64,000 bases of DNA, taken from assembly GCA_045863235.1 (NCBI GenBank), contig BTUM01000021.1, positions 1 to 64,000 on the forward strand, read 5' to 3'. Position numbers and translations under genes: made by a program. The notes under the pieces were generated by a model that saw only the letters and a list, made by a program, of their open reading frames with translations, was not told where the DNA came from and made no database searches. Source of the DNA: Candidatus Xenobia bacterium. GTDB taxonomy: Bacteria; Vulcanimicrobiota; Xenobia; Xenobiales; QWHO01. Positions 1 to 64,000 of this stretch are shown here, in pieces (the stretch's first letter is position 1; each line of letters begins with the position of its first letter).

Positions 1-26
1 CAACGACTTGAGTCGTTTACTCAAAT

Positions 27-46
27 CCACCAGCTTTAGCTGGTGG
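27..46 (-). terminator. Hairpin just downstream of the MMPL stop, possible terminator
   Basis: CCACCAGCT-TT-AGCTGGTGG perfect 9-bp inverted repeat; U-tract is weak. A second palindrome AACGACT-TG-AGTCGTT lies at 2-17. Confidence 0.35.
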
Positions 47-49
47 TCG

Positions 50-2782
50 TTAATCGTCTCGGCGGGAATGGCGCCGCAGCACCTGCAGTACCGCCGGCAG
101 CACCAGCAACGAGGTGACCATGTTGGTGATGGTTCCCACCGTCATCACGAAGCCCAGGCTCGCGATGCCCTGGTGATGGGCGGCCATCAAAGCGCCGAAG
201 CCGGCCACGTTGGTCAGCGCGTCGAGTACGATGGCCGTGCCCGTCGAGCGGGTGAAGACGGCATTGGATGACTCCTCGCGGGTCCGCTGGAGCACGTGGA
301 TGCCGAAGACCAGGCCGATGCCCAGCACCAGCGGGAGGGCCATGAAATTGGCCGGGTTAAAGGAGACTTTGTAAACGGCCATCAGCCCCAGCATCCACAC
401 GATGCCCATGACCTTGGGCAGCAGGGCCAGAAGGGTGTCGCTCAGCGACCGAAAATGCACGAACAAGAGGATGCAGATGACGTAGAAGGCATACAGGCCG
501 GAGACCTCATAGGCGTGCTTCATCGCTTCGGTGTGGTGGTAGACCATGATGGGCGTTCCGATCGCCCGCGCGTCGACTTTCTGGACGTCGCGCACGAATC
601 GGTCCAGCGGCTCTCGTTCCCAGACGTTGAAGCGCGGGTAGATGCGCAACATGATTTTGCCGGTCTGACCCAGACCGCGCAGCTTGAGTTGCTCGGGAAG
701 ATCGGCCAGGCGAATGGGGGGCTCGGAACGCTGGTCTTTCAAGAACAGGATCATCTCGCGCAGGTCGCTGAAAAAGTCGACCTGGAAGGTGGTCAGACCG
801 TCCATGATAGGGCCCGGGCCCATCTGCTCCAGGGTGTTGAAGAGCCGATCGAGCACATTGCGGAAGCGGATTGCCTGGTCTCGCACCTCGGGGTTCCGGT
901 CGCGCCTGAGGCGGGGGTAAGCGGCGTTGAAGGCTTCCTCGAGCTCCAGGAAGCCATTGGCCATGCCCCGCAGGCTGCTCGCTCCCGGCGGGTCGGAAGG
1001 GACCACGGGCAGGGAGATGCCCCGCATGAGCTGCTCGACGCGCTTGACCAGGGGAACCTTGGCCTCATAGTCGGCCGGCACCAGAGGCAGGAACGACTCG
1101 ACCACGCTCACGGTGGGCAAGGCTTTGAAGGCCCTGGTCTTGGCCTCTGCTTCGGGGATCGTGTCGGCCGTCGCGATGGCAAAGATGACCGAGTGCTCAG
1201 CGGTGCGGATCAGGCGCAATTCGGTCTTGACCGACTCCAGGTGCTGGGCCTGCATGTTCAGCAAGTTGTAGTCGAAGTGGACTTCAGTGAGTCGGAAGCC
1301 GCACAGCAAAGTGAATATGATGGAGGGCACCAGCACGTACCAGGGGTGGCGCAGCAGCCACTCCTCGGCTCGGGCGGCCATGCCGTGCGGGTTGACCAGC
1401 GGTCGCAACTTCTCCGGGAAATGACGCTCGCGCAGGAAGACCATGGCCGGCAGCATGGTCAGCATGCCCACGAAGCAGAGCATGACGCCGGCCCCTGAGA
1501 TGTCGCCTAACTCGGCCACCCCTTTGAAGTCCATGAAGCGGATGGCCCAGAAAGCCACCGCCGTGCTCAGCGCACCGGTCAAATTCTCGACCCCTGTGCC
1601 CTGCATGGTAGCCAGCATCGCCTCCAGGGGAGGCAGTCCGTCGAGCCGCTCTTCCTGGTACCGGAGCAGGAAGTTGACCCCGAAGTCGACTCCCAGCCCC
1701 ACCAGGATCGTCCCGAAGGTGACCGTGAGCAGGTTGAGGTGGCCGATCACCAGGGTGGTGTAGCCCAGCGTCCAGGCCAGGCTGACCAGCAAGATGTAGA
1801 CCACCATCAGCGGGCGGGTCAGCTCGCGGAAGGAGTAGATGTAGAGGAAGGCTACGATCACCAGGGAGAGGCTGGTGGCCCAGGAGGCATCCTTCATGGA
1901 CGAGTTCATCTCGTCGATCTCGAGCACGGTCTCGCCGGTAATGGCCGAGTGCACCCCCGGAAAGCTGCGCACGACCTCGCGCATCAAGACGCGCAGACGC
2001 TTGACGCTCGCTTCCGGGTCGCCGCCATCCCTGGGACGGACCATGAGAAAGTACGTTTCCCCGCCTCGAATCGTGTTGTAGATGGTCGTCTTGCCGCTCG
2101 AGCTCAGCTCGGGGGGAGCGTCTTGAGGCACCTCCCCGAAGAAGACGCTCTGCCACGGCGAGCGATAGCTGTAGCGGCCCCTGGTTTGCAGGCTCTCCAG
2201 CAAGAGCTCCATGACCTCATTGAGAAAGGGAAGCATGCGGGCCAGTTGCTCCGGGCCGGCCTCCTCGCGCGAGCTGAATCGTTCCATCAAGCTGGCCAGC
2301 CCGCCCTCGCTGCCCAGGGCCTTGAGCAGGGGGCGGGCGTCCTCCAGCTCTTGCACCAGACCCTTGAGCCCGGCCAGGTCGAAGTAGAACAGGGCGTGGG
2401 TGCGCACGAAGGGGAGCTCGAACTTGCCGAAGACGTCCTGGAACAGCTCGGGCTCGGCCAGCAGGCGTCGTACAGCCTCGTCCACGAACTGCTGACGCTG
2501 CTCGTTGTTGCCGCCCTCGATCACCACCACGATGTCCTCGGTGACCGGAAACTCCTTGCGAAACTCTCGGTGCAACTGCAGGTACTTTTCGTTCTCGTTG
2601 ACCAGGGCCGAGCGGTCGGTGGCGAACTCCAGACTGCTGGAGGCGTAGATCAGACTGGCCAGGGCCAGCAGATTGGCCACGATGAGGACGGTCCAGGGGA
2701 AGCGGTAGGTCAGACGCACGACCCCCTGCAACATTCGCACGGCCAGCGATGCCCGGGGCAGCGACCAGCCCTGGTCGCTCAC
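50..2782 (-). CDS. MMPL/RND-family lipid transporter, HpnN (hopanoid transporter)-like, 910 aa
   Basis: Two-fold repeat of N-terminal TM, large soluble loop and TM bundle; GLGVDFG-type motif in the first half and LGIGLVFGIH in the second. Confidence 0.85.
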   Translation of the reverse strand: MSDQGWSLPRASLAVRMLQGVVRLTYRFPWTVLIVANLLALASLIYASSSLEFATDRSALVNENEKYLQLHREFRKEFPVTEDIVVVIEGGNNEQRQQFVDEAVRRLLAEPELFQDVFGKFELPFVRTHALFYFDLAGLKGLVQELEDARPLLKALGSEGGLASLMERFSSREEAGPEQLARMLPFLNEVMELLLESLQTRGRYSYRSPWQSVFFGEVPQDAPPELSSSGKTTIYNTIRGGETYFLMVRPRDGGDPEASVKRLRVLMREVVRSFPGVHSAITGETVLEIDEMNSSMKDASWATSLSLVIVAFLYIYSFRELTRPLMVVYILLVSLAWTLGYTTLVIGHLNLLTVTFGTILVGLGVDFGVNFLLRYQEERLDGLPPLEAMLATMQGTGVENLTGALSTAVAFWAIRFMDFKGVAELGDISGAGVMLCFVGMLTMLPAMVFLRERHFPEKLRPLVNPHGMAARAEEWLLRHPWYVLVPSIIFTLLCGFRLTEVHFDYNLLNMQAQHLESVKTELRLIRTAEHSVIFAIATADTIPEAEAKTRAFKALPTVSVVESFLPLVPADYEAKVPLVKRVEQLMRGISLPVVPSDPPGASSLRGMANGFLELEEAFNAAYPRLRRDRNPEVRDQAIRFRNVLDRLFNTLEQMGPGPIMDGLTTFQVDFFSDLREMILFLKDQRSEPPIRLADLPEQLKLRGLGQTGKIMLRIYPRFNVWEREPLDRFVRDVQKVDARAIGTPIMVYHHTEAMKHAYEVSGLYAFYVICILLFVHFRSLSDTLLALLPKVMGIVWMLGLMAVYKVSFNPANFMALPLVLGIGLVFGIHVLQRTREESSNAVFTRSTGTAIVLDALTNVAGFGALMAAHHQGIASLGFVMTVGTITNMVTSLLVLPAVLQVLRRHSRRDD

Positions 2783-2944
2783 GTGCGTCCCCGTCCAGGA
2801 CCATCAACCCGGTTGTCCAGCCGCGCGCAACCCTGTTCAGAAATTCTGAAGCCATGATGTGGCGGAGGCGGGGGTAGGGGCCGCCCAGAGCCTGCCGCCT
2901 CCAGCACTCCAAGGGGGCCTGCGCCTGAGGCGACGGCTCGCACC

Positions 2945-4012
2945 CTAGAGACCAAATTCGTCGAGCAGCTTCTCCCAGCGTTCGACGTCGCTCTTCAACT
3001 TTTCCGAGCGCGCCCTCAGATCGGAAACCATCTTGCGCAGGTCAGCCTGGACCTGCGGATCCGAGCTGAGTGTGTGCATATCTTCAGCCAGCAGGGCCAT
3101 GTCTTCCAGCTTGCGTGAATACTCGCGCACGGTGGCGATAATCTTTTCGGGAACGACCGTATCGTGATACCGCTTGGAGATCTCGTCCACCACCTGCTCG
3201 GCTTGCTCGGAGTAGCGCACCACTTTCTTGAGCAGTGTGGCCAGCTCGCCCGATGACCTGTGGATCCGAGACCGGTAACTGTCGAGCGATTCGCGCACCT
3301 GAGGGGTCATGGAGACCAGGCGTTCTCGCACCCGCCCGACCTGGGCGTCGATACGGGAGATCTGGCCATGCAGCCTGGCTTCCTGTTCGGAAAGAGCCCG
3401 ATCGATGCTCTGCAGCGACTCGTTGGCCGATTCACTGGTGCGGGCGAACTCGCGCGAGTAGAATCGCATGTTGGAAGCCATGTCCTTGACGTTGCGGCGA
3501 AACTCCTCGTCCTCCACCAGATCGCGCATCTCGGCCGTCTGAACGTTGAGCTTCTTGAAGGTCTTGAGGGTCTTGGTCAGCTGATCCTCGTTGGAGGCCG
3601 GCTGCTCTCCGGAGATGGTGCTCTGACTGGCCAGGGGCTGACCCTCGCCCGTCAGCATGACTTCAATCCAGCGATAGCCTTTAAGATTGGAGCGCTGCTG
3701 GTAGCGGGCCCCTTCGGTGAGGCGCACCTTGCGATTGAAGGTGACGGTCACCTTGACCTGGGGCTGTAGACCGTCCCTTTCGAATTGGCGGCGCTCTTCC
3801 TCGCTGGCGAAGTCGATTTTCTCGATGAAACCGGCCTGCACGCCTGCCACGGTAACCGGATCCCCGGGGCGAAGACCGCTCACGTGGGTGAAGAGCAAAT
3901 TGTAGCGAGGACTGAAAGGGTCAGGGCGGGTGTCTTGCTTTTGCAGTCCGACCACGAGCAGGACTGTCAGAAGACAGACCACGGTCAGCCCGATGTTGAA
4001 TTCCTTACTCAC
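2945..4012 (-). CDS. MCE/MlaD-family protein with long helical C-terminus, about 355 aa
   Basis: N-terminal TM, then MCE signature VSGLRPGDPVTVAGVQAGFIEKI, then coiled coil. Start moved to GTG at 4012 (MSKEFNIGL). Confidence 0.8.
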   Translation of the reverse strand: MSKEFNIGLTVVCLLTVLLVVGLQKQDTRPDPFSPRYNLLFTHVSGLRPGDPVTVAGVQAGFIEKIDFASEEERRQFERDGLQPQVKVTVTFNRKVRLTEGARYQQRSNLKGYRWIEVMLTGEGQPLASQSTISGEQPASNEDQLTKTLKTFKKLNVQTAEMRDLVEDEEFRRNVKDMASNMRFYSREFARTSESANESLQSIDRALSEQEARLHGQISRIDAQVGRVRERLVSMTPQVRESLDSYRSRIHRSSGELATLLKKVVRYSEQAEQVVDEISKRYHDTVVPEKIIATVREYSRKLEDMALLAEDMHTLSSDPQVQADLRKMVSDLRARSEKLKSDVERWEKLLDEFGL

Positions 4013-4097
4013 CCGATCAACCCTTGCCGAGGCCGAAGCCAGGAGCGCAGCCGGAAACTCCTTGACAAAGCATTCCAGTTGCGCGACGCCCAAACAG

Positions 4098-4125
4098 ATT
4101 GTAGAAGTTCGACCGCAGTAAGCAA
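4098..4125 (-). promoter_or_regulatory. Putative sigma70 promoter for MCE-MMPL genes
   Basis: Minus strand TTGCTT-N16-TACAAT. Confidence 0.35.
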
Positions 4126-4244
4126 CCTCTTGTGGTGGCGAGAGAGCTTAGCTTCTCCGACACTACCAAAGGTTTGTCGGCCGGACCTCTCGGCCCGATT
4201 GGAGCGCTTCTTTTGCTGCGGCGACGCCAAACCCTGCCGCCTGC

Positions 4245-5042
4245 TCAGCTTGAAACCCGGAAGAATTCCCAGGCCTGACGCACGCAGGTCTCCAGGTCGT
4301 GCTCTTGACTCGTTCCCGGGAGGAAGTCGGCCAGAAACTCGATGTTGCCGGCCGGCCCGCGAACGGGAGACCAGGTCAGCCCCTGGCAGCCCAGTCCGAG
4401 GCCTGAGGCGAACCCGATCACCTGGGAGAGCACCTGCTGATGGATCCGGGCGTCGCGCACCACGCCCCCCTTGCCCACCTCTTGCCGTCCGGCTTCGAAC
4501 TGGGGCTTGATCAGGCTCACCAGGTGGGCGGTCGGTGTCAGGAGCGCCTGGACCGGGCCCAGGATCAGCTCGAGCGAGATGAAAGAAACGTCCACGCAGG
4601 CAAAGTCGATCGGCTCGCTCACGTGACTTGCATCCAGGTGACGGGCGTTGACCTGCTCCACCACCACGACCCGTGGGTCCTGGCGCAGCTTCCAGTCGAG
4701 TTGACCGCGCCCGACATCCACTGCGTAAACGCGCCTGGCTCCCCGCTGCAGCAGGCAATCGGTGAATCCTCCGGTGGAGGCACCCACGTCCAGGGCGACC
4801 AGCCCGGATACCTCCAACTGGAAGACATCCAGGGCCCGTTGCAGTTTCAGGCCGCCGCGACTCACGTAGGGGTGATCCGAGCCGCGCACTTCCAACTCCA
4901 GGTCCGGGGCCAGAGTCTGGCCCGGCTTGTCGACGCGCACTCCTCGGACGTAGACGGTGCCAGCCAGAATCAGGGCCTGGGCCCGCTCTCGACTGGGGGC
5001 CAGGCCCTGGGCGACCAGGAGTTTGTCAGCCCGCTCTTTCAC
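4245..5042 (-). CDS. tlyA: TlyA-family rRNA 2'-O-methyltransferase
   Basis: S4 domain, [34 protein letters not shown] and GNIEF motifs. Confidence 0.95.
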
Positions 5043-5096
5043 CCGGCCAGTATAGGCCGGGGAGGCGCACAGAGCAAATGAGGCAACGCCCCGACA

Positions 5097-5867
5097 TCAG
5101 TCGTGGGTGCCGGGAGGAGCAGGCGTGACGGCCGGCGCGCTCGGACCGCGTCGGGCCAGCAGCCAGAGGAAGGTCAGGTTGACGAAGCCGAGCAGGTAGA
5201 GGGGAAGCAGGGTTCCCTGGTTGACCGGGGCAGCCGGAGTGGGCGCGGGTGTCGAGGCCTCGGGCGTGGTTCCGGGAGTCGGGGTGGCCACCGGTCTTGC
5301 GGCCTCGGCGGGGGAGAAGCGAAACTGGATCGAGAGCTGGGCCTTGTTGTTGTAGTCAAGGTAGCTCTGCATGGAGGACTGGTAGCTCTGGATGCGCTCG
5401 CGCATCATCTGCTGGAGCTCGGCCCGTACCAGGGCCTGGTCAGTGGGGCTGAGATTGGCCTGGCGCAAGATGGTGTCCAGGGGCACCTGAGCCACCGCCT
5501 CATACAATTGCACCCGGTTGGCGGCATCGCGGTAGGAGGAAGTGTAGTCGGAGCTGGAGCGAGATTGATTCTCCACGCGTCCGAGCCTGGTCAGATCGGC
5601 GATCAGACCATTTAGCTCACTCGGGGGGCACTGCAGGTTGGCGCTGGCCTGCGAGCTGCTGGAGTCGAGGTTGAAGTTGTTGACCACGGCTTTGTGCTTC
5701 TGGGCCATTTCGCCCAGACGGGCCGACAGCTCTTCGGGCGAGTTGCAGATGAGGGTGGCGTTAAAGTTGGTCTGGCGGACTTCCTTCGGCATGTCGGGCC
5801 TGGCCCAGGCCGGACACCAGACGCTGACCAGGAGCATTCCTGCAATCACAGCACGCTTCACGCTCAT
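5097..5867 (-). CDS. DUF4349-like exported, C-terminally anchored protein, 256 aa
   Basis: GAAGGAGG SD before ATG 5867; signal peptide MSVKRAVIAGMLLVSVWCPAWA; 'LTRLGRVENQSRSSSDYT' resembles DUF4349; Pro/Thr linker and C-terminal TM. The longer listed ORF start is antisense shadow of the kinase. Confidence 0.6.
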   Translation of the reverse strand: MSVKRAVIAGMLLVSVWCPAWARPDMPKEVRQTNFNATLICNSPEELSARLGEMAQKHKAVVNNFNLDSSSSQASANLQCPPSELNGLIADLTRLGRVENQSRSSSDYTSSYRDAANRVQLYEAVAQVPLDTILRQANLSPTDQALVRAELQQMMRERIQSYQSSMQSYLDYNNKAQLSIQFRFSPAEAARPVATPTPGTTPEASTPAPTPAAPVNQGTLLPLYLLGFVNLTFLWLLARRGPSAPAVTPAPPGTHD

Positions 5868-5978
5868 AGACCCCTCCTTCTGGACTGACTCGATAGCAGT
5901 CCTGTCGTCAAAGGTTCGGGAGTTCTTCCCGGGCTCCTGGATCAGAGGAACCTCCGGTGGTTCCAAGAAGCCAGCTCG

Positions 5979-6869
5979 ATGAGGATCCTCGCCATCGTCA
6001 ATCCGATGGCCGGCTATCGCCACTGGACCCCCTTCCTGGGGCCAACCCCGGCTCAGATCATCCAGCGCACCTTCCACCAGATGGGCGTGCCCTGCGACAT
6101 CCATCTCACGCGAGGCTCGGGAGACGGGTTCCTGGCTGCCAAGAGGGGGGTAGGGGAGGGCTACGACACCATCGTGGCCGCCGGGGGTGACGGCACCATC
6201 AACGAGGTGGTGAACGGGGTAGCCGGCACCGGGGTGGCCTTCGGCGTGGTGCCCATCGGCACCGAGAACGTGCTGGCCAAGGAGATGAAGATTCCCCTGC
6301 AGATCGAAGCCGCTTGCAGGCACATCGTGGCCACACCTCCACGGGTGCTCGACCTGGGCCAGCTCGACGAGCGTTACTTTCTCTGCTTTGCCGGGCTGGG
6401 GCTGGATGCCCAGGTGGTGGCCGAGGTCTCGCAGGAGGACAAGAGCCTGCTGGGAGGGCTGAGCTATGTGCTGACCGGCCTTCGGATCGCGATGAAGTAC
6501 CGTCGCCTGGACATGAAGGCCCGCATCCTGCTCGACGGTAAGCCTCTGGAGCACCGTTTCTGGCTCATCCTGGTGGGCAACATCCCTTCCTACGGCTGGC
6601 AGGTCCGCCTGACGCCCCTGGCCTCGCCCGATGACGGCTTGCTGGATGTGTGCATCTTTCCCCACGAGAACATCATCGGCATCCTGCGTCACCTGCTGGG
6701 AGCGGTGCTGGGAGTGCACATTCGCTTTCCCGAAATCGCCTACCACAAGTTCCGCGAGCTCTCGATCGAGACGGACCCGCCGGTGAAGGTGCAGATCGAC
6801 GGTGAGCTGGCCGGCACCACACCCTGCACCCTGCGGGTGGCCCGGGGAGCGTTGGTGGCCCGCTTCTAA
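5979..6869 (+). CDS. Diacylglycerol/lipid kinase, YegS/BmrU family
   Basis: NPMAG, AAGGDGTINEVVNG, PIGTENVLA, DDGLLD and QIDGE motifs. Confidence 0.93.
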   Translation: MRILAIVNPMAGYRHWTPFLGPTPAQIIQRTFHQMGVPCDIHLTRGSGDGFLAAKRGVGEGYDTIVAAGGDGTINEVVNGVAGTGVAFGVVPIGTENVLAKEMKIPLQIEAACRHIVATPPRVLDLGQLDERYFLCFAGLGLDAQVVAEVSQEDKSLLGGLSYVLTGLRIAMKYRRLDMKARILLDGKPLEHRFWLILVGNIPSYGWQVRLTPLASPDDGLLDVCIFPHENIIGILRHLLGAVLGVHIRFPEIAYHKFRELSIETDPPVKVQIDGELAGTTPCTLRVARGALVARF

Positions 6870-6975
6870 AGTGCAAGGCCTATGGTCTTGCACTTTACAA
6901 CGCGCTGGAACGCAGTTCCGGCGCGTTCGTCAGATAGTGGTTAATGTGCAAGACCAAAGTACGAGCACATTAACC
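6867..6975 (+). repeat. Three consecutive hairpins between convergent genes (terminator, REP-like or structured 3' UTR)
   Basis: Inverted repeats at 6867-6897, 6899-6927 and 6939-6975, each with an 11-14 bp stem. Confidence 0.6.
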
Positions 6976-6995
6976 TCGTCGCGGCATCGCACTCG

Positions 6996-8360
6996 TCAAT
7001 GCGCGAGAGTCTCATCTGCCTGCTGGGCGGGCAATAGCTCGCCCCGGGCGTGCGTCAGGCGGGCCCGGGCTCGGAGGTAGCCATAGTAGGTCGCCAGCCG
7101 GTCGGTGCGAGCCCTGAGAAAGCTCTGCTGCGACTCGGTGACCTGCAGCAGGGGGGCCACCCCGGCTCGGTACTGACCCTGGGCCATTTCCATCGCCAGG
7201 CGCGCCTGATCGACCTCGACCCCTGCCGCCGTGTAGGCCTCCGTGGCGGTCTCCACGGCTGCGTATGCCTGACGAACCTCCAACTCGACGGCGGCGAGCT
7301 GATCTTCGAGCAGGGCTTCGGATTCGCGAACCCGGGCCTCGGCCTGGGTGACCAGGTGAGCCTTTCGGTTGCCCTCCAGGATGGGCCAGCGAAACTCCAG
7401 GCCGAAGCGCCAGCCGGCGCTGCCGGGCAGGAACGCGTTCTCATTGTAGGCCACCGAGTTCATATCCGCGCTGGCGTACACTCCCGGGTTGTTGTCGCGC
7501 AAAGCGGCTTGCAAGGCGTGCTGGCTGGCCTCGAGCTCGAACTGGCGCCCCAGCACTTCGGGACGGAGCTTACGAGCGGCGGCCACCGAGGCAGCCAGGT
7601 CGCCAGGCACCTCGGGCGGTTTCTCCGGGTCTTGCAGCACCAGGGGCGTATCTTGAGGCAGGCCCAGCACCCGGTTGAGGCTGGCCTGGGTATTACTCAC
7701 CTCCAGCCGGCTGCGAGTGCGCTCGAGCACGGCCCGAGAAACCGGCACGCGGGCGTAGACGGTATCCGCTCGCGGGGCCGTGCCGGCAGCAAAGCGGGCC
7801 TCGCTGGCGGCCAGCTGGGTCTCGGCCAGCTCCACCGCTTCGGCTTGCACTTGCTCGCGGGCGCGGGCCTCCAGGGCGTCAAGGTAGGCCAGTTGAGCCT
7901 GCAGGGCGATCTGTTGGGACGAGGTGGCGAGCGCCTGGGCTACACTGTCGCCGCTGGCCCGGGCCCGATCGATGTGAGCCTGGATGCGCCCGAAGTCGAA
8001 CAGGAGCTGGCGCAGCAAGAGATCGAGCTGGCCCTGAGCGTAGTCGACCGGCTCGGATTGGAACTCGGTGGTGACCGGCAGACCCTGAAAGTTCGCCCTG
8101 ACCGGTGGGCCGGCCGGCTGGCGCATCTGGACCAGGCTGCCCGAGAAGGTCAGCTGGGGCCGGGCCGGGGCGGCCACGACATCGACCTCCTCGCGGGCCT
8201 GCTCGACCCGGGCCAGGGCTGCCCGCACGGCCGGGTTCTGGGCCACCGCGAGCCGGGAGGCCTCCTCCAATGTGAGCGCCACCGAGGGCCGGGGAGGCTC
8301 CTGGGCCAGGGCTGGAACCAGGAGCAGGCTGCACACCAGGAGCCAGAATGCACGTCTCAA
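6996..8360 (-). CDS. TolC-family outer membrane efflux protein
   Basis: Signal peptide; two OEP repeats (LTLEEA..LAVAQNP, RFAAGTA, QYRAGVA). Confidence 0.9.
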   Translation of the reverse strand: MRRAFWLLVCSLLLVPALAQEPPRPSVALTLEEASRLAVAQNPAVRAALARVEQAREEVDVVAAPARPQLTFSGSLVQMRQPAGPPVRANFQGLPVTTEFQSEPVDYAQGQLDLLLRQLLFDFGRIQAHIDRARASGDSVAQALATSSQQIALQAQLAYLDALEARAREQVQAEAVELAETQLAASEARFAAGTAPRADTVYARVPVSRAVLERTRSRLEVSNTQASLNRVLGLPQDTPLVLQDPEKPPEVPGDLAASVAAARKLRPEVLGRQFELEASQHALQAALRDNNPGVYASADMNSVAYNENAFLPGSAGWRFGLEFRWPILEGNRKAHLVTQAEARVRESEALLEDQLAAVELEVRQAYAAVETATEAYTAAGVEVDQARLAMEMAQGQYRAGVAPLLQVTESQQSFLRARTDRLATYYGYLRARARLTHARGELLPAQQADETLAH

Positions 8361-8368
8361 AGCGGCGT

Positions 8369-8833
8369 TCAGCTTTGGCCGTCGAGCGCGGGGCTCCTGC
8401 CAAGTTTTTTCTCCAGCACGATTCGGGTTTCGGGACCAGCCAGGGTGCCGATGATCTCAAAGCCGCTGAGAATGGACAGGATCAACATGCCCGGGTATCG
8501 GTTGCGGGTCTGGCTTCGCACCGTGCGAAAGCCGGCCCTCTCCAGCAGGCGGTGCTGTCTGGCCATGAGGGCTCGGGCGATGCCGCGACGCCGGAAGTCC
8601 GGGTCCACCCCGCCAATCCAGGAGTAAAATCGGCCCGGTCGCTCCTCGTAGCCGAACTTGTAACCCACCACCCGGCCTTGAACCAGGGCCACCAGCAAGA
8701 GCTTGCGAGGCCGCCCCCGCAGCACGGACCGAAGTCGCCGCTGGCTCAGGGGGCCGAGCACCTTTCGGTGCAGGGCCAGCGCTTCAGGAAGATAGCGACT
8801 CAGCCGCTTACCCTTGAGTCTCAGGATCCGCAT
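8369..8833 (-). CDS. GNAT-family N-acetyltransferase
   Basis: Acetyl-CoA motif GGVDPDFRRRGIARALM. Confidence 0.88.
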   Translation of the reverse strand: MRILRLKGKRLSRYLPEALALHRKVLGPLSQRRLRSVLRGRPRKLLLVALVQGRVVGYKFGYEERPGRFYSWIGGVDPDFRRRGIARALMARQHRLLERAGFRTVRSQTRNRYPGMLILSILSGFEIIGTLAGPETRIVLEKKLGRSPALDGQS

Positions 8834-11800
8834 CGTAAGAGCTCCTCAATGTTCGGGCCAGTCGGGTCAAGAAGAGCATCTCGTGCTCGTCGGTGATGTC
8901 CGGCCGGGCCTGGTTCAGCTCGCAAAACAGATGAGCCGCCAGCAGCACCAGGCAACCCGGGTCCTGGCTGTGGTGGGCCCGGGCGTATCTGACCGCCTGG
9001 TCGGTCCAGTTCAAGATCGGGACCTCCCCCTTCCACAGGATGGCGGGACCAAGCAGATCGGCTTCCCACAGAGTGTTGCTGCCCAGACGCTCGACCAGTT
9101 GCAGCCAGGGTCCCCGAGGACGCTCGGGGCAGAGCAGGCTGAACTCACGACGGAGCGAGGCGAGCAGGCGCCGCTCCGGGGTATCTTTCAGGCTCTCCTC
9201 CTGGCGTTTGCGCCCGCGTCGCTCGACCCGGTCCTTTCTGGCCGGACGCGTGTCCGGTACCAGCTGCTCCAGGCCCGACAGGCTGCTGGAAGCTCGTTTG
9301 AAGAAGGCATCCGCCGTCTTGTCCAACCCGCTCAGCACGCGGTGCCAACCGGAAGCGACCAGGCGCAAGCTCCTGTCGGCCAGCGTCGCCACCTCCACCC
9401 GCTCGAGTCGCGACTTGCCGACCAGGGCCACGGCCGCCTCCCACTCCAGACTGTTCGGCTTGAGCACGGGCAGGACCGAAGGCTCCCCGGTGGTCGGTGA
9501 GCCCGGGCGCTCGAGGTAGGCTACTTTGCCGCGCGAGGCCTCTTCCAGCAGGGCCGAGGCCGAGGCCAGCCGACGTCCGGCAGCGGGAAACAGACTCAGG
9601 GGCAGGACTTGCTCCAGGGCTCGACCGACCGGATTGCTGGAGCCCAGATCGCGCCGGTGGGATGCCAAGAACTCCAGAAGGATGAGACGCGAGGCCTGAT
9701 CGGGCTGGCCCGGGTAGGCTCGAGCCAGGAGGTCGATCAGGCTCACCCGGAAGGCGGCCAGCTCCTTGACTTGAGCGCGACTGAGCTTGACCGAATCGTG
9801 CAGGTCGGAGAGCTCGAATCGACCCTTGACCCATCCTGCCAGCCCGTGCCCACCGATCTCGGTCAGGGGGCTCTCGCCGTCGAGCAAAATGATGGTCGCC
9901 TGCCTGGGCGAGCGCGGCAGACCCAGGCGACCGGTCAGCTCTGAGCCCTGCAACTCTCCCTCCACCAGGCAGGCCGGGAGGCGAACCTTGAGGCCGGCCG
10001 CCCGGCGCCGGTTCTTTCGGCGAACCTCATCCTTCATCAGCTCTTCGGTATCCGAGTGCGTCGGGCGGCTGACCAGCCCTGTCAGAAGCTTTCGCTCGCG
10101 CGGGCCGGCGCAGACAACGGGACGGTCGCCCAGGGGAGCGTAGGGATAACCTGGCTCGATCACCGGGACAGACGGGTGCAGCTTGAGCCTCTCTTTCAAC
10201 TCCTGAAAGCTGAGTGGAGGGGCGCAGTGCATCGGCACCAACGGCAGGGTAGCAAGCTGATCGAGCACCGGGCGCGGCAGGTTGGTGCTGAGAAGGTGCA
10301 GCAGCATCCAGGCGCGGGCACTGCCGGGCGTGGCCTGGCGTGCCGCCTCCAGGGCCAGTTCGCCCAGGGCCGCTCGCACCTGCTCGAGCATGGCCTGAAA
10401 GGTGGCGTCGCGCTTGATTTTGCGATTGGCCATCCGGGTCAGCCCGTGGGGACCCACGATGGCCCGGGCCGGCCCTGGCAGAAGGCCGGGCAGGGTGCCC
10501 ATTCCGGCCACCTCCAACACTCCAGTGAACTGATCCTCGCTCAGTCCGACCTCGCCGAATCGGGGGCCTGGCAGGGAGCGCCTCAATTCAAGAGGTTCCT
10601 TCAGGCGCAGGCTCGAGAAGTCCGGGGAAGGAGCCCCGGTCGTGGGCTCGGGTGCGCTCAGGTCAACCCGGGGAACGGGTGGCGGCAAGGGCGGTTGATA
10701 AAGCTCGAGCTGCAATTCCGGCAAGAGCTTCTCGAGCGCGGATCGGTCCGGCTTGAAGAGAACACGCGGACCGGTGGGGCCGTCTCTCTCGGTCATCAGA
10801 AGCCGCCCGTGCTGGCGCAGCTCTGCCTCCAGCTCGGCCAGCGCCATCCGCTCCGTGCCTCCGCGACTGGGAAAGAGCGCCAGTGAGGAAGCTCTTGAAG
10901 CGAGCTCTGGATTTCGGGCCAGAGCTTGCAGCAGGGCCGGTTCCCAGCCGGGAAGCTCGGAAGGGGCGTTGCTCAGCTCGCTGGCCAGCCGCTCGAAAGC
11001 GTCTCGCTCGGCCTCGCGCAACCGGTCCACCACCTCCTGCCAGGCCCGATCGCTCTGCACCCTCTTCCAATCCGGGGTGGGACTGAGCCGGGGGCTGTCC
11101 ACGATGGCGTCGAAAGGCCAGATGGCAGGCTGCAAGCCGCGCTCCTCCAGCTCCACCCCCTGGCGCAGAACGGTTACGTGGGCGCGCGGGGGATTGCCGG
11201 CCTGGCGCAGGCGCAGCTCTCCTTTGATGTCGTCGAAGCTGAAGGCGTGGGTGTGGGGAGCCTGGCCCAGACGAGCCTGGCGAGGGTTGGCCAGCCGGAA
11301 AGCCAGCTGGTTGAGGTTGTCGAGGACGGGACGGGCGTCGAACAACTTCAGCCCCAGCTCCTCGCGCAGCATGGACTGTACTGGCGCGGTGGCACGCACG
11401 ATGGGATAGTCGGGCACCGCCTCGGGGGGCAGGTTGTCGGCCAGGGCCGGCGCGTGAGTGGAGACGACACCCACCCGCGCCTGCCGGCGCAGGCTGTCCA
11501 GGCTGGTTCGGCTGGCGGTGAGGGTTGGCAGCAGCTCGAGACGGGCAGCCGGCGACCTGGCAGGGTCCTCGAGCAAGCTCAAGAGCAGTTGATCGTAAAC
11601 CCGCGCGTCCTGACCCGCCGTCTCGGCCAGCTGGCGGTAGAGCTCGACCACCTTCTTATTGAGCAGGCTCCAGGCCTGGCGATACTTCTTGCAGTCCGGA
11701 TCGGGGCCGCTGAAGTCCTTGAGCACGCTGACCTCATCGAAATCGAGCACGGCCACGAAGGAGAGCTTGTCCAGGGTGGAGCTGCGCAGTAGCTTGCCCT

Positions 11801-13076
11801 GCAGCAGAACGTGCAGGTGCGAGCCTTCTGGGGAGGCTTGATAAGGGATCCCGACGGCTAGAAAGACCCCCTGGCTCTCAGCCGTCGTTCGGACGGCATA
11901 CTCGTCGGCGGGAAGCTCGCGCGGTCGCGGAGAGCTCTCCCAGCGAAGGCGATTGTTGTGGGCTGTCACCTGGGCGAGCAGCTCCTCGCGCACGTCGCGC
12001 AAGGTCATCTCGCGCTTCTCGAGGAAGTGCCGCGTTTCCAGGCCATCGAGGTAGAGAATGCGCAGGCCTTCCGGCTCGAACGCCAGGCGCATCTGGGTCA
12101 CCGGCACGTAGCCGAGCCGCTTGCGTTGCTCTTCCAGCTCGCGGTAGCTGTAACGAAGCTGGTGGGGACCGGGGAAGAGGGGCAGGCAATCCACCAGCTC
12201 GCGCCAGCGACCCTTCTGGCGCAAGGCGCCCAGACTCAGGAAGAAAAGACGATGGCGCTGCAGGAGCTCGGCATCAGACCCACAACGCTCAGCCAGGCGA
12301 GCCAGCTCTTCAAGAGTGTCCTGCTCGACCTTCTCGAGCGCCTCCTGGTAGACGGTGTCCTCCACCACAGCCGAATGGGAAGCGTTCAGGCTGAAGCGGT
12401 CATCCTCCACCACCGCCCGCACCGGCAGGAGAGCGGGCCTGAGTTGCTGGCGGATGATTCCGTGCAAGACCAGGAAGATTTCGCCCGACTCATCGCATGA
12501 GAGCAGCTCCGTGGCGGCGGGCTGGCTCAGCAACCGTCCCTCCAGTCGAACCGGTCGGCGCGAGAAGCGGGCGTGGCTCCTTGTCAGCTCGATCTCGCTC
12601 GAGTAGCTGGCCTTGCGCAGCACGCCGCCCCCCCGCTCGATCAAGAGACGATGCCGGGTGTACGAGCCGGCCACCAGCTGTCGTTTCTGACCGCGCAACT
12701 CCAGCGCGACCCCGGCGGGAGACTCCAACAGGACGCGTCGTGGCTGCAGGCGGCTGAGAGCATTCAGGCCCACTGCCAGGTAGCGCAGGGCCGGGTGCGT
12801 GCCCTCGGCCACCAGCAGATAGTCTTCCAGGTTCTCGAGATCGGCTCTCAGAAGCGGGGTGCCGCCAAAGCAAAGCTCCAGCCCATCAGGGGTGAGGTCG
12901 ACTTCCAGCTCCGGACTTCCCCCCGCGAAGGCTGCGGCGATCAGCTCGAGGATGTAACGCTCGGGATCGGTCAGCTGAAAGCGGGCCATCTTGGAGCGAG
13001 CCTTCTCCACGTCGAGCGTGAAGTTTCCCCGCGAGTCGAAGCGCCCGGCCTGGCGCAGGGTGTCCAGCAAGCTCAC
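8808..13076 (-). CDS. 1422-aa protein: degenerate Hsp90-like GHKL domain plus five Hsp90-middle-like repeats
   Basis: GTG start overlaps the TGA of the upstream gene (GTGA). YILELIAAA sits where RELIQN is expected. Five recurring (R/D)AxVxxxxL and LxLxP...SxxEL motifs. Confidence 0.7.
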   Translation of the reverse strand: MSLLDTLRQAGRFDSRGNFTLDVEKARSKMARFQLTDPERYILELIAAAFAGGSPELEVDLTPDGLELCFGGTPLLRADLENLEDYLLVAEGTHPALRYLAVGLNALSRLQPRRVLLESPAGVALELRGQKRQLVAGSYTRHRLLIERGGGVLRKASYSSEIELTRSHARFSRRPVRLEGRLLSQPAATELLSCDESGEIFLVLHGIIRQQLRPALLPVRAVVEDDRFSLNASHSAVVEDTVYQEALEKVEQDTLEELARLAERCGSDAELLQRHRLFFLSLGALRQKGRWRELVDCLPLFPGPHQLRYSYRELEEQRKRLGYVPVTQMRLAFEPEGLRILYLDGLETRHFLEKREMTLRDVREELLAQVTAHNNRLRWESSPRPRELPADEYAVRTTAESQGVFLAVGIPYQASPEGSHLHVLLQGKLLRSSTLDKLSFVAVLDFDEVSVLKDFSGPDPDCKKYRQAWSLLNKKVVELYRQLAETAGQDARVYDQLLLSLLEDPARSPAARLELLPTLTASRTSLDSLRRQARVGVVSTHAPALADNLPPEAVPDYPIVRATAPVQSMLREELGLKLFDARPVLDNLNQLAFRLANPRQARLGQAPHTHAFSFDDIKGELRLRQAGNPPRAHVTVLRQGVELEERGLQPAIWPFDAIVDSPRLSPTPDWKRVQSDRAWQEVVDRLREAERDAFERLASELSNAPSELPGWEPALLQALARNPELASRASSLALFPSRGGTERMALAELEAELRQHGRLLMTERDGPTGPRVLFKPDRSALEKLLPELQLELYQPPLPPPVPRVDLSAPEPTTGAPSPDFSSLRLKEPLELRRSLPGPRFGEVGLSEDQFTGVLEVAGMGTLPGLLPGPARAIVGPHGLTRMANRKIKRDATFQAMLEQVRAALGELALEAARQATPGSARAWMLLHLLSTNLPRPVLDQLATLPLVPMHCAPPLSFQELKERLKLHPSVPVIEPGYPYAPLGDRPVVCAGPRERKLLTGLVSRPTHSDTEELMKDEVRRKNRRRAAGLKVRLPACLVEGELQGSELTGRLGLPRSPRQATIILLDGESPLTEIGGHGLAGWVKGRFELSDLHDSVKLSRAQVKELAAFRVSLIDLLARAYPGQPDQASRLILLEFLASHRRDLGSSNPVGRALEQVLPLSLFPAAGRRLASASALLEEASRGKVAYLERPGSPTTGEPSVLPVLKPNSLEWEAAVALVGKSRLERVEVATLADRSLRLVASGWHRVLSGLDKTADAFFKRASSSLSGLEQLVPDTRPARKDRVERRGRKRQEESLKDTPERRLLASLRREFSLLCPERPRGPWLQLVERLGSNTLWEADLLGPAILWKGEVPILNWTDQAVRYARAHHSQDPGCLVLLAAHLFCELNQARPDITDEHEMLFLTRLARTLRSSYDADPETQG

Positions 13077-14572
13077 GGGCTTTGCCTCCGTTTGATTGCC
13101 GCCTGCAAAAGCTGGCGCTCGAGCTTGCGCCCGGTTTCCAGCAATACGGCTCGGCCCAGGAGATAGCCTGCCAGCGAAGGATCGCGAGTCACCACTCGGG
13201 AGAGGTCCTCCACCAGGGGATGCTGCAGATTGACCAGCACTTGCTTGCCCCCTTTCCCGACGGGCTCGGCTCTTCCGGGCGTCGAGCAGGTCAAGCTGAC
13301 TCGGGTAGCCAGGCGGCCACACTGGCTGAAGTCGCCACCCTGAAGCCTGGGTCCGGGCAGAAGCCGGTTGGCAACCTCCAGAAGCTGGGCCAGGTCATCG
13401 CCTGGCTCGAGTGGTTGAGCCAGAAACCAGTGCTCTTCGGCCAGGGGCACCTGGAAGAACTGGCGAGCCAGCTCCAGGGACCAGGGGGCTTCACCCGTCA
13501 ACACGGCCACCCGCTGGCTCATGAGACTTTCGATCAGCGGGCCGGAGGACGGGCTCCAGGCGACCTGGGAAGCACGTTTCAGATCGCCAAGGGCGAGCAT
13601 GCCACCGTGGCTCGGGAAGAGCTTGAGCTCGAGGCATTCTGGGGGGAGATCCTTGTGGCGGCCGGCCAGGTCGACTGCCAGCTTCCACAGGTGGACGTCG
13701 TCCGGGCGGCTGGCCAGCTCTTGAAAGAGCCGGACCGGAAGCAGCCTGGTCACGGCTCGATCCAGCACTGCCATGGCTTTTTCGTAGTGCTTGTCTTGCA
13801 CCACGTTGTCGCGGGTCAGCGTATGCTCGAGATACATCGAGCGCAGCTTGAAGCTCACTCCCGGGCGAGGCGAGCCTGTGCCCTCGAGCAAGGTCAGTCC
13901 GCGGTTGTAGAAACCATAGAACGGCTCCTCGTCGAGACTGGGGGCCGCCACGACCTCGCTGCCAGGCACCTCCAGGCGCACTTCGGCCGGCAGTCCCAAC
14001 TCGAAAGGCTGATTGATGGGTTTACCGTTGAAGCGGATCTCGACATCACAATGCTTGCACCAGTAAACCACGGTTTGGAGGCACTCCTGGCGAAACTTGT
14101 CGAATCGGTTGCGCGCGACGGGAATGTAGCTGGTCACCCGGGTCCCCTCGATGGGCTCGTGGCGCTGGAGCCGTTCAAAGCTGCGGTCCGGGTGGAACAG
14201 TACCCGCCAGTACTCGCCGTCGCGCCCTGAATCGACCACGACCGCTTTGGGATTGGGGGCGAAGATCGAAACGAAACCGATACCGAACTTGCCGATGCGG
14301 GTGAGATCCCCCTCCTTGGTAGAGCTGAACAGGCGGGTCAGCTGGGTGTCGATCACCTCGCGGTTCATGCCTTCGCCCCAATCGGTGACTTGCACCCGGG
14401 CACAGGACTCCCCCTCGTCGTAAACGACCTCTACCTCGATCCGGTTTGTGGCGGCGTCCAGCGAGTTCTGGATCAGCTCGCGCAGAAAGGCCAGCGGCTG
14501 GCTGAACTGCTGGACCAGGGTATCGAGTGCCTCGACGCTGGCTTGAGGTGCGGGACGAGACTTCTTTGCCAT
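13073..14572 (-). CDS. HtpG/Hsp90-like GHKL ATPase, 499 aa
   Basis: FLRELIQNSLDA, VTDWGEGM, IGKFGIGF, GTRV; middle-domain LTRDNVV; C-terminal VNLQHPLV. Confidence 0.88.
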   Translation of the reverse strand: MAKKSRPAPQASVEALDTLVQQFSQPLAFLRELIQNSLDAATNRIEVEVVYDEGESCARVQVTDWGEGMNREVIDTQLTRLFSSTKEGDLTRIGKFGIGFVSIFAPNPKAVVVDSGRDGEYWRVLFHPDRSFERLQRHEPIEGTRVTSYIPVARNRFDKFRQECLQTVVYWCKHCDVEIRFNGKPINQPFELGLPAEVRLEVPGSEVVAAPSLDEEPFYGFYNRGLTLLEGTGSPRPGVSFKLRSMYLEHTLTRDNVVQDKHYEKAMAVLDRAVTRLLPVRLFQELASRPDDVHLWKLAVDLAGRHKDLPPECLELKLFPSHGGMLALGDLKRASQVAWSPSSGPLIESLMSQRVAVLTGEAPWSLELARQFFQVPLAEEHWFLAQPLEPGDDLAQLLEVANRLLPGPRLQGGDFSQCGRLATRVSLTCSTPGRAEPVGKGGKQVLVNLQHPLVEDLSRVVTRDPSLAGYLLGRAVLLETGRKLERQLLQAAIKRRQSP

Positions 14573-14634
14573 GGGAAATCAACGAGCCACAGAGAGAGCG
14601 ACTCTCTGTGGCTCGCACAAGGGAGTGAGCCGTT

Positions 14635-15078
14635 TCAGGCCGTGGGGGCCAGGACGCGGACGACCTGCATCTTGTCGCCCTGGCGGATCTTGTCCACCAC
14701 GTCCAACCCTTCCACTACCCGGCCGAACACGGTGTGCTTTCCGTCGAGGTGGGGTTGGGGTGAGTGGCAGATGAAGAACTGGCTGCCGCCCGTGTCGGGT
14801 CCTGCGTGGGCCATGGAAAGGCTACCGCGCAAGTGTTTGTGAGGGTTGCCCTTGGTTTCGCACTTGATCTTGTAGCCAGGTCCTCCGGTGCCGGTACCCA
14901 GCGGGCATCCACCCTGAATCATGAAGTTATCGATCACCCTGTGGAAGGTCAGGCCATCGTAGAAGTTCTTGGAAATCAGGTCGAGGTAGTTCTTGACCGT
15001 GCCGGGCGCTTCCTGGTCGAAGAGCTCCAAAATCATGGTGCCCTTGTCGGTCACCATCTCAATACGCGGATTCGGCAT
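14635..15078 (-). CDS. Cyclophilin-type peptidyl-prolyl cis-trans isomerase
   Basis: [51 protein letters not shown] before ATG 15078. Confidence 0.96.
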
Positions 15079-15162
15079 AAACGCGCCTCCTTTCTTGGAC
15101 CTGGGCCGAGTTCGTGGCGTGGCCGGCAGTTCCTCGGAGCTGGTCATGATTGTTCATGATCC

Positions 15163-15205
15163 GGCAACAAAAGTAACACTCTGGATACAGACCGGTGGTG
15201 TCGAC
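15163..15205 (+). promoter_or_regulatory. Conserved upstream motif, copy A
   Basis: GGCAACAAAAGTAACACTCTGGATACAGAC-N7-GTCGA; 23/30 identical to the reverse complement of 58009-58038. Confidence 0.55.
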
Positions 15206-15257
15206 CCGGGTTGAGTGGGCCTACAATGAGGCTGATACATCCTGTCGGGAGCTAAAG

Positions 15258-15455
15258 GTGGAGTCAACCAGAACCAGCCATAAGAACCCCGCCCCCACGG
15301 TAGCCGGACTGCCGGTGGAGATGCCGGCCCACGCCCCGGACGAACTGGTGACCTTCAGCGTCAAGGTCAGGCGCAGCCAGAACGGCGGCCTGGTCGCCGG
15401 CCAGCCCGGAGCCGTCAACGGCAACGGCACCTACCTGCCTGAGGACGAGGCGTAG
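15258..15455 (+). CDS. Small hypothetical protein, 65 aa
   Basis: GGGAG before GTG 15258, GC-rich third positions, fills an intergenic gap; no recognisable family. Confidence 0.45.
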   Translation: MESTRTSHKNPAPTVAGLPVEMPAHAPDELVTFSVKVRRSQNGGLVAGQPGAVNGNGTYLPEDEA

Positions 15456-15553
15456 CGGGTAGCTCACTCCCACCACGACAGCAGGGCCAGCTGATGCGCC
15501 AGGTCGTCAGGGACTGACACCAGGAGGGGTTTGCGGCCGGATTTCCAGCTGTG

Positions 15554-16564
15554 TCAGCGCGGCTGCCTGCGTTCGAGATCAGCGATGCGCTTGTCGCGTC
15601 TGTTGAGCTCCTGGTCGAGCTGGGCCACGCAGGCGTCATTCTTGGCCATCTCCTGCTCGAGACGCAGCTGGCTCTCAGCCTGGACCAGCTCGAGAGCTGC
15701 CTGATGCTGGGCTTTCATGCGCGCGAGCTCAGCTTGCTGGTTCGCTCGCATCCTTTCGAGCTCGCTCTGGCTCTCGGACTCGAGTCGGGTCAGACCCTCA
15801 GAAAGCTCCTCTTGCTCGGCTTCGAGCTGAAGCACCCGTTGACGAGCCTGGTGCAGAGCCTGCAAGGCCTCATCTTCGGCCTGGCGCGAGGCGCTCAGCT
15901 GCTCGCTGATCTCCAGGAGCTGGTGCAGCTTGCTTTCCAGCTCGCCCGCTCGGGCCGCCTCCTGAGCCAGCTGCTGGCGGCTCTCCTCCAGCCTGGCCTC
16001 CAGGGCATAGACACGGTCGGTTTCCCGCTCCTGACTGGCCTGGCTTTGGGCGGTCAGCTCAGCTGCGCGAGCCTCCAGGTTGCGGATCAGGGCCTCCAGC
16101 TCGAAGCTACGCTCCTCGGCCCGCTGGCGGGCTTCCAGGCTCGCCGACCGCACCTGCTCCAGATCGTTTAGCCTGGCCCGAGCTTCGCTCAGCTCGCGGC
16201 GAGCCTCCTCGAGGTCTCGCAAAGACTGGCCCATGGCTTGCTCGCGCTCCCCCTGCAGCCAGGCTTGAGCCTGGAGCTGGAGCTGGGCCAGGTTCGCCTT
16301 CTGCTCGGCCAGCTCTCGAGTCAAATCTCGATCGGCCTCGGCTTGCTCCTGCCAGCGAGTCAGCTCTGCCTTGAGAGACGCGATTTCCTGGTCGCGCCTG
16401 GCGATCGAGAGAAGCAGCTCGCTCTCCAGCTCGGTCATCTGGCCGTTCTGAGCAAGCTGGCGGCGAACGCGATCGGTTTCCTGCCTCTGCAGCAACAGTC
16501 GCGATCGAGCGGCTCGAGCGCTATCGCGTGCTCTCCTTCTCGCTACCGTCTTGCGGGCCGCCAT
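15554..16564 (-). CDS. Long coiled-coil hypothetical protein, 336 aa
   Basis: E/Q/L/A/R-rich heptads throughout; ATG 16564 follows the FHA gene. Confidence 0.7.
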   Translation of the reverse strand: MAARKTVARRRARDSARAARSRLLLQRQETDRVRRQLAQNGQMTELESELLLSIARRDQEIASLKAELTRWQEQAEADRDLTRELAEQKANLAQLQLQAQAWLQGEREQAMGQSLRDLEEARRELSEARARLNDLEQVRSASLEARQRAEERSFELEALIRNLEARAAELTAQSQASQERETDRVYALEARLEESRQQLAQEAARAGELESKLHQLLEISEQLSASRQAEDEALQALHQARQRVLQLEAEQEELSEGLTRLESESQSELERMRANQQAELARMKAQHQAALELVQAESQLRLEQEMAKNDACVAQLDQELNRRDKRIADLERRQPR

Positions 16565-16593
16565 CGTGGGGGGGAAATTCAACCTGGGCCCGG

Positions 16594-17217
16594 TCAAGGA
16601 CCTGCCGACAGAAGGCGCAGACCGCGACCCCGTCGCACCTCGATCTGCTCTTCGCCTCCCTCGCGCAGCCTGGCTCGCAGGCGTTTGATCAGCCCGTCCA
16701 CGGCTTCCTCGCTGACTCCTTCGAGCTCGGCCTCGGGCCAGACCCCGCTGACCACCTGCTCGCGACTGACGAAGACCCCGGGCCGGGCTTCGAGCAACTT
16801 GAGCAACGTGAGCTGGGCCGCCGACAGGGGGGGGACGAGTTGCGCCCCGTTGACCCACACCTCCTCGTTCTGAGGATCGATCCAGACGCCTTTGAGACGG
16901 CCGACGCGCCGTCCCCCTCGGGTCTCGGAGGGGTCGTGATAGCGAAGAGACAGCGTCCCTCCCAGGACCAGCTCATCGCCATCCTGGAGCGCTACAGGCT
17001 CAGCGCTCACGGGGCGTCCATTCAGGAAGGTGCCGAAGCGGCTGCCCAGGTCGCTGATGGCATAGCCCCGGTCGGTTCGGGACAGACGGGCATGGCGGCG
17101 GGAAACCTGCGGATAGCCAAAACGCAGGTCGGCCGGAGGCTCGCGCCCGATCACGACCTCCATCGGGCCCAGCTCGTGTCGCTGTTGCCCCTCCAAGAAG
17201 AAAGCGGACTCGCTCAC
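16594..17217 (-). CDS. FHA domain plus OmpR/PhoB-type winged-helix regulator
   Basis: FHA motifs IGRE, VSRRHA, DLGSRFGTFLNG; wHTH VSREQVVSGVW...IKRLRARL...RRGRG. Confidence 0.88.
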   Translation of the reverse strand: MSESAFFLEGQQRHELGPMEVVIGREPPADLRFGYPQVSRRHARLSRTDRGYAISDLGSRFGTFLNGRPVSAEPVALQDGDELVLGGTLSLRYHDPSETRGGRRVGRLKGVWIDPQNEEVWVNGAQLVPPLSAAQLTLLKLLEARPGVFVSREQVVSGVWPEAELEGVSEEAVDGLIKRLRARLREGGEEQIEVRRGRGLRLLSAGP

Positions 17218-17262
17218 GAGCCCGCTTTCGAGAACCTCCCCCTCGGGACCCTACTTGGCCCG

Positions 17263-18384
17263 TCACGGGGTCGCCAGGCCCAGTGGCTGGAAGCTCCCGA
17301 AGCCTGGAAAGATACGTTCGAGGGCCTGGCAGCCCAGGCGGCGCTGCAGCAGCTCGGCCAGCACCAGGCGAAAGTCCACCGTGACCGGCAGGTCGGTGCA
17401 GCCAGTCAGATCGGGCCAATCCCCGTACAGACCTCCTCGGATTCCCGGCCCCAGCGCCAGCATGGCACCACCTCGCCCGTGCTCGGTGCCCTGGCTGCCA
17501 TTCTCGGCCAGCTGACGGCCAAACTCGCTCATGACCACGGTCGTGACAGGGCGTTCCTGCAGGTCGTCGTGGAAGGCCCGCAAGCCGCCCGCCAACTCGG
17601 CCAGCAACTCCTTGAGGGGCTCGGGTTGGTAGGCGTGGGTATCCCATCCGTCCAGGTCGAGCGTCACCACCCGAACCGAGAGCTCGGGGCAACGGATCAG
17701 GCGAGCTGCCTGGCTGAGCTGCCAGCCAAAGTCCGATTCGGGATAATCGACCCGAGAGCTGTCCGGGCGATCGGCTACCCGGCGCACCAGGCGCAGCAGT
17801 TTGAGCGCTTGCTGCGAGGGCGGATCCATCAGTCGAGCGGCCAGGTCCTCTCTGTCGAGGCTGAAGTCGAGCTCGTCCAGGTCGTCGAGCACCAGGGCGC
17901 GCTCATATCCCTGCAAGGCCTGGCCCGGCCATCCCATGGCCAGGGCCGGAATTCCGTCCGGCTCGTGGCACAGCTCGCGCAGAGTGCGAGCCAGCCAGCC
18001 GGTCGCGGCCGAGCGCCCGGGAATCCCTCCCTCCATCCAGGCGGTGGCCTGGAAGTGGCTGCGGGTATCGCTGGCCAGACCGGCGGCCGGCACCACAGCC
18101 ATGCGACCGGCCTGGTAAAGCTCGCTCAGGGGGGCCAGGGCCGGGTGCAAACCCAGCGGCCCCTCCAGCTCGAGGGGGCGTGGCACGGCCAGATTCGGGC
18201 GGGCCTGGCGATACGGCGCGCTGTCTCGAGGGACGAAGGCGGACAGCGAATCCCATCCCCCCCTGAGCCAGATCACGACCAGGACCTCGCCGGCTGCTCG
18301 CGGTTGACCTAGCACCACTCGGGGCCGCAGTGCGGCCAGGGCCAGAGCGGCCGATGAGGCTTGTAGAAAAGTTCGACGGCGCAC
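17263..18384 (-). CDS. DUF1501-family Tat-exported protein
   Basis: RRRTFL Tat signal; LRGGWDSL, RSHF, GWDTH, SEFGR and GTEHGRG motifs. Confidence 0.9.
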   Translation of the reverse strand: MRRRTFLQASSAALALAALRPRVVLGQPRAAGEVLVVIWLRGGWDSLSAFVPRDSAPYRQARPNLAVPRPLELEGPLGLHPALAPLSELYQAGRMAVVPAAGLASDTRSHFQATAWMEGGIPGRSAATGWLARTLRELCHEPDGIPALAMGWPGQALQGYERALVLDDLDELDFSLDREDLAARLMDPPSQQALKLLRLVRRVADRPDSSRVDYPESDFGWQLSQAARLIRCPELSVRVVTLDLDGWDTHAYQPEPLKELLAELAGGLRAFHDDLQERPVTTVVMSEFGRQLAENGSQGTEHGRGGAMLALGPGIRGGLYGDWPDLTGCTDLPVTVDFRLVLAELLQRRLGCQALERIFPGFGSFQPLGLATP

Positions 18385-18401
18385 AAAGTGTTGCTCCTTT
18401 C

Positions 18402-19853
18402 TCAGCGCATCTGGAACTCGGCCCCCAGGGCCAGCAGGGCCACCACCTCGCGCGGGCTGCTCAACCCCTGGAGCAGCTCCTGGTGGTGAGAGGGGCGTCC
18501 CAGCAACCGCTCGGTCCAGTCCCTTCCGGGAGCCAGGTCCACTGACAGATCCAGATCGCCCTCCAGCAAGCCGCGCACAAGTTGCCAGCGCAGCAGGATC
18601 GAGCCGGCATGCTGCCAGGCTTCGGCCCGGTCGGGATAGCCGTCAGGGCTGGGACGGCCGAAGAGGGGTTGCCCCATCCGGTCGTAGAGGGCCAGGAAGT
18701 CGTCCGGGATCGCGTCGGTCTCGACCTCGAGGGCCCGCAGCAGGCTGACGGTAAACTCGAAGGGCCGCTTGCGCTTGGCTCCCCAGGTTTGGGCGAACTC
18801 GCTGGAGAGCAAGATGGCTCGCACCACCTGGCGCAGCTGGTCGTCACGTCCTCTCTGGGTCCAGAAGACGTCAGCGATACGGGTCACCAGATCGGGAGGG
18901 GGATCATCGGCCACCAGTCGCCGGCAGAGCTTGAGGGCCACGTGGCGGGCTGTAGCGGGATGCTCGGCCAGCAGGTCGAGCACCGCATCCACATCGCGCC
19001 CGTCGCGGGGCAGGTAGCGGCCCAGCACCAGCTTGTTGGAGCGATCATGCCAGGAGGGCTCGAAGCCAAACCGGCCATCCTCCTCGTCCACCGCCCAGCC
19101 GGTGAAGCAGCGAGCCACCTCCAGCACGTCGTTGTCGACGTAGGCGACCGCCACTCCCTGGTCGCCCCGGGCGACCATGTGCGGGTCACGCGACCCCTGG
19201 TAATGGAAGGCCCCCAGCGTGTGGAGCTCGAGTAGCTCACGGGCGTAGTTCTGATTGGGACCGGACAGGTCGTTGGAGCGATTGTCGAGATAGATGGCCA
19301 TGACCGGATGGGAGGCCACGGCCCCCAGCATGGCCCGGAAGTTCCCCAGCAGGTGGGGGCGAATGGCGTCCCGATCATAGGCCGGCAGAAGCGGCAGGAT
19401 CTCCTCATGCTGGCCGTAGACGCTGAAGTGGTTGTGCCAGAAGTCGGCCAGCACCTCTTGAAGCTGGCGGCGGCTGTAGAGGGCCCGCAGGAAGGTCGCC
19501 TGCACGGTCTGGTGGTAGGGGAGCTCGAGCCAGGCCCACTCCTCGTCACTCGGCTCGTCGCTGACCTCGTCCCAGTGCTCTCGATAGAGCTGCTGGAAGC
19601 TTTTGGTCAGAGTGGAGAGCCGGCTCAGCTTCCGCTCGCAGGCTCGGTCGTCGATCTGCCCGGGATGGAGCTGGCTTTCGACGAAGTCGGGGAAGTCGAA
19701 ACCCTCCAGCTCTCCGGGACGGGGTCCGAAAGCGGCGCGGTTGTGGGCGATGACCGCCAGCGGCGCCGAGGGGCTGGCGGGGCTGCAATTGGACAGCATC
19801 ACACCCCCGAGGGCGATGCCGGCCAGGCTGAACCATTCGCGTCGTGTTTTCAT
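18402..19853 (-). CDS. DUF1800-family protein, probable Tat lipoprotein
   Basis: TRREWF...LSNC; FWHNHF, YLDN, NQNYARELLELHTLG, VARCFTGW. Confidence 0.9.
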   Translation of the reverse strand: MKTRREWFSLAGIALGGVMLSNCSPASPSAPLAVIAHNRAAFGPRPGELEGFDFPDFVESQLHPGQIDDRACERKLSRLSTLTKSFQQLYREHWDEVSDEPSDEEWAWLELPYHQTVQATFLRALYSRRQLQEVLADFWHNHFSVYGQHEEILPLLPAYDRDAIRPHLLGNFRAMLGAVASHPVMAIYLDNRSNDLSGPNQNYARELLELHTLGAFHYQGSRDPHMVARGDQGVAVAYVDNDVLEVARCFTGWAVDEEDGRFGFEPSWHDRSNKLVLGRYLPRDGRDVDAVLDLLAEHPATARHVALKLCRRLVADDPPPDLVTRIADVFWTQRGRDDQLRQVVRAILLSSEFAQTWGAKRKRPFEFTVSLLRALEVETDAIPDDFLALYDRMGQPLFGRPSPDGYPDRAEAWQHAGSILLRWQLVRGLLEGDLDLSVDLAPGRDWTERLLGRPSHHQELLQGLSSPREVVALLALGAEFQMR

Positions 19854-19910
19854 TGCCGTGCCCCCAGCATAGGGGGCCGGGAGCCAGCTAGCTGGACGCT
19901 TGAGGGGCGC

Positions 19911-21860
19911 TCAGGGGGCGAAAGCCTGCAGCTGGTTGCCCGCGACCGTGTAGAGCCAGGTTCCGGCGGCCACCGGAGCGAGCGAGCAGACCCCCGCAAG
20001 GCTCACTTTCCACCCGATGATCCCGCCCTTGAGGCTCTGAATCTCACCCTGACGGGTGGTGACCAGGACCTGCTGGCCGTCGGTCAAGACCCCCATCGGC
20101 TCGCCCTCCAGATCGACCTGCCAGATCGGCCTCTCGCCGCTGGGCATCGGATAGAGTGCCAGCTGCCCTTCCTTGCAGGCGACTGCTGCGACTCCGGCAG
20201 TGGCCGCCAGGCTGACGACCGTCGAGTCGAGCTGGTCTTCAAAGTACGGCTCGCCAGAGAGCATGGGAAGACTGACCAGCTGGCCGTCCTGGCAGCCCAC
20301 CAGCACCGTGTCTTCCGGAGTCAGGGTCAGGGCGCTGGGGGAGGAGGGAGCTTTCCAGCGCCAGACGACCTTCTCGCTGAAGGAGTCGACTGCCACCACC
20401 TGGTTCTCCAGAGCCACGAAGGCGCCCGCATTGCGGGCTACCGGAGCAAGTCGCACGGGCTGACCCAGCTCGAGCGTCCACAGGCGGTCGCCGTCGCTGG
20501 CCTGGATGCAGGCCAGCGAAGAGCCAGAGCCAGCGTACAGACAGCCGTCGTCCGCCAGGACGGCGCCCGGACCAGGAGCGCCCAGCTCGGCCTTCCAGGC
20601 TTCCTGGCCGTCCGGGAGTTTCAGAGCTCGGATCGTGCTGCCCTGCTGCACGATGGCCAGAGGTGGCTCGGTCCAGGCGACGGCCTGCAGATCGCCCCCG
20701 GGGTGGCTCCAGAGAGTTTTCCCGGAATCGGCCTCGAGGGCTTCCACGCGGTCGGCCAGGCCAACGAGCAGGGTGCCCTGGTGCACCAGCAGGCTCTGAG
20801 CCCCGGTGGCGTCGGCCTTCCAGCGCTGCCTGGGCTGAGCCAGTTCTTGGCTGAGCGTGAAGCTGCGCGAGGCATCGCCGCCCGGCTGGGCCCAGTCCTC
20901 GGGCGCGGCGGGCCGAGGACGCGGGGGGAGGGGAGAGGCGAGCGGGAGGCTCCTGGGGGCCAGCACCCAGAGCCCGGTGGCCAGTAAGGCCAGGCCTGCC
21001 GCCACGACGGATGGCCAGTTGGGGCGCGTGGCCGCCGCTGGTTGAAGAGCTCCCAGGGCGCTCTTGACCGCCCGCAGGAAGGCCTGCCCGGTAGGATAGC
21101 GGTCGGACGGCTCCCTGGCCATGGCTTTGAGCAAGACCGGGTCGAGCCTGGTGGGAAGCTCGGGCTTGCGTTCACTCAGCACCGGTCGGGGTGCGTGCAG
21201 ATGCTGCGAGATGAGCTCGGCGGGCGTGGCCGCAGGAAAGGGCGGGGCGCCGGTCAGCATTTCGAAGAAGACCAGGGCGGCGGAGTAAAGATCGGCCCGC
21301 CCGTCCACATCTTCCTCGCCGGCCATCTCGGGCGCCAGGTAGAGGGGTGTGCCGAAGAGCACCCCGGTGGAGGTGATGCCGGGCTCAGAGAGCAGGAAGG
21401 CCAGCCCGAAATCGACCAGCGTCACCCGGTCGCCGGCCGAGAGCATGAGGTTGGCGGGCTTGATGTCCCGGTGGATCACCCCCTGCGCGTGCGCGTAATC
21501 GAGCGCCGCCAGCACCTGTTCGAGAATGAGCACGGCCCGCTCGAGAGCCAGGGGACCCTGGCGCAGGATGTTCTCCAGGCTTTGACCTTCGACCCACTCG
21601 ATGGCCAGGTAAGGGCGAGAATCATGCTCGCCCATCTCATAGAGAGCGGCAATGTTGGGGTGCTTGAGCCGGGCCGCGGCCTGGGCTTCCCGCTGAAAGC
21701 GGATGACGGCCTTGGGGTCGTTGAGTCGCTCGGGGCTGAGCAACTTGATGGCGGCTTTGCGGCCCAAAGTTTCGTCCTGACCCAGCAAGATGATCCCCAT
21801 GCCCCCGGCTCCCTCCTGGGAGAGGATGCGGAACCGGCCGACCCGCTGCGCCTGGCTCAT
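19911..21860 (-). CDS. Membrane Ser/Thr protein kinase with extracellular PQQ-like beta-propeller
   Basis: GAGGMG, AIK, HRDIKPAN, DFG, APE; one TM; Trp-containing BamB/PQQ-type repeats. Confidence 0.92.
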   Translation of the reverse strand: MSQAQRVGRFRILSQEGAGGMGIILLGQDETLGRKAAIKLLSPERLNDPKAVIRFQREAQAAARLKHPNIAALYEMGEHDSRPYLAIEWVEGQSLENILRQGPLALERAVLILEQVLAALDYAHAQGVIHRDIKPANLMLSAGDRVTLVDFGLAFLLSEPGITSTGVLFGTPLYLAPEMAGEEDVDGRADLYSAALVFFEMLTGAPPFPAATPAELISQHLHAPRPVLSERKPELPTRLDPVLLKAMAREPSDRYPTGQAFLRAVKSALGALQPAAATRPNWPSVVAAGLALLATGLWVLAPRSLPLASPLPPRPRPAAPEDWAQPGGDASRSFTLSQELAQPRQRWKADATGAQSLLVHQGTLLVGLADRVEALEADSGKTLWSHPGGDLQAVAWTEPPLAIVQQGSTIRALKLPDGQEAWKAELGAPGPGAVLADDGCLYAGSGSSLACIQASDGDRLWTLELGQPVRLAPVARNAGAFVALENQVVAVDSFSEKVVWRWKAPSSPSALTLTPEDTVLVGCQDGQLVSLPMLSGEPYFEDQLDSTVVSLAATAGVAAVACKEGQLALYPMPSGERPIWQVDLEGEPMGVLTDGQQVLVTTRQGEIQSLKGGIIGWKVSLAGVCSLAPVAAGTWLYTVAGNQLQAFAP

Positions 21861-21935
21861 TGTCTGCTTGTTTGCCGACCTGACGATTCACCCCTGCGGC
21901 AGGGAGAAACGGTTCTTTGAGGCGAAAACCCTGCC

Positions 21936-23066
21936 ATGACCCTGGCTCGACCGGGCACCAAGAGCGCCCCCGACAAAGAGAAGAAACGGTCCGAGCAGGC
22001 TCGCTTCTTCGGCCGGGTCAGGGTTCGGGAATCCGACCTCATCATGTTCACCCGCCAGATGGCCGCCATGATGCGCACCGGAATTCCGATCACGCGCTGT
22101 CTCGAGACCCTCGCCGGTCAGGTGGACGACCCGCGCATGCGCGACGTCATCGACTTCATCTACAAACGGGTCTCGGAGGGCCACATGATGAGCTCGGCCC
22201 TGGGGCAGGTGCCGCGCGTCTTCACCCACATGTACGTCAGCATGGTTCGCATCGGCGAAAGCACGGGCGCCCTGGCCGAGAACCTGGAGATGTTGGGCGG
22301 GTGGATGGAGCGCGACTACCAGCTCATGCGCAAAGTGAAATCGGCTCTCACCTATCCGATCTTCGTTCTGATCCTGGCTACGGTTTTGACCCTCGGTCTG
22401 TTCTACTCCATCCTGCCCGGGTTCGTGAAGATTTTTGACGAGATGCAAGTGGAGTTGCCCCTGATCACCAAGATCGTCATGCTGATCACCGAGGCTGTCC
22501 GCAATCCGGGCGCCTGGATGGTCGCTCTGGGAGTCGGTGCGGCTCTCTATTTCTTCCTGCGCGATCAGGCTGCCACCGAGCGTGGCCGCATCCGCTTCTA
22601 CCGGGCCGCCCTGTTGGTTCCCGTGCTTGGACAGATGTTGCGCCAGGCCGCCATGGCTCGGTTCTGCTCCTCCATGAACGCGCTTCTGGTGGTGGGAGTG
22701 GACCTGGTCCCGGCCCTGCGCCTGGCCGCCAATGCCAGCGGGAGCCCCCTCCTGGCCCAGGACTCGATCCCCATGAGCAACGCCTTGCAAGAAGGTTCTC
22801 TGCTCTCGGAATACCTGGAGGCCCGGCGCGATCTCTATCCCGCCTCGGTTATCCAGATGGTCAGCGCCGGCGAGGAGGCCTCCAACCTGGACGCCATGTT
22901 CGCTCGCCTGGGGCAGTTCTACAACGAGGAAGTCAACTATCTCATCGAGGGATTCAGCGCCGTGCTCGAGCCGGTGATGCTGGCCGGGGTTGCGATCGTG
23001 GTGGGAACTATCGTGCTCAGCATCTTCCTTCCCCTCTACGGGTTCCTCAACAAGCTCGGAGCCTGA
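21936..23066 (+). CDS. pilC: Type IV pilus/T2SS inner-membrane platform protein (PilC/GspF)
   Basis: FTRQMAAMMRTGIPI, VRIGESTGAL, KVKSALTYP, AGEEASNL, LEPVM. Confidence 0.92.
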   Translation: MTLARPGTKSAPDKEKKRSEQARFFGRVRVRESDLIMFTRQMAAMMRTGIPITRCLETLAGQVDDPRMRDVIDFIYKRVSEGHMMSSALGQVPRVFTHMYVSMVRIGESTGALAENLEMLGGWMERDYQLMRKVKSALTYPIFVLILATVLTLGLFYSILPGFVKIFDEMQVELPLITKIVMLITEAVRNPGAWMVALGVGAALYFFLRDQAATERGRIRFYRAALLVPVLGQMLRQAAMARFCSSMNALLVVGVDLVPALRLAANASGSPLLAQDSIPMSNALQEGSLLSEYLEARRDLYPASVIQMVSAGEEASNLDAMFARLGQFYNEEVNYLIEGFSAVLEPVMLAGVAIVVGTIVLSIFLPLYGFLNKLGA

Positions 23067-23080
23067 GCCAAAAGTACTAC

Positions 23081-23109
23081 TTGTCTCGGCCGGTCTTTTT
23101 TGTTACAAT
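23081..23109 (+). promoter_or_regulatory. Sigma70-type promoter of the prepilin operon
   Basis: TTGTCT-N17-TACAAT with extended -10 TG at 23101-23102, in an AT-rich patch. Confidence 0.65.
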
Positions 23110-23116
23110 TTTGTTA

Positions 23117-25068
23117 ATGGGGTAACTCGACGCGGCTTCTCTCTCATCGAGCTCATGGTGGCGGCTTGCATCGTCATCCTGGTGATGGCCCTTTCGCTGC
23201 TCAACCTGAGGGGAGCCACCGGCAAGGCCAACGCTCGGGGGCTGGCCAGCGTGATCGCCGACCAGATGCGCCTGGCCCGCCAGGAAGCCATGGCCAACCA
23301 GGTTCCCGTAGCCGTCTGCTTCCCCAGTCAGGGCCGCACCCGACCTCACAGTCAGGGCTTCTACGTGGCCAGCGGCAACGAGCTGCCGCGCATGTCCCGG
23401 GTGGTCAACTTCAAGGACGAGTTTCCTCGGGCCGTGGCTTTCATCGGCACCTGGCCCGAGAGCTCGGGAACGCTGACCTGCAGCCCCACGTTACCGGGAA
23501 CCAAGACCGGCAAGATCAACCTGACCAGCTGGTTGAACGCCACCATGCAAGACGACTACTGCTTCGTCTTCACCCCCGAGGGCGGGGTAGTCACCAACGG
23601 GCTGCCCTACTTCCAGGGTGCTTATCACGTGCTGGTGGCGGCCGGTGTCGAGTACGGACCGGCCTCTCAGCCTCCGGGCGTGCCCCCCGTCAGCCCGCCG
23701 GCCTACTTTGCCCCCAACGCCCTGGGCGAGGCCTACACCGTCAGCGTTAGCTCCTCGGGTGCCATCAGCCTGGAGACAGGAGTTGCCGGTGGGAACCCAA
23801 GCCTCGTAGCCGGGCCAACGATCAGCACGTCGACGACCCCTGCCGCCCTGCCGCCCTTTGACCCGGGCACCACCGCTCAACCTGTGGTGGCCGACCTGCA
23901 GGTTTACCCCAAGGTCGACCCCAGCATTCTCCCCCCCAACGTGGACGTGATGGTGCCCCAGGATGGTCACGTGACCCTGGTGGTCACGGCCAACGACCCC
24001 TCCGGGCAGCAGCTTTTCTTACAGTGGAGTTGCCCGGATGGTACCTTCTCCTACCCCGGGGAGGAGAAGATGCAGTGGAACTCGGCTCGGCAGGCCTGGG
24101 TCAGCTACTGGCAGTGGCGGCCTCCCGACCTGGCAGTTCCCGGACAGCAATTCACTCTGATGTGCTCGGTGCGCAACCTGGCCGGTCAGGTGGCCGTACC
24201 AGCCATTCCCACCTCGTTCAACGTGGGCATCAGCCCCCCTGGAGTCATCTGCTTCCAGCGCCAGGCCACCACCACGACCACCAACGGCTACTCGGGTGGT
24301 TACGACATCATGGTGATGGACCCCGATGGCGGGGAGGCTCGGGCCGTGATCCAGCGTAATACCTTCGTTCCGGCACCCTCGGTCTCGCGGGACGGCAACA
24401 AGATCACCTGGTGTGAAGTGGGCGCGAACGGTTACCCCTCCGGCCTCTACGTGGCCAACATCGACGGCACTGACGCGCGCCATGTTTACAATGACTTCGG
24501 CATCTTGCCCATCTTCTCGCCCCTGGGCGACAAACTCGCCTTCATCGGCCTGAGGAACAGCGATTTTACGATGTCCGTCATCGACGCCGACGGCGCCAAC
24601 CGGGTGGATCTGGATGTCGTGGCCGTGGGAGGATATGGCTGGGATAATTCGAGCTGGTCTCCCGATGGGCAGAAGATCGTCTACCAGAGCCAGTTTGCCG
24701 GGAAAAACGGAATCTGGGTGGCTCCCATCGATAGCGCTCAGGGGGCTCCTCAGCAAATCCTGGCCAGCATGATGACATCGAACTGGGGCTCTTACACCGA
24801 CGTCAATAATCCATCCTGGTGCCCTGATTCAACCAACGATGCGATCTTGTATCACAAGGGTGGGCAGTTGCTGCGGATGAGCAGCAACGGAACTCAGGTT
24901 CCTTTCCCTCAGCCCCTCACCGGAAATATGGCTTCCTTCTCGCCGGATGGCTCGGAAATTGTCCTCGGGCGCGGCAACCTCTACCGACTCAACTCGCTCG
25001 GCACCGGGGGGCTCAAGCAGATCACGTCCTACAAAGAGTACATCAATTACCCCTCCTGGGGTCCGTGA
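23117..25068 (+). CDS. Giant prepilin (FimT/GspH-like N-terminus, Ig-like middle, TolB/PD40 beta-propeller), about 650 aa; start codon out of frame by 1 nt
   Basis: RRG|FSLIELMV class III signal; PSVSRDG, FSPLG, WSPDG, FSPDG repeats. ATG 23117 reads ATG GGG TAA, and no in-frame start lies between the pilC stop and the cleavage site. Confidence 0.8.
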
Positions 25069-25077
25069 GTCGCAGCT

Positions 25078-25872
25078 TTGCGAAATCGGGCCTTCACCCT
25101 GGTCGAAGCGCTCATCTCGATTTTCCTGATTATCGCCTCCTTTTTGATCGTGGCGACCCTGTTTCACACCGGTCTGCGTTACGTGCATCGGATCGAGGCT
25201 CGAAACCTGGCGGTCGTCCTCGCCGAGCGGCGCATCGAAGAGATGCGGGCCCATGCTCGCAACCGCTCCGGCACGCAGTATGGCTTTGCAGACTTCAGTT
25301 CCTTCACAGCGGCTGCTACCGACCCTGATTTTCCGGGCTATCAGGTGTCGGCCACGGTCAATGACCTGACCGTGTTCTCCCCCTCGGAGGGCTACGAGCC
25401 AACAGCGCAGACGCGTCCCATGCCGCGTTCGATGAAACAGGTCAAAGTGACCGTGACCTGGGATCAGGGCACCAGCAACTTGAGCCTGCTGACTCTGATC
25501 GGAGATCCCGCGGCCAGCGCCACTCCAACCCGTCGCTTTCGCAACCTGAATCCTATCGTGGTGACTCCCACGGCGCCACCCATTCCGCCTCTGGTCGCCC
25601 ACGACCAGGATGTGCCCTTCAGCGTCGTGGCCTACGATCAGTTCGATCAGCCGATCGAAGACCTGTATTTCCAGTGGTACATCCAGCCCGGAGACGGCAA
25701 TGCCACCACCTTTCAGAGTGTCGATGGCCGGAGCGCCACGATGAGGAATGTGATCAATATCCCGGCTCAGCCCCCGGCCTACTCGGGAGGGCAGGTGGTC
25801 GTGGTGGCGCGGGCCGTGTTCCGGGGTCAGGAAGCCTTCGGTTACTCTCCGCCCATTGCGCTTCAGCCATGA
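25078..25872 (+). CDS. Minor prepilin, PilV/GspI-like with C-terminal Ig-like extension
   Basis: RNRA|FTLVEALISIF; 'KQVKVTVTW' strand typical of PilV/GspI. Confidence 0.8.
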   Translation: MRNRAFTLVEALISIFLIIASFLIVATLFHTGLRYVHRIEARNLAVVLAERRIEEMRAHARNRSGTQYGFADFSSFTAAATDPDFPGYQVSATVNDLTVFSPSEGYEPTAQTRPMPRSMKQVKVTVTWDQGTSNLSLLTLIGDPAASATPTRRFRNLNPIVVTPTAPPIPPLVAHDQDVPFSVVAYDQFDQPIEDLYFQWYIQPGDGNATTFQSVDGRSATMRNVINIPAQPPAYSGGQVVVVARAVFRGQEAFGYSPPIALQP

Positions 25873-26441
25873 GTGATCGCAGACGGCGCGGTGTCAGTCT
25901 GCTCGAGGCCCTGATCACACTGGGCCTGGTGGGCATGCTGTTGGGACTTTGCGGCTCGCTGCTGGTAGGCTACTTTCGGGTGCTCAAGTTTTCGGCCGCC
26001 AAGGACAACACCTGGCTGGCCGCCCAGGTGGGCATTCAGCGGGCCGTGGGCGAATTGCGCGAGACCATTGCCGTGATCACGCCCGTCTCCGGCGGGAGCG
26101 CGACTGACCTGCGCTTTCGCAAGCTTGACCCCAGCGCCACCGATCCTGACAGCTCGGCCTGGTTGCCCAGGCCAATCCCGTCCCCGGTGCCGGTCGCCTT
26201 CGATCCCTATCCTCCGGCCCTGTTGCTCGAGGTCTGCTACCGCAGTCTGGGCGATGGTCGGCTCATTCGCGAGGTCGGCCCGGCCGGAGGGGCTCCCACC
26301 AGCAGCGAGTCGCTGTGTGAAGGCGTGAGCGGTTTCCGTTGCGACTCCCTGGCCGATGGCTCCTATCGGCTCGTGGTCTCCGTGCAGGAAGAGAAACTGG
26401 TCCGCACGCTCAGCTCGCGTGCCCTGCCCGAGGTCCCTTGA
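25869..26441 (+). CDS. Minor prepilin, PilW/GspJ-like
   Basis: MSDRRRRG|VSLLEALI; ATGA overlap with the previous stop. Confidence 0.8.
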   Translation: MSDRRRRGVSLLEALITLGLVGMLLGLCGSLLVGYFRVLKFSAAKDNTWLAAQVGIQRAVGELRETIAVITPVSGGSATDLRFRKLDPSATDPDSSAWLPRPIPSPVPVAFDPYPPALLLEVCYRSLGDGRLIREVGPAGGAPTSSESLCEGVSGFRCDSLADGSYRLVVSVQEEKLVRTLSSRALPEVP

Positions 26442-26911
26442 GAAGCCGTCGTCCGGGTTTCATCATGATCGCGGCCCTCTTGATCACGGTGATCCTGGTT
26501 GTGGCCGGAATGGCCTATCTGGGCTCGCGGGTGGCTCAGTACCGCGGCGCCGCCAAAGGGCTCGAGGCGGCCCAGGCTAGGGCTCTGGCTCGAGCCGGAA
26601 TCGAAGATGCACGGGTCAAACTGGAGAAGGACTATCGCTTTCCTCCCCAGTCCTCCTACGACCAGACCATCTTTACCTATTCGGAGGACGTCAAAGATGG
26701 CGCCACCGTGGTCGGCAGTTACACGGTCTCCATCGATGAGACCCACCGACGCTCCCCCTTCTTCGTGCTGCGCATCACCTCGGTGGGGGTGGTGGGAAGC
26801 CGGGTCAGTCCCAGTGCCCAGGCCACCATCCGGGCCGATCTGGATACGTCCACGGCCGACCCGAACCGGGTGTTTCGTTTTCTGCGCTGGGAAGAATCCA
26901 CGAATCTCTAG
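26438..26911 (+). CDS. Minor prepilin, PilX/GspK-like
   Basis: RRPG|FIMIAALL lacking Glu5; QARALARAGIEDA helix; TTGA overlap start. Confidence 0.78.
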   Translation: MRSRRPGFIMIAALLITVILVVAGMAYLGSRVAQYRGAAKGLEAAQARALARAGIEDARVKLEKDYRFPPQSSYDQTIFTYSEDVKDGATVVGSYTVSIDETHRRSPFFVLRITSVGVVGSRVSPSAQATIRADLDTSTADPNRVFRFLRWEESTNL

Positions 26912-26919
26912 GAGGTCTT

Positions 26920-27381
26920 ATGTCCAAGGTGCTCGTTCTGGCCTGTGTGGCGATGTTGACAGTGGGATGCTCCAAACCGCCGGCCGGTGAGGGGCAAAAG
27001 ACCGGGGCAACGCCGGCCATCCCCACGACTGCCACGCCCGAAGCGGCTGTCGAGCCCGGGGCCGTGACCCCGGGGGGCGCAGGCACGAACGGTGGGAGCG
27101 GATCGAGCTCAGCCGCCGCCACGCGCCCGCCAGCGGGTGCCCCGGAGGCCAGGTTCAACTTCTCGGCTCCAGACGCCGGAGCGGCTCCCTCTTCGCGCAG
27201 CCCGGCTCGCGCGGCCGCACCCAGGCCGCTGGCAGCTCCCGTTCCCAGCTATCCCAATGCGGGCGTGCTCAACGATCCGGTCACAGGCAAGCCCATGGCG
27301 CGTCAGGTGACCAAAGAAGGCACAGTGCTCGAGAGCGGCGTGGACGAGAAGGGGAAACCTTTTACCCGGGTGGTCCGCTAG
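26920..27381 (+). CDS. Low-complexity lipoprotein ending the pilin operon
   Basis: AGGAGG SD; lipobox LTVGC; Pro/Ala-rich linker with short C-terminal beta segment. Confidence 0.7.
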   Translation: MSKVLVLACVAMLTVGCSKPPAGEGQKTGATPAIPTTATPEAAVEPGAVTPGGAGTNGGSGSSSAAATRPPAGAPEARFNFSAPDAGAAPSSRSPARAAAPRPLAAPVPSYPNAGVLNDPVTGKPMARQVTKEGTVLESGVDEKGKPFTRVVR

Positions 27382-29053
27382 CCGCTTTACTGGCCTCGGC
27401 CATGGAGCGCACCAGGGCCCCTTCCCCCTCCTGACTGGCGGCCTCGATGGTCCTGGCCAGCACCTGATTGAGCCGTTTCTCGGTCTCAAGTTGCTTGCTC
27501 ATGACCTTCTCGTTGGCCAGGCCGACCCCCACTTCGCCAGCGGCCCCCAGAAAGAGGGGATAGAATCCAGACACCAGCGCCCCCGCTGACCAGACGGCCG
27601 CCATCGCAAGCCGCACCAGGCGGCTCACGTTCCTCTTCCCCTGGAGCTGATCGATCATCTGGTCGGAGACGTCCTTGAGCGAGTGCAGGTTGAAATGCGG
27701 TCCCTGCTCGGCGGGAATCTGCTGATGTCGGCCCATGGCAGCCGCCAGAAGCTCCATGTCCGAGCCCGGCTCGGGTCGTCCCAACTGCGATTGGATTCCT
27801 ATGAGGGCGTCGAAGCTGGTATTCTCGCCGGCAGCTCGGATCTGTCCGAAAGCGCGGAAGGGATCGATCTGGTCGATCTTGGTGGCCACTCCGACCTGCA
27901 GCAGAGCCAGATCAGCCTCAGGCAGGAACGGCTGGCCGTCCTCTCCGAGCAGCAGCTCGGGCCGCTTGTTGGCCAGGGCGACCTTGACCTGCTCGCAAGC
28001 TTCATGACCGTGCTGTTCATAGCTTTTGGAGAAGATCATCGCGTTGGCCAGGAATGCGCCGGTGGCCAGATCCTTGCGGCTCTGCTCGGTGCCCAGAGCT
28101 TCGACGGAAATGCCCCCCGTGTGCATGGCCTTGAGGTACTCGAACAGGCACTGCCGCCCGTGGACCGGGTCGACGCCTTGAGCCTGGAGTTTGTCCCTGA
28201 CCCAGTCGAGCTTGAGGGCCGACTCCAGGGCCTGGTGGTCCTCGGCGATCAGCCCTCCCTGTAAGAGGGCGCCGGCGTTACGATAGGCCAGCTCGCTGGC
28301 GACCACGTCCTGGTCGAGCAGGGTGCCGGGCCCGGTCACCAGAGAGTGAACCACCACTCCCCCCATGGCGTCGGCCACCGGGGCGATGGCCCGGTCGACC
28401 TGCGGAGCGGGTGCCTGGGAGTCGGGCGAGGCGGGCTTCCAGACCCCCTCATGCAACTCGGAGCTGGGGATCAACGCCAGGGTCGAGCCTTCCAGGTGGC
28501 TGGCCTGCGCCTCGGTAAAGCCAAGGGACACGTTGAGAATGCTCTGGCCCTCGGGGAGCCCGGCTTTACGAGCGTCTTGCAGGGCCTGCTCCAGGGTGCG
28601 CGAGGTGGCCACCTTGCCCTCGGATCCGATAAAATACTCCGTCCCCGGTGCCTCGGTCAGCCCCAGCGCCTCGGCTGTGAAGACGACCGGCACAAAGGCC
28701 TTCTCCTGGTTGTCGGCCGGGGCCGGAGAGACATCCGCGAAGCGGAGCTCGGGCACGGCCAGAGTGCTCTTGTCTGCTCCCGGCTGCCAGCGGCCCTCCT
28801 TCACCTCGTGCTCGGGCACCAGGGCCAGGGTGTAGCCACCCAGGCCGCCCACCAGGGTGGCCGGCAGACGCATGGAGATGTTGTAGTAACCGCGCGCCAG
28901 AGAAGCGGCCGGAGCGGAGAGCGGGGGAGGGGACTTGCCCAGAACGGTCTGATCGCTGGGCTCGGGGGCCGTGGCCGGGGTGGGAGTGGAAGAAGAGCGG
29001 ACAGGGGAAGTAGCGGGGAGGGAGCTGACGCCCCGGAGGTCACCGGCGTTCAT
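27362..29053 (-). CDS. Hypothetical protein, 563 aa, disordered N-terminus and C-terminal hydrophobic hairpin
   Basis: GGGAG before ATG 29053; internal repeat TLAL(V/I)P..E..EG.W.P; no Sec signal. Confidence 0.7.
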   Translation of the reverse strand: MNAGDLRGVSSLPATSPVRSSSTPTPATAPEPSDQTVLGKSPPPLSAPAASLARGYYNISMRLPATLVGGLGGYTLALVPEHEVKEGRWQPGADKSTLAVPELRFADVSPAPADNQEKAFVPVVFTAEALGLTEAPGTEYFIGSEGKVATSRTLEQALQDARKAGLPEGQSILNVSLGFTEAQASHLEGSTLALIPSSELHEGVWKPASPDSQAPAPQVDRAIAPVADAMGGVVVHSLVTGPGTLLDQDVVASELAYRNAGALLQGGLIAEDHQALESALKLDWVRDKLQAQGVDPVHGRQCLFEYLKAMHTGGISVEALGTEQSRKDLATGAFLANAMIFSKSYEQHGHEACEQVKVALANKRPELLLGEDGQPFLPEADLALLQVGVATKIDQIDPFRAFGQIRAAGENTSFDALIGIQSQLGRPEPGSDMELLAAAMGRHQQIPAEQGPHFNLHSLKDVSDQMIDQLQGKRNVSRLVRLAMAAVWSAGALVSGFYPLFLGAAGEVGVGLANEKVMSKQLETEKRLNQVLARTIEAASQEGEGALVRSMAEASKAASGPPG

Positions 29054-29116
29054 ACTCCCGGAAGTTCGGTTCAAGCCGTATAAGGACCTGCAGGGCTTGT
29101 CCCCGAACCCGCCCGG

Positions 29117-30727
29117 ATGAAGCTGGAGGTTACAGCCACCTGGGGGGATGGAGCCGCACGCTCGGAGCCGGCACTGCTCTCCGATGACGGGCAGTGGATG
29201 GCGGTCGCCCAGGGGCCCGAGATCTCGTGGAGGCTGGCCCTCACCGGCCAGGAGCTGGAGCGGCTGGAGGTCGGTCCGACCCGGGTGCTCTGCCTGGCCC
29301 TGACTGCCGACGCGAGCGTGCTTCTGGTTGGCAGCGATGAAGGTCAGGATGTCACCCTGAGACGCCTTCGGCGCGAGGCTGAGAGCTGGGTCCTGGACAG
29401 CGAGTTTGAGGCCCACAGCAGCACCAGCGCCCTGGCCGTGGCCAGGGATGGGGCGGTGTTTGCCAGTGGCGGGGGCGAGGGGCTCATCACGATGTGGAGT
29501 CGCGACGGCTCGGATCTCTGGAGCGCCGAAGGCCAGGGTGCTGTCGGAGCTCTGGCCTTCTCTCCCGATGGCAACCAGCTGGCCCTGGCTCGCCCCGGCC
29601 GGGTCGAGGTCTGGAGCCGCGAAGGGGAGCCGCTCTGGAGCGCAGCTGCTGGCTCTGAGCCCCTGGCCCTGGCCTTCAGCCCGGACGGTCAGTGGCTCTT
29701 GTCGAGCTGGCCCGAGGGCCTCTACCGGATGCGCCCCGACGAGACCCAACTGAGCCCTGGCCTTCTGTTTGGGGGCCCTGGTCTGGAGCCCCAGGCTCTG
29801 TTCAGCGGCCAGACCTGGTTCGGTCCCGGAGTCTCTACGGGCGGCGCTCTACGGCTCTGTTGCTGGCAGGGCCTGGAGCTGTGGCGAGGGGAGCACCGTT
29901 TGTGGCGCTCCATCCCTCTGGAGGAGCTGGTCGTGGGCTCGAGCCGGGTTCTGGCTTGCGGAGGCAACGAGCTGGTGGTGCGCGACCTGGAGGGCGTTGA
30001 GCTGGCTCGTCACCGTTCCAGCGGAAATCTGTCCAAGCTGGGACTGTCGCCGGGTGGACGGCTGGCTGGATGGTGCACCAGCACCGAGCTGGTGGTCCTG
30101 GAGCTGGAAGGCGGATCGGTGCTGGCTCGTTCCCCTTTGCGAAACATGGCCTTTCTGGTTGAGGACCGACTTGTGTTCGGGAAGCTGCTGGTCTATCCGC
30201 AATGGAAGCTCGAGAGCGATCTCCCGCTGACCGAATGGCTCGACCTGGTGGCTCCCAAGGTGGTTCTGGTCGGCCCCGACCAGCTTCTCCTGCCCGTGCC
30301 GGAAGGGGGATTGCGGCTCGCCAGGCTGCGAGATGGCGTCACCGAGCGGAGCTACTTTTGGACCTCGATGCTCGATCGCCATCAGGTGCGCGATCCCTGG
30401 CTGGTGGCCTGGAATCACGAGGTCATCGTGCGCTGGCGTCTGGAGACGGGAGAGGTGGTGGATGCGACCGCTTGTCCTTCGGCGGGACTGGCGGGCGTGG
30501 CCATCTCGTCTTCGGGTGAGCAAGCCCTGGCTCTGGCGGACGGTTGGGCCCGACTTTACGACCTGACCGAGCAGCGGCTCCTGAGCAGCCTCTCCCTGCT
30601 GCAAGGAGGCGATTCACCCACGGTCGTAGCGGCCCTGAACCAGGATGCGTTCCTGGTGGGCACCAGCCGGGGGCTCTTGCATCGTCTGCAGGGCGTTCCG
30701 AGCCAGGCGCGGATGAGTGGGCCCTGA
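29117..30727 (+). CDS. WD40-repeat beta-propeller protein
   Basis: ALAVARDG..FASGG, ALAFSPDG twice, GLSPGG repeats. Confidence 0.8.
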   Translation: MKLEVTATWGDGAARSEPALLSDDGQWMAVAQGPEISWRLALTGQELERLEVGPTRVLCLALTADASVLLVGSDEGQDVTLRRLRREAESWVLDSEFEAHSSTSALAVARDGAVFASGGGEGLITMWSRDGSDLWSAEGQGAVGALAFSPDGNQLALARPGRVEVWSREGEPLWSAAAGSEPLALAFSPDGQWLLSSWPEGLYRMRPDETQLSPGLLFGGPGLEPQALFSGQTWFGPGVSTGGALRLCCWQGLELWRGEHRLWRSIPLEELVVGSSRVLACGGNELVVRDLEGVELARHRSSGNLSKLGLSPGGRLAGWCTSTELVVLELEGGSVLARSPLRNMAFLVEDRLVFGKLLVYPQWKLESDLPLTEWLDLVAPKVVLVGPDQLLLPVPEGGLRLARLRDGVTERSYFWTSMLDRHQVRDPWLVAWNHEVIVRWRLETGEVVDATACPSAGLAGVAISSSGEQALALADGWARLYDLTEQRLLSSLSLLQGGDSPTVVAALNQDAFLVGTSRGLLHRLQGVPSQARMSGP

Positions 30728-30851
30728 CCTCCAGAATGTCAGGATGTCAGTGCGCGCTCACTTGAACGTTACGCGTCCAGTTTCCTGATCGAAACTGTGC
30801 GCTTTCACTGTAAAGTCCCACCCATAGACTGTGCCATGAATTCTTAACCAG

Positions 30852-33842
30852 TTAGCGCTCAAAACCGTGGCTGGGGCGCTCGGTGGCCAGCCCGGCTGCG
30901 CCCGCTCCCCGGGCGATGTCGATGATGTCCTCTTCCTCGGTCTTGCCGACCCGGATGCGGCTGCCTGAGAGCGACCACTCCAACCTCTGGCCGTCAGTCC
31001 CTGTCCGGCCATCCAGGAAGGCTTTGAAAGCTCCACCCTGCAGGTTGCGGGCCCAGAATCCGGCTGGCTCTCCGAAGAGCGTATGACCGTCGTGCTGCGG
31101 CATTCCCACCTGGTTGGCCATCTCGATCAGACTCTGGGTGCGGTCGCGGGTCTTTCCGAGCACCGCCGGGTTGTCCTGATCCGAGGCCAGATTCATGGCC
31201 AGCACCAACCGGTCGGCCTGGGTGCGATTGAGGAATTCCCCCAGTTGGGCGGAGAAACGCTGGTAGTTCCTGGCGTTCTCGGCGTCGATCAGGGGCAGGT
31301 TACTGGGGTCGAAGTTCAAGGTGGACAGGCTGACCTTCTGACCGGTGGCCGGGTCGACAGCCTCGAACTTGGCTGGCAGCACGGCCAGTGCTGTCTCATC
31401 CGTCTGGGTGGCCGAGGAAACCGGCAAGTTGTCGGTCAGTCCGCCGTCCACAAATTGAATGCGGGAGCGCTTTACGTCGTACTGCCCGGGCTCGGTCTCG
31501 ATGGCCCGGAAGACTTCCATCTGGGGAGCTGCAAAGAAAGCCGGCACCGCTGCAGAGGCGATGATGGCTCCCACCACGTCAAAGTTGGGGGTGGTGTCGC
31601 TGGACAGCACCATGCGCCCGTCGCCATCGATCAGTCTGTACAGCGGGTCGGTGGGGGGGATGTCGGTATTCAGAGCATTGGTTGTCACTTTGAGCTTGTA
31701 GGGAAGATCGCGGAAGAGCACCGGACGGCCCTCGACCCCCAGCTTCTTGGAGAGCAGGTCGTAGAAGACCATGTACATCTTCTGCTGGGAGAACAGGCCT
31801 GTGCGGTTGATCCCGCGCACCTTGGGGTCTACCCCGCCCATCATCCAGACCGCGTCCGAGTTGAACTTCTTGAAATCAAGCTTGGTGAGAATCTGGCCTA
31901 CTTCCTCAGTGGTGTAGCCGGCCGCCAGGATGCCTGCTGTCAGTGCTCCGGCCGAGGTGCCGACGAACTCGTCGATGCCGAAGCGCCCGTTGGAGTTGGA
32001 GAGCGACTCGCGCAACTGGCGCAGGCACTCGACGTAGGCGAAACCCTTGCCACCTCCACCCTCGAGTACGATCGAGACCAGTTTGCCGTTGGTGTCGGCT
32101 CCCTTGCCCAGCCATTCTACCTGGCTCGGCCCCGGCTTGAGACCGGTCACGCTTTGAGGTCGGTCCTGCCAGAAATACTCGCTGATTCCCAGGGGGTCAT
32201 CCTTGAAGTCGGCTGAAGCCGTGACCACGCCCGGGTCTACGTCCCCGTAGCGCTTGTCGGCAGTTGTGATCCACTCGAGCAGGCTCAGGTGGCGGCCCAC
32301 ATCGGCCAGCACATCCGGCGGGAGGGGTTTTGAACCTGCCCAGAGCGCCTTCAATTCGGCCAGACCAGCGGAGTTGGCCGTAATGTTGTCCAGATCGACC
32401 CCGCTGTAGTCGCTGCCAAGCGCGGTGAGCAGGCGCTGCTCCCGCTCCTCGAGCTGGGGACGGCTGGTCTGAATGGCCACCTTGACCTCGGTCAGCATGG
32501 TGCGACGCTCGGAGATGCCCAGGCCGCGCAGGGTGTGGTCCACGACCTCGCCAAAGGCGATGGCCCGGTCATACGGTCGAATGGTGGTGCGAGGGGGGGG
32601 GCCTTCCAGGGCCCTGAGAATGGGAGCCCGGGGAGGGGTCAGCTCGGCCGCCGGGGTCTTGAGGTTGAGCTGGATCCAGGTGCGTGCGGCGGTGGTCAGG
32701 ATGTGGCTCCGACCCTTGGCGCCGGTTTCGCGCAGCAGCTTGATCCAGTGGCTCTGGACCCCCGTCAGGAGATCGCGATCCATAGCGATGGCGGCGTCGG
32801 CAAACTCGGTCTTGGGGCCTTTGAGCAGGCCCTTCATCAGGTCCAGCGCCTGGTCGACCTTGGGGAAGGAGGGATAGGGGCCGATGCCCCCTTCGCTGCC
32901 CAACCAGCCAGGGGTCAGGTTCTCCTTGATCTGTTCCACCGTCTGGTGCAACTCGGGGTTCTCCCGCTTGAGCCAGGGATCGAGTGTGTTGTAATAGCTG
33001 CTCAATCGCGTGGCCAGCCAGCCATAGTACAGGTTGGCCTCGGTGTAGCCTCCCAGGTTGTTGGAGCGCTCTACCAGCGAATTCACCGTTTCGCGGGCCA
33101 GGTACTCGGAGTTGCTCATGGAGCGCACGTCATTGTCCAGGTCCACGAAGACCGGAAGCTTGCCGGACTGGGACTTGTCCACCAGGGCTTCCCAGACGAA
33201 GTGGCGGTCATCGCCGGGCTGGTACGGGTTAGGCGGAGCGGGCACCGAAAGACGCCACAAGTCCATCATCTCGCGGGCTTCTCCCACGCGCTCGTCCCCC
33301 AGGTAGACGTAGGCCGAGCGAGGACTGTTGGGGCCGCTGAAGGTATCCTCGGCCAGGCGCTTGATAAAATCCGGAGCCTGCTTGAAACCGTGGCCGTCGC
33401 GACCGGGGGACAACATCTTGTAGAGATGCTCATCCACTTGCATCATCTCTTGCAGCGATAGCCCAACCGCGTCCTCGACCGCCGGACCGCCCATTTCGAG
33501 CAGTGTTGCGGTGCTTCCGGCCCACACCTCGGGGGTGCGATAGCGCAGCCAATCGACGGCGCTGAGATCGCGCCCGCCCGGGAGCCAGCTCTCTACCCGG
33601 GAAGCCTGCCAGGCGGCCACCAGGGTAGCCAGCGAGGGGGCCACCTTCACCGTGGTGCGCCCGATGGCAGCGAGCTTTCGGCCAAATCGGCTGATCTTGT
33701 CCAGAACGCCACCACTGCTGGGCGCGGGCAGTTGACGACTTTGCATGAAAGCGTCCAGCGGCTCCACCGCGGGGGAATTGGCCGACAGCGGAGGGCGCGT
33801 CGGCCCGACGGGCAGCATGGCAGTCGTCTGCTCGATCTTCAC
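30852..33842 (-). CDS. Large patatin-like phospholipase with about 590-aa unknown N-terminal region
   Basis: Oxyanion EGGGGKG, nucleophile GTSAG, SAAVP, catalytic DGG. GTG 33842 chosen as start (6 nt after TGcCATAAT); GTG 33848 is an alternative. Confidence 0.85.
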   Translation of the reverse strand: MKIEQTTAMLPVGPTRPPLSANSPAVEPLDAFMQSRQLPAPSSGGVLDKISRFGRKLAAIGRTTVKVAPSLATLVAAWQASRVESWLPGGRDLSAVDWLRYRTPEVWAGSTATLLEMGGPAVEDAVGLSLQEMMQVDEHLYKMLSPGRDGHGFKQAPDFIKRLAEDTFSGPNSPRSAYVYLGDERVGEAREMMDLWRLSVPAPPNPYQPGDDRHFVWEALVDKSQSGKLPVFVDLDNDVRSMSNSEYLARETVNSLVERSNNLGGYTEANLYYGWLATRLSSYYNTLDPWLKRENPELHQTVEQIKENLTPGWLGSEGGIGPYPSFPKVDQALDLMKGLLKGPKTEFADAAIAMDRDLLTGVQSHWIKLLRETGAKGRSHILTTAARTWIQLNLKTPAAELTPPRAPILRALEGPPPRTTIRPYDRAIAFGEVVDHTLRGLGISERRTMLTEVKVAIQTSRPQLEEREQRLLTALGSDYSGVDLDNITANSAGLAELKALWAGSKPLPPDVLADVGRHLSLLEWITTADKRYGDVDPGVVTASADFKDDPLGISEYFWQDRPQSVTGLKPGPSQVEWLGKGADTNGKLVSIVLEGGGGKGFAYVECLRQLRESLSNSNGRFGIDEFVGTSAGALTAGILAAGYTTEEVGQILTKLDFKKFNSDAVWMMGGVDPKVRGINRTGLFSQQKMYMVFYDLLSKKLGVEGRPVLFRDLPYKLKVTTNALNTDIPPTDPLYRLIDGDGRMVLSSDTTPNFDVVGAIIASAAVPAFFAAPQMEVFRAIETEPGQYDVKRSRIQFVDGGLTDNLPVSSATQTDETALAVLPAKFEAVDPATGQKVSLSTLNFDPSNLPLIDAENARNYQRFSAQLGEFLNRTQADRLVLAMNLASDQDNPAVLGKTRDRTQSLIEMANQVGMPQHDGHTLFGEPAGFWARNLQGGAFKAFLDGRTGTDGQRLEWSLSGSRIRVGKTEEEDIIDIARGAGAAGLATERPSHGFER

Positions 33843-33964
33843 GGGCACATTATGGCAGCCGACCCCGAGCGAGTCGTTACGAATTTACTTCTTTTTGGAC
33901 AAGCATGATTTAGAAACTCTGCACTACCGAGAGCCGCTAGTGAACGGTTGGACCGGTTGGCAAA

Positions 33965-35902
33965 TCAGATTTCGACCTGAGTCCCCAGCTCGACCACCTG
34001 GTCAGGGGGAATGCGAAAAAAGGAGGTCGCGTCCTGGGCATTGCGGTTCATCGTCTCGAAAAGACGCTCCCGCCACAAGGGCATCCCGCTCCGGAGTGTC
34101 TGCCGGGGGCGCAGCGTTTCCCGTCCCAGGAAGTAGCTCGCCTGCTCCACGTTCAAGAGCTCGCCATCGATACGGGTCTGGCTCAGGGCAGCCGGAACGT
34201 CCGGGGCATCCATGTAGCCAAAGCGGAGCAGGACTCGATAAAAGCCGTGACCCAGCCCGAGGACGCGCGAGCGTTGCTCGCTCGGGACCCAGGGCTGATC
34301 CATCACCACCACGGAAACGAACAGGTTGGTCTCGTGGAGGACCTGGTTGTGGTGAAGGTTGCTGGCCAGAGCCGGGGGTGACCCGTGGCGCTGGCTGTAC
34401 ATGTAGACGGCCAGTCCACCCACCCGAGTGTAAGGGCGCGTGTCGCACTGGGCCAGCAAACGCTCCAGAGGCAGGGATCGATCGACCAGGGCTTTGGTGA
34501 CGGCCGCTTTCCCCTGCTTCCAGGTGGCCATCAAAAGGTAAGTTAGCGCTCCCACCACGATAGGAAACCAGCCACCGTGGGCGATCTTCAGCACGTTGGC
34601 GGCAAAGAAAGCCAGCTCGGCGGCGAAAAAGATACCGCATAGCAACCCGGCGCGCGGCCGACTCCATCCCCAGGCCGAGCGCAACAGGGAATAGAACAGC
34701 ATTGTGGTGATCAGCATGGTGGCCGTGACAGCCAAGCCGTAAGCGGCGGCCAGGTTACTGGAGGAGCGGAAGCCGAGAACCAGGCCGATGCAGGCCAGCA
34801 TGAGGGCCCAGTTGATGAAAGGGACGTAGATCTGGCCTTTCTCGCTGACCGAGGTGTGCTCCACCTGCATGCGCGGCAGATAGCCGAGCTGGATGGCCTG
34901 CAAAGTCAGCGAGAAGGCTCCGGTGATGAGGGCCTGGGAGGCGATCACGGTGGCCGCAGTGGCCAGGCCCACCACCGGGTAAAGGAGTTCAGGAGGAACC
35001 ATGCGATAGAAAGGATGGTCAGCGGCGGAAGGGTCGCGCATCAACAGGGCGCCCTGTCCCAGGTAGTTGATCAGCAGGGCCGGAAAGACCAGCGTGAACC
35101 AGGCCCAGCGGATGGGGGAGCGCCCGAAGTGGCCCATGTCGGCGTAGAGAGCTTCCCCGCCGGTGACCACCAGGAAGACCGAGCCCAGCGCCAGGAAAGC
35201 CGACCAGCCATTATCGAGGAAGAAGCTCAGGGCGTAGTGTGGGCTCAGGCACTTGAGCACGGCCGGCGCGCGGACGATCTGGTAAAGACCAAGCAAGGTC
35301 AGGGTCAAGAACCAGAGCAGGGTGATGGGGCCAAACACCCCGGCCACCCGGCCCGTGCCGTGCGATTGCACCAAGAACAATCCGATCAGGATGGCCAGGG
35401 TGATGGGGATGACGTAGGCATCAAAGAGCGGAGTGGCCACGCTCAGCCCCTCCACGGCGCTGAGAACGGAGATGGAGGGGGTGATCATCCCATCGCCATA
35501 CAGTAGGGCCGTGCCGAACAGTCCCAGCAGAGCGAGCCAGGGGTAGGCCTTCCAGTGGCGGGCTCGCGAACGTCCTACCAGGGCGGCCAGGGCCAGGATG
35601 CCGCCCTCGCCGTGGTGATCGGCCCGGACCACGAAGACCAGATACTTGATACAGATCACCGTGATCAAGGACCAGCAGATCAGCGAGAGCACCCCCAGCA
35701 CGTTGTCGGGGGAGACGGCCAGCCCGTGATGGGGCAGGAAGGACTCGCGCAGCGAGTAGAGCGGGCTGGTGCCGATGTCGCCGTAGACCACTCCCAGCGC
35801 CCCGAGAGCCAGCAGCCACAGCCGGCCGTGAGCTTCTTCGGCCACGATGGTCCTGGTCTGGTCCACTTCGGTTGACGAGAGGGTGCTGGGCACGACTGGC
35901 AT
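33965..35902 (-). CDS. kup: KUP/HAK/KT potassium transporter
   Basis: GVVYGDIGTSPLY, GEGG, YGDGMITPSISVLSAVEG, GGEALYADMGHF, GQIYVP. Start is ATG 35902 or TTG 35929. Confidence 0.96.
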   Translation of the reverse strand: MPVVPSTLSSTEVDQTRTIVAEEAHGRLWLLALGALGVVYGDIGTSPLYSLRESFLPHHGLAVSPDNVLGVLSLICWSLITVICIKYLVFVVRADHHGEGGILALAALVGRSRARHWKAYPWLALLGLFGTALLYGDGMITPSISVLSAVEGLSVATPLFDAYVIPITLAILIGLFLVQSHGTGRVAGVFGPITLLWFLTLTLLGLYQIVRAPAVLKCLSPHYALSFFLDNGWSAFLALGSVFLVVTGGEALYADMGHFGRSPIRWAWFTLVFPALLINYLGQGALLMRDPSAADHPFYRMVPPELLYPVVGLATAATVIASQALITGAFSLTLQAIQLGYLPRMQVEHTSVSEKGQIYVPFINWALMLACIGLVLGFRSSSNLAAAYGLAVTATMLITTMLFYSLLRSAWGWSRPRAGLLCGIFFAAELAFFAANVLKIAHGGWFPIVVGALTYLLMATWKQGKAAVTKALVDRSLPLERLLAQCDTRPYTRVGGLAVYMYSQRHGSPPALASNLHHNQVLHETNLFVSVVVMDQPWVPSEQRSRVLGLGHGFYRVLLRFGYMDAPDVPAALSQTRIDGELLNVEQASYFLGRETLRPRQTLRSGMPLWRERLFETMNRNAQDATSFFRIPPDQVVELGTQVEI

Positions 35903-35979
35903 GATTTCACTGTTGTCCGGATCGGTCAAGACCCTGCGACAGGAGGGCTGGCCAGTTGGCGCCGAATTTTAATGCATTG

Positions 35980-36294
35980 ATGAGCCCTGAAGAACTGCGG
36001 CGACGACGCGAGCGTCTCGAGCAAAAGGTGGACCGGAACTATCGCCACCTGGAAAGCGTGATTTTGTCCCAGCGAGAGCGGGTGGACCAGTCTTTCGATC
36101 AAGCCCGCCTGTCGATCATGCAGGTGGAGGCTTCCCTGCGCCAGGTTCAGGCCTCCTTCGGCCAGGTTCAGGCGGCCCTCACCGCTCAGGGCGAAGGCCT
36201 GGAGAACCACGCTGCCGAAACCAGGGACAGCATTCAGGAGCTGGTCGAGATGGTGAAATCCTTAGAGGACCGGCAGAATCCCCCGGCCGCCTGA
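35980..36294 (+). CDS. Small coiled-coil hypothetical protein
   Basis: Heptads QVEASL/QVQASF/QVQAAL; ATG 35980. Confidence 0.6.
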   Translation: MSPEELRRRRERLEQKVDRNYRHLESVILSQRERVDQSFDQARLSIMQVEASLRQVQASFGQVQAALTAQGEGLENHAAETRDSIQELVEMVKSLEDRQNPPAA

Positions 36295-36301
36295 CTCCAG
36301 C

Positions 36302-37279
36302 TTGATCCATGTTGACCGGCCCGCCCTGGTGCTCGCCCCGATGGAGGGCATCACCGACGCCCCCATGCGGGCCCTGCAAGGGTCGATCGGAGCCTTCAGC
36401 TACGCGGTGTCCGAGTTCCTGCGTGTCAGCGGCGAGGTACTTCCGGCCCGGGTCTTCCTGCGCGAGGTGCCCGAGCTTGCCAACCAGGCCCGAACTACGA
36501 CCGGGTTGCCGGTCCAGGTGCAGATCCTGGGCGGCGACCCCGAAAGGATGGCCCTCTCGGCTCGAGCTGCCTGCCAGGCGGGCGCCCGGGCCATCGACCT
36601 CAACTTCGGCTGTCCTGCTCCCACGGTCAACCGCCATGACGGCGGCGCTTCCCTGCTCAAAGAGCCGGCCCGTATCCGAGCGGTGGTGCGGGCTGTCCGG
36701 CAGGCCGTCCCCCCCGAGTTGCCGGTTTCAGCCAAGCTCCGACTGGGCTGGGAGTCGCCCGACGAGATCCACGAGCGGGCCGCCATGGCGGCCGAGGGAG
36801 GGGCCAGCTGGCTGACGATTCACGCCCGCACAAGGGTGCAGGGCTACGCTCCCCCCGTGTTCTGGAGGCCGATCGGCCAGGTCCGCTCGGCCTTGGGCCT
36901 CCCTGTCATCGCCAACGGCGACATCTGGAGACTGGATGACTTCCGCCGTTGCCGCGACGAGACCGGCTGCCAGCACTACATGCTGGGCCGCGGCGCCCTG
37001 GCCAATCCCTCGCTGTCTGACCAGATCGCCCGCGAGCTCGGGCTGTCTTATCGCGAGCGAGACTGGAACTGGTGCTCTCTCATGCAGCAGCTGGTCGAGC
37101 AGATGCGGCGGTTACTCGGACATTCCGTCCGCCTCAGCCTCAAGCGCCTCAAGCAGTGGCTCAAGCTGGCCGCGCTGCACGGCGACTTCGCTCACTTTGA
37201 CCGGGTCAAGCGCTGTGAGACCCTCGACGAGCTCTATGCGGTGCTGGCAGGCACTCCCTGCGTGGCTGCGAAACTCTGA
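36302..37279 (+). CDS. dusC: tRNA-dihydrouridine synthase, DusC-like
   Basis: LAPMEG, IDLNFGCP, SAKLRLG, TIHART, NGDIW, MLGRGA. Confidence 0.9.
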   Translation: MIHVDRPALVLAPMEGITDAPMRALQGSIGAFSYAVSEFLRVSGEVLPARVFLREVPELANQARTTTGLPVQVQILGGDPERMALSARAACQAGARAIDLNFGCPAPTVNRHDGGASLLKEPARIRAVVRAVRQAVPPELPVSAKLRLGWESPDEIHERAAMAAEGGASWLTIHARTRVQGYAPPVFWRPIGQVRSALGLPVIANGDIWRLDDFRRCRDETGCQHYMLGRGALANPSLSDQIARELGLSYRERDWNWCSLMQQLVEQMRRLLGHSVRLSLKRLKQWLKLAALHGDFAHFDRVKRCETLDELYAVLAGTPCVAAKL

Positions 37280-37282
37280 GGG

Positions 37283-37579
37283 GTGACGCTCAGCACCGAC
37301 TTCTCCGACCCCGAAAGCCGCCCTTATTTCCTCTGGTCCGAAGACCTCAATGTGGGCGACTTGAGGGCCATTCTGGCGGGCGAGCGGGGGGCTTACCTGC
37401 AGGAGGTCTACCTGGGCCGGCTTCTGCGCGAGGCCCGCGTCCACGAGGTCTGGCAGTTTGTCACGCCCGAGGATGTCGTGACCCACTGGGACAGGCTCTC
37501 CAGGCACCTGGGTCGGGCTCGTTCGTTCTGGGAGTACCTGTTGAGCGTGTGGGAGAAGCACGGGCTTGTCCGCCGGTAG
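37283..37579 (+). CDS. Putative antitoxin partner of AbiEii-like toxin
   Basis: 98 aa, 'RPYFLW' N-terminus, overlaps the nucleotidyltransferase gene. Confidence 0.65.
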   Translation: MTLSTDFSDPESRPYFLWSEDLNVGDLRAILAGERGAYLQEVYLGRLLREARVHEVWQFVTPEDVVTHWDRLSRHLGRARSFWEYLLSVWEKHGLVRR

Positions 37580-38219
37580 CCTTTCCAAGCTGCAGGCGGA
37601 CTTCTTGCGGGCCTGGTTTACTCGCTCCAGCGAATTCTTTCTGACCGGCGGCGGGGCACTGGTCGGTTACCTGGGCGCCCCGCGGACGACGGATGACCTG
37701 GATCTTTTTACCGACCTGCCCGAGGCCTTCGAGCAGGTCGATCGCCTGGTCGGAGAGGTATGCCGCGAGGTTGGTGCCACTGCTCGAGGCCTGAGGAGCA
37801 CACCCGAGTTTCGTCGCTACCGGATCGCACGGGCTGACGAGAGCAGCGTTCTGGATCTGGTTCTGGACCGGGTCCCTCAACTTTCACCCGACAAAGACCT
37901 GCGTGACGGCGTACGATTGGATTCTCCGACCGAGCTCCTGGTCAACAAGCTCTGTGCCCTGGTGAGCAGGTCGGAGCCACGTGACTTTGTAGACGTGTGG
38001 TTCTTGTGCCAGCAGGGCCTCGACCGGGAGCAAGCTTTGCGAGACTGCGCCCGCAAGGACAGTGGCGTCGGCCCGGACACCTTGCTCTGGATCTTGCGTG
38101 ACCTGAGCTGGGACCAGTTCACGGTGCCAGGAGTCAGCCAGGAAGTGGTGGACGCCACCGCCGACTTCTTTCGAGCCTGGGCGGAGGAGCTGGCGCTGGG
38201 TCTCTATCCTCGGTCCTAG
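37566..38219 (+). CDS. AbiEii/AbiGii-family nucleotidyltransferase toxin
   Basis: FFLTGGGAL...RTTDDLDLF and NKLCALVSRSEPRDFVD motifs. Confidence 0.85.
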   Translation: MSAGSLSKLQADFLRAWFTRSSEFFLTGGGALVGYLGAPRTTDDLDLFTDLPEAFEQVDRLVGEVCREVGATARGLRSTPEFRRYRIARADESSVLDLVLDRVPQLSPDKDLRDGVRLDSPTELLVNKLCALVSRSEPRDFVDVWFLCQQGLDREQALRDCARKDSGVGPDTLLWILRDLSWDQFTVPGVSQEVVDATADFFRAWAEELALGLYPRS

Positions 38220-40558
38220 CTACCCCTCCGCTTGTTGATGCGGATGCCGCCCACCACCACGGTCTGCTGCGTCTCCTGAACGCCCGTCTGGGTGCTCTCG
38301 ACGGAGAGCATCAGGTGGCGCGACTTCTCGCCGTCCTGGGTGATCAGGAACGATTGCAGGAACTTGTCGGTCAGCTCGCGGGTCGTCGCCGGGTTGCCGC
38401 CGGCCTGGGCCTGGCGGATCCAGGCGAAGGTGGGGGCCGCTTCCTCGGGTTTTCCGAGCTGGCTCACGCCGTGCAGCAGGGCACCGTAGTCGGTGGCCAC
38501 CTGCTCCAGGCTCTGCTCGGGACGGCGACCGATCAGCAGGGTCAGGTAGTCGAGCAAGACGTCGGGATGGCCCTGGCCGCCGCGCTGGCTGACCAGCTGA
38601 TCGACCACGGCCAGGTTCTTCTCCACCAGGTCGGCCGGCACGCCCTCCAGGAGAGCCTGGCCGCGGCGGGCGGTGGGCACGTCGCGGGTGGCCCCGAGCA
38701 AGCGCACGAAGGTGCGCTGCTCGTCGGCCTTCATGCCCTCCAGGGTCTGGCTGGCTTCATTGACGGCCGACCAGTTGTCCAGGATCTTGTCCAGCTCTTC
38801 GCGGGTGACCGTGACCGGGTCGCCCGCGGTGGGCTGCTGGGGTGGCGTCTGGGTGGGGCTCTTGAGGAAGGCGTCCACCTTCTGCTCGAGCTCGGCCGGG
38901 GAGCTGGACTGGCTGCGCAGGGCGGCGAACGTCGGCCCCGCCTGCTCGACCTGGCCGCGCTCGGCCATCGCGCTGGCCAGGCGGCTGAAGGTGGCGGCCT
39001 GGCGGGCCAGGTCCTCCGGGCCGTTGGAGAAAGCCGCCAGCATCGCAAAGTCGACCAGCAGGTCCTGGGCCCGGGCGCTGGAGGAAAGGTGGTCCACCAC
39101 GCCCAGGAACGAGTCGTAGGCCGGGCCCGAGAGACCGCCCATGATGGCGTTCAGGCGGGCGGCCCGCTCCACGTCGCCGACCCCGGTAGCCAGGCGCAGG
39201 AAGCGTTCTTTGGCCTGGGGGTCGATGGCCCGGGCGGTGAGATGCTCGACCGCTTTGCGCGACTCGCCCAGGGTGAACTTGGTCAGCAGCCGATCCAGAG
39301 CGGGGGCATCCTGGGTGCGCGAGAGAATGCTCACCAGGGCCTCGGAGTTCTCCCAGCTCGAGCCGCCGTTCTTCTTGCTGGCCTCGGCCCAGCGTCCCAT
39401 GGCCTGGCCGGCCTCCTGGACGCTGGGGAAGGCGCCTGCGTCGGCCAGCGCCAGCATGCCGTTGAACAGCCCTTCGGCCTGGCCTTTGTAGAGAGTATCG
39501 GCCTGGTAGGCCGGTCCCAGAGACTCTTCGTAGATGCGGGTGAGGTCCTTGGACTCCTTGAGGAAGTCGTCCACGCTGATGCCGCGGGCCGGATCCATGC
39601 GGAAGGCGATGCCGTCGTGCCAGAGGTTGATCCCCTGGCCGGCGCGCAGCTCGTCGTAAGCTTTCAGGCTCTCGAGCTGCCAGAAGGCATCCTTGTCGCC
39701 GGGGGCCGAGTAGCCCCGGATGCTGCCCAGGCCGGCGTCGGAGACGAACTTCTCGCCGCTGATTTTCTCGGCCAGGGCAGGGTCCTCGAGCTGATCGAGG
39801 TTCTCGCGCAGCACCCAGTTGCGCAGGCGCCCCACCTTGTCCAGAGGCACCTCGCTGGCCAGGCTGCTCGACTTGCCCTGAACCGAGACGTTGCCGACCT
39901 GAGCCGGATTCTCGATGTAGCTGAGAACCGACTCGGTCTTCTCGATCCTCCAGCCCTTCTTCTCCAGGTCGCGCAGGGCTTGGAGCACCGGGCGGGCATT
40001 GGCCACCGGGTAGCGGGCCGGGTCGGATTTGACGGTCTTGTAGAGGTCGCGTACGGGTGACTGGCGGTCCCGGGCCTGAAACTGCATCATCTTGTGGGCC
40101 AGCACGCCCAGCTGCAGGCCAGCGGGGGCCAGGACGAGAGCCGGGTGGAAGCCCAAACTGGCGCCGGTCATGTAGCCGCCCACCCCACCGGCCACGGCTC
40201 CCAGGATGAGTCCGCCCTGGGTGATCGCGCCCATCTTGTGCTTGCTGCCGCGGGCCAGCTTGAAGACGAGGTCGGTCAGGCCCCCCACCACGACGCCGCC
40301 GATGGCGCCCACGGGCACTCCGATAGCGGCCCCCAGCACTCCCGTGGCGGCCGGACCGAGGTGGTCGAGCAGCACGCCGAGTCCCAACCCGAGGCCGCCG
40401 CCGACCACGGTAGCGGCTCCCGAATACTTGCGCATCAGCATGTCGGTGCGGGTGGGCAGCTCGTAGTTGTCGAGGGGCTCGGTGGCGGCGCTCGCGGCTT
40501 TATTGGCGGCGCTGGCCACCGAACGGGAAAAATGCGGGATGGCAGGCTGAACCAGCAT
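38216..40558 (-). CDS. Hypothetical 780-aa protein with glycine-zipper membrane segments and a helical tandem duplication
   Basis: GGAGG SD; GxxxG-rich hydrophobic helices near the N-terminus; strong GC3 codon bias; no Sec signal. Confidence 0.8.
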   Translation of the reverse strand: MLVQPAIPHFSRSVASAANKAASAATEPLDNYELPTRTDMLMRKYSGAATVVGGGLGLGLGVLLDHLGPAATGVLGAAIGVPVGAIGGVVVGGLTDLVFKLARGSKHKMGAITQGGLILGAVAGGVGGYMTGASLGFHPALVLAPAGLQLGVLAHKMMQFQARDRQSPVRDLYKTVKSDPARYPVANARPVLQALRDLEKKGWRIEKTESVLSYIENPAQVGNVSVQGKSSSLASEVPLDKVGRLRNWVLRENLDQLEDPALAEKISGEKFVSDAGLGSIRGYSAPGDKDAFWQLESLKAYDELRAGQGINLWHDGIAFRMDPARGISVDDFLKESKDLTRIYEESLGPAYQADTLYKGQAEGLFNGMLALADAGAFPSVQEAGQAMGRWAEASKKNGGSSWENSEALVSILSRTQDAPALDRLLTKFTLGESRKAVEHLTARAIDPQAKERFLRLATGVGDVERAARLNAIMGGLSGPAYDSFLGVVDHLSSSARAQDLLVDFAMLAAFSNGPEDLARQAATFSRLASAMAERGQVEQAGPTFAALRSQSSSPAELEQKVDAFLKSPTQTPPQQPTAGDPVTVTREELDKILDNWSAVNEASQTLEGMKADEQRTFVRLLGATRDVPTARRGQALLEGVPADLVEKNLAVVDQLVSQRGGQGHPDVLLDYLTLLIGRRPEQSLEQVATDYGALLHGVSQLGKPEEAAPTFAWIRQAQAGGNPATTRELTDKFLQSFLITQDGEKSRHLMLSVESTQTGVQETQQTVVVGGIRINKRRGS

Positions 40559-40592
40559 GGGATGACCCTCCGATTGGGCTTTTGGATCGAAG

Positions 40593-41408
40593 CTAGCTCA
40601 GAGGACTGAACAAGGTCTGAAAGTCGGAGAAAGCGCGCATGGCCGCACCCACGGCCGGGGCAGCCCGGTGCTGCGAGCCCACCAGCTCAACTTTGGAGCG
40701 GACCGGGAACAGCTCGGCGAAGGGCCCCTCGAGCAGGCGGCCGTAACGTTGGCCGAGCACAATGCGCTCGACCCTGAGATCGCGCAGCTGGAGAAACTCG
40801 GTCATGTCCCGGGCCGCCTGCAGCAAAATCTGGCAGGCCAGGGCGTCGCCTCCCAGGGCTTCCTCTTCCAGACTGGGCCGGGGGTCACGGCCCTTCTCGG
40901 CGCGGAAGGCCGCGTTCCAGGCCGAGGGGGCCAGCTTCCCCTCCCAGCCCAGCTCCCAGGCGCGCGGCGCGATGGGCCCGGCCACGCCGTCAGTGAGAAG
41001 TCCTTCCGAGACGCCGGTACCCCCGCCCAGATAGTAGCCCGAGCGCACCCCCACCAGCTTGCCGGGGGGAACGGTCTCGCCCAGCGCGGCCAGCTCGCCG
41101 TCCGAGCCCAACAGGCCGAGGTGCGCGTTAGCCGGGAGTTGCTCGGCCAGGCGGTCCAGGAAGTCGGGGCAGGGGGCGGCGTGGTTCAATCGCTCGATGC
41201 CGCGCCGGTCGATCGTCTTCACCCCGGGCATGGCAAAGCCCACCACCGTGGGCCCCTGGATGAAGCCTCGCAGGAGCTCGGCGCAGACTTCGACCCAGTC
41301 GCGCCCGGCGTAGAGCTCTTCACAAGACTCGAGAATGGAAAAATTCTCAGGCGCGATGCGGTAAACGCGCACTCCGCTGGCCCCGCCATCGACTCCGATC
41401 AGGTTCAC
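40593..41408 (-). CDS. ROK-family/ASKHA sugar kinase-like protein
   Basis: IGVDGGAS, GFAMPG, SDGELAALGE, YLGGGTGVSEG, AVGAA. Confidence 0.7.
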   Translation of the reverse strand: MNLIGVDGGASGVRVYRIAPENFSILESCEELYAGRDWVEVCAELLRGFIQGPTVVGFAMPGVKTIDRRGIERLNHAAPCPDFLDRLAEQLPANAHLGLLGSDGELAALGETVPPGKLVGVRSGYYLGGGTGVSEGLLTDGVAGPIAPRAWELGWEGKLAPSAWNAAFRAEKGRDPRPSLEEEALGGDALACQILLQAARDMTEFLQLRDLRVERIVLGQRYGRLLEGPFAELFPVRSKVELVGSQHRAAPAVGAAMRAFSDFQTLFSPLS

Positions 41409-41440
41409 AGGCAGGAGTTTCCCCCTCGATCGGAGGACTT

Positions 41441-42115
41441 ATGAGCCCCGTGCGTCACCTCTGGCCCCTCTCGTTTCTCGCCCTGCTCAGCGTTCTCTCG
41501 TTGGGCTGGCTCGAGCGTCCCCCTGCCGCCAGGCCCGCGCCCGAATCCGACAGCTCTGGCCTGAGCCGCCTTCTTTCTCGCGGGCTGGTCCCCTACCGCA
41601 GCCTGCCCGAAGGCCAGCGCCGGGTGGAGCCGACCGATCCGGCCGCCGACAGCGAGGGGGCGGCCATGGTGTTCATCTTCCACCCCCCGGATGGCGGCAC
41701 GCCGCGTTACTACTACTCGCGCGGCGGCGAGAGTGAGCACGACCTCAGCGCCGTCATCGAGAGCGAGGCCGCCCGCCACGGCCTGGATCCGCGCCTGGTG
41801 GAGCTGGTCATCCGCCACGAGTCCAACTTCGACCCCTACGCCCACTCGCCGGCCGGAGCCCAGGGGTTGATGCAGCTGATGCCCGAGACGGCCGCTTCGC
41901 TGGGAGTAAGCGACCCCTTCGACCCGGCTCAGAACGTGGCCGGCGGCACTGCTTACCTGGCTGCTCAGCTCGAGCGCTTCCAGGACGTGCGGCTGGCCCT
42001 GGCCGCCTACAACGCCGGTCCGGGTGCCGTGGAGCGCCACGGCGGCGTGCCGCCTTATGCCGAGACCCAGAACTACGTTGCCTCCATCTGGAGAGACTAC
42101 ACGGGGGAGCCATGA
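41441..42115 (+). CDS. Soluble lytic transglycosylase (SLT domain), exported
   Basis: IRHESNFDP, GAQGLMQLMP, ALAAYNAGPG, ETQNYV. Confidence 0.93.
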   Translation: MSPVRHLWPLSFLALLSVLSLGWLERPPAARPAPESDSSGLSRLLSRGLVPYRSLPEGQRRVEPTDPAADSEGAAMVFIFHPPDGGTPRYYYSRGGESEHDLSAVIESEAARHGLDPRLVELVIRHESNFDPYAHSPAGAQGLMQLMPETAASLGVSDPFDPAQNVAGGTAYLAAQLERFQDVRLALAAYNAGPGAVERHGGVPPYAETQNYVASIWRDYTGEP

Positions 42116-42119
42116 TCGC

Positions 42120-43121
42120 ATGAAAAGGCTTGTCTACCTCATCCTCGGTGTCGCCCTGCTACTGGGCGCCCCGCGCTGCGGGGGACCGACCCCTCGCTTC
42201 ACCACCGTGGCCCTGGGCACCGAGGGAGGACTGGCCGAGGGCAACCTGACCAGCTTCCTTCTGGCCGAGAAGGGCACCACCGACTACCTCTGCCTGGATG
42301 CCGGCACGTTGCTCTCCGGCCTGCGTACCGCCAGATCAAAGGGCAGCTTCAAGGACGTCAAAGTGCCCGAAGACTCCAGGCTCTCGGTGGAAGGCCACGT
42401 GCTGCAGAAGTGCATCCGGGCTTATCTGATCTCGCACGCCCACCTCGACCATATCGCCGGCCTGGTGATCAACTCCACTGACGACGGGTCGCGCCCCATT
42501 CTGGGACTCGACCCCACCATCGACTACATGCGCGACCACGTCTTCAACTGGAAGCTGTGGCCCAACTTCGGGACCGAGGGGATGATGCCGCTGGGCAAGT
42601 ACACCTACCAGCGGGTGCGCTCGGGCCAGGAGTACCAGGTTGCCCAGTTCACCGTGAGGCCTTTTCAGCTCTGTCACGGCAACTGCTACCCTTCCACCGC
42701 CTTTTTGATCGGCTGCCAGGGCGACTACGCCCTCTACTTCGGCGACACCGGCCCCGATGGGGTCGAGCATGGCCAGCGCCTCAAAGCCGTCTGGGAGCAC
42801 GTGGCTCCGCTGGTGCGCGAGAAGAAACTGCGGGCCATCTTCCTGGAGGTGAGCTATCCAGACGGGCGCAAGGACGAGGAGCTGTTCGGTCACCTGACGC
42901 CCTCCTGGATGCTCAAGGAGCTGCACCAGCTGGCCGAGCTGGTGGACTCCAAGAAGCCGGCCAGGGCGCTGAGAGGACTGAAGGTGATCGTCACCCACAT
43001 CAAGCCCAGCCTGGAGGAAGGCCCGGGTCCGCGGACCCGGATCGCCGCTGAGCTGAAGGCTCAGAACGACCTGGGAGTGACCTTCATCCTGCCCGAGCCG
43101 GGCCAGCGCTTCGACTTTTAG
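42120..43121 (+). CDS. Class II 3',5'-cyclic nucleotide phosphodiesterase (CpdP-like), exported
   Basis: Signal peptide; LDAGT, ISHAHLDHIAGL, FNWKLWPNF, FGDTG, LFGHLTP, VTHIKP. Confidence 0.88.
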   Translation: MKRLVYLILGVALLLGAPRCGGPTPRFTTVALGTEGGLAEGNLTSFLLAEKGTTDYLCLDAGTLLSGLRTARSKGSFKDVKVPEDSRLSVEGHVLQKCIRAYLISHAHLDHIAGLVINSTDDGSRPILGLDPTIDYMRDHVFNWKLWPNFGTEGMMPLGKYTYQRVRSGQEYQVAQFTVRPFQLCHGNCYPSTAFLIGCQGDYALYFGDTGPDGVEHGQRLKAVWEHVAPLVREKKLRAIFLEVSYPDGRKDEELFGHLTPSWMLKELHQLAELVDSKKPARALRGLKVIVTHIKPSLEEGPGPRTRIAAELKAQNDLGVTFILPEPGQRFDF

Positions 43122-43184
43122 CGGGCAAAAACCGCAAACCTCGTTTTAGGCCGCCAGAATCGGTGGTCGGCGCACGACTGCCAG

Positions 43185-44717
43185 TCAGTTCGACAGCCCG
43201 ATGCCGGTGGTCGAGAGTTGCTCCGGTGAGAAAAGGTAATTCCCGGCGAGCTCGGCGCCCAGGCACGGGATGGGAAAGGCGAGCCGCAGGGCATCGCCGG
43301 GGGAGAGCCACCTCGGGAGGGCCAGTTGCCAGAACGAGCGCGCGCCCTGCCCGCCACCCTGGAAGTTCACCACCAGGTGGGCCGAGCTCGAGGCCTCGTG
43401 GCCGGCGTTGTCACGGGCGGTCACCACCATCAGGTAGCTTCCGTTGGCCACCTGCTGGCCGCTGGCATCGGTTCCGTCCCACACCAGCTCGAGGGCTCCG
43501 CTCGGGGCGGGCAGGTCCTGCACTGTCAGCACGGGTGAGCCCAGTGGCGGTCCACCCTGACCTCCGCGGTAGATGGAGTAGCTGAGGCTGGTGGGCGGAT
43601 TGGTGGCGGTGGCCCGCACCCTGGCCTGCTCGTTCTTGTGCGGCTTGACGTGCTTTGAGAGCACGTCAAGCTCCACGCTCAGCGGCTGGGAGGACGGCAC
43701 CACGAAGCTCCAGGTGGTGACCGTCTTGTTGCTGGGACTGATGGTGGGATCGTCGCCCACTGTCAGGGTGGCCGAGTGGGCTCCGGGCGCCAGGCCGGGT
43801 GGCAGCGGGTAGCGGATCGTGAGGATCTCGAAGTGCGGTCGGGTCGGATCGAGCGTCAGGTCGGTGTCGAACAGGAGCTGTCGGGTGACATCCTGTCCAT
43901 CGACAAGAAGCTGGATCTCCTCGATGTCGATCTGCTGCTGCCACATGTTGCCGTCTCCAGCCCGGATGACGAGCGAGCCATCGGCGACTTGGCCGGGCCC
44001 CGGCTGGAGCGAGAGGATGACGGGCGGGACATGCTCGGGCTCCATTCCCTGTGGCATAGGTGGCGCTCCGGGCAACCCCATCATTTGGACAACCAGAACG
44101 TGTGACTGGTCGCCGCCCTCGGTTCGAGGGAAAGCGCGGCGCAGAAAGCGCACGCTGTTCAGAAGCTCCACCGGGGGCGCGGAGCGACTTACCAACATCA
44201 AGGAATAGGCCTTGCAAGCGTACCAGCGGTAGTAACGTGGGAGAGAGTCCTCGGTGAAGGCGGGGTCGACCTGGCTCGAGGCCACCTGGTCGAGCGAGGG
44301 GGCACCAATCTCTGACAAAACCTGGTCGGTCGCCTCGCGATAGGAAAGACCGCGGTCTTGCAACTGGTGCCTGCGGGCGATGAACCAGTAGCTCGAGTTC
44401 GGGAAGCGCGCCACCACCTGATCGGTCTCCGACCGGGCCCGATCAAGCTGACCTGCTTGGTACCAGATGTTGGCCATGCGGATCCGGGCCGCGGCCTCAT
44501 AGCCGGTATTGGGATGTTCGACCGCAACTTGCTCATATTTGGCCATGGCCCCGTTCCAGTCGTGGACCTCTATTGAAGCGTTGGCGCTGGCGAAGATGGG
44601 CTCGCGAACCAGGGGACCGAAGTCGGAGTCATAGTCGGTCGTCTCGGGGAGTTGCCCCCAGACCGGCCGGATCAGGCCAGCAATGATCAAGAGCGCGAGC
44701 AGGAGTCTAAATCGCAT
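43185..44717 (-). CDS. Secreted protein with TPR-like N-terminus, Ig-like domain and FlgD-Ig domain
   Basis: AGGAGG SD, Sec signal; BamD/CpoB-like TPR (EHPNTGY, RFPNSSY); FlgD-Ig motif LVWDGTDASGQQVANGSYLMVVTARD. Confidence 0.75.
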   Translation of the reverse strand: MRFRLLLALLIIAGLIRPVWGQLPETTDYDSDFGPLVREPIFASANASIEVHDWNGAMAKYEQVAVEHPNTGYEAAARIRMANIWYQAGQLDRARSETDQVVARFPNSSYWFIARRHQLQDRGLSYREATDQVLSEIGAPSLDQVASSQVDPAFTEDSLPRYYRWYACKAYSLMLVSRSAPPVELLNSVRFLRRAFPRTEGGDQSHVLVVQMMGLPGAPPMPQGMEPEHVPPVILSLQPGPGQVADGSLVIRAGDGNMWQQQIDIEEIQLLVDGQDVTRQLLFDTDLTLDPTRPHFEILTIRYPLPPGLAPGAHSATLTVGDDPTISPSNKTVTTWSFVVPSSQPLSVELDVLSKHVKPHKNEQARVRATATNPPTSLSYSIYRGGQGGPPLGSPVLTVQDLPAPSGALELVWDGTDASGQQVANGSYLMVVTARDNAGHEASSSAHLVVNFQGGGQGARSFWQLALPRWLSPGDALRLAFPIPCLGAELAGNYLFSPEQLSTTGIGLSN

Positions 44718-46532
44718 TGACGTCCTCCTTCCTGGCGTCGGGCAGTTCGCGAAGCAGCTCCTTGCCGAACGGACTCAGGGGAATTTTTCCGAACTGTCTC
44801 GAGCCGATCGAGGTCCAGTAGAGTCGGTAGACTCGCCAGATCTCTCGATCTTCATTTAGCCTCTCATTGCTGGCCCAATCGGTTTTAAATTTAATGAAGT
44901 AGTAATAATCGTTCTCCAATGCGCAGGCATCGTCGCAGGTTCGGTCCGCGTTGGAGGCGTTGGCGAGCAGCCAGGCCATCGGTCGGGTCAAGCCCACGAT
45001 GGGATTCCCGTTCCGGTCCACGCCTTGACCTGCCAGGAATCTCTTGTAATCGATCAGGACCTGCCGGTCGGTGTTGACCGGCGGCAAAGGGAAATAGACG
45101 GGCGCCTCCGGCGGTTTGCCTCCATGGGGAGCCGGTGCGCCGTAGCCGAGAAGCAGCGAGCCAGAGGGCATGGACTCGTAGAAGGCCCGACCCGGGGCAG
45201 GATTCGCTGTGTCGAAGTTCTTGTAGTCGTTGAAGTTGCCCACGTCCAGGACCGAGCAACCCGCGAAGATGACCGTCCTGAGACCGTCATTCCAATCATC
45301 CGGGCTGAAGGTGACGCTCTTGTAACTCGAATATTTCGGGTCCGGGGCTGGATACGGCAGAAAGCCCCCGATCTCCGGGCGGATGAAGATCCTGGCAAAG
45401 TCCAGTCGTATTCCATGGTTGTGGTATCCCTCGCCGCTGAAGTAGAGGCTGGTGGCCTGGTTTTTCACCCTCAGCCAGCATCGTTTGGATGGAACGACTT
45501 TCCGGTAGGTCACGAGGAGGGTCTCAAATCCGGCCGCCCGGAAGCCATCCAATGAACAGGGAGTATCGAATTGGAATCGCTTCTCCTGAGTGGAACTTGT
45601 GGTGTCCTGTGAGTCGCGCGCCCACCCATACTGTTTCTCTTGCAACGCCAGTCGCCAGGCTTGATACTCCCGAGAGTCCTGCAGTTGCTCTCCCATACCG
45701 GACATATCGAAAAGTGTGAAACTATCACGCTTCTCTTCTATAAAGATTTTGTTATTCGTGCCCGGCATGGGAGTGCCAACGACTAGCGCCAGGCTGCCCT
45801 GGAACGTGGAGAGACCATTCTTGGTGCCGATTTTGCGGAGCACGACGTCAGCTCGTTGATTGCCGCTTAGCACGGCCTCGACCTCGATCTCCTCGAGCTG
45901 GCTGGGGACCTTCTTCAGCCGAACTGTGACTTGCTTGGACTGGCCTGCTCCGCGCAGAAGAAAGCTGTTGTTTGGCTTGTCCAGGCTCAGCTCGACCTCA
46001 GCCAGTGCCAGTGGACCCTCAGAGCCGGTACCCCCCGAGGCGGTCGCGCCAGCACCGCCGCCGGCAATCGCGGTCTCCTCGGCGGCCTCCGTGGAACTAG
46101 CCAGCGGCCTCGGGAGTGTAGGCGACGTAAGGCTGAGCGGTGCCCTGGAGCTGGTTGAGCACGTAATAGAGGGTCGCCTGGTTCTCGACCTGGTGAACGG
46201 TGAATTGGCGCAGGTGCGGAGAGTTGGTGTGACGAGGTTGGATCCGCTCGGGGCTGAGCTTGCGCGCCAGGATGGCGTTTCTCTGGGCTTCGGAGACGGC
46301 TGTGACGTCGAGAAAACCGCTGCGCACGTCGGCCGGGGTGATGAGGCTGAGGGAGACCGGAGTGGCTTTGAAGTTACCGCTTAGCCCCCCCCCCGAGGGT
46401 CGCATTGTCGGGACCGGCTCCGGAGCTCGAGGCGCCCGGCTCATTGCCTCCACACTGGAGAGCGAGCAGGCAGGCCACCAGGACCGCCAGAAGTCTTGCT
46501 CGGACCGGTTGATGCGCCCCACGGCTCTGCAT
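44707..46532 (-). pseudogene. Frameshifted lipoprotein gene (about 607 aa if repaired) with clan-CD peptidase-like C-terminal domain
   Basis: GGAGG + ATG 46532 + LLALQ|CGG lipobox. Frame breaks at the G10 tract 46385-46394 and again near 46100-46110. C-terminal LYFSGEG...VIFAGCSVL. Confidence 0.65.
46385..46394 (-). repeat. G10 homopolymer tract inside the lipoprotein 5' region
   Basis: Ten consecutive C on the plus strand; G9 or G12 restores the frame. Confidence 0.85.
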
Positions 46533-46717
46533 TCGACCTCCCCTGCCCCGAACTCGAGTTCTCAGGTTCTTCGACAGTCTCTATTGAATCGCTTTCCAGG
46601 CGTTGGAGGGTCAGGTCGTTCAATTTGGCCCGGCCGAGCGACCAAACACTTTTCTGAAGCGCGACCCTGACTTGAGTCATTGAAGCCTCGGTCACGTCGG
46701 CCCCCGCAACGTGCTCA

Positions 46718-46760
46718 TTGACCAGCGGCTCCACTTCGTGTATACATGGGCTATACGAAG
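46718..46760 (+). promoter_or_regulatory. mazEF promoter with overlapping operator-like palindrome
   Basis: TTGACC-N17-TATACA; TGTATACA palindrome and CTTCGT...ACGAAG inverted repeat over the -10 region. Confidence 0.6.
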
Positions 46761-46768
46761 GAGTATCC

Positions 46769-47008
46769 ATGTTGGCGAAAATTCAAAAGTGGGGGAACAG
46801 CCAGGGACTTCGGCTCTCCAAAGACGTTCTGGCACTGGCCGGGATCGCCGTGGGTGAGGAGGTGGAGGTAACGGTCAGCCCTGGCGAGATCGTGCTCCAC
46901 AGAAGACGTCCGAAGAGAAGCCTCGACGAACTCCTGGAAGCGATCCCGGAGGACTACAAACCTGGGGAGGTCGACTTCGGACCTCCTGCCGGTAAGGAGG
47001 CGTGGTAG
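46769..47008 (+). CDS. mazE: AbrB/MazE-family antitoxin
   Basis: KIQKWGNSQGLRL, SLDELL, GKEAW; AAGGAG SD. Confidence 0.93.
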   Translation: MLAKIQKWGNSQGLRLSKDVLALAGIAVGEEVEVTVSPGEIVLHRRRPKRSLDELLEAIPEDYKPGEVDFGPPAGKEAW

Positions 47009-47340
47009 TGAGCTACGTCCCCTCCGAAGGGGACTTCGTGATGCTGTCGTTCGATCCGCAGTCTGGCCATGAGCAAAAGGGATGTCGACCCGCGCTGGTC
47101 GTTAGCAATACGAAGTTCAACCGGCGGACGGGAATGGCCATCGTCTGCCCGATCACGAACACGGATCGAAGCTTCCCATTGCATCTGGCCGTGCCGTCCC
47201 AGAGCAAACTGACCGGCTTTGTGATGGCAGAGCAAGTCAAGTCGGTCGACTTCGCCAGCCGGAAGGCGACTTTCGTGGAAACGGCTCCAGCCGTGTTCTT
47301 GCAGGATGTGCGTGAAATCCTGGATGCTTGTCTTCATTGA
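47002..47340 (+). CDS. mazF: PemK/MazF endoribonuclease toxin
   Basis: FDPQSGHEQKGCRPALVVS, VCPIT, EQVKSVD. Confidence 0.95.
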   Translation: MVVSYVPSEGDFVMLSFDPQSGHEQKGCRPALVVSNTKFNRRTGMAIVCPITNTDRSFPLHLAVPSQSKLTGFVMAEQVKSVDFASRKATFVETAPAVFLQDVREILDACLH

Positions 47341-47430
47341 TGCGGGCGTTCGAGCGGGTTTTCCGTCAGCCCGAGCACCTGCATCTGTTCGAGGCCGCTC
47401 TGGCCTGGGACACCCCCGAGCCCCGTCACT

Positions 47431-49074
47431 TCAATATTCCGGAAACCAGGTGAAGGTCTTGATTGCCTCCTCCAGCTCCGGGTCGCTCAGGCTGCGCCCG
47501 AAACCCTCGTCACGGGCGGTCTGGGCCACCTTGAATGCGATCCGCTGACTGATCTCGCGCAGGTCGCGCAGCCGGGGGAACAGGCTGCTCCCCTGGGAAG
47601 CGGTGTACTCGGCCAGTGAACGGGCTGCGGCCAGGAACATCGAGTCGGTGACCCGGCTTGCTTCGCTGATCAACACCCCCAGCCCGATGCCGGGGAAGAC
47701 GTAAGCGTTGTTGCACTGTCCGATGACGTGCTCGATCCCCTCGTAAGTGACCGGGGCGAAGGGCGAGCCGGTGGCCACCAGGGCTCGTCCCTGCGTGTGG
47801 GTCAGGGCCTCCTGGGGGGTGCACTCGGCTTTGCTGGTAGGATTGCTCAGGGGGAAGATCAGCGGCCGCGGGCTGGCGGCGGCCATGGCCCGGAGGGCCG
47901 CCGGTGTGAAGTCTCCCGGATGGGCCGTGGTGCCGATCAGCACGGTGGGACGCACGGCCTGGATGATGCCCTCGAGGCTGACGGGCAGGGGAGTGAACAG
48001 CCCCACTTTCTGGTAATCCGAGATGGGCAGGGCCAGCTCTCGCTTGTGGGCCTCGAGGTCCTGGCGGGTCTCGCAGACCAGCCCTCTGGAATCGAGAAAG
48101 AGCAGCCGCCGCCGCGTCTCCGCCTCGTCCATTCCCTCGGCCAGCAGAGCCGCCCGCAGCAGCCCGCCGATGCCCGCCCCCGCCGCCCCCGCGCCAACGA
48201 GCAGGAATCTCTGCTCGCTCAGAGATTTTCCCTGCATCAAGACGCCTGTAAGGATTCCGGCCAGCGTGACCGCCGAGGTGCCCTGGATGTCGTCATTGAA
48301 GCTGGGCAGCCGCTGGGCGTAGCGGTGCAGCAGATTGAAGGCGTTGACCTTCTTGAAGTCCTCCCACTGCAACAAAGCCCCGGGGAAGACGTGGCGCACG
48401 GCCTGCACGAACTCCTCCACGAACGCGTCATAATCGGGACCGCGCAGCCGGGGGCCGCGATAACCGACATAGTAGGGGTCGTCGAGCAGGGCCTGGTTGT
48501 CCGTCCCCACATCCAGGCTGATGGGGAGGCAGAGGCGAGGGTGAATGCCGGCCCCGGCCGAGTAGAGGATCAGCTTGCCGATGGGGATGGCCATCCCACC
48601 CGCTCCCTGGTCTCCCAGGCCGAGGATGCGCTCGTTGTCGGTCACCACGATCAAGCGCACGTCGCGCTGGCGGAAGTTCTCGAGCCTCCGAGCGATCTCG
48701 CCGCGATCCTGGGGACACAAGAACAGGCCCCGGGGCCGGCGGAAGATGTGGCTGTACTTCTGGCAGGCCAGTCCCACGGTGGGCGTGTAGAGAATGGGCG
48801 TCAGGCTCTCGAGGTTCTCGATCAAGAGTCGGTAGAAGAGGGTTTCGTTGCGGTCGAGCAGGGCGATCAGGCCGATGTACTGTTCGAGCGGTTCGCTCTT
48901 GGAGAAGATGTGCTCGAACTCCATAGCCACCTGCTGCTCCAGGCTGAGCACAGAGGCAGGGAGCAGACCCTCCAACCCCAACTGACGCCGCTCCTCCATC
49001 GTGAAGGCGGCGTCCTTGTTTCGGGCCGGATCGCGCAGGAGTTGCTCGCCATCCGACCAGCGTGCTATGGGCAT
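47431..49074 (-). CDS. maeA: NAD-dependent malic enzyme
   Basis: YTPTVG, RILGLGDQG, LDVGTDN, QWEDF, FNDDIQGT, GAGAAG, LSNPT, ATGSPF. Confidence 0.93.
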   Translation of the reverse strand: MPIARWSDGEQLLRDPARNKDAAFTMEERRQLGLEGLLPASVLSLEQQVAMEFEHIFSKSEPLEQYIGLIALLDRNETLFYRLLIENLESLTPILYTPTVGLACQKYSHIFRRPRGLFLCPQDRGEIARRLENFRQRDVRLIVVTDNERILGLGDQGAGGMAIPIGKLILYSAGAGIHPRLCLPISLDVGTDNQALLDDPYYVGYRGPRLRGPDYDAFVEEFVQAVRHVFPGALLQWEDFKKVNAFNLLHRYAQRLPSFNDDIQGTSAVTLAGILTGVLMQGKSLSEQRFLLVGAGAAGAGIGGLLRAALLAEGMDEAETRRRLLFLDSRGLVCETRQDLEAHKRELALPISDYQKVGLFTPLPVSLEGIIQAVRPTVLIGTTAHPGDFTPAALRAMAAASPRPLIFPLSNPTSKAECTPQEALTHTQGRALVATGSPFAPVTYEGIEHVIGQCNNAYVFPGIGLGVLISEASRVTDSMFLAAARSLAEYTASQGSSLFPRLRDLREISQRIAFKVAQTARDEGFGRSLSDPELEEAIKTFTWFPEY

Positions 49075-49173
49075 TGTCTGATTCCTGGGAGCGAGATCAC
49101 AAGGAGCTTTCTCATGGGCCCACTCTACCCTGGCGGTCAGGGCCGGGCGATGATCTCGGTCAGTTGGAAGGCC

Positions 49174-49359
49174 TTAATCCAGGGTCGTCTCCAGAATGGT
49201 CTGCTGGTCGAGCAACACCACCCCGTTCTTGAGGATCTGGGCCGGCTCGGCTTCGCCGGACTTGTGGTCGGTGACGGCTCGATCGAGCGCGCGCTCGATG
49301 CTGGGAAAGGTGAGCTCGTCGATGATACCCTTACGGGTGAACTTGTAGACTACGGCCAA
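49174..49359 (-). CDS. Small hypothetical protein, 61 aa
   Basis: GAGGTG SD before TTG 49359; protein-like composition. Confidence 0.55.
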   Translation of the reverse strand: MAVVYKFTRKGIIDELTFPSIERALDRAVTDHKSGEAEPAQILKNGVVLLDQQTILETTLD

Positions 49360-49386
49360 AGTTCTCTGCACCTCGCTCTGGTTCTA

Positions 49387-49401
49387 TTGAATGACATTCA
49401 A
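49387..49401. promoter_or_regulatory. Perfect 7-1-7 palindrome, candidate operator
   Basis: TTGAATG-A-CATTCAA in the divergent gap between the small ORF and ALDH. Confidence 0.6.
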
Positions 49402-49502
49402 CCTCGCAGGGTCGATTCCTGCGTTTGGAGGGTCGCTTCCCGGAGCTGACGAAAAGGCCCACCGATTCACGCGATTTGACCAGCGGAAGGCGAGGTAACG
49501 GC

Positions 49503-51002
49503 ATGTCACTGGCTTCTCCCCCTACCCATCAGTTCAAGAGCTACATCGGCGGCGAATGGCACGACCCGGGCGAGGGCAGTCGGTCGGTCCCCAACCTCAA
49601 TCCCGCCACCGGTGAGACGTTGGGCGAGGTGCTCCTGGCCAGCCGGGAGGACACCCGTCGGGCCATCGAGTTGGCCCACGAGGCATTCGAGCAGTGGCGG
49701 GCTGTGCCGTCTCCCAAGCGGGGCGACTACCTCTTCAGGGTGGTGCGTTTGCTGGAGGCTCGGCGCGAGGAGTTGGCCCGGGCGCTGACGATGGAAGAGG
49801 GCAAGGTGATCACCGAGGCCCGCGGCGAGGTGCAGAAGGCCATCAACGCGGTCGAGTTTGCCGCCGGCGAGGGGCGCCGATTGGGCGGCCACACGGTCGA
49901 CTCTGAGCTGCCCAACAATTTTTGCTACACGATGCGCCAGCCGCTGGGGGTGGTGGGCATCATCACGCCCTGGAACTTCCCGGTGGCCATCCCACTGTGG
50001 AAGATGGCGCCCTGCCTGGTGTGCGGGAATACCATCGTGTTCAAGCCGGCCACCAACACCCCCTGGACTGCCTGCCTGATGATGGAGGTGCTGCACGAGG
50101 CGGGCCTGCCTCCGGGCGTGGTCAACATGGTGCTCGGCCCGGGCAGCGCCGTGGGCGACGAGATCGTTACCAATCCGAAGATTCGCGCCATTTCCTTCAC
50201 GGGCAGCACGGGCGTGGGCATGGACATCAACCGCCGCGGAGCCGAGCGGGGCATCAAGATTCAGTGCGAGATGGGCGGCAAGAATCCCATCATCGTGATG
50301 GAGGACGCCGACCTCGACCTGGCCGTGGAGGCCACCGTACAGGGTGCTTTCGGGTCTACCGGGCAGCGCTGCACGGCCACCTCGCGGGCCATCGTGGTGG
50401 ACGAGGTGGCCGATTCTTTCGTCGAGAAGCTGGTGGCCCGCGCCAGGAAGCTGGTGGTGGGCAACGGCCTGAACGCTCATTCCGATCTCGGTCCCAGCGT
50501 GGATCAGTCCCAGTTGGAGACGGTGCTGGAGTACATCGAGATCGGCAAGAAGGAAGGCTGCAAGCTGCTGCTCGGCGGTCACCGCCTGCAAGACGCCGAG
50601 CACAGCAGCGGATTCTTCGTGGAGCCCACCATTTTCGATCAGGTCACGCCCACCCACCGACTGGCTCTGGAGGAGATCTTCGGGCCGGTGCTCTCGGTGA
50701 TCCGCGTGAAGGACTTCGACCAGGCCATCGAGGTGGCCAACAGCGTCGAGTTCGGGCTCAGCTCCTCGCTCTACACCCGCGACATCAATCGGGTCTTCCG
50801 CTACCTCGATCGCATTGAAACCGGCATCACCCACATCAATTCGCCCACCATGGGGGGCGAGGCTCACATGCCCTTCGGCGGGCTCAAAAACACCGGGTTG
50901 GGTGGGCGCGAGCAGGGCCGCGAGGCGATCGAGTTCTACACCGAGATCAAGTCGGTCTACATCGATTACACCGGCGAGAAGCGCACTTCAAAGGTTTACT
51001 GA
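49503..51002 (+). CDS. Aldehyde dehydrogenase (alpha-ketoglutaric semialdehyde dehydrogenase-like)
   Basis: ITPWNFP, FTGST, EMGGKNP, GQRCTA, EEIFGPV, PFGG. Confidence 0.93.
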
Positions 51003-51009
51003 AGACTCC

Positions 51010-51768
51010 ATGAAGTGGCTGGAATCCCCCCTCGAGCTCAGGGCCACCACCTCGGTGCTGCTCGGCTGTCTGGCCGCCTGGATGCTGGTCACGCTGGGGG
51101 TCGACTCGCTGCTTCGGGCCCTGGTGAGCGGGCTGGTGGCCGGGCTTTTTGCGGCCCTGGGCGCCGGCCGGTTGCCGGCCGGTTGGGGGCTCTTCTCGGC
51201 CGGCTGCGCCCTGGTGCTCTGCTCTCGCCTGCAACCCCTCTGGCTGGGGGACGGCTGGCTGAATGGGGCTACCTGGATGCTGGCCGCCATCGTGGGCTGG
51301 CTGATCAGTGGCTGGGCGGTGGATCAGATCTACCTGTGGGTCGATCCCTCCTCGGCCGAGCCCCCGGTGCCTGCCGAAGGCTCGCGCGGCCTGCTGGGCC
51401 TGGGCTGGATGGCGGTAGGAACGGCCCTGTGGCTTTTGATCCTGTTCCCGTCCTCGGCGGTGCTGGCGGTGCCGTTCAGCTTCCTGCTGGCCATGCGCTC
51501 GGTCTCCCGCTTCCGGCTGGCGCACCCGGGCTGGGCCGCTTGCGGCGCCCTGGTGGGGCTGCTGCTGGCCTTCCTGGCCCCGACCCAGGTGCTCTTTTCG
51601 CGACCTGACCTGAGTCTCTACCAGGCCTACCCCAAGGGGATGACCCCCGTCTACCCCTACGACCTGGCTTTCCTGCCCCCGCCCGACCCCTGGTTGCTGG
51701 GGGGGCTCTTGCTGACCGGCAGCGTGGCCGGGTTCTGGTGCGCCCGCTGGCGTCTGGAGAGCCGTTGA
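51010..51768 (+). CDS. Polytopic membrane protein of unknown function
   Basis: Multiple Leu/Gly/Trp-rich hydrophobic helices; operonic between ALDH and the regulator. Confidence 0.65.
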   Translation: MKWLESPLELRATTSVLLGCLAAWMLVTLGVDSLLRALVSGLVAGLFAALGAGRLPAGWGLFSAGCALVLCSRLQPLWLGDGWLNGATWMLAAIVGWLISGWAVDQIYLWVDPSSAEPPVPAEGSRGLLGLGWMAVGTALWLLILFPSSAVLAVPFSFLLAMRSVSRFRLAHPGWAACGALVGLLLAFLAPTQVLFSRPDLSLYQAYPKGMTPVYPYDLAFLPPPDPWLLGGLLLTGSVAGFWCARWRLESR

Positions 51769-52685
51769 GTCCGGCCCGCAAGCCCTCGCGCTCGGAGAGC
51801 ATCCGCCCCCTGAGCCCGGCCATGGAAGACTACCTCAAGACGATCTACGCCCTCGAGCAAGAGCACGGCAGCGTCACAACCCAGCTCCTGGCTGACTGGC
51901 AGGGCGTCACCCCGGCTTCGGTGACCAACATGCTCAAGCGCCTTTCCGAGCAGCGGCTGGTGCACTACACCCGCTACAAAGGGGTTGAGCTCACCGAGAG
52001 CGGCCGCAAGGTGGCAGTGGAGATGGTGCGTCACCATCGCCTGCTCGAGCTCTACCTCAACCAGGCGCTGGGCTTTTCTTGGGACGAGGTGCACGCCGAG
52101 GCCGAGCGCCTGGAGCACTTCATCTCCGAGAAGCTGGAAGAGCGAATCGACGCCGCCCTGGGCTATCCCAAGATGGATCCGCACGGCTCGCCCATCCCCG
52201 CCCTGGATGGCACCATCACCGAGCAGCCGGGTCAGGCCCTGAGCCAGCTCGACTCGAGCCAGCGCCAGGTGGTGCTGCGGGTGGCCGACGAGGACGCCGG
52301 AGTGCTGCGCCGTTTTGCCGAGGTGGGCCTGTGGCCCGGGGTGACGCTGGAGGTGCTCGGTCGCACGCCCCGCTCTCGCAAGCTGCGCGTGGGCATGCGC
52401 GAGCTGGAGCTGGAGGAGTCTTTATGCGCCGGCGTTTACGTTCAGGATGCCCTGCGCGACTGCGGGGTGCGCCTTTCGGCCGACCAGCTGCCGGCCGGCA
52501 AGGCGGGACAGGTTTTCCGGCTGCGGGCCGGAGGTGAGCGCCTCAAGCGCCTGCGGGGGCTGGGTCTTGAGCACGGGCGCAAGCTGCGCGGTCAGGGTGG
52601 CAGCGAGCGGCTCAGCTTTACGACGGAGGCGGGGGAGGTAGAGATATCTCGCGACGAGGCTCGCTGCGTTCTGGTGGAGGTGTAG
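51765..52685 (+). CDS. mntR: DtxR/MntR metal-dependent regulator with two FeoA-like domains
   Basis: MEDYLKTIY, RHHRLLELYL, EVHAEAERLEH, DPHGSPIP; TTGA overlap start. Confidence 0.88.
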   Translation: MSPARKPSRSESIRPLSPAMEDYLKTIYALEQEHGSVTTQLLADWQGVTPASVTNMLKRLSEQRLVHYTRYKGVELTESGRKVAVEMVRHHRLLELYLNQALGFSWDEVHAEAERLEHFISEKLEERIDAALGYPKMDPHGSPIPALDGTITEQPGQALSQLDSSQRQVVLRVADEDAGVLRRFAEVGLWPGVTLEVLGRTPRSRKLRVGMRELELEESLCAGVYVQDALRDCGVRLSADQLPAGKAGQVFRLRAGGERLKRLRGLGLEHGRKLRGQGGSERLSFTTEAGEVEISRDEARCVLVEV

Positions 52686-53040
52686 CCGCGGCCGGGTTGA
52701 GCCGCTTGGAGGTCTTCCAGGCGTCCACGATGGCCAGCAGCCAGATGCCCAGGCACAGACCGATCAGCAAGAGCCCGGGACCGATGGCGGTGATAGGGTC
52801 AGGCTGGTCGCTGTAGCCGGGGTCGGCCAGGGACACGATGCCGCTGTAGACGATGTAGAACCCCCGCGCCAGGTAGATCACCCCCGCGATCAGCGTGACG
52901 AGCGCGCCGCCCAGGAAGAACCCACCCTTGACGTATTGCCGGTTGTAGAACTGGCCGGCCCCCGGGAAGATCTTGGAGAGCAGCGCCGCCTTGAGCTGCG
53001 GCGTAAGCCAGTTCTTGGGCTTGGGGGTCTCATCGGACAT
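52618..53040 (-). CDS. Small membrane protein (DUF5683/TM2-like)
   Basis: AALLS.IFPGAGQFYN..YVKG motif and two TMs ending AIVDAW. Confidence 0.7.
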   Translation of the reverse strand: MSDETPKPKNWLTPQLKAALLSKIFPGAGQFYNRQYVKGGFFLGGALVTLIAGVIYLARGFYIVYSGIVSLADPGYSDQPDPITAIGPGLLLIGLCLGIWLLAIVDAWKTSKRLNPAAATPPPERSEPRREISLPPPPPS

Positions 53041-53854
53041 CCATGCTTGATTCCGGCCTCCGGCCTGGATGCCCTTTCGGGTGTCCCAGCTCCGCCACCA
53101 CCGGGCTGTGGTCGCTGGTAGAGAACTCGGGCCCGCGGGCCACCCGGGCGTTGAGCAGGCAGTCGGCCAGCGGCTGGTTGAGCAGGATGTGATCCAGCGC
53201 CATGGTTCGTCCCCGGTGATGGAAGGTGTGTCGTTCGCTCTGCCCGCTCAGGGGGTCGTGCAGCCTTTGAAACAAGGGGCGCAGGGCCCAGGAGTCGGGC
53301 TCGTCGTTCAGGTCGCCCAGCACGGCCACGGGCCGATCCCCCAACTCGCCCACGAGCTTCAGGACACGCTCGGCCTGCTCGCGCCGTCGCTGGTCGAAAC
53401 GGTGCCCCTGGCGCAGACGGGAGGTGAAGTGGTTGCACAGCAAGACCAGGGGCAGCGGGCTCTCGACCTGGACCTCGAGACAGGGACGGGCCCAGAGCGG
53501 GTCATCGTGGACGCGATAGCCCCGAAGTGGCACGCGGGAGAGGAGGGCCACGTCGATGCCGCGCGGATCGTGGCCTTCCACCAGGAGGGCCGTCTCGTAG
53601 CCCGCTTTGAGGGCCACCTGCTCGAGCAGGGCCTGATCCTCCACCTCCTCCAGGGCCACCAGGTCGGCCTGCAGGGCGGAGACTCCTCGGGCGACCTCCA
53701 TTACCTTGCGCTCTTCGTGGGGGCCGTGCAGCAGGTTGTGCACGTTCCAGGTGGCCAGGCGCAGCACGGGAGGGCCCTGGGCTCTGCCCGGACGCGGCGC
53801 GACCGGCGCCGGGGCGCAGGCCAGCAGGAGCAGCAGGCAGAGAAACGCTCTCAG
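53030..53854 (-). CDS. Endonuclease/exonuclease/phosphatase-family lipoprotein
   Basis: ATWNVHNL, ALEEVE, GDLND, LDHIL, SDHSP; lipobox LLLAC; start inferred as CTG overlapping the upstream stop. Confidence 0.85.
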   Translation of the reverse strand: MRAFLCLLLLLACAPAPVAPRPGRAQGPPVLRLATWNVHNLLHGPHEERKVMEVARGVSALQADLVALEEVEDQALLEQVALKAGYETALLVEGHDPRGIDVALLSRVPLRGYRVHDDPLWARPCLEVQVESPLPLVLLCNHFTSRLRQGHRFDQRRREQAERVLKLVGELGDRPVAVLGDLNDEPDSWALRPLFQRLHDPLSGQSERHTFHHRGRTMALDHILLNQPLADCLLNARVARGPEFSTSDHSPVVAELGHPKGHPGRRPESSMDVR

Positions 53855-54309
53855 GGAGAGGGGAAGATGGGAGGCTCCATGACTGCCGGGGTCTCCTGAC
53901 CCCAGCGTCGGCGCTGGGCCACCGGACCCACCTCGCCGCTCGTATCGCTCGCGCCTCCCAGCGCGGCACGCTGCTCGATGCGGAGCAGCATGCTGAGGCG
54001 CTCGCTGCGCGCCTGCACGAAGAAAACCAGGTCCTGGAACTCGCCCAGCGAGCCTGGAGGCCACTGGCTGAGGCGATGGTGGATCTCCTCGCCCAGGATG
54101 TAGAGCTCATCGGCTGCCTCGCTCAGCACCGAGGCCCGGCCTTCGCCCTCGGCGCCCGAGCCAGGGTTTTGCTCCAGCAGCTCGTGCATCTTGGCGGCCC
54201 TGTCGCGCAACTGGCCGGCCACTTTGCGCACGCCCAGCGACTCGGCATATTCGGCCAATCGCCGGTACTGCCGCTCGGCCTCCAGGGCGAAGTTGCGCAG
54301 ACCGTCCAC
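53851..54309 (-). CDS. Helical hypothetical protein
   Basis: GAGG before GTG; operonic after phoH; GC3 bias. Confidence 0.65.
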   Translation of the reverse strand: MDGLRNFALEAERQYRRLAEYAESLGVRKVAGQLRDRAAKMHELLEQNPGSGAEGEGRASVLSEAADELYILGEEIHHRLSQWPPGSLGEFQDLVFFVQARSERLSMLLRIEQRAALGGASDTSGEVGPVAQRRRWGQETPAVMEPPIFPSP

Positions 54310-54316
54310 GACGACC

Positions 54317-55675
54317 TCAGTTCTCCATCAAGGTGGAGGCCAGCTCGGCCAGAGGTGAGCGTTCACCCTTGGAGAGGGTGATGTGGGCGGCGATGGACTG
54401 CTCCTTGAACTTCTCAACCACGTGGGTCAACCCGTTGGAGGTGGAGTCGAGGTAAGGATGGTCAATCTGGTAGGGATCCCCCGTGAAGATCAGCTTGGTG
54501 CCCTCGCCCGCCCTGGTGATGATGGTCTTGACCTCGTGGGGAGTCAGGTTCTGGGCCTCATCCACCACGATGAACTGCTGCGGCAGGCTGCGGCCGCGGA
54601 TGTAGGTGAGGGCGCGGATGTCGAGCACGTTGGAGTCGAGCAGATAGTCGAGTCGCCCCGCCCCTCCGCCCTTGCGGCCGGTGCCACCGCCGCTGTGCTC
54701 GTTGAGCAAGAACTCGAGGTTGTCCATGATCGGTTGCATCCAGGGAGAGAGCTTCTCCTGCTCGGTGCCTGGTAGAAAGCCGATGTCGCGGCCCATGGGG
54801 ATGACCGGGCGGTAGATGGACAGCTTGCGGTAGGTCTTCTCGTTGACCACCTTTTGCAGGCCGGCGGCGATGGCCAGGATGGTCTTGCCGGTGCCGGCCT
54901 TGCCGCTCAGGGTGATGAGCTGGATCTCGTCGTCGAGCAGGATCTCGAAGGCATAACGTTGCTCGCGGTTGAGCGGCCGGATGCCCCACACGTCGTAGCG
55001 AAGCTCGCGCAGCAACACCAGGGCGCGTCGGTCGGAGTCATAGCGCGTCAGAGCGGTGACCGAGGCCGAGCTGGTGGACTTGAGCATGAGGAACTGGTTG
55101 GGAGCGAGCTGCTGGCCATTCAGCTTCAGGCCGTCCAGAGAGACCTCGCGCTCCTCGTAGACCTGGTCGATGACCTCGGGGGCCACGGTCAGCTCACCCT
55201 GGCCGCTGTAGAGCTCGGCGATGTCGATGATCTGGTCGGCGCGATAATCCTCCGAGGCCAGCCCCAGGGCCTCGGCCTTGACCCGCATGTTGATGTCCTT
55301 GCTGACCAGGATGACCTTCTTTTTGGGGTTCTTGTTCTTGATGCCCACGGCCGAGGCCAGGATCAGGTTGTCGTTGGTGGTGGGCAGGCCCAACGCCCCT
55401 AACTCGCCCACGGTGTGGGTGATGTCGACCGTCAGCGTGCCGCCGTTGTCGAGCTTGACGCCCTTGCTGACCGGGCCCTGGTGGCTGACGTCGTCGAGGA
55501 ACTTGATCACCACGCGGGCGTTGCGGTTGAGCTCCATCGAGCCCTTTTTGAACTGGTCGAGCTCATCCAGGACCACGATGGGGATGACCACCTGATTGTC
55601 GCCGAAGCTGAACAGGGAGTCAGGCCGGTGCAGCAGCACGCTGGTATCGAGAAGGTAGATCTTGCGGGTGGACAT
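54317..55675 (-). CDS. phoH: PIN-PhoH (PhoH2) ATPase
   Basis: PIN motifs LLDTSVLL, ELD, NDNLIL, SKDINMR; PhoH motifs GKAGTGKT, YIRGRSL, DEAQN, GDPYQID. Confidence 0.92.
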   Translation of the reverse strand: MSTRKIYLLDTSVLLHRPDSLFSFGDNQVVIPIVVLDELDQFKKGSMELNRNARVVIKFLDDVSHQGPVSKGVKLDNGGTLTVDITHTVGELGALGLPTTNDNLILASAVGIKNKNPKKKVILVSKDINMRVKAEALGLASEDYRADQIIDIAELYSGQGELTVAPEVIDQVYEEREVSLDGLKLNGQQLAPNQFLMLKSTSSASVTALTRYDSDRRALVLLRELRYDVWGIRPLNREQRYAFEILLDDEIQLITLSGKAGTGKTILAIAAGLQKVVNEKTYRKLSIYRPVIPMGRDIGFLPGTEQEKLSPWMQPIMDNLEFLLNEHSGGGTGRKGGGAGRLDYLLDSNVLDIRALTYIRGRSLPQQFIVVDEAQNLTPHEVKTIITRAGEGTKLIFTGDPYQIDHPYLDSTSNGLTHVVEKFKEQSIAAHITLSKGERSPLAELASTLMEN

Positions 55676-55854
55676 GGGGAAAGTCCATTCCCTGGCGCGG
55701 GCTCATCCCCTGCAGCAAAAAACCGCGCAAATGTTCGCTTTCAGGCCGAGATGGCGCCCTGACGGGAAGAATTTTTTTCTATTTTGTCAGAGACCGGCCT
55801 GGACTGGCCCGGTTGCACGTTGCGTCGTTGCAGGCGCCCCGTCCGGGGGGCTTG

Positions 55855-56892
55855 TCAAGCGCGGGCGGGGGCGCTCAGGTTGGCCTTGTAGAACTCGAGG
55901 TACTTCAACACTTCGAAGCGACTGCCGATGACCAGGGGAACCTTCTGATGCAGGGCGGTGGGCTGGATATCCAGGATCCGGTCGGCTCCCGTGGTGGCCA
56001 GCCCCCCGGCGTGCTCCACCAGGTAGGCCAGCGGGTTGGCCTCGTAGAGCAAGCGCAGCTTGGGTTTCGGCTTGTCGGGGTTGCGGCGGTCGGCAGGGTA
56101 CAAGAAGATGCCGCCGTCGAGCAGGTTGCGGTGGAAGTCGGCCACCAGCGACCCGATGTAGCGCAGCGAGTAGGGGCGCTTGGTGGAGGGGTCGTCCTCC
56201 TTGAGCCAGGCGATGAAGTTCCGGGTGCCCTCGTCCCAGTGGTTGGAGTTGCCCTCGTTGATGCTGTAGACCTTGCCCTTCTCAGGGGTCTGGATGTTCT
56301 CGTGGGAGAGCAAGAACTCGCCTACGCTGGGGTCGAGGGTGAAGCCGTGAACCCCTTGCCCGGCCGAGTAGACGAAGATGGTGGAGGAGCCGTAGACCAC
56401 ATAGCCCGCCGCCACCTGCTCGGTGCCCTTCTGGAGCACATCCTCCAGGGTGCCGTCACCACCACTCGTTTTGCGGCGCAGAATGGAGAAAATGGTGCCG
56501 ATGGAGACGTTCTTGTCGATGTTGCTGGAGCCGTCGAGTGGGTCGAAAACCAGGATGTACTTCCCTTTTTCGAACTGGGGAGGGATGGGGATGATATCTT
56601 CTGACTCTTCCGAGGCCATGCAGCACAGGTGTCCCCCGTGGTCCATGGCCTTGAAGATGCGGTCCTGGGCGAAGGCGTCCAGCTTCTGGACATGCTCGCC
56701 GTGAACGTTCTCGTCGCCGGTGCCGCCCAGGATCTCGACCAGCCCGGCCTTGTTGACCTCGCGCGAGATGATCTTGATGGCCAATATCAGGTCCCAGAGG
56801 AGGCGGGTGAAGTCGCCGGTGGCGTCAGGGTGGCTTCCCTGCTCTTCCATGATGTGGCGCTGGATGGTGACGAGTTTTGGTATCTGCAGCAT
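55855..56892 (-). CDS. fbp: Fructose-1,6-bisphosphatase class I
   Basis: [43 protein letters not shown]. Confidence 0.96.
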
Positions 56893-56927
56893 GGCGTTGG
56901 CCTTCGTTTTGGGACCGTCGGGGCCCT

Positions 56928-57968
56928 TCAGGCGACGAAGGTGTCCATGGCCGAGAGCTCGCGGAAACTTGTGGCCAGGTTCTCGCGGTCGCGCTCGAGG
57001 GTGGCCAGGGAAACCATCTCCGAGCCGAGGCGAATGTTCTTCGGGTCGGCGTCAGGCTCGGAGCGCCAGTTTTGCAGGCCGTCGCCGCTGCCGTGTCGGG
57101 CTTCGAAGCGGGCCAACTGCTTTCTCTGATAGCCTTCCTGCTTGGGCGTGATGCTCTGGCGCTGCTTGAGGTTGTCGATAGCGTCGCGCATCGAGTTGAC
57201 TGCTTCGTCCACCAGCGAGAGGGCATCGCGGACGGTGTTGCGGGTCTGGGCCATCTCGAAGCGCCCCTCGTCCACGTCGAAACGGACTCCGCTGCTGGAG
57301 GTGTAGGCCGCGCTCTCGACCTCGCCCCGGCGACCCCCGGGTCCGGTGCGGCCCAGCGCCTGGCCCACGAAAGTCCTCTCTGAGCTGTGCGAGTCGAGGA
57401 TCTGGAGGTTGGAGGCGTGCACCGAGCGCATCACTTCGAGCTGGGGGCGGATCAGGTTGTTGAAACCGGTCGTCATCAGCGCCATGCGGTTCATCGCCTG
57501 CTTGGCCGACTCGGGCGAGCTGCGACCGACCATGGCGGCCACCCGGGTATCGCGGATGCCCCGGATCATGTCCCGGTGGCTGCGCTGGATGCGGGTGTTG
57601 GTGCGCGACAGGGTCTTTCCATGGCCCTGCTTGATGCGGCGCTGGTCGGCGCGCAGCCCCTGCTCCTTGCGGGTGAAGTTGAGCGCACCCACGGCATCAG
57701 CCAGACCGTCGTGGATCTTGTCAGACGTCTGGCCGCGCTCGCCCAACTCGTCCGGGCCAGGAAGCGTGGCCAGGCGCGAGGGAGCCGGGCCGCCGGCCGT
57801 GGCGGCCAGCTCTTCATACAGCCTCTCGGAAGCGACCTTGCGGCCCATCACGTCCGGACTGCCGTTCGCTGGTTGGGGGGCGACGACCCCATCGGCAACC
57901 GACAGCTCATAGCCCGGGGTGATGGGTCCGGAGGCCAGAGCCAGGTTCGTTGCGCGGGTGCCAACCAT
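56928..57968 (-). CDS. Helical hypothetical protein, 346 aa, weak flagellin/FlgL resemblance
   Basis: GAGGAGG SD before ATG 57968; amphipathic helices; no Sec signal. Confidence 0.7.
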
Positions 57969-57995
57969 ACTGGTTTGTTCCCTCCTCGAGGCCCA

Positions 57996-58038
57996 TCGAC
58001 AAGAGGATGTCTGTAAACCAAGTGTTACCGATGTTGCC
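57996..58038 (-). promoter_or_regulatory. Conserved upstream motif, copy B
   Basis: Minus strand GGCAACATCGGTAACACTTGGTTTACAGAC-N8-GTCGA; matches 15163-15205. Confidence 0.55.
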
Positions 58039-58158
58039 TTTTTGTGTCGGCAGGTTACAACTTTCTCCAGGGCCGCTGGATCCTCAGGAACGACCGGCCG
58101 GTCGAACGTTCGGAGCTCGCCGGAACTTTCTTTACTGGATTCGGTTACAATGAGCACC

Positions 58159-59475
58159 ATGAGTCAAGCGATTGCGAGTCCTCCCGGCCCTCGACCCCTG
58201 GTGAGCTGGTCCTTGCTCTTCTCCCTGCGCAAGAACCCCCTCCGTTTCATCGAGCGCCTGGCCCACCGCTACGGGGACGTGGCCTACTTTCGCATCGGCC
58301 CCCAGCGGGTCTACCTGCTCAACCACCCCGACCTGGTGCGCGAGCTGCTGGTCGTGCAAGACGAGCACTGCATCAAGGGCCGGGGCCTTCAGATCGCCAA
58401 GCGCCTCCTGGGCGAGGGTCTGTTGACCAGCGAGGGCGAGTTGCACAAGCGCCAGCGCGCTCTGATGCAGCCCGTCTTTCACAAGCAGAAGGTGACTGCT
58501 TTCGCCGAGCTGATGGCCGAGTTCGCCCTGCGCACCAGTCAGGGTTGGGAGAGCGGCACCAGACTCGAGATGGGGGAGGAGATGTCCCGCCTGACCCTGG
58601 CCATCGTGGCCCGGGCTCTCTTTGAGACCTCGGTCGATCAGCAGCGCGAGGCCGAGGAGATCGGACGTGCTCTGACCGACGCCCGCTATCTCTTCATGCA
58701 GGCCTCAATCCCGGGCTTTCTCTTGCTCGAGAAGGTGATTCCCCCGCTGAGGCGTCGCTTCGAGCGCATCAAGTCGCGCCTGGATACCACTGTGCAGGCC
58801 ATCATCGCCGAGCACCGGGCCAATCCCGAGCTTCACCAGGACCTGCTCTCGCGACTGCTGGAGACTCCCATGAGCGATCAGCAGGTGCGAGACGAGGTGA
58901 TGACGCTCTTTCTGGCCGGCCACGAGACCACCGCCGCCGCCATGAGCTGGACGCTGCACCTTCTCTCCCACAACCCGGAATGGGCCGACCGCCTGGCCGT
59001 GGAGCTACGCAGCGAGCTCGGCTCGGAGCTGCCCCGAGCCGAGCAGGTGCTGCGCCTGCCCCTGCTGAGCGCGGTGCTGGCCGAGTCGCTGCGCCTCTTT
59101 CCGCCCGCCTGGGTCATGGGCCGACGTATCACCCGAGAGCTCGAGTTCGGGGGCTATCGCTTTCCAAGAAACAGCTTGCTGCTGGCCTCCCAGTGGACGG
59201 TGCAGCGCGACGAGCGCTGGTATCCCGACCCCCTGCGCTTCGACCCGGACCGCTGGAAGCCCGAGCTCCGCGCCCAGCGCCCTCGCTACGCCTACTTCCC
59301 CTTCGGCGGCGGCAGCCGGGTCTGCGTGGGCGAGCACTTCGCCTGGCTCGAAGCTGCCCTCCTCCTGGCCGTGCTGGCCCGCGACTGGCGCTTCCACCCG
59401 GCTGGCAAGGTGCGCCCCGATCCCAGCATCACCCTGCGCCCGGTGCGCCTGGACCTGGTGCTCGAGCGTCGGTAG
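58159..59475 (+). CDS. Cytochrome P450
   Basis: AGHETT, ESLR (ExxR), PDRW, heme motif FGGGSRVCVG. Confidence 0.96.
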   Translation: MSQAIASPPGPRPLVSWSLLFSLRKNPLRFIERLAHRYGDVAYFRIGPQRVYLLNHPDLVRELLVVQDEHCIKGRGLQIAKRLLGEGLLTSEGELHKRQRALMQPVFHKQKVTAFAELMAEFALRTSQGWESGTRLEMGEEMSRLTLAIVARALFETSVDQQREAEEIGRALTDARYLFMQASIPGFLLLEKVIPPLRRRFERIKSRLDTTVQAIIAEHRANPELHQDLLSRLLETPMSDQQVRDEVMTLFLAGHETTAAAMSWTLHLLSHNPEWADRLAVELRSELGSELPRAEQVLRLPLLSAVLAESLRLFPPAWVMGRRITRELEFGGYRFPRNSLLLASQWTVQRDERWYPDPLRFDPDRWKPELRAQRPRYAYFPFGGGSRVCVGEHFAWLEAALLLAVLARDWRFHPAGKVRPDPSITLRPVRLDLVLERR

Positions 59476-59919
59476 ACGACCGGCGAATTGCCAAGGGCCT
59501 TTCCAGGAGGGCTTGTGTTCGACAGGTTTTCGTTTCCGGCGGAAACAAACTTGCGTTCGATTTGATCGATTGGATGATCACGCGCTCCCTGTTCTGGGCT
59601 GAGGCGCCAACTGCCGCCTGGAGAAAGAGAACCCTGGCATCCCAGCTCAAGCTGCTTCGAGTTTAGAGAACGTTACGGACGGGACAGAGGAGCAGGCAGA
59701 CCCGAGCAATCCCGTAGGGTCGCCATTCTAGAGGCCCCATTTAAAGCTCCGGGAAGGGCGGCGATTCTTGCGATTCGTGCGAGTTCGAGGAACCGTCGTT
59801 TCGCTCTAAGCAACCACGCCGGGATAAGTCCTCGACATCTTCTCAGTTTGCTGTGAGGCAGACGGATGCGACCTCCCATATTGGAAGGAATACCATCGCC
59901 GCTATCCAATGGTTTGATT

Positions 59920-62727
59920 GTGAAACGGCTGGCAGTTCTCTTCGGCCTGGTACTCCTTCTGGTAGCGTGCGGCACAGACACGGGTACGGTTTTGGGAACT
60001 GTCGTGGAGAATGGCGGCTCTCCGGGCGGGGCGCCGGTAGGCCCCGACGGTGGCACGACGACCACCGTGATCGTTCGGCACACGCAATTGTTAAAGGGCA
60101 TCCCATCCGAAGTCGAGCAGCTTCAGTTTATCGCTCGCGATGCGGCCGGCACGGTGGTTTTTGGGCCCGAGCTGCGGGACAAAGTGCCGGAAATCCGGCT
60201 CCAGATCCCCAGGAGCGCGCGCAGTCTGGAGATCCTCTATCTGGCGGCAGGCCAACCGGTGGCGGTGGTGCTGATCGATCTCGAGTTGGGACAAGAGGTC
60301 ATTACTATCCTGGATCCACAACTGGAATACCAGGTCAATACGCTCGTCATTCAGCCTTCAGCTCTGCGTGTGGCGGCTCGCTCTCAGCGACAACTCAAGG
60401 CGGTGGCCAGCCTCGGGGTTGGAGCCGTGCCACGAAACGTCACCGAAGAGGCTACCTGGACCTCCTCCGACCCATCCGTCGCGTCGGTGTCGCCCGGGGG
60501 ATTGCTGACGGTGACCGCCCCCGGCCAGGCAACCATCACGGCCACGATCGCCCCGAACTCGGCTTCTATCGTTGTGAACTGTCCCGGTCAGGGCAGCTTC
60601 TCCGGTTTCCTGGCACCGCAAGTTACACCGCTAGCCGACGGGCCCTTTGGACATCTCCCGCAAGTCGGTGACCTCAATGGGGACGGCATTCCGGACGTCG
60701 TCTGCGCCAATCAGGAAATCACCCTGACCGCGAATCACGTCGAGGTCTTCCTGGGCCAGACCGACGGCACCCTGGGCGCACCCACGGTTTACCCGGCCGG
60801 CTTCGTACGCGCTCTCCGTTTGGGGGACCTCAACGGTGACTTGAAGCTGGACCTCGTCGTGTGCACGAACCGCACTTTTCCCTACGCTATCGCTGGAATG
60901 CTCGGAAATGGTGACGGCACCTTCGGTCCCATCCAGGAGACCCAGGTGAATCTGAACCCAACGAATGATAGCCTCCTGGAGCTCGGTGACGTGAATCAGG
61001 ATGGACGGCTGGACGCCATCATCGGCGGGTCCGGGGATGCACCTCAACCGATCGTTACCTGTTTTGGAAATGGGGATGGCACCTTCACGGTCGGCCCGAG
61101 CTTCAACGTGGGTCGCTCACCCTCCGGTCTGGCTTTGGGGGACATCACGGGGGACAACAGGTTGGATGTGCTCGTTTCCATTTTCGATGCGGCCTCCGGG
61201 GCCGGCCCCGGGCAGATCGAGTCGCACGCGGGCAACGGAGATGGGACCTTTCAGGGGGCTCAGGTATTGCCGGCAACCGCGGGAGTGTGGCCCCACCATT
61301 TGAGGCTGGGCGATGTCAACGAGGATGGGCGACTGGATCTGGTTGCCGCCTACTTGGGGTCCCCCACCATCAACGTCTTTACCAACCAGGGCGGCGGGAC
61401 TCTGGTCCTGAGTCGCGCCCTGGAGGAAGACAACAGCGGCGGGTTGACGCTGGGCGCGTTGAGGCTGACCGACCTGAATCGGGATGGGCACCTCGACCTG
61501 GTCAGCCTGTCCAGCACCTGGACAGGGGACGGGTCGGGAGACTTTCATAAGGTGCAAACTTTCAGCCCTCCAATTTGGGCCGGCCTGCCGGAATCGATCC
61601 AGGCTGCGGACATGGATCGCGATGGGATCGTCGACCTCGTGGTTCCCGCCAGCGATTCCAGCATCGGCATCCTGTTCGGACAGGGAGACGCTTCGTTTCC
61701 AAGTCCTCTTCCGGTTGACTTGCGCCCCACCGACGATCTGGTCTCGGGAGACTTTGACGAGGACGGCCGGCCCGACTTGGTGAGCCGCGAACCGATGACG
61801 GGGAAGACAACCGTTACCTTGAGCCGAGCGGACGGAACCTTCGTGACCTCGGCGAGCTTGGACCCGGGGCCGGATGAAGCCCAGGGCGGTCTGGTCGTGG
61901 CGGATTTCGACCAGGACACCCATCTGGACCTGGCGACAGCCCAGGATGGCTCGATCCGAGTCCTGAGCGGCCGCGGGGATGGGATCTTTGACTTGTTACC
62001 GGGGCACGCGCTGAGCGGCCGGCCGGCGCGTCTGGCGACAGCGGATTTCAACCAGGACGGCTTGCCCGACCTCGCGGTCGGATTTCTCGATAGCCCTGGC
62101 CTTTCGATTCTGCTCGGTCGCGGTGATGCAACGTTCCGCGCCGAAGCTACCTTGTCCACCTCTCGACCCGTCAGTGCTCTGACCGCGGCCGACCTGGATC
62201 AGGACGGGAGAACCGATCTGGCCGTCGGCCAGGGAGACGACAGCAACATCCAGCTCTGGTTCGGAAACGGAGATGGAGTTTTCGAGCCCCGGGGTCGCAT
62301 CGACATCACGACTCCACAGAACGTGGTGGCGGCGGACTTCAACCAGGATGGGCGGCTCGACCTGGCCATCCTGGCCGGCACGGGCAATCCCGGCAACGTG
62401 TGGCTGGCCCTAAACAGCGGTGGAGGCGGCTTTAGCGCGCCGCAGATCGTAGCTGGAGCCTCCTTGTTGGCTCGCTCCCTCCTGACCGCAGACATGAATT
62501 TCGACGGTCTTCCGGACCTGATCGTGAGTCCCCAGACGTTTGTCGCCTCGCCGGACACTCTGATCCTCTTCTCCAACGGGGACGGCACTTTCCCAAGTAA
62601 CTTCCCGGTTGCATTTCCGATTGCCGGTCCGGCAGCCGTAGCGGATTTCGATCTGGACGGGAAACCCGACCTGGTCCTTTCGTCGCGAACGGCAAACGCG
62701 GGTTCGATCTTCCTGCAACGACCGTAA
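59920..62727 (+). CDS. Lipoprotein adhesin: Big_2 Ig domain plus 14 FG-GAP/VCBS repeats
   Basis: Lipobox LLVAC; TWTSSDPSVASV Ig motif; 14 (G/A/T)DxxxDGxxD-type repeats. Confidence 0.88.
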   Translation: MKRLAVLFGLVLLLVACGTDTGTVLGTVVENGGSPGGAPVGPDGGTTTTVIVRHTQLLKGIPSEVEQLQFIARDAAGTVVFGPELRDKVPEIRLQIPRSARSLEILYLAAGQPVAVVLIDLELGQEVITILDPQLEYQVNTLVIQPSALRVAARSQRQLKAVASLGVGAVPRNVTEEATWTSSDPSVASVSPGGLLTVTAPGQATITATIAPNSASIVVNCPGQGSFSGFLAPQVTPLADGPFGHLPQVGDLNGDGIPDVVCANQEITLTANHVEVFLGQTDGTLGAPTVYPAGFVRALRLGDLNGDLKLDLVVCTNRTFPYAIAGMLGNGDGTFGPIQETQVNLNPTNDSLLELGDVNQDGRLDAIIGGSGDAPQPIVTCFGNGDGTFTVGPSFNVGRSPSGLALGDITGDNRLDVLVSIFDAASGAGPGQIESHAGNGDGTFQGAQVLPATAGVWPHHLRLGDVNEDGRLDLVAAYLGSPTINVFTNQGGGTLVLSRALEEDNSGGLTLGALRLTDLNRDGHLDLVSLSSTWTGDGSGDFHKVQTFSPPIWAGLPESIQAADMDRDGIVDLVVPASDSSIGILFGQGDASFPSPLPVDLRPTDDLVSGDFDEDGRPDLVSREPMTGKTTVTLSRADGTFVTSASLDPGPDEAQGGLVVADFDQDTHLDLATAQDGSIRVLSGRGDGIFDLLPGHALSGRPARLATADFNQDGLPDLAVGFLDSPGLSILLGRGDATFRAEATLSTSRPVSALTAADLDQDGRTDLAVGQGDDSNIQLWFGNGDGVFEPRGRIDITTPQNVVAADFNQDGRLDLAILAGTGNPGNVWLALNSGGGGFSAPQIVAGASLLARSLLTADMNFDGLPDLIVSPQTFVASPDTLILFSNGDGTFPSNFPVAFPIAGPAAVADFDLDGKPDLVLSSRTANAGSIFLQRP

Positions 62728-63058
62728 AGCCTCGGCTTCTCCACTTTCTTACTTTCTTTCGGGCCGAGGCCATGTAGATACTCCCGGTAAGAGCGACTGC
62801 TGCCGTATTTGGCCGAAACCTTGATCTGGTAGGGTTTTCCGCTCTTGGCGGGGGCGAGCGGTGAACTGTGCAAGAATTCGCCCGCACGGGAGCCGTTCTG
62901 GCGCTCTTGCGTGCCAAGCGAGTTCCTGGTGCTGGTCTCGGCCACGGAGTTTGGTGATCAAGCGGTGATCAAGACCACTCTCCTCCGTTGAGGTGGCTCC
63001 AACGGAGTGTAGTTCGCGGTCTTCACGTGGGTTCTCTGAGCAAGAACAACGAGGCAGC

Positions 63059-63349
63059 CTATAGCCGCTCGAGCCAGTAATTTGGCTCCCGTCGCTGGTG
63101 AGAGACTGCGAGCACGCGAACCTGAGAGTCATCGTGCTCGAAGAATACCGTGTAGCGGAAGCGGCGCATCACAGCTTTCCGCACCTCTGCATGGAACAGA
63201 GGAAAGCTCTCGGGGAGTTTGGCAATGCGGTTGGAGAGTTCGCCGATCTCCTGGTCGAACTTAACGGCCAGCTCAGGGTCTTGTTGACGTAGATACTCGC
63301 GTGCTTCCCGCGCTTCCCGAGCAGCCTCAGGGTGAAAGACCAGGTTCAA
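63059..63349 (-). CDS. RelE/ParE-family toxin
   Basis: FHPEAARE, RRFRYTVFF, VLAVSHQRREPNYW. Confidence 0.9.
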   Translation of the reverse strand: MNLVFHPEAAREAREAREYLRQQDPELAVKFDQEIGELSNRIAKLPESFPLFHAEVRKAVMRRFRYTVFFEHDDSQVRVLAVSHQRREPNYWLERL

Positions 63350-63570
63350 CAGGGGTCTGGGGGAGTAGCGATTAGAGACAAGGCTTCCTCGAGCGGGAGC
63401 CCCTTCACGGCGCCCGAGCGTAGTTCCGCCGAGCGCTGCTCAAGCGTGCCCTTCAGTTGGTTCTCAGCTTCCTCATCCAGGCTGGCATAGAGCAACTCCA
63501 CCAATTCGGCCCGTTCGTCCGAGGTCAGTTGCATGGCCTTCTGGTAAAGCTCGCGGGCCCGTGTGGTCAT
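63346..63570 (-). CDS. Addiction-module antitoxin component
   Basis: AMQLTSDERAELVELLYASLD...RSGAVKGLPLEEA; overlaps the toxin start. Confidence 0.85.
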   Translation of the reverse strand: MTTRARELYQKAMQLTSDERAELVELLYASLDEEAENQLKGTLEQRSAELRSGAVKGLPLEEALSLIATPPDPC

Positions 63571-64000
63571 TCGGAGAGTTTCGGCTGAACGCGCGGGGAC
63601 CCTGCATTCTGGCGGATAAGCCCATCGCCGAATCATATGGAAGTCATTGAGGTGCAAGACCCTGGAGCGCGCGGTGCGCAACGACAACTACGGTTGGTCC
63701 AATTTCAACTTGTGATTGAGCCGTTCGCGCCGCGCCTGTTCGTAGGGTTCAATGCTCGCATCACGCTCGCCTTCTAGGCGTCCCCGGTAGGCGACAGCAA
63801 CACAGTCGCAGAACCCGATCCACATCAGGCTCGGATCTGACGGGCACGCCGTATATTGCTTTCGGTCTGGTGGCAGATCTCGACCTCACCGACTCCGGGA
63901 GATTCCTGTACACCGCCAATCCGTTCAACAGCGTCAGCAACGTCGCTGGATACTCGATCGATCAAGTCTCGGGTGTACTCACGAGGTTGGCGAACTCTCC

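What the first reader, a model, noticed from the sequence alone, without database searches (positions are those of the whole stretch)
8808..14572. Active Hsp90-like ATPase coupled to a giant dead-GHKL partner with five tandem Hsp90-middle-like modules
Seen: the 499-aa gene has all GHKL motifs (RELIQN, DWGEG, GKFGIG, GT) and the middle-domain Arg loop (LTRDNVV). Its stop overlaps the start of a 1422-aa gene whose N-terminus parallels it but lacks the ATP-binding residues (YILELIAAA, CFGG, LAVG). The big protein repeats two motifs five times at roughly 210-250 aa spacing: VRAVVEDDRFSLNASH / FVAVLDFDEVSV / FDAIVDSPRLSP / ARAIVGPHGLTR / LAGWVKGRFELS, and LPLFP / LELLP / LALFP / LPLVP / LSLFP each followed by an S/A-x-x-E/S/A-L helix. 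The small partner has one copy (LKLFPSHGGMLALGDL). Both end in similar C-domains (VNLQHPLV..DPSLAGYLL vs LNWTDQAV..DPGCLVLL). Known: HtpG middle domains carry RGVVDSxDLPLNVSRE, bind clients, and Hsp90 dimerises through the C-domain. Inference: an asymmetric Hsp90 heterodimer with a multivalent client-binding arm, serving as a dedicated chaperone or a sensor/defence module.
Basis: partly seen in the sequence, partly recalled or inferred. Interest (0 to 1): 0.85.

Follow-up and report, generated by a model that had tools for sequence, protein, structure and literature searches.

The report
Hsp90-like ATPase with dead modular partners
Two overlapping bacterial genes encode an Hsp90-shaped ATP-driven clamp and a giant catalytically dead relative that appears to complete it by lending a missing protein strand; some bacteria carry twenty or more such dead partners for a few motors, which suggests an undescribed plug-in chaperone system.

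Summary
Observation confirmed. The 499-aa protein is an intact GHKL ATPase with the whole Hsp90 N-M-C fold. The 1422-aa protein is a dead N-domain, five middle-domain modules (209-221 aa apart, 15-24% identical) and a related C-domain. The partner gene follows directly in 63 of 73 assessable loci (Vulcanimicrobiota, Myxococcota, Bradymonadales, Elusimicrobiota). New here: the subunits have lost complementary parts. The Phe of Hsp90's swapping N-terminal strand is in 39/42 dead partners and 0/119 ATPases; the ATP-binding Asn is in 0/42 partners. A complex model (0.68, best control 0.00; possibly from memory of Hsp90 dimers) lays that strand on the ATPase's sheet edge. The host genome has 22 dead paralogues for 3 ATPases, 18 without a detected C-domain; 16 relatives show similar expansions. 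Canonical HtpG coexists in 22/28 carriers. Best reading: a half-active Hsp90-like heterodimer whose dead subunit is an exchangeable specificity adaptor for protein clients. Binding is modelled only; clients, chaperone activity and C-domain pairing are untested; defence has no support. Ten literature searches found no description. This scan earlier noted a sister pair (GHKL-transglutaminase plus pseudo-ATPase) on other DNA, confirmed here at one locus.

The parts
13073..14572 (-). Intact Hsp90-like GHKL ATPase, 499 aa (N-M-C); lacks the N-terminal swapping strand
   Evidence: Pfam HATPase_c_3 E 2e-10; E32, N36, D64, G66, G68, G94, G97, G99, G143, R254 invariant in 45 of 45 aligned; AF2 pLDDT 90.9; TRAP1 Z 19.3, 441 aligned, rmsd 13.5, residues 3-499; GRP94 Z 20.0, 360 aligned, rmsd 5.8
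14003..14572 (-). ATPase N-domain (about residues 1-190); edge strand 131-136 and lid residue T79 receive the partner strand in the model
13418..14002 (-). ATPase middle domain with catalytic-loop Arg254
   Evidence: aligns to HtpG LNVSRE loop, hhalign probability 96.9
13073..13417 (-). ATPase C-domain (LNxxHPL)
   Evidence: residues 313-498 match an Hsp90 M-C chain, 8oxu, Z 6.2, 166 aligned, rmsd 10.3 (middling score)
8808..13076 (-). Pseudo-ATPase partner, 1422 aa: dead N-domain, five middle modules, C-domain; GTG start overlaps the ATPase stop
   Evidence: no family above cut-off in Pfam, NCBIfam or PADLOC
13011..13046 (-). Donor strand, residues 11-22 (G-x-F19-T-L-D); F19 sits 25 residues before the catalytic-Glu position, as the beta-1 Phe does in HtpG
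   Evidence: F in 39 of 42 and 150 of 150 partners, 6 of 6 HtpG, 0 of 119 ATPases; core of the modelled interface
12522..13076 (-). Dead GHKL N-domain (about 1-185): Asn replaced, DxGxGM becomes (D)GxP, Gly-rich box becomes RxLAxG
   Evidence: (hhalign to the ATPase probability 97.7)
11892..12521 (-). Middle module 1 (about 186-395); catalytic Arg replaced by His
   Evidence: residues 19-362 match TRAP1 N+M, Z 16.5, rmsd 4.6, 326 aligned; Arg in 1 of 62 first modules
11262..11891 (-). Middle module 2 (about 396-605)
   Evidence: matches the E. coli HtpG middle domain 2gq0, Z 8.9, rmsd 5.1, 193 aligned
10692..11261 (-). Middle module 3 (about 606-795), followed by a low-confidence Pro-rich linker (797-817)
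9972..10601 (-). Middle module 4 (about 826-1035)
9357..9971 (-). Middle module 5 (about 1036-1240), most diverged
   Evidence: E 1e-5; modelled only to residue 1200
8841..9179 (-). Partner C-domain (about 1300-1412) with a recurring N..l..vtD..E motif
   Evidence: profile match to the ATPase C-domain; not folded

Best explanation
A half-active, asymmetric Hsp90-type clamp built from one motor and one exchangeable adaptor. Shown by sequence and fold: the small subunit keeps the ATP site and its middle-domain Arg but has lost the N-terminal beta-strand that Hsp90 protomers swap on closing; the partner keeps that strand but has lost the ATP site and the Arg. Modelled: the partner's strand pairs with the exposed edge of the ATPase sheet, and its Phe19 and module-1 loop touch the ATPase lid and first helix, so closure happens between unlike subunits (about 0.8). 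Inferred: the N-terminal joint lets a few motors work with many dead subunits, and whatever follows the dead N-M core (extra middle modules, inserts, TPR arrays) sets what is gripped (about 0.6). Inferred, weakest: the substrates are proteins or protein complexes that are folded, assembled or remodelled; in the operon-encoded partners the C-domains also pair and the extra modules loop out to widen the clamp for a large substrate (about 0.5).
For: Complementary loss. Complex score 0.68, best of 3 controls 0.00; that mark was reached by 116 of 157 solved complexes and 2 of 215 mismatched pairs (counts hold only roughly: own alignments, ATP and Mg riding along); runs share at least 75% of contacts, partner pLDDT 81-84. 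Adjacent, mostly overlapping genes in 63 of 73 loci. All 28 genomes with a dead domain have the ATPase, 0 of 20 tested negatives do. Pairs travel as units: nearest ATPase neighbour is among the 3 nearest partner neighbours for 54 of 62, and same-genome paralogues are far apart in both trees (kin are not independent). One 1834-aa record fuses ATPase and partner (P0279). Best fold matches are the protein chaperones TRAP1 and GRP94, and only Hsp90-family chains align beyond the first half of the middle domain. 22 dead paralogues against 3 ATPases, two with TPR arrays above the Pfam cut-off.
Against: Closed Hsp90/TRAP1 dimers are solved, so the complex pass may show likeness only; partner homodimers and cross-pairs were not modelled. 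Removing the first strand of yeast Hsp90 raised ATPase and eased N-dimerisation (PMC4381864, passage), so the ATPase may work as a homodimer without a donor. 10 of 73 loci have no adjacent partner. No client, co-chaperone or conserved neighbour points to a substrate in the host; stand-alone paralogues lie among unrelated genes. That stand-alone paralogues bind these ATPases is inferred from the shared strand only. The C-C contact and the loop-out geometry are untested (pTM 0.39 for the long arm).
Confidence: 0.5

Rival explanations
1. Invader-sensing or conflict system: variable dead subunits recognise phage or prey proteins and the ATPase relays or clamps them.
For: Lineage-specific expansion to 23-25 matches per genome in 17 genomes; partners diverge faster than ATPases (mean tree distance 3.4 against 2.0); several GHL families are antiviral (10.64898/2026.09.30.754977, passages); many carriers belong to predatory groups (recalled).
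Against: No nuclease or other effector domain; PADLOC gives only weak N-domain hits to TmtA and nothing for the partner; no methylase, helicase or nuclease among the 28 largest neighbour clusters; present in all 16 sampled genomes of two families, not patchy; no phage match and one weak plasmid match.
Confidence: 0.15
2. The dead proteins are regulators or independent scaffolds: the ATPase works as a strandless homodimer, and the pseudo-ATPases inhibit or tune it, or homodimerise through their own strand swap.
For: Strand deletion activates yeast Hsp90; a partner-less ATPase clade of 6 loci exists (SH-aLRT 86); adaptors outnumber motors 22 to 3.
Against: Translational overlap with one cognate partner in most loci and paired evolution; a pure inhibitor would not need 1-12 extra modules.
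Confidence: 0.14
3. A nucleic-acid clamp: N-N and C-C closure with a long arm forms a ring around DNA, as in MutL, MORC or topoisomerases.
For: The GHKL+S5 part also matches MORC2, MutL and ParE (Z 13-17, residues 2-306); module 4 and the pre-C linker are basic (K+R 31 against D+E 21; 14 against 9); the dead-N profile weakly hits MutL in the PDB (E 8e-4).
Against: The second half of the middle domain and the C-domain match only Hsp90 chains; the other modules are neutral or acidic; no DNA-enzyme neighbours.
Confidence: 0.11
4. A molecular ruler or tether: the module array is a spacer whose length (1-12 units) sets a distance in some large structure, with the ATPase as an assembly switch; the upstream coiled-coil/unknown/AAA+ cassette of some lineages would be part of it.
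For: Module number varies 1-12 between fixed N and C ends; the Arg position of later modules is mostly aromatic (W 65, F 35, Y 10 of 177), which fits a packing role; cassette genes in 19 of 79 loci.
Against: Most paralogues in the host have one module or part of one; the cassette is absent from the host genome.
Confidence: 0.1

Closest known systems
Hsp90 / HtpG / TRAP1 / GRP94
   Same: N-M-C architecture, GHKL motifs, middle-domain Arg, LNxxHP C-domain motif, N-terminal strand swap on closing.
   Different: Two unlike genes; one subunit dead; strand and ATP site split between subunits; tandem middle domains; 15% identity, no PF00183 match; HtpG is kept separately in 22 of 28 carriers.
Sacsin / Tiamat / NO VEIN
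   Same: Hsp90-related GHL proteins; sacsin repeats Hsp90-like N and middle regions in one chain (PMC9880540, abstract).
   Different: Here only the middle domain repeats, behind one dead N-domain; SACS match is below cut-off and limited to the N-domain; no DUF3684 or nuclease found.
Prokaryotic MORC / paraMORC and MutL
   Same: GHKL+S5 module; some MORC operons carry a second GHKL gene (PMC2292703, passages). Eukaryotic MutL heterodimers are asymmetric (recalled).
   Different: paraMORCs keep intact catalytic motifs and sit with methylases, helicases and nucleases; neither holds here.
Hsp90-like antiphage proteins with HD or calcineurin-like effectors
   Same: Hsp90-like core with variable C-terminal parts proposed to sense ligands (as summarised in 10.64898/2026.09.30.754977, passage; the primary paper was not held).
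   Different: No fused effector; the variable part is on a separate dead subunit.
GHKL-transglutaminase + pseudo-ATPase pair (scan note e1-1246724, unpublished)
   Same: Active GHKL gene coupled to a dead GHKL gene; the partner at L109 is hit by my dead-N profile (E 1.7e-12) and the enzyme has HATPase plus transglutaminase domains.
   Different: There the active subunit carries a putative membrane segment and an enzyme, and the partner is short; here the motor is soluble and the partner carries the variable part.
MoxR AAA+ / vWA chaperone-adaptor systems (recalled, not tested)
   Same: A conserved ATPase motor with variable adaptor proteins.
   Different: Unrelated fold (AAA+ ring, not a GHL clamp).

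Membership tests
Hsp90/HtpG | GHKL N-domain with catalytic Glu, Asn, Asp and Gly boxes | tested here: met
   ATPase: invariant in 45 of 45. Partner: not met, Asn in 0 of 42
Hsp90/HtpG | Middle domain with catalytic-loop Arg | tested here: met
   R254 invariant, aligned to the HtpG loop; Arg in 1 of 62 partner first modules
Hsp90/HtpG | C-terminal domain of Hsp90 fold | tested here: met
   ATPase model aligns end to end with TRAP1 (3-499) and HtpG (9-498); partner C-domain by profile only
Hsp90/HtpG | Sequence match to PF00183 or HtpG equivalog above cut-off | tested here: not met
   No PF00183 hit; NF003555 29 bits against 371, NF010683 34 against 455
Hsp90/HtpG | N-terminal swapping strand on the ATP-binding subunit | tested here: not met
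   Phe at Glu-25 in 0 of 119 ATPases, 24 of them too short; 6 of 6 HtpG have it
Hsp90/HtpG | Homodimer through the C-domain | not tested
   The one complex job went to the N-terminal heterodimer
Hsp90/HtpG | ATP-dependent client chaperoning | not testable with these tools
   Needs biochemistry
Sacsin/Tiamat | SACS or TmtA profile over its length, nuclease or effector C-terminus | tested here: not met
   PF25794 30.2 bits against 32.8, residues 15-105; TmtA hits cover about 90 of 1300-1800 positions
MORC/paraMORC | Operon with methylase, SF2 helicase, endonuclease | tested here: not met
   None among the 28 largest neighbour clusters of 79 loci (smaller clusters not inspected)
MORC/paraMORC | MORC-specific sequence motif | not tested
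   Not looked for
MutL | Full-length MutL profile and C-terminal domain | tested here: not met
   TIGR00585 35 bits against 180, residues 25-97 only
Hsp90-like antiphage (HD / calcineurin-like fusions) | N-terminal nucleotide-hydrolysing effector domain | tested here: not met
   GHKL begins within about 55 residues of the start in 119 of 119 homologues; no such Pfam hit

The most novel reading that the evidence does not exclude
A third way to run an Hsp90 clamp: a strandless ATPase motor and a genome-wide library of 20 or more catalytically dead N-M subunits that plug into it by donor-strand complementation, each bringing its own substrate-binding surface (inserts, TPR arrays, up to twelve middle domains). 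This would be a bacterial adaptor-programmed chaperone or remodeller, found across four phyla, and a natural experiment showing that one ATP site is enough for the Hsp90 cycle.
Probability: 0.4. Interest if true: 0.9.

Novelty: new variant of a known kind. Interest (0 to 1): 0.78.

Why it matters
GHL ATPases are described as homodimers or A2B2 tetramers (10.64898/2026.09.30.754977, passage). A natural pair with one live and one dead site, and with the swapping strand on the dead side only, is a ready-made test of how asymmetry and two-step hydrolysis drive Hsp90, a question otherwise approached with engineered heterodimers. The dead domain has no Pfam or NCBIfam model, yet its profile finds 3571 clusters at E <= 1e-10 (some of them active ATPases or the sister system), so it names a large block of hypothetical proteins in Vulcanimicrobiota, Myxococcota and others. 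Cultured carriers exist (Plesiocystis pacifica, Enhygromyxa salina, Paraliomyxa miuraensis).

Tried and rejected
Self-BLAST and pairwise BLAST do not show the repeats or the homology. 'Replacement for HtpG': the host has no HtpG match (97.6% complete) but 22 of 28 carriers do; rejected. An apparent fusion at L055 comes from runs of N that merge frames; not counted. The upstream cyclophilin is attractive as a co-chaperone but is not among the 28 largest neighbour clusters. The longer 1504-aa start was rejected. RNA-library contigs cover both genes in run X1 (30 of 30 bins), but contigs cannot show strand, level or co-transcription and no listed contig bridges the gene junction by enough to matter; not used as evidence. 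Promoter and terminator counts are at chance level. Profile comparison of the dead N-domain or the module with six HtpG sequences was weak (probability 0.6 and 35); the link to Hsp90 rests on fold and on the ATPase as bridge. Atlas: partner residues 1-600 hit unnamed clusters first, HATPase clusters at 0.94-0.95; no usable hit for the unknown cassette protein. Pfam found no accessory domain in 28 of 29 representatives scanned, of 150 listed. Literature: searches gave no description of this pair. A 2023 paper on Hsp90-linked nucleotide-targeting immune systems (recalled) was not held, subscription papers are not searched, and bioRxiv supplements are closed, so a listing in such a paper or table cannot be excluded.
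Full report
1. Observation. The two ORFs are as described: 499 aa (14572-13073) and 1422 aa (13076-8808), minus strand, joined by a GTGA overlap. All quoted motifs are present; repeat spacing is 209-221 aa. Neighbours are a cyclophilin upstream and a GNAT acetyltransferase, TolC-type protein, DUF4349, S4-FtsJ methyltransferase, MlaD and MMPL downstream: a housekeeping setting.

2. The small protein. Pfam sees only the GHKL domain. In 45 aligned homologues (chosen by me from the 120 listed of 1143) E32, N36, D64, G66, G68, G94, G97, G99, G143 and R254 are invariant. The AF2 model (pLDDT 90.9) matches TRAP1 and Hsp90 first (Foldseek E 2e-21). VIA-align gives GRP94 Z 20.0 (360 aligned, rmsd 5.8), TRAP1 Z 19.3 (441 aligned, rmsd 13.5, residues 3-499) and HtpG Z 15.2 (427 aligned, rmsd 12.8); MORC, topoisomerase and MutL chains score 13-17 but stop near residue 306. 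It is built like Hsp90 but is not an HtpG by sequence.

3. The large protein. No family above cut-off. A profile of module 1 finds four more modules here and up to six more in relatives, against near-empty shuffled and reversed controls. The model of residues 1-1200 (pLDDT 84.5, pTM 0.39) repeats one secondary-structure unit. Residues 19-362 match TRAP1 N+M (Z 16.5, rmsd 4.6, 326 aligned) and module 2 matches the HtpG middle domain (Z 8.9, rmsd 5.1, 193 aligned). Modules 3-5 were tied to that fold by profile and secondary structure, not by their own fold search. The N-domain is dead: the Asn position is A, C, G, S or T in 42 of 42, Glu is kept in 18 of 42, the Gly-rich box becomes RxLAxG, and the middle-loop Arg is present in 1 of 62 first modules. 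The C-domains of the two proteins are related (probability 89.4). Among the 150 best of 5071 profile hits the commonest plans are N-M4-C (40) and N-M5-C (37), with up to 12 modules in 3000-aa proteins; 109 have the C-domain.

4. Co-occurrence. Named carriers are Vulcanimicrobiota (Xenobia), Myxococcota, Bradymonadales and Elusimicrobiota. In the host's phylum 28 of 121 genomes have the dead domain; all 28 have the ATPase and 0 of 20 tested negatives do, of 93 negatives. In the phylum of Plesiocystis 42 of 201 genomes have the ATPase. Trees of 62 pairs agree (Mantel rho 0.49, shuffled maximum 0.17; nearest neighbour shared in 54 of 62; five same-genome paralogue pairs are distant in both trees; quick tree, kin not independent).

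5. Complementary loss. HtpG has a Phe 25 residues before the catalytic Glu, in the N-terminal strand (6 of 6); that strand crosses between protomers in closed Hsp90 (PMC4381864, passages). The dead partners have Phe at exactly that place (39 of 42; 150 of 150, though these were ranked by the same profile), and this region is their best-conserved part. The ATPases never do (0 of 119; 24 too short). A complex of the ATPase, partner 1-385, ATP and Mg scored 0.68 against a best control of 0.00. The mark was reached by 116 of 157 solved complexes and 2 of 215 mismatched pairs, counts that hold only roughly for this job; runs agree in at least 75% of contacts and partner pLDDT is 81-84. Partner residues 11-18 run antiparallel along ATPase strand 131-136, F19 touches T79, and partner 232-233 is in the interface. 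Strand 131-136 aligns to the Hsp90 SFTVR strand, the known neighbour of the first strand (recalled). Because closed Hsp90 dimers are solved, the pass may reflect likeness; the sequence asymmetry does not depend on the model. Against an obligate need: removing this strand activates yeast Hsp90.

6. A library of dead subunits. The host encodes 3 ATPases, each followed by a multi-module partner, and 19 further dead proteins scattered among unrelated genes. None of the 22 has the Asn. Four have a detected C-domain; most others are 350-670 aa with a dead N-domain, a variable insert and part of one middle module; two carry TPR arrays above cut-off and a third is just below. Six Xenobia-type ATPases without an adjacent partner group together (SH-aLRT 86) and could serve stand-alone partners; untested.

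7. Mechanism. Shown: folds, dead site, strand asymmetry, linkage, expansion. Modelled: N-terminal heterodimer. Inferred: one ATP per dimer; exchangeable adaptors; C-C pairing with looped-out modules in the long partners; protein clients. I put the full reading at 0.5, with defence 0.15, regulator or homodimers 0.14, DNA clamp 0.11 and ruler 0.10.

8. What is known. Closest is Hsp90/HtpG, which it works like but does not belong to by sequence cut-off or by the strand. It is not sacsin, Tiamat, MORC, paraMORC or MutL by the tests listed. Papers seen: 10.64898/2026.09.30.754977 (abstract, outline, passages; no mention of Myxococc- or Vulcanimicrob- or heterodimer), PMC4381864 (passages), PMC9880540 (abstract and outline), PMC2292703 (passages). 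Ten searches found no description; subscription papers and bioRxiv supplements were not visible. The scan's note e1-1246724 describes a sister pair; I confirmed one such locus (L109), so active-plus-dead GHKL pairs appear to be a wider design.

9. Verdict. Real, conserved, undescribed in what I could search; a new variant of the Hsp90/GHL clamp with a testable mechanism and unknown substrates. Interest 0.78.

Noticed in passing
L013:4170-7984 and 18 other loci: Upstream cassette of a coiled-coil protein (10 loci), an unknown 350-aa protein (18 loci) and an AAA+ ATPase with an odd Walker B (11 loci); all three in 7 of 79 loci; no match in the host genome.
   Followed up: partly
L109:3350-8139 (Plesiocystis pacifica genome): Sister pair: GHKL-transglutaminase fusion and a short pseudo-ATPase; by eye the partner has Leu at the Glu-25 strand position.
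   Followed up: partly
P0279: 1834-aa record with ATPase and dead partner in one frame; single case, could be a lost stop or assembly error.
   Followed up: partly
G000:C121:4702-12774: 2691-codon open frame with an intact sacsin/Tiamat-like GHKL domain and, by eye, a C-terminal transglutaminase-like motif.
   Followed up: no
G000 whole genome: No canonical HtpG found although both sampled congeners have it; may be an assembly gap.
   Followed up: partly
L080:3459-8275 (G000:C62): Paralogous operon whose ATPase has an insertion of about 120-150 aa in the middle domain and whose partner has a beta-rich extension after the C-domain.
   Followed up: no
L025, L050, L069, L073, L074, L079, L026: One ATPase gene with two to five dead-partner genes in a row.
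   Followed up: no
L008, L009, L013, L018, L020, L021: Group of ATPases with no adjacent partner.
   Followed up: partly
L098:2964-4403 (G000:C107): Dead paralogue ending in a hydrophobic Gly/Ala-rich stretch that may be a membrane anchor; below my hydropathy threshold.
   Followed up: no
window 8369-8833 and 14635-15147: GNAT gene overlaps the partner's end by 26 nt; cyclophilin ends 62 nt before the ATPase; same strand, possibly one transcript here, not among the large neighbour clusters elsewhere.
   Followed up: partly
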